Source: Scenedesmus sp. PABB004 (taxonomy: Eukaryota). Taken from it: a stretch of DNA of 20,915 bases. How positions within the stretch are numbered: position 1 is the first letter of the stretch; each line of letters opens with the position of its first letter. Positions 1 to 20,915 of this stretch are shown in pieces. The notes beneath the pieces are model-generated. The model was not told the DNA's origin and did no database searches. It saw nothing but the letters and a program-made list of their open reading frames with translations. The DNA is taken from assembly GCA_014905635.1 (NCBI GenBank), contig JABVCE010000032.1, positions 310,001 to 330,915 of the forward strand, given 5' to 3'. The translations under genes and the position numbers were made by a program.

Positions 1-73
1 CCCACACTCTCTCTCTGACCTGCCCCCGTCCGTGTGCTTGATGCCGCCCGCCCACAACGCGCGTGCGGTGCAG

Positions 74-166
74 GTGGCAAACGAGGGTGCCTGCACCACC
101 GACACTGCCTGCGGGAGCGGCCTGTGCGCAGACACCAACAACGACAACACCAAGGACACCTGCAAG
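74..166 (+). CDS. Representative internal exon (unit 1), 93 bp, phase 0-0: VANEGACTTDTACGSGLCADTNNDNTKDTCK
   Basis: Preceded by TGCAG (69-73) and followed by GTTGGT (167-172). Length is divisible by 3. Cys spacing C-x5-C-x4-C-x11-C. Confidence 0.8.
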
Positions 167-3100
167 GTTGGTTGCGTGCGCATGCGCGGTAGCAGCGCTG
201 CGTGCACTTGTCGCACGTGCCGCACCGCAAGCGAGCAGCGACAGCTGGCATCCAACACTGCCACCAACACCTCCTCACCCACACTCTCTCTCTTCCTGAC
301 CTGCCCCCGTCCGTGCGCTCGACACCGTCGCCCACAACGCGCGTGCGGTGCAGGTGGCAAACGGGGGTGCCTGCACCACCGACACTGCCTGCGAGAGCGG
401 CCTGTGCGCAGACACCAACAACGACAACACCAAGGACACCTGCAAGGTTGGTTGCGTGCGCGTGCGCGGTAGCAGCGCTGCGTGCACTTGTCGCACGTGC
501 CGCACCGCAAGCGAGCAGCGACAGCTGGCATCCAACACTGCCACCAACACCTCCTCACCCACACTCTCTCTCTTCCTGACCTGCCCCCGTCCGTGCGCTC
601 GACACCGTCGCCCACAACGCGCGTGCGGTGCAGGTGGCAAACGGGGGTGCCTGCACCACCGACACTGCCTGCGAGAGCGGCCTGTGCGCAGACACCAACA
701 ACGACAACACCAAGGACACCTGCAAGGTTGGTTGCGTGCGCGTGCGCGGTAGCAGCGCTGCGTGCACTTGTCGCACGTGCCGCACCGCAAGCGAGCAGCG
801 ACAGCTGGCATCCAACACCGCCACCAACACCTCCTCACCCACACTCTCTCTCTTCCTGACCTGCCCCCGTCCGTGCGCTCGACACCGTCGCCCACAACGC
901 GCGTGCGGTGCAGGTGGCAAACGGGGGTGCCTGCACCACCGACACTGCCTGCGGGAGCGGCCTGTGCGCAGACACCAACAACGACAACACCAAGGACACC
1001 TGCAAGGTTGGTTGCGTGCGCGTGCGCGGTAGCAGCGCTGCGTGCACTTGTCGCACGTGCCGCACCGCAAGCGAGCAGTGAGAGCTGGCATCCAACACCG
1101 CTACCACCACCACCACCTCGCCCACACTCTCTCTCTTCCTGACCTGCCCCCGTCCGTGCGCTCGATGCCGCCCGCCCACAACGCGCGTGCGGTGCAGGTG
1201 GCAAACGGGGGTGCCTGCACCACCGACACTGCCTGCGGGAGCGGCCTGTGCGCAGACACCAACAACGACAACACCAAGGACACCTGCAAGGTTGGTTGCG
1301 TGCGCGTGCGCGGTAGCAGCGCTGCGTGCACTTGTCGCACGTGCCACACCGCAAGCGAGCAGCGACAGCTGGCATCCAACACTGCCACCAACACCTCCTC
1401 ACCCACACTCTCTCTCTTCCTGACCTGCCCCCGTCCGTGCGCTCGACACCGTCGCCCACAACGCGCGTGCGGTGCAGGTGGCAAACGGGGGTGCCTGCAC
1501 CACCGACACTGCCTGCGAGAGCGGCCTGTGCGCAGACACCAACAACGACAACACCAAGGACACCTGCAAGGTTGGTTGCGTGCGCGTGCGCGGTAGCAGC
1601 GCTGCGTGCACTTGTCGCACGTGCCGCACCGCAAGCGAGCAGCGACAGCTGGCATCCAACACCGCCACCAACACCTCCTCACCCACACTCTCTCTCTTCC
1701 TGACCTGCCCCCGTCCGTGCGCTCGATGCCGCCCGCCCACAACGCGCGTGCGGTGCAGGTGGCAAACGGGGGTGCCTGCACCACCGACACTGCCTGCGAG
1801 AGCGGCCTGTGCGCAGACACCAACAACGACAACACCAAGGACACCTGCAAGGTTGGTTGCGTGCGCGTGCGCGGTAGCAGCGCTGCGTGCACTTGTCGCA
1901 CGTGCCGCACCGCAAGCGAGCAGCGACAGCTGGCATCCAACACTGCCACCAACACCTCCTCACCCACACTCTCTCTCTTCCTGACCTGCCCCCGTCCGTG
2001 CGCTTCCCCACAACGCGCGTGCGGTGCAGGTGGCAAACGGGGGTGCCTGCACCACCGACACTGCCTGCGGGAGCGGCCTGTGCGCAGACACCAACAACGA
2101 CAACACCAAGGACACCTGCAAGGTTGGTTGCGTGCGCGTGCGCGGTAGCAGCGCTGCGTGCACTTGTCGCACGTGCCGCACCGCAAGCGAGCAGCAACAG
2201 CTGGCATCCAACACTGCCACCAACACCTCCTCACCCACACTCTCTCTCTTCCTGACCTGCCCCCGTCCGTGCGCTCGACACCGTCGCCCACAACGCGCGT
2301 GCGGTGCAGGTGGCAAACGGGGGTGCCTGCACCACCGACACTGCCTGCGGGAGCGGCCTGTGCGCAGACACCAACAACGACAACACCAAGGACACCTGCA
2401 AGGTTGGTTGCGTGCGCGTGCGCGGTAGCAGCGCTGCGTGCACTTGTCGCACGTGCCGCACCGCAAGCGAGCAGCGACAGCTGGCATCCAACACTGCCAC
2501 CAACACCTCCTCACCCACACTCTCTCACTGACCTGCCCCCGTCCGTGTGCTTGATGCCGCCCGCCCACAACGCGCGTGCGGTGCAGGTGGCAAACGGGGG
2601 TGCCTGCACCACCGACACTGCCTGCGGGAGCGGCCTGTGCGCAGACACCAACAACGACAACACCAAGGACACCTGCAAGGTTGGTTGCGTGCGCGTGCGC
2701 GGTAGCAGCGCTGCGTGCACTTGTCGCACGTGCCGCACCGCAAGCGAGCAGCAACAGCTGGCATCCAACACTGCCACCAACACCTCCTCACCCACACTCT
2801 CTCTCTTCCTGACCTGCCCCCGTCCGTGCGCTCGACACCGTCGCCCACAACGCGCGTGCGGTGCAGGTGGCAAACGGGGGTGCCTGCACCACCGACACTG
2901 CCTGCGAGAGCGGCCTGTGCGCAGACACCAACAACGACAACACCAAGGACACCTGCAAGGTTGGTTGCGTGCGCGTGCGCGGTAGCAGCGCTGCGTGCAC
3001 TTGTCGCACGTGCCGCACCGCAAGCGAGCAGCGACAGCTGGCATCCAACACTGCCACCAACACCTCCTCACCCACACTCTCTCTCTTCCTGACCTGCCCC

Positions 3101-6100
3101 CGTCCGTGCGCTCGACACCGCCCGCCCACAACGCGCGTGCGGTGCAGGTGGCAAACGGGGGTGCCTGCACCACCGACACTGCCTGCGGGAGCGGCCTGTG
3201 CGCAGACACCAACAACGACAACACCAAGGACACCTGCAAGGTTGGTTGCGTGCGCGTGCGCGGTAGCAGCGCTGCGTGCACTTGTCGCACGTGCCACACC
3301 GCAAGCGAGCAGCGACAGCTGGCATCCAACACTGCCACCAACACCTCCTCACCCACACTCTCTCTCTCCCTGACCTGCCCCCGTCCGTGCGCTCGACACC
3401 GCCCGCCCACAACGCGCGTGCGGTGCAGGTGGCAAACGGGGGTGCCTGCACCACCGACACTGCCTGCGGGAGCGGCCTGTGCGCAGACACCAACAACGAC
3501 AACACCAAGGACACCTGCAAGGTTGGTTGCGTGCGCGTGCGCGGTAGCAGCGCTGCGTGCACTTGTCGCACGTGCCGCACCGCAAGCGAGCAGCGACAGC
3601 TGGCATCCAACACTGCCACCAACACTTCCTCACCCACACTCTCTCTCTTCCTGACCTGCCCCCGTCCGTGCGCTCGATGCCGCCCGCCCACAACGCGCGT
3701 GCGGTGCAGGTGGCAAACGAGGGTGCCTGCACCACCGACACTGCCTGCGGGAGCGGCCTGTGCGCAGACACCAACAACGACAACACCAAGGACACCTGCA
3801 AGGTTGGTTGCGTGCGCGTGCGCGGTAGCAGCGCTGCGTGCACTTGTCGCACGTGCCGCACCGCAAGCGAGCAGCGACAGCTGGCATCCAACACTGCCAC
3901 CAACACCTCCTCACCCACACTCTCTCTCTTCCTGACCTGCCCCCGTCCGTGCGCTCGACACCGCCCGCCCACAACGCGCGTGCGGTGCAGGTGGCAAACG
4001 GGGGTGCCTGCACCACCGACACTGCCTGCGGGAGCGGCCTGTGCGCAGACACCAACAACGACAACACCAAGGACACCTGCAAGGTTGGTTGCGTGCGCGT
4101 GCGCGGTAGCAGCGCTGCGTGCACTTGTCGCACGTGCCGCACCGCAAGCGAGCAGCGACAGCTGGCATCCAACACTGCCACCAACACCTCCTCACCCACA
4201 CTCTCTCTCTTCCTGACCTGCCCCCGTCCGTGCGCTCGACACCGCCCGCCCACAACGCGCGTGCGGTGCAGGTGGCAAACGGGGGTGCCTGCACCACCGA
4301 CACTGCCTGCGGGAGCGGCCTGTGCGCAGACACCAACAACGACAACACCAAGGACACCTGCAAGGTTGGTTGCGTGCGCGTGCGCGGTAGCAGCGCTGCG
4401 TGCACTTGTCGCACGTGCCGCACCGCAAGCGAGCAGCGACAGCTGGCATCCAACACTGCCACCAACACCTCCTCACCCACACTCTCTCTCTTCCTGACCT
4501 GCCCCCGTCCGTGCGCTCGACACCGCCCGCCCACAACGCGCGTGCGGTGCAGGTGGCAAACGGGGGTGCCTGCACCACCGACACTGCCTGCGGGAGCGGC
4601 CTGTGCGCAGACACCAACAACGACAACACCAAGGACACCTGCAAGGTTGGTTGCGTGCGCGTGCGCGGTAGCAGCGCTGCGTGCACTTGTCGCACGTGCC
4701 GCACCGCAAGCGAGCAGCGACAGCTGGCATCCAACACTGCCACCAACACCTCCTCACCCACACTCTCTCTCTTCCTGACCTGCCCCCGTCCGTGCGCTCG
4801 ATGCCGCCCGCCCACAACGCGCGTGCGGTGCAGGTGGCAAACGGGGGTGCCTGCACCACCGACACTGCCTGCGGGAGCGGCCTGTGCGCAGACACCAACA
4901 ACGACAACACCAAGGACACCTGCAAGGTTGGTTGCGTGCGCGTGCGCGGTAGCAGCGCTGCGTGCACTTGTCGCACGTGCCGCACCGCAAGCGAGCAGCG
5001 ACAGCTGGCATCCAACACTGCCACCAACACCTCCTCACCCACACTCTCTCTCTTCCTGACCTGCCCCCGTCCGTGCGCTCGACACCGCCCGCCCACAACG
5101 CGCGTGCGGTGCAGGTGGCAAACGGGGGTGCCTGCACCACCGACACTGCCTGCGGGAGCGGCCTGTGCGCAGACACCAACAACGACAACACCAAGGACAC
5201 CTGCAAGGTTGGTTGCGTGCGCGTGCGCGGTAGCAGCGCTGCGTGCACTTGTCGCACGTGCCGCACCGCAAGCGAGCAGCGACAGCTGGCATCCAACACT
5301 GCCACCAACACCTCCTCACCCACACTCTCTCTCTTCCTGACCTGCCCCCGTCCGTGCGCTCGACACCGCCCGCCCACAACGCGCGTGCGGTGCAGGTGGC
5401 AAACGGGGGTGCCTGCACCACCGACACTGCCTGCGGGAGCGGCCTGTGCGCAGACACCAACAACGACAACACCAAGGACACCTGCAAGGTTGGTTGCGTG
5501 CGCGTGCGCGGTAGCAGCGCTGCGTGCACTTGTCGCACGTGCCGCACCGCAAGCGAGCAGCGACAGCTGGCATCCAACACTGCCACCAACACCTCCTCAC
5601 CCACACTCTCTCTCTTCCTGACCTGCCCCCGTCCGTGCGCTCGATGCCGCCCGCCCACAACGCGCGTGCGGTGCAGGTGGCAAACGGGGGTGCCTGCACC
5701 ACCGACACTGCCTGCGGGAGCGGCCTGTGCGCAGACACCAACAACGACAACACCAAGGACACCTGCAAGGTTGGTTGCGTGCGCGTGCGCGGTAGCAGCG
5801 CTGCGTGCACTTGTCGCACGTGCCGCACCGCAAGCGAGCAGCGACAGCTGGCATCCAACACTGCCACCAACACCTCCTCACCCACACTCTCTCTCTTCCT
5901 GACCTGCCCCCGTCCGTGCGCTCGACACCGCCCGCCCACAACGCGCGTGCGGTGCAGGTGGCAAACGGGGGTGCCTGCACCACCGACACTGCCTGCGAGA
6001 GCGGCCTGTGCGCAGACACCAACAACGACAACACCAAGGACACCTGCAAGGTTGGTTGCGTGCGCGTGCGCGGTAGCAGCGCTGCGTGCACTTGTCGCAC

Positions 6101-9100
6101 GTGCCGCACCGCAAGCGAGCAGCGACAGCTGGCATCCAACACTGCCACCAACACCTCCTCACCCACACTCTCTCTCTTCCTGACCTGCCCCCGTCCGTGC
6201 GCTCGATGCCGCCCGCCCACAACGCGCGTGCGGTGCAGGTGGCAAACGGGGGTGCCTGCACCACCGACACTGCCTGCGGGAGCGGCCTGTGCGCAGACAC
6301 CAACAACGACAACACCAAGGACACCTGCAAGGTTGGTTGCGTGCGCGTGCGCGGTAGCAGCGCTGCGTGCACTTGTCGCACGTGCCGCACCGCAAGCGAG
6401 CAGCGACAGCTGGCATCCAACACTGCCACCAACACCTCCTCACCCACACTCTCTCTCTTCCTGACCTGCCCCCGTCCGTGCGCTCGACACCGCCCGCCCA
6501 CAACGCGCGTGCGGTGCAGGTGGCAAACGAGGGTGCCTGCACCACCGACACTGCCTGCGGGAGCGGCCTGTGCGCAGACACCAACAACGACAACACCAAG
6601 GACACCTGCAAGGTTGGTTGCGTGCGCGTGCGCGGTAGCAGCGCTGCGTGCACTTGTCGCACGTGCCGCACCGCAAGCGAGCAGCGACAGCTGGCATCCA
6701 ACACTGCCACCAACACCTCCTCACCCACACTCTCTCTCTCCCTGACCTGCCCCCGTCCGTGCGCTCGCTTCCCCACAACGCGCGTGCGGTGCAGGTGGCA
6801 AACGGGGGTGCCTGCACCACCGACACTGCCTGCGGGAGCGGCCTGTGCGCAGACACCAACAACGACAACACCAAGGACACCTGCAAGGTTGGTTGCGTGC
6901 GCGTGCGCGGTAGCAGCGCTGCGTGCACTTGTCGCACGTGCCGCACCGCAAGCGAGCAGCGACAGCTGGCATCCAACACTGCCACCAACACCTCCTCACC
7001 CACACTCTCTCTCTTCCTGACCTGCCCCCGTCCGTGCGCTCGATGCCGCCCGCCCACAACGCGCGTGCGGTGCAGGTGGCAAACGGGGGTGCCTGCACCA
7101 CCGACACTGCCTGCGGGAGCGGCCTGTGCGCAGACACCAACAACGACAACACCAAGGACACCTGCAAGGTTGGTTGCGTGCGCGTGCGCGGTAGCAGCGC
7201 TGCGTGCACTTGTCGCACGTGCCGCACCGCAAGCGAGCAGCGACAGCTGGCATCCAACACTGCCACCAACACCTCCTCACCCACACTCTCTCTCTTCCTG
7301 ACCTGCCCCCGTCCGTGCGCTCGACACCGCCCGCCCACAACGCGCGTGCGGTGCAGGTGGCAAACGGGGGTGCCTGCACCACCGACACTGCCTGCGGGAG
7401 CGGCCTGTGCGCAGACACCAACAACGACAACACCAAGGACACCTGCAAGGTTGGTTGCGTGCGCGTGCGCGGTAGCAGCGCTGCGTGCACTTGTCGCACG
7501 TGCCGCACCGCAAGCGAGCAGCGACAGCTGGCATCCAACACTGCCACCAACACCTCCTCACCCACACTCTCTCTCTTCCTGACCTGCCCCCGTCCGTGCG
7601 CTCGACACCGCCCGCCCACAACGCGCGTGCGGTGCAGGTGGCAAACGAGGGTGCCTGCACCACCGACACTGCCTGCGGGAGCGGCCTGTGCGCAGACACC
7701 AACAACGACAACACCAAGGACACCTGCAAGGTTGGTTGCGTGCGCGTGCGCGGTAGCAGCGCTGCGTGCACTTGTCGCACGTGCCGCACCGCAAGCGAGC
7801 AGCGACAGCTGGCATCCAACACTGCCACCAACACCTCCTCACCCACACTCTCTCTCTTCCTGACCTGCCCCCGTCCGTGCGCTCGACACCGCCCGCCCAC
7901 AACGCGCGTGCGGTGCAGGTGGCAAACGGGGTGCCTGCACCACCGACACTGCCTGCGGGAGCGGCCTGTGCGCAGACACCAACAACGACAACACCAAGGA
8001 CACCTGCAAGGTTGGTTGCGTGCGCGTGCGCGGTAGCAGCGCTGCGTGCACTTGTCGCACGTGCCGCACCGCAAGCGAGCAGCGACAGCTGGCATCCAAC
8101 ACTGCCACCAACACCTCCTCACCCACACTCTCTCTCTCCCTGACCTGCCCCCGTCCGTGCGCTTCCCCACAACGCGCGTGCGGTGCAGGTGGCAAACGAG
8201 GGTGCCTGCACCACCGACACTGCCTGCGGGAGCGGCCTGTGCGCAGACACCAACAACGACAACACCAAGGACACCTGCAAGGTTGGTTGCGTGCGCGTGC
8301 GCGGTAGCAGCGCTGCGTGCACTTGTCGCACGTGCCGCACCGCAAGCGAGCAGCGACAGCTGGCATCCAACACTGCCACCAACACCTCCTCACCCACACT
8401 CTCTCTCTTCCTGACCTGCCCCCGTCCGTGCGCTCGATGCCGCCCGCCCACAACGCGCGTGCGGTGCAGGTGGCAAACGGGGGTGCCTGCACCACCGACA
8501 CTGCCTGCGGGAGCGGCCTGTGCGCAGACACCAACAACGACAACACCAAGGACACCTGCAAGGTTGGTTGCGTGCGCGTGCGCGGTAGCAGCGCTGCGTG
8601 CACTTGTCGCACGTGCCGCACCGCAAGCGAGCAGCGACAGCTGGCATCCAACACTGCCACCAACACCTCCTCACCCACACTCTCTCTCTCCCTGACCTGC
8701 CCCCGTCCGTGCGCTCGACACCGCCCGCCCACAACGCGCGTGCGGTGCAGGTGGCAAACGAGGGTGCCTGCACCACCGACACTGCCTGCGGGAGCGGCCT
8801 GTGCGCAGACACCAACAACGACAACACCAAGGACACCTGCAAGGTTGGTTGCGTGCGCGTGCGCGGTAGCAGCGCTGCGTGCACTTGTCGCACGTGCCGC
8901 ACCGCAAGCGAGCAGCGACAGCTGGCATCCAACACTGCCACCAACACCTCCTCACCCACACTCTCTCTCTTCCTGACCTGCCCCCGTCCGTGCGCTCGAT
9001 GCCGCCCGCCCACAACGCGCGTGCGGTGCAGGTGGCAAACGAGGGTGCCTGCACCACCGACACTGCCTGCGGGAGCGGCCTGTGCGCAGACACCAACAAC

Positions 9101-12100
9101 GACAACACCAAGGACACCTGCAAGGTTGGTTGCGTGCGCGTGCGCGGTAGCAGCGCTGCGTGCACTTGTCGCACGTGCCGCACCGCAAGCGAGCAGCGAC
9201 AGCTGGCATCCAACACTGCCACCAACACCTCCTCACCCACACTCTCTCTCTCCCTGACCTGCCCCCGTCCGTGCGCTCGACACCGCCCGCCCACAACGCG
9301 CGTGCGGTGCAGGTGGCAAACGAGGGTGCCTGCACCACCGACACTGCCTGCGGGAGCGGCCTGTGCGCAGACACCAACAACGACAACACCAAGGACACCT
9401 GCAAGGTTGGTTGCGTGCGCGTGCGCGGTAGCAGCGCTGCGTGCACTTGTCGCACGTGCCGCACCGCAAGCGAGCAGCGACAGCTGGCATCCAACACTGC
9501 CACCAACACCTCCTCACCCACACTCTCTCTCTCCCTGACCTGCCCCCGTCCGTGCGCTTCCCCACAACGCGCGTGCGGTGCAGGTGGCAAACGGGGGTGC
9601 CTGCACCACCGACACTGCCTGCGAGAGCGGCCTGTGCGCAGACACCAACAACGACAACACCAAGGACACCTGCAAGGTTGGTTGCGTGCGCGTGCGCGGT
9701 AGCAGCGCTGCGTGCACTTGTCGCACGTGCCGCACCGCAAGCGAGCAGCGACAGCTGGCATCCAACACCGCCACCAACACCTCCTCACCCACACTCTCTC
9801 TCTTCCTGACCTGCCCCCGTCCGTGCGCTCGATGCCGCCCGCCCACAACGCGCGTGCGGTGCAGGTGGCAAACGGGGGTGCCTGCACCACCGACACTGCC
9901 TGCGGGAGCGGCCTGTGCGCAGACACCAACAACGACAACACCAAGGACACCTGCAAGGTTGGTTGCGTGCGCGTGCGCGGTAGCAGCGCTGCGTGCACTT
10001 GTCGCACGTGCCGCACCGCAAGCGAGCAGCGACAGCTGGCATCCAACACTGCCACCAACACCTCCTCACCCACACTCTCTCTCTTCCTGACCTGCCCCCG
10101 TCCGTGCGCTCGACACCGTCGCCCACAACGCGCGTGCGGTGCAGGTGGCAAACGGGGGTGCCTGCACCACCGACACTGCCTGCGAGAGCGGCCTGTGCGC
10201 AGACACCAACAACGACAACACCAAGGACACCTGCAAGGTTGGTTGCGTGCGCGTGCGCGGTAGCAGCGCTGCGTGCACTTGTCGCACGTGCCGCACCGCA
10301 AGCGAGCAGCGACAGCTGGCATCCAACACTGCCACCAACACCTCCTCACCCACACTCTCTCTCTTCCTGACCTGCCCCCGTCCGTGCGCTCGACACCGCC
10401 GCCCACAACGCGCGTGCGGTGCAGGTGGCAAACGGGGGTGCCTGCACCACCGACACTGCCTGCGAGAGCGGCCTGTGCGCAGACACCAACAACGACAACA
10501 CCAAGGACACCTGCAAGGTTGGTTGCGTGCGCGTGCGCGGTAGCAGCGCTGCGTGCACTTGTCGCACATACCGCACCGCAAGCGAGCAGCGACAGCTGGC
10601 ATCCAACACCGCCACCAACACCTCCTCACCCACACTCTCTCTCTTCCTGACCTGCCCCCGTCCGTGCGCTCGATGCCGCCCGCCCACAACGCGCGTGCGG
10701 TGCAGGTGGCAAACGGGGGTGCCTGCACCACCGACACTGCCTGCGGGAGCGGCCTGTGCGCAGACACCAACAACGACAACACCAAGGACACCTGCAAGGT
10801 TGGTTGCGTGCGCGTGCGCGGTAGCAGCGCTGCGTGCACTTGTCGCACGTGCCGCACCGCAAGCGAGCAGCGACAGCTGGCATCCAACACTGCCACCAAC
10901 ACCTCCTCACCCACACTCTCTCTCTTCCTGACCTGCCCCCGTCCGTGCGCTCGACACCGTCGCCCACAACGCGCGTGCGGTGCAGGTGGCAAACGGGGGT
11001 GCCTGCACCACCGACACTGCCTGCGAGAGCGGCCTGTGCGCAGACACCAACAACGACAACACCAAGGACACCTGCAAGGTTGGTTGCGTGCGCGTGCGCG
11101 GTAGCAGCGCTGCGTGCACTTGTCGCACGTGCCGCACCGCAAGCGAGCAGCGACAGCTGGCATCCAACACTGCCACCAACACCTCCTCACCCACACTCTC
11201 TCTCTTCCTGACCTGCCCCCGTCCGTGCGCTCGACACCGTCGCCCACAACGCGCGTGCGGTGCAGGTGGCAAACGGGGGTGCCTGCACCACCGACACTGC
11301 CTGCGAGAGCGGCCTGTGCGCAGACACCAACAACGACAACACCAAGGACACCTGCAAGGTTGGTTGCGTGCGCGTGCGCGGTAGCAGCGCTGCGTGCACT
11401 TGTCGCACATACCGCACCGCAAGCGAGCAGCAACAGCTGGCATCCAACACTGCCACCAACACCTCCTCACCCACACTCTCTCTCTTCCTGACCTGCCCCC
11501 GTCCGTGCGCTCGACACCGCCCGCCCACAACGCGCGTGCGGTGCAGGTGGCAAACGGGGGTGCCTGCACCACCGACACTGCCTGCGGGAGCGGCCTGTGC
11601 GCAGACACCAACAACGACAACACCAAGGACACCTGCAAGGTTGGTTGCGTGCGCGTGCGCGGTAGCAGCGCTGCGTGCACTTGTCGCACGTGCCACACCG
11701 CAAGCGAGCAGCGACAGCTGGCATCCAACACTGCCACCAACACTTCCTCACCCACACTCTCTCTCTTCCTGACCTGCCCCCGTCCGTGCGCTCGATGCCG
11801 CTCGCCCACAACGCGCGTGCGGTGCAGGTGGCAAACGAGGGTGCCTGCACCACCGACACTGCCTGCGGGAGCGGCCTGTGCGCAGACACCAACAACGACA
11901 ACACCAAGGACACCTGCAAGGTTGGTTGCGTTCGCGTGCGCGGTAGCAGCGCTGCGTGCACTTGTCGCACGTGCCGCACCGCAAGCGAGCAGCGACAGCT
12001 GGCATCCAACACTGCCACCAACACTTCCTCACCCACACTCTCTCTCTTCCTGACCTGCCCCCGTCCGTGCGCTCGATGCCGCCCGCCCACAACGCGCGTG

Positions 12101-15100
12101 CGGTGCAGGTGGCAAACGAGGGTGCCTGCACCACCGACACTGCCTGCGGGAGCGGCCTGTGCGCAGACACCAACAACGACAACACCAAGGACACCTGCAA
12201 GGTTGGTTGCGTGCGCGTGCGCGGTAGCAGCGCTGCGTGCACTTGTCGCACATACCGCACCGCAAGCGAGCAGCAACAGCTGGCATCCAACACCGCCACC
12301 AACACCTCCTCACCCACACTCTCTCTCTCCCTGACCTGCCCCCGTCCGTGCGCTCGACACCGCCCGCCCACAACGCGCGTGCGGTGCAGGTGGCAAACGA
12401 GGGTGCCTGCACCACCGACACTGCCTGCGGGAGCGGCCTGTGCGCAGACACCAACAACGACAACACCAAGGACACCTGCAAGGTTGGTTGCGTGCGCGTG
12501 CGCGGTAGCAGCGCTGCGTGCACTTGTCGCACATACCGCACCGCAAGCGAGCAGCAACAGCTGGCATCCAACACCGCCACCAACACCTCCTCACCCACAC
12601 TCTCTCTCTTCCTGACCTGCCCCCGTCCGTGCGCTCGACACCGCCCGCCCACAACGCGCGTGCGGTGCAGGTGGCAAACGAGGGTGCCTGCACCACCGAC
12701 ACTGCCTGCGGGAGCGGCCTGTGCGCAGACACCAACAACGACAACACCAAGGACACCTGCAAGGTTGGTTGCGTGCGCGTGCGCGGTAGCAGCGCTGCGT
12801 GCACTTGTCGCACGTGCCGCACCGCAAGCGAGCAGCGACAGCTGGCATCCAACACCGCCACCAACACCTCCTCACCCACACTCTCTCTCTCCCTGACCTG
12901 CCCCCGTCCGTGCGCTCGACACCGCCCGCCCACAACGCGCGTGCGGTGCAGGTGGCAAACGGGGGTGCCTGCACCACCGACACTGCCTGCGGGAGCGGCC
13001 TGTGCGCAGACACCAACAACGACAACACCAAGGACACCTGCAAGGTTGGTTGCGTGCGCGTGCGCGGTAGCAGCGCTGCGTGCACTTGTCGCACGTGCCG
13101 CACCGCAAGCGAGCAGCGACAGCTGGCATCCAACACTGCCACCAACACCTCCTCACCCACACTCTCTCTCTTCCTGACCTGCCCCCGTCCGTGCGCTCGA
13201 CACCGCCCGCCCACAACGCGCGTGCGGTGCAGGTGGCAAACGGGGGTGCCTGCACCACCGACACTGCCTGCGGGAGCGGCCTGTGCGCAGACACCAACAA
13301 CGACAACACCAAGGACACCTGCAAGGTTGGTTGCGTGCGCGTGCGCGGTAGCAGCGCTGCGTGCACTTGTCGCACATACCGCACCGCAAGCGAGCAGCGA
13401 CAGCTGGCATCCAACACTGCCACCAACACCTCCTCACCCACACTCTCTCTCTTCCTGACCTGCCCCCGTCCGTGCGCTCGACACCGCCCGCCCACAACGC
13501 GCGTGCGGTGCAGGTGGCAAACGAGGGTGCCTGCACCACCGACACTGCCTGCGGGAGCGGCCTGTGCGCAGACACCAACAACGACAACACCAAGGACACC
13601 TGCAAGGTTGGTTGCGTGCGCGTGCGCGGTAGCAGCGCTGCGTGCACTTGTCGCACGTGCCGCACCGCAAGCGAGCAGCGACAGCTGGCATCCAACACTG
13701 CCACCAACACCTCCTCACCCACACTCTCTCTCTTCCTGACCTGCCCCCGTCCGTGCGCTCGACACCGCCCGCCCACAACGCGCGTGCGGTGCAGGTGGCA
13801 AACGGGGGTGCCTGCACCACCGACACTGCCTGCGGGAGCGGCCTGTGCGCAGACACCAACAACGACAACACCAAGGACACCTGCAAGGTTGGTTGCGTGC
13901 GCGTGCGCGGTAGCAGCGCTGCGTGCACTTGTCGCACATACCGCACCGCAAGCGAGCAGCAACAGCTGGCATCCAACACCGCCACCAACACCTCCTCACC
14001 CACACTCTCTCTCTCCCTGACCTGCCCCCGTCCGTGCGCTCGACACCGCCCGCCCACAACGCGCGTGCGGTGCAGGTGGCAAACGGGGGTGCCTGCACCA
14101 CCGACACTGCCTGCGGGAGCGGCCTGTGCGCAGACACCAACAACGACAACACCAAGGACACCTGCAAGGTTGGTTGCGTGCGCGTGCGCAGTAACAGCGC
14201 TGCGTGCACTTGTCGCACGTGCCGCACTGAAGCGAGCAGCGACAGCTGGCATCCAACACTGCCACCAACACCTCCTCACCCACACTCTCTCTCTTCCTGA
14301 CCTGCCCCCGTCCGTGCGCTCGACACCGCCCGCCCACAACGCGCGTGCGGTGCAGGTGGCAAACGGGGGTGCCTGCACCACCGACACTGCCTGCGGGAGC
14401 GGCCTGTGCGCAGACACCAACAACGACAACACCAAGGACACCTGCAAGGTTGGTTGCGTGCGCGTGCGCGGTAGCAGCGCTGCGTGCACTTGTCGCACGT
14501 GCCGCACCGCAAGCGAGCAGCGACAGCTGGCATCCAACACTGCCACCAACACCTCCTCACCCACACTCTCTCTCTCCCTGACCTGCCCCCGTCCGTGCGC
14601 TTCCCCACAACGCGCGTGCGGTGCAGGTGGCAAACGAGGGTGCCTGCACCACCGACACTGCCTGCGAGAGCGGCCTGTGCGCAGACACCAACAACGACAA
14701 CACCAAGGACACCTGCAAGGTTGGTTGCGTGCGCGTGCGCGGTAGCAGCGCTGCGTGCACTTGTCGCACGTGCCGCACCGCAAGCGAGCAGCAACAGCTG
14801 GCATCCAACACCGCCACCAACACCTCCTCACCCACACTCTCTCTCTCCCTGACCTGCCCCCGTCCGTGCGCTCGACACCGCCCGCCCACAACGCGCGTGC
14901 GGTGCAGGTGGCAAACGAGGCTGCCTGCACCACCGACACTGCCTGCGGGAGCGGCCTGTGCGCAGACACCAACAACGACAACACCAAGGACACCTGCAAG
15001 GTTGGTTGCGTGCGCGTGCGCGGTAGCAGCGCTGCGTGCACTTGTCGCACGTGCCGCACCGCAAGCGAGCAGCGACAGCTGGCATCCAACACTGCCACCA

Positions 15101-18100
15101 ACACCTCCTCACCCACACTCTCTCTCTTCCTGACCTGCCCCCGTCCGTGCGCTCGACACCGCCCGCCCACAACGCGCGTGCGGTGCAGGTGGCAAACGGG
15201 GGTGCCTGCACCACCGACACTGACTGCGGGAGCGGCCTGTGCGCAGACACCAACAACGACAACACCAAGGACACCTGCAAGGTTGGTTGCGTGCGCGTGC
15301 GCGGTAGCAGCGCTGCGTGCACTTGTCGCACGTGCCGCACCGCAAGCGAGCAGCGACAGCTGGCATCCAACACTGCCACCAACACCTCCTCACCCACACT
15401 CTCTCTCTCCCTGACCTGCCCCCGTCTGTGCGCTTCCCCACAACGCGCGTGCGGTGCAGGTGGCAAACGAGGGTGCCTGCACCACCGACACTGCCTGCGA
15501 GAGCGGCCTGTGCGCAGACACCAACAACGACAACACCAAGGACACCTGCAAGGTTGGTTGCGTGCGCGTGCGCGGTAGCAGCGCTGCGTGCACTTGTCGC
15601 ACGTGCCGCACCGCAAGCGAGCAGCAACAGCTGGCATCCAACACCGCCACCAACACCTCCTCACCCACACTCTCTCTCTCCCTGACCTGCCCCCGTCCGT
15701 GCGCTCGACACCGCCCGCCCACAACGCGCGTGCGGTGCAGGTGGCAAACGGGGGTGCCTGCACCACCGACACTGCCTGCGGGAGCGGCCTGTGCGCAGAC
15801 ACCAACAACGACAACACCAAGGACACCTGCAAGGTTGGTTGCGTGCGCGTGCGCGGTAGCAGCGCTGCGTGCACTTGTCGCACGTGCCGCACCGCAAGCG
15901 AGCAGCGACAGCTGGCATCCAACACTGCCACCAACACCTCCTCACCCACACTCTCTCTCTTCCTGACCTGCCCCCGTCCGTGCGCTCGACACCGCCCGCC
16001 CACAACGCGCGTGCGGTGCAGGTGGCAAACGGGGGTGCCTGCACCACCGACACTGCCTGCGGGAGCGGCCTGTGCGCAGACACCAACAACGACAACACCA
16101 AGGACACCTGCAAGGTTGGTTGCGTGCGCGTGCGCGGTAGCAGCGCTGCGTGCACTTGTCGCACATACCGCACCGCAAGCGAGCAGCGACAGCTGGCATC
16201 CAACACCGCCACCAACACCTCCTCACCCACACTCTCTCTCTTCCTGACCTGCCCCCGTCCGTGCGCTCGACACCGCCCGCCCACAACGCGCGTGCGGTGC
16301 AGGTGGCAAACGGGGGTGCCTGCACCACCGACACTGCCTGCGGGAGCGGCCTGTGCGCAGACACCAACAACGACAACACCAAGGACACCTGCAAGGTTGG
16401 TTGCGTGCGCGTGCGCGGTAGCAGCGCTGCGTGCACTTGTCGCACATACCGCACCGCAAGCGAGCAGCGACAGCTGGCATCCAACACCGCCACCAACACC
16501 TCCTCACCCACACTCTCTCTCTTCCTGACCTGCCCCCGTCCGTGCGCTTCCCCACAACGCGCGTGCGGTGCAGGTGGCAAACGAGGGTGCCTGCACCACC
16601 GACACTGCCTGCGAGAGCGGCCTGTGCGCAGACACCAACAACGACAACACCAAGGACACCTGCAAGGTTGGTTGCGTGCGCGTGCGCGGTAGCAGCGCTG
16701 CGTGCACTTGTCGCACGTGCCGCACCGCAAGCGAGCAGCGACAGCTGGCATCCAACACTGCCACCAACACCTCCTCACCCACACTCTCTCTCTTCCTGAC
16801 CTGCCCCCGTCCGTGCGCTCGACACCGCCCGCCCACAACGCGCGTGCGGTGCAGGTGGCAAACGGGGGTGCCTGCACCACCGACACTGCCTGCGGGAGCG
16901 GCCTGTGCGCAGACACCAACAACGACAACACCAAGGACACCTGCAAGGTTGGTTGCGTGCGCGTGCGCGGTAGCAGCGCTGCGTGCACTTGTCGCACATA
17001 CCGCACCGCAAGCGAGCAGCGACAGCTGGCATCCAACACCGCCACCAACACCTCCTCACCCACACTCTCTCTCTCCCTGACCTGCCCCCGTCTGTGCGCT
17101 TCCCCACAACGCGCGTGCGGTGCAGGTGGCAAACGAGGGTGCCTGCACCACCGACACTGCCTGCGGGAGCGGCCTGTGCGCAGACACCAACAACGACAAC
17201 ACCAAGGACACCTGCAAGGTTGGTTGCGTGCGCGTGCGCGGTAGCAGCGCTGCGTGCACTTGTCGCACGTGCCGCACCGCAAGCGAGCAGCGACAGCTGG
17301 CATCCAACACTGCCACCAACACCTCCTCACCCACACTCTCTCTCTCCCTGACCTGCCCCCGTCCGTGCGCTCGACACCGCCCGCCCACAACGCGCGTGCG
17401 GTGCAGGTGGCAAACGGGGGTGCCTGCACCACCGACACTGCCTGCGGGAGCGGCCTGTGCGCAGACACCAACAACGACAACACCAAGGACACCTGCAAGG
17501 TTGGTTGCGTGCGCGTGCGCGGTAGCAGCGCTGCGTGCACTTGTCGCACATACCGCACCGCAAGCGAGCAGCGACAGCTGGCATCCAACACCGCCACCAA
17601 CACCTCCTCACCCACACTCTCTCTCTTCCTGACCTGCCCCCGTCCGTGCGCTCGACACCGCCCGCCCACAACGCGCGTGCGGTGCAGGTGGCAAACGGGG
17701 GTGCCTGCACCACCGACACTGCCTGCGGGAGCGGCCTGTGCGCAGACACCAACAACGACAACACCAAGGACACCTGCAAGGTTGGTTGCGTGCGCGTGCG
17801 CGGTAGCAGCGCTGCGTGCACTTGTCGCACATACCGCACCGCAAGCGAGCAGCGACAGCTGGCATCCAACACCGCCACCAACACCTCCTCACCCACACTC
17901 TCTCTCTTCCTGACCTGCCCCCGTCCGTGCGCTTCCCCACAACGCGCGTGCGGTGCAGGTGGCAAACGAGGGTGCCTGCACCACCGACACTGCCTGCGAG
18001 AGCGGCCTGTGCGCAGACACCAACAACGACAACACCAAGGACACCTGCAAGGTTGGTTGCGTGCGCGTGCGCGGTAGCAGCGCTGCGTGCACTTGTCGCA

Positions 18101-20553
18101 CGTGCCGCACCGCAAGCGAGCAGCGACAGCTGGCATCCAACACTGCCACCAACACCTCCTCACCCACACTCTCTCTCTTCCTGACCTGCCCCCGTCCGTG
18201 CGCTCGACACCGCCCGCCCACAACGCGCGTGCGGTGCAGGTGGCAAACGGGGGTGCCTGCACCACCGACACTGCCTGCGGGAGCGGCCTGTGCGCAGACA
18301 CCAACAACGACAACACCAAGGACACCTGCAAGGTTGGTTGCGTGCGCGTGCGCGGTAGCAGCGCTGCGTGCACTTGTCGCACATACCGCACCGCAAGCGA
18401 GCAGCGACAGCTGGCATCCAACACCGCCACCAACACCTCCTCACCCACACTCTCTCTCTTCCTGACCTGCCCCCGTCCGTGCGCTTCCCCACAACGCGCG
18501 TGCGGTGCAGGTGGCAAACGAGGGTGCCTGCACCACCGACACTGCCTGCGAGAGCGGCCTGTGCGCAGACACCAACAACGACAACACCAAGGACACCTGC
18601 AAGGTTGGTTGCGTGCGCGTGCGCGGTAGCAGCGCTGCGTGCACTTGTCGCACATACCGCACCGCAAGCGAGCAGCAACAGCTGGCATCCAACACCGCCA
18701 CCAACACCTCCTCACCCACACTCTCTCTCTCCCTGACCTGCCCCCGTCCGTGCGCTCGACACCGCCCGCCCACAACGCGCGTGCGGTGCAGGTGGCAAAC
18801 GGGGGTGCCTGCACCACCGACACTGCCTGCGGGAGCGGCCTGTGCGCAGACACCAACAACGACAACACCAAGGACACCTGCAAGGTTGGTTGCGTGCGCG
18901 TGCGCGGTAGCAGCGCTGCGTGCACTTGTCGCACGTGCCGCACCGCAAGCGAGCAGCGACAGCTGGCATCCAACACTGCCACCAACACCTCCTCACCCAC
19001 ACTCTCTCTCTTCCTGACCTGCCCCCGTCCGTGCGCTCGACACCGCCCGCCCACAACGCGCGTGCGGTGCAGGTGGCAAACGGGGGTGCCTGCACCACCG
19101 ACACTGCCTGCGGGAGCGGCCTGTGCGCAGACACCAACAACGACAACACCAAGGACACCTGCAAGGTTGGTTGCGTGCGCGTGCGCGGTAGCAGCGCTGC
19201 GTGCACTTGTCGCACGTGCCGCACCGCAAGCGAGCAGCGACAGCTGGCATCCAACACTGCCACCAACACCTCCTCACCCACACTCTCTCTCTCCCCGACC
19301 TGCCCCCGTCCGTGCGCTCGACGCCGCCCGCCCACAACGCGCGTGCGGTGCAGGTGGCAAACGAGGGTGCCTGCACCACCGACACTGCCTGCGAGAGCGG
19401 CCTGTGCGCAGACACCAACAACGACAACACCAAGGACACCTGCAAGGTTGGTTGCGTGCGCGTGCGCGGTAGCAGCGCTGCGTGCACTTGTCGCACGTGC
19501 CGCACCGCAAGCGAGCAGCGACAGCTGGCATCCAACACCGCCACCAACACCTCCTCACCCACACTCTCTCTCTCCCTGACCTGCCCCCGTCCGTGCGCTT
19601 CCCCACAACGCGCGTGCGGTGCAGGTGGCAAACGAGGGTGCCTGCACCACCGACACTGCCTGCGGGAGCGGCCTGTGCGCAGACACCAACAACGACAACA
19701 CCAAGGACACCTGCAAGGTTGGTTGCGTGCGCGCGCGCGGTAGCAGCGCTGCGTGCACTTGTCGCACGTGCCGCACCGCAAGCGAGCAGCGACAGCTGGC
19801 ATCCAACACTGCCACCAACACCTCCTCACCCACACTCTCTCTCTCCCTGACCTGCCCCCGTCCGTGTGCTTCCCCACAACGCGCGTGCGGTGCAGGTGGC
19901 AAACGAGGGTGCCTGCACCACCGACACTGCCTGCGGGAGCGGCCTGTGCGCAGACACCAACAACGACAACACCAAGGACACCTGCAAGGTTGGTTGCGTG
20001 CGCGTGCGCGGTAGCAGCGCTGCGTGCACTTGTCGCACGTGCCGCACCGCAAGCGAGCAGCAACAGCTGGCATCCAACACTGCCACCAACACCTCCTCAC
20101 CCACACTCTCTCTCTTCCTGACCTGCCCCCGTCCGTGCGCTCGATGCCGCCCGCCCACAACGCGCGTGCGGTGCAGGTGGCAAACGAGGGTGCCTGCACC
20201 ACCGACACTGCCTGCGAGAGCGGCCTGTGCGCAGACACCAACAACGACAACACCAAGGACACCTGCAAGGTTGGTTGCGTGCGCGTGCGCGGTAGCAGCG
20301 CTGCGTGCACTTGTCGCACGTGCCGCACCGCAAGCGAGCAGCGACAGCTGGCATCCAACACTGCCACCAACACCTCCTCACCCACACTCTCTCTCTCCCT
20401 GACCTGCCCCCGTCCGTGCGCTCGACACCGCCCGCCCACAACGCGCGTGCGGTGCAGGTGGCAAACGGGGGTGCCTGCACCACCGACACTGCTTGCGAGA
20501 GCGGCCTGTGCGCAGACACCAACAACGACAACACCAAGGATACTTGCAGTTGA
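74..20553 (+). CDS. 5'-partial multi-exon gene (74 exons of 93 bp visible) for a giant cysteine-rich tandem-repeat protein; 31-aa unit VAN[G/E]GACTTDTAC[G/E]SGLCADTNNDNTKDTCK, ending ...KDTCS*
   Basis: Each unit reads GTGCAG|GTGGCAAAC...ACCTGCAAG|GTTGGT. Exon starts: 74,354,634,914,1198,1478,1759,2030,2310,2587,2867,3148,3429,3710,3991,4272,4553,4834,5115,5396,5677,5958,6239,6520,6795,7076,7357,7638,7919,8189,8470,8751,9032,9313,9584,9865,10145,10425,10706,10986,11266,11547,11828,12109,12390,12671,12952,13233,13514,13795,14076,14356,14627,14908,15189,15460,15741,16022,16303,16574,16855,17126,17407,17688,17959,18240,18511,18792,19073,19354,19625,19896,20177,20458. 27 of 31 codons end in G/C. 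All indels but one (exon at 7919, 92 bp) fall in the introns. In-frame TGA at 20551-20553. No transcript evidence is available; the splicing is inferred. Confidence 0.8.
167..353 (+). other. Representative spliceosomal (GT-AG) intron, 187 bp, repeated in every unit
   Basis: Donor AAG|GTTGGT; CT-rich tract 284-296; branch-site match CTGAC at 296-300; no AG dinucleotide from 245 to 351; acceptor GTGCAG| ending at 353. Confidence 0.8.
20458..20553 (+). CDS. Terminal coding exon: VANGGACTTDTACESGLCADTNNDNTKDTCS*
   Basis: Same acceptor as the other units. Differs by GCC>GCT (20493), GAC>GAT (20541) and ACC>ACT (20544), all silent in this frame. AAG|GTTGG is replaced by AGT TGA. Confidence 0.8.
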   Translation: MANGGACTTDTACESGLCADTNNDNTKDTCS

Positions 20554-20710
20554 TTCTCTGTTTATCACGGGTTGTTGGTCTGAGAGAAGCACCTTTTGGT
20601 GGTTCGAACATGAGCTGCCATCTCAAGCAGTTGGTTGCTTGGCTTTTTTTCAAGCGACACTTACCGTATGTGTAATAACACCAAACTCTTTACGACCAGC
20701 CCCACAGCCA
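20554..20710 (+). other. Unique spacer between the array and the telomere; putative 3' UTR
   Basis: Non-repetitive and visibly more T/A-rich than the array. Begins immediately after the TGA and contains a T7 run and TGTAA. Confidence 0.65.
20671..20675 (+). promoter_or_regulatory. Putative polyadenylation signal TGTAA (UGUAA, chlorophyte type)
   Basis: TGTAA lies 117 bp after the stop codon and is absent from the array. UGUAA is the established poly(A) signal of Chlamydomonas and many chlorophytes. A 5-mer can also occur by chance. Confidence 0.55.
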
Positions 20711-20915
20711 GGTTTAGGGTTTAGGGTGTAGGGTGTAGGGTGTAGGTTTTTAGGGTGTAGGGTTTAGGGTTTAGGTTTTAGGGTTTTTAGGTTTTAGGGT
20801 TTAGGTTTTAGGGTTTAGGGTTTAGGCTTAGGGTTTAGGTTTAGGGTTTAGGGTTTAGGGTTTAGGGTTTAGGGTTTAGGGTTTAGGGTTTAGGGTTTAG
20901 GGTTTAGGGTTTAGG
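20711..20915 (+). repeat. Telomeric repeat (TTTAGGG)n with the G-rich strand pointing outward; right-hand chromosome end
   Basis: Degenerate units (TGTAGGG, TTTAGG, TTTTAGGG, CTTAGGG) over 20711-20839, then perfect TTTAGGG from 20840 to the window end. Confidence 0.98.

Follow-up and report, generated by a model that had tools for sequence, protein, structure and literature searches.

A telomere-adjacent array of 281-bp exon- and intron-like cassettes in Scenedesmus sp. PABB004

Repeat masking strips tandem arrays of the kind described here ahead of gene finding. The locus studied in this work, an array that lies beside a telomere of Scenedesmus sp. PABB004, raises the question of whether such an array is a satellite or the body of a gene. 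The window, i.e., the whole stretch of 20,915 nt that was analyzed (positions 310,001 to 330,915 of contig JABVCE010000032.1), had previously been interpreted from its letters. That sequence-only reading claimed that the "satellite" is really a gene. The cassette anatomy, the coding-like composition and the splice-like signals behind this claim stood up in our analysis, but two of the arguments drawn from them proved weaker than claimed, and the reading frame is broken in the sequence as assembled. We consider it very likely that the array is an amplified exon-intron cassette, and we put the chances that it is a live, spliced giant gene at about even.

Layout of the array

Tandem Repeats Finder reported one array at 3..20548, with a period of 281, 73.6 copies, 97% matches and 1% indels. 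The anchor GCAGGTGGCAAAC occurs 74 times in the window, and the distance from one anchor to the next is 281 bp in 48 cases, 280 bp in 11, 271 bp in 10, and 284, 277, 275 and 270 bp in one case each. Both results agree with the earlier description of a unit of about 281 bp that is composed of an exon-like block and a spacer. The array includes 74 exon-like blocks, which start at 74, 354, 634 and so on up to 20458, and 73 intron-like blocks of 178-191 nt. The first full block of each kind given in Table 1 is representative of the others. Eleven units, including the one in the table, match the array consensus exactly. Because the edge of the window cuts the array, further cassettes lie upstream, and any gene would have its 5' end beyond the window.

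Table 1. Positions of the array features, the flank and the telomere in the window
Feature	Positions	Strand	Remarks
3' portion of a spacer (intron-like) block	1..73	+	Equals the last 73 nt of later spacers; GTGCAG precedes the first anchor
First full exon-like block	74..166	+	93 nt, 31 aa, VANEGAC...DTCK
First full intron-like block	167..353	+	187 nt; GTTGGT start, C/T tract with CTGAC, GTGCAG end
Unit equal to the array consensus	3991..4271	+	Exon 3991-4083, intron 4084-4271
Exon-like block 29	7919..8010	+	92 nt; four G instead of five
Final intron-like block	20270..20457	+	188 nt
Final exon-like block	20458..20553	+	TGA at 20551-20553
Unique flank, candidate 3' untranslated region	20554..20710	+	157 nt, G+C 0.465; TGTAA at 20671-20675
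Telomere, TTTAGGG-type repeats	20711..20915	+	Period 7, 29.1 copies, 88% matches (Tandem Repeats Finder)

A higher-order structure is present in the array in the form of block duplications of three and five units. Variant telomere copies are found near the inner end of the telomere, and its G-rich strand runs 5' to 3' up to the end of the window. Contigs from four sequencing runs (two studies, presumed to be DNA) match parts of 20177-20517. One of these contigs, 311 nt in length, closes on itself after 281 nt, and all eight differences between the run contigs and the array fall at columns that are also variable within the array. The unique flank (20519-20712) has no cover in these presumed-DNA contigs, which has no bearing on expression.

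An array of structured RNA genes (5S, snRNA, spliced-leader or tRNA-derived) was considered and rejected. Rfam gave no matches at E <= 1 in 19000-20915, there are no tRNA genes in the window, and the predicted RNA fold of the consensus-unit intron is not unusually stable (z = -0.22 and +0.52 on the two strands).

Coding character, splice-like signals and the end of the array

The 93-nt block encodes a 31-aa module that is rich in Thr, Asp and Asn and includes four Cys with the spacing C-x5-C-x4-C-x11-C, followed by x7 to the next unit. In the frame of this Cys motif, G/C is found at 14, 19 and 27 of 31 first, second and third codon positions, respectively. The third-position value is the one counted earlier, and a periodicity of this size is unusual (P(max-min >= 13) = 0.0023, 50,000 shuffles). 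In the consensus exon, the codons for Asn, Asp, Cys and Lys have C or G at the third position without exception (15/15). As an argument for coding, the third-position bias is weakened by an antisense frame in which it is equally strong (26/30). The swapped assignment, with an exon of 188 nt and an intron of 93 nt, was rejected: 188 nt cannot be divided into whole codons, and stop codons occur in two of the three frames. The 72 intact array exons encode six peptide variants (36, 16, 11, 7, 1 and 1 copies). The AlphaFold2 model of a single unit (mean pLDDT 55.1, pTM 0.18) was unusable.

The acceptor sequence GTGCAG is present in all 73 spacer blocks. The spacer starts with GTTGGT directly in 72 of 73 cases, and in the remaining one once the 92-nt length of the preceding exon 29 is allowed for; counted in this way, the donor is AAG|GTTGGT in 73/73. 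A T at donor position +3, as in GTTGGT, is unusual for spliceosomal donors. All but one of the units (72/73) have the motif CTGAC, whose A is located 55 nt upstream of the next exon, and the final 108 nt before the acceptor are free of AG (mononucleotide-shuffle P = 0.0067). The branch motif and the AG-exclusion zone noticed in the sequence-only reading were thereby confirmed. The C/T tract and the AG-free zone are strand-asymmetric and mark the + strand. The exon-exon junction sequence expected from splicing had been described as absent from the genomic DNA, and an 18-mer search indeed found no match in the window, as expected.

Spacers are 188 nt long in 48 cases, 187 nt in 11, 178 nt in 11, and 191, 184 and 182 nt in one case each. 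The length variants had been said to be confined to the spacer and the 93-bp block to be fixed. The spacer does vary (178-191 nt), but the confinement is not strict and the block is not fixed: 73 of 74 exon-like blocks have 93 nt, and block 29 has 92 nt.

The final exon ends with ...TGC AGT TGA, so the last unit does contain the in-frame stop ascribed to it when it is read within the last block. Compared with the consensus, this exon carries three third-position C>T changes (in Ala, Asp and Thr codons, all synonymous) and AAG>AGT, and the donor site is lost in the last cassette. By simple arithmetic, three private synonymous third-position changes have a chance of (1/3)^3 = 0.037. The end of the array (20548 according to Tandem Repeats Finder) is within 3 nt of the end of the exon (20550), and the stop follows one codon later. 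The surroundings cease to be homologous to the array within about 12 bases past the predicted donor. G+C drops from 0.62-0.72 in the array to 0.44-0.50 past its end. A TGTAA, which we take to be the green-algal poly(A) signal, is located 118 nt past the stop codon.

It could be supposed that all this is a plain satellite without coding function, in which chance produced the exon-like block, the splice-like edges and the stop within a GC-rich, stop-poor sequence. The exon is open in all three frames, long open frames are found on both strands, and over all frames the whole unit has no more than three stop codons, two on the + and one on the - strand. The consensus unit admits open, frame-keeping GT..AG models on both strands, 61 on + and 186 on -. 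In a unit as poor in stops as this one, GT..AG edges combined with a frame-keeping length are not special; the GT and CAG flanks pointed out earlier are present throughout but are not distinctive. The lack of an above-threshold Pfam match and of a homologue (see below) also fits a chance origin. However, several independent features coincide on one strand and in one 93-nt block: the G/C periodicity, the AG-free zone, the C/G-ending two-fold codons (15/15), the even placement of four Cys, the coincidence of the array end with the predicted exon end followed by a stop, and the three synonymous private changes in the last exon. We regard a chance origin as very improbable.

Another possibility is a real gene with a different exon model, either with the donor displaced downstream by 9 or 15 nt or with the gene on the minus strand. 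GTGCGC is found at both downstream positions, and its use would leave the frame open and give exons of 102 or 108 nt with the additional residues VGC or VGCVR. Donors of the GTGCG type are common in GC-rich green algae. For the minus strand, the argument is the third-position bias of its frame 1 (26/30). On the other hand, the longer exons would acquire an odd fifth Cys, the surroundings stop being homologous to the array at the first donor, and AAG|GTTGGT is closer than TGC|GTGCGC to the general donor consensus, with more matching positions. A minus-strand gene would have purines in place of the pyrimidine tract that it needs, and five of its six Leu codons would be TTG; heavy use of TTG for Leu is atypical of GC-rich genomes. 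We hold such models to be very improbable.

Variation among the cassettes and the reading frame

The mean pairwise identity is 99.0% for the exons and 96.5% for the 73 introns, in agreement with the claim that introns are nearly as homogeneous as exons. Exons nevertheless vary less. There are 5 variant events in the exon vs 26 in the intron (P = 0.020, with the complex block at alignment columns 250-261 left out), and 4 vs 29 substitutions (P = 0.006). Sixteen of the 25 transitions among the units are in CpG contexts, and the observed/expected ratio of CpG is 1.11 in the intron vs 0.62 in the exon. With a CpG-rich intron and transitions at CpG, part of the contrast between exon and intron is a mutation effect. 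In the stratified comparison the differences are borderline both for CpG positions (0/12 vary in the exon vs 12/46 in the intron, P = 0.055) and for the other positions (4/81 vs 17/142, P = 0.098). Thus the lower variation of exons is present but modest, and it is partly explained by CpG mutation.

All four substitutions in the array exons change the amino acid, none being synonymous, and two Gly/Glu sites are variant in 24 and 18 of 73 units. Exclusively nonsynonymous change in the array exons is not the pattern predicted by purifying selection at the protein level. In exon 29, one G is missing from a run of five. In the sequence as assembled, this 1-nt deletion shifts the spliced frame, which then misses the TGA and stays open to 20729 inside the telomere. 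Therefore the single frame of about 2,290 aa proposed across the units fails as assembled. The deletion is either a frameshift in the spliced model or a homopolymer assembly error.

These observations bear on the view that the array is an inert subtelomeric satellite or a dead gene: the exon and intron of a former gene were amplified and no longer make a working mRNA. Its uniformity would then be maintained by unequal crossing-over, and the coding-like features would be inherited rather than maintained. The broken frame of exon 29 and the non-synonymous array-exon substitutions agree with this. So do the dominance of CpG-type transitions, as expected of methylated repeats, the higher-order blocks, which are typical of satellites, and a peptide with no relatives in the protein and contig searches made. 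The position directly beside the telomere resembles that of the heterochromatic Sultan arrays and some Subrel arrays of green algae, as they are described in the passages of PMC8287924 used here. Against an inert array, just one of 74 exons is broken, and the break is in a G run, where assemblies err. Variant events are fewer in exons, the private changes of the last exon are all synonymous, and the array end retains its stop codon, GC drop and TGTAA. An inert satellite or dead gene is, in our opinion, possible but doubtful.

Searches for relatives gave little. HMMER with the 31-aa unit against 1.84 billion representatives found two matches, both of them unrelated repeats that share a short word. 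Word-index searches with a 50-aa read-through stretch found none among proteins of 89-2000 aa or 27-88 aa. The back-translated pattern CADTNNDNTK had no matches in metagenome, viral and prokaryote contigs; a looser ACGSGLCAD-type pattern hit 66 metagenome loci, none of which shows likeness past the pattern itself. No Pfam family scored above the gathering threshold; the single match, PF11410 (Antifungal_pept), reached 15.1 bits against a cut-off of 22, and this in the last unit only. Single units scored 13.7 bits (E = 0.053), 10.1 bits (E = 0.69) or gave no match with NCBIfam TIGR04201 (Myxo_Cys_RPT), whose curated cut-off of 25 bits applies to a whole protein. A PDB sequence search returned prokineticin Bv8 (E = 1.2), and the Atlas neighbors, Cys-rich proteins of Myxococcota, were annotated as Dickkopf_N/EB (score 0.79-0.81). 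The leads from TIGR04201, Bv8 and the Atlas are all weak, and all of them point toward Cys-rich extracellular repeats.

Interpretation and comparison with known systems

We consider it somewhat probable that the array arose by tandem amplification of a single exon-intron cassette within a protein-coding gene of a GC-rich eukaryote, and that this gene runs on the + strand toward the telomere. The two blocks are read as exon and intron of a coding gene because of the codon-like composition, the four-Cys module, the strand-asymmetric tract, the features of the array end and the synonymous changes in the last exon. Each 281-bp cassette would consist of a 93-nt phase-0 exon for an acidic 31-aa module and an intron of the GT-AG type, about 188 nt long. 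In the last cassette, where the donor is lost, the exon would continue directly into TGA and then a short 3' flank, richer in AT, up to the telomere. Exon and intron would both stay near-identical while the copy number changes. If the array is transcribed, splicing would produce an mRNA with a 93-nt period. Since all borders have the same AG|GT and the exons are symmetric, any pairing of a donor with an acceptor is in frame, and the isoforms should form a ladder. We predict a repeat protein of at least about 2,260 aa, rich in disulfides and in Thr, Asp and Asn, that is secreted or exposed at the surface. While the anatomy, the composition and the variation statistics are direct observations, transcription, splicing and translation, as well as the location and function of the product, are predictions drawn from them.

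A bolder version, which we think unlikely, sees in the array a live "satellite gene" at the edge of the telomere: its 74 or more cassettes would be identical, with identical AG|GT borders, and the protein length would be varied both by splicing and by crossing-over. The spliceosome would join any donor to any later acceptor, always in frame, and subtelomeric unequal crossing-over would alter the number of cassettes between cells and strains. One locus could thus give a length ladder of an orphan, disulfide-rich, possibly Ca-binding surface protein. If true, repeat-masked annotation would overlook a contingency-type surface locus of a microalga.

The locus is of interest whether or not it is expressed. 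If expressed, it would imply that some algal "subtelomeric satellites" make up the bodies of very large genes for surface or wall proteins. It would also present an extreme of exon-intron concerted evolution, with at least 74 cassettes vs a handful to dozens in spider silk genes, and a simple system for studying how the spliceosome orders 73 identical introns. If not expressed, it shows a single exon and intron seeding a subtelomeric satellite, and thereby gives a concrete origin story for such arrays.

Several known systems share some of these features. Telomere-adjacent arrays of green algae are usually heterochromatic satellites; Sultan of Chlamydomonas (~850 bp) and Subrel-I of Coccomyxa (166 nt) are characterized as heterochromatic and without coding capacity in the part of PMC8287924 used for this comparison. 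Like them (PMC8287924), it is a tandem array that is species-specific and lies between unique DNA and a telomere repeat of 7 or 8 nt; the array ends at 20548, and the telomere starts at 20711. Unlike them, and the comparison is by description, it has a codon-like block with a significant G/C periodicity and a four-Cys module, splice-like edges, and a stop at the array end.

In the polyubiquitin gene UBC, identical AGGT sites at the repeat borders permit stochastic splicing with in-frame products of variable repeat number, according to the relevant passages of PMC10809524. Both borders of the cassette are likewise AG|GT, as in these tandem dual-specific splice sites. The coding repeats of UBC are contiguous, however, and its "introns" are whole monomers, whereas here a separate non-coding block of 188 nt lies between the units.

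Introner elements, e.g., those of Micromonas, supply a genome with many near-identical introns of the spliceosomal type, as outlined in the sections of PMC3879977 and PMC4540971 considered. The array resembles them in having many near-identical introns in one genome. Introners are transposed into unrelated exons; here the exon on either side is the same for each of the 73 introns, and the copies are arranged head to tail. Insertion of introners was rejected on these grounds, and tandem duplication explains the near-identical introns.

With respect to the module, the motif G-A-C-x2-D-x2-C-G-S-G-x-C can be aligned with Bv8 (residues 5-20) and with TIGR04201 (profile positions 4-22 of 22). The scores are below threshold (13.7 vs 25 bits, E = 1.2, cosine 0.81), and the unit differs by its four Cys in 31 aa and an Asp/Asn-rich loop. 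The likeness to TIGR04201 and to the Dickkopf-prokineticin group is only a resemblance, not membership.

The open-access literature searched yielded no account of a comparable cassette array in an alga. The closest parallel is provided by spider silk genes; the flagelliform spidroin gene reportedly has iterated, homogenized introns. Within the Argiope MaSp2 gene the introns are on average 97.6% identical, and joint homogenization of exon and intron by unequal crossing-over has been proposed, as stated in the portion of PMC9779670 cited here. The array is similar to spidroin genes in its tandem cassettes of a repeat-coding exon and an intron, with an intron identity close to that of MaSp2 as given in the same portion (PMC9779670). 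The GT donor and the AG acceptor are at the same place in 73/73 cases each, and the introns are homogenized. As to the frame, 73 of 74 exons have 93 nt, and exon 29, with 92 nt, breaks it as assembled. Of a complete gene, the window includes the 3' end with a stop and a unique flank, the 5' end being outside. Silk cassettes are far fewer and larger, encode Gly/Ala/Pro motifs, belong to animals and have been shown to be expressed, whereas the array studied here lies beside a telomere and consists of 74 or more 281-bp cassettes, each with a Cys module of 31 aa. It would thus be an extreme, telomere-abutting variant of a kind known from spider silk genes with homogenized repetitive introns.

Array layout and anatomy of the unit

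A single tandem array with a period of 281 runs through the window; since the window begins mid-unit, the array extends upstream. It is separated by 157 unique bases (46.5% G+C; 62-72% in the array) from TTTAGGG-type repeats, which form the final 205 bases of the window and are variant in their inner copies. The G-rich strand of these repeats runs 5' to 3' toward the window end, as at a true chromosome end.

The anchor GCAGGTGGCAAAC occurs 74 times in the window, with spacings of 281 (48), 280 (11), 271 (10) and 284, 277, 275 and 270 (one each). The sequence-only reading had proposed that these units are exon-intron cassettes of one gene for a giant protein of 31-aa repeats. Following it, we split each unit into a 93-nt block lying after CAG and before GT (the proposed exon) and a spacer (the proposed intron) of 188 nt (48 cases), 187 nt (11), 178 nt (11), or 191, 184 or 182 nt (one each). 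All 73 spacers start with GTTGGT after AAG and end with GTGCAG. Their C/T-rich tract contains CTGAC in 72 of 73 units, its A lying 55 nt upstream of the next block, and there is no AG in the 108 nt preceding the acceptor (mononucleotide-shuffle P = 0.0067). The block, VANGGACTTDTACGSGLCADTNNDNTKDTCK, has G or C at 14, 19 and 27 of 31 first, second and third codon positions, a spread matched by 0.23% of 50,000 shuffles; all 15 of its Asn, Asp, Cys and Lys codons have C or G as the third base. The claimed split, splice-like edges, CTGAC motif, AG-free zone, third-position bias and terminal stop were recovered; the claimed fixed length of the block fails at block 29.

Features of the array and its flank (window coordinates)
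Feature	Position	Description
281-bp array (Tandem Repeats Finder)	3..20548	73.6 copies, 97% matches, 1% indels
Cassette borders	74-20550	AG/GT at every cassette: CAG/GTGGCA and AAG/GTTGGT
Spacer (example)	4084-4271	open throughout in the exon frame, 62 codons, holds C-x-C-x2-C
Block (exon) 29	7919-8010	92 nt; four G, five in other blocks
Unit 51	14076-14355	spacer, alignment column 155: one base lost from a short C run
Units 52-67	14356-18791	higher-order blocks: unit 53 = unit 56 (lag 3), units 58-60 = units 63-65 (lag 5)
Variant hot spot (example)	20420-20435	spacer alignment columns 250-261, just 5' of the acceptor
TGTAA	20671	118 nt past the stop, 40 nt short of the telomere
7-nt array (Tandem Repeats Finder)	20711 to window end	
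Inner telomere variants	20711-20800	GGGTGTA, TTTTAGG, one GGCTTAG; regular TTTAGGG thereafter
Stop of the shifted spliced frame	20729	within the telomere

The 73 identical donors and acceptors mean that any donor-acceptor pairing would keep the frame. A 93-nt stretch from about unit column 116 also has a periodicity nearly as strong as that of the exon (G/C 13, 25 and 22 by codon position). The spacer may partly be former coding sequence, or its periodicity may be due to GCN-like microrepeats.

Competing exon models

Each unit contains, over all frames, two stop codons on the + strand and one on the - strand, and open frames of 90-578 aa are found on both strands. We enumerated every AG...GT pair of the consensus unit that gives a frame-keeping, open, periodic exon and obtained 61 models on the + strand and 186 on the - strand, including in-frame donors GTGCGC 9 and 15 nt downstream of the proposed one. 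With so many competitors, GT-AG flanks plus a length that is a multiple of three are by themselves no evidence of a gene, and this part of the original argument is not distinctive. Moreover, all three frames of the block are open, and an equal third-position bias is present in one antisense frame (26/30). The proposed model is set apart by independent features that fall on one strand and one block: periodic composition, four evenly spaced Cys, the strand-specific pyrimidine tract with its AG-free zone, and the array ending.

The swapped model with a 188-nt exon cannot keep the frame, and insertion of the introner type is at odds with copies that stand head to tail and share identical exons. 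There were no Rfam matches at E <= 1 in positions 19000-20915 and no tRNA genes in the window, and predicted RNA folding of the spacer was not better than that of shuffles on either strand (z = -0.22 and +0.52). An origin of the array by amplification of a coding exon together with its intron is very likely.

Variation among units and the end of the array

Aligned with one another, 73 full units have a mean pairwise identity of 99.0% in the exon block and 96.5% in the spacer, which bears out the statement that the introns are nearly as homogeneous as the exons. Outside the complex block (alignment columns 250-261) there are 5 variant events in the exon and 26 in the intron (P = 0.020). Substitutions number 4 and 29 (P = 0.006), and indel events 1 and 10 (P = 0.077; the intron count is over-split in the complex block). 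This contrast is weakened by a CpG effect and by the nature of the exon substitutions. CpG-context transitions account for 16 of 25, and the CpG observed/expected ratio is 1.11 in the spacer versus 0.62 in the exon. After stratification the contrast is borderline, with 0/12 exon versus 12/46 intron sites at CpG positions (P = 0.055) and 4/81 versus 17/142 at other positions (P = 0.098). The four exon substitutions are all non-synonymous, which is not a signature of protein-level purifying selection.

They comprise two Gly/Glu sites (24 and 18 of 73 units, in all four combinations) and two singletons. The former are GGG/GAG at exon columns 11 and 41, 30 nt apart and both in CGGG context. Among 72 intact 93-nt array exons, 36 are G-G, 16 E-G, 11 G-E and 7 E-E with no other change, and the remaining two carry one further singleton change each. 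The presence of all four combinations requires that mutation recurred or that conversion tracts were very short. There are 48 distinct sequences among the 73 units, and exact identity between units 3 or 5 places apart indicates block duplication by unequal exchange. The 271-bp short units return at regular steps. The hot spot near the acceptor varies in length and sequence: 11-12 units lack 10 nt, about 10 units lack 1 nt, and CA and TG occur as linked alternatives.

Likeness to the consensus ends at 20548, two bases short of the predicted exon end at 20550. The GTTGATT directly beyond is still donor-like (GTTGGTT), with no likeness farther on. The final block terminates with TGC AGT TGA, confirming the in-frame stop, whose TGA derives from the former donor region. 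Past the stop, G+C falls to 0.44-0.50. TGTAA, the poly(A) signal of green algae, occurs there; its chance presence within 157 nt is about one in five by our own estimate. Relative to the consensus, the last exon has a changed terminal codon (AAG>AGT) and three private C>T changes, each of which is synonymous and affects a third codon position (GCC>GCT, GAC>GAT and ACC>ACT; chance of three out of three 0.037). An array stopping within a few bases of the predicted exon end, a stop codon, and synonymous-only divergence of the edge copy form the picture expected of the last exon of a gene.

When the blocks are joined computationally, frame 0 shifts at exon 29 and then stays open into the telomere, with a Pro/Thr/Ala-rich translation and poor codon bias. 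Without exon 29, the model gives 2,263 aa ending at TGA; the predicted product has 19% Thr, 13% each of Asp, Asn, Ala and Cys, and 11% Gly. Long-read assemblies are prone to error in G runs, and the missing base may be an assembly error, a real defect, or a sign of a skipped exon. The loss in unit 51 is of the same type and is compatible with homopolymer error in the assembly.

Likeness of the module and known cassette genes

No above-threshold family match for the module was found in Pfam, NCBIfam, PDB sequences or the ESM Atlas. The sole Pfam match was PF11410, in the last unit (15.1 bits, cut-off 22). NCBIfam gave TIGR04201 Myxo_Cys_RPT (13.7 bits, E = 0.053; residues 6-23 on profile positions 4-22 of 22), PDB sequences gave prokineticin Bv8 (E = 1.2, via GAC..D..CGSG.C), and the nearest ESM Atlas clusters were Myxococcota Cys-rich proteins labelled Dickkopf_N/EB (0.79-0.81, a lead-only range). 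The three leads are alike in kind, being small disulfide-rich extracellular repeats, and serve as leads, not as membership. HMMER against 1.84 billion representatives returned two proteins, both unrelated repeats sharing a common word such as NNDNTKD. Word-index protein searches gave no match, and back-translated patterns gave no true match in metagenome, viral or prokaryote contigs. The module thus appears to be an orphan within all databases searched. Structure prediction for a single unit was unusable (pLDDT 55).

The unit itself is present at 95-99+% likeness in contigs from two studies (four public runs, three of them labelled freshwater metagenome). A contig of 311 nt runs back into its own start after 281 nt, and each of the eight differences listed is at an alignment column that is variable within the array too. 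The unit is therefore real DNA in nature; one run may be the source of the assembly itself.

In green algae, arrays adjoining telomeres, such as Sultan of Chlamydomonas and Subrel of Coccomyxa, are described as species-specific, and Sultan also as heterochromatic and untranscribed (PMC8287924). These reports count against reading the present array as a gene. The main rival explanation, that it is inert or a dead gene, seems rather unlikely to us. The chance that the array is at present a gene, transcribed and spliced to encode a giant repeat protein rich in Cys, is in our view close to even, leaning slightly in favour.

For such a gene there are precedents. Spider flagelliform and Argiope MaSp2 spidroins are described as encoded by iterated exon-intron cassettes with homogenised introns (mean within-gene intron identity 97.6%), and the authors propose homogenisation by unequal crossing-over promoted by the repetitive introns (PMC9779670). 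The AG/GT borders of the array correspond to the 'dual-specific' motif, usable as donor or acceptor, of human polyubiquitin UBC, in which tandem AG/GT sites are described as permitting stochastic in-frame splicing (PMC10809524). The open-access literature searched yielded no comparable cassette array from an alga. The iterated-cassette kind of gene is already known; what is new is an array this large (281-bp cassettes, at least 74 of them) that abuts the telomere and carries an orphan module.
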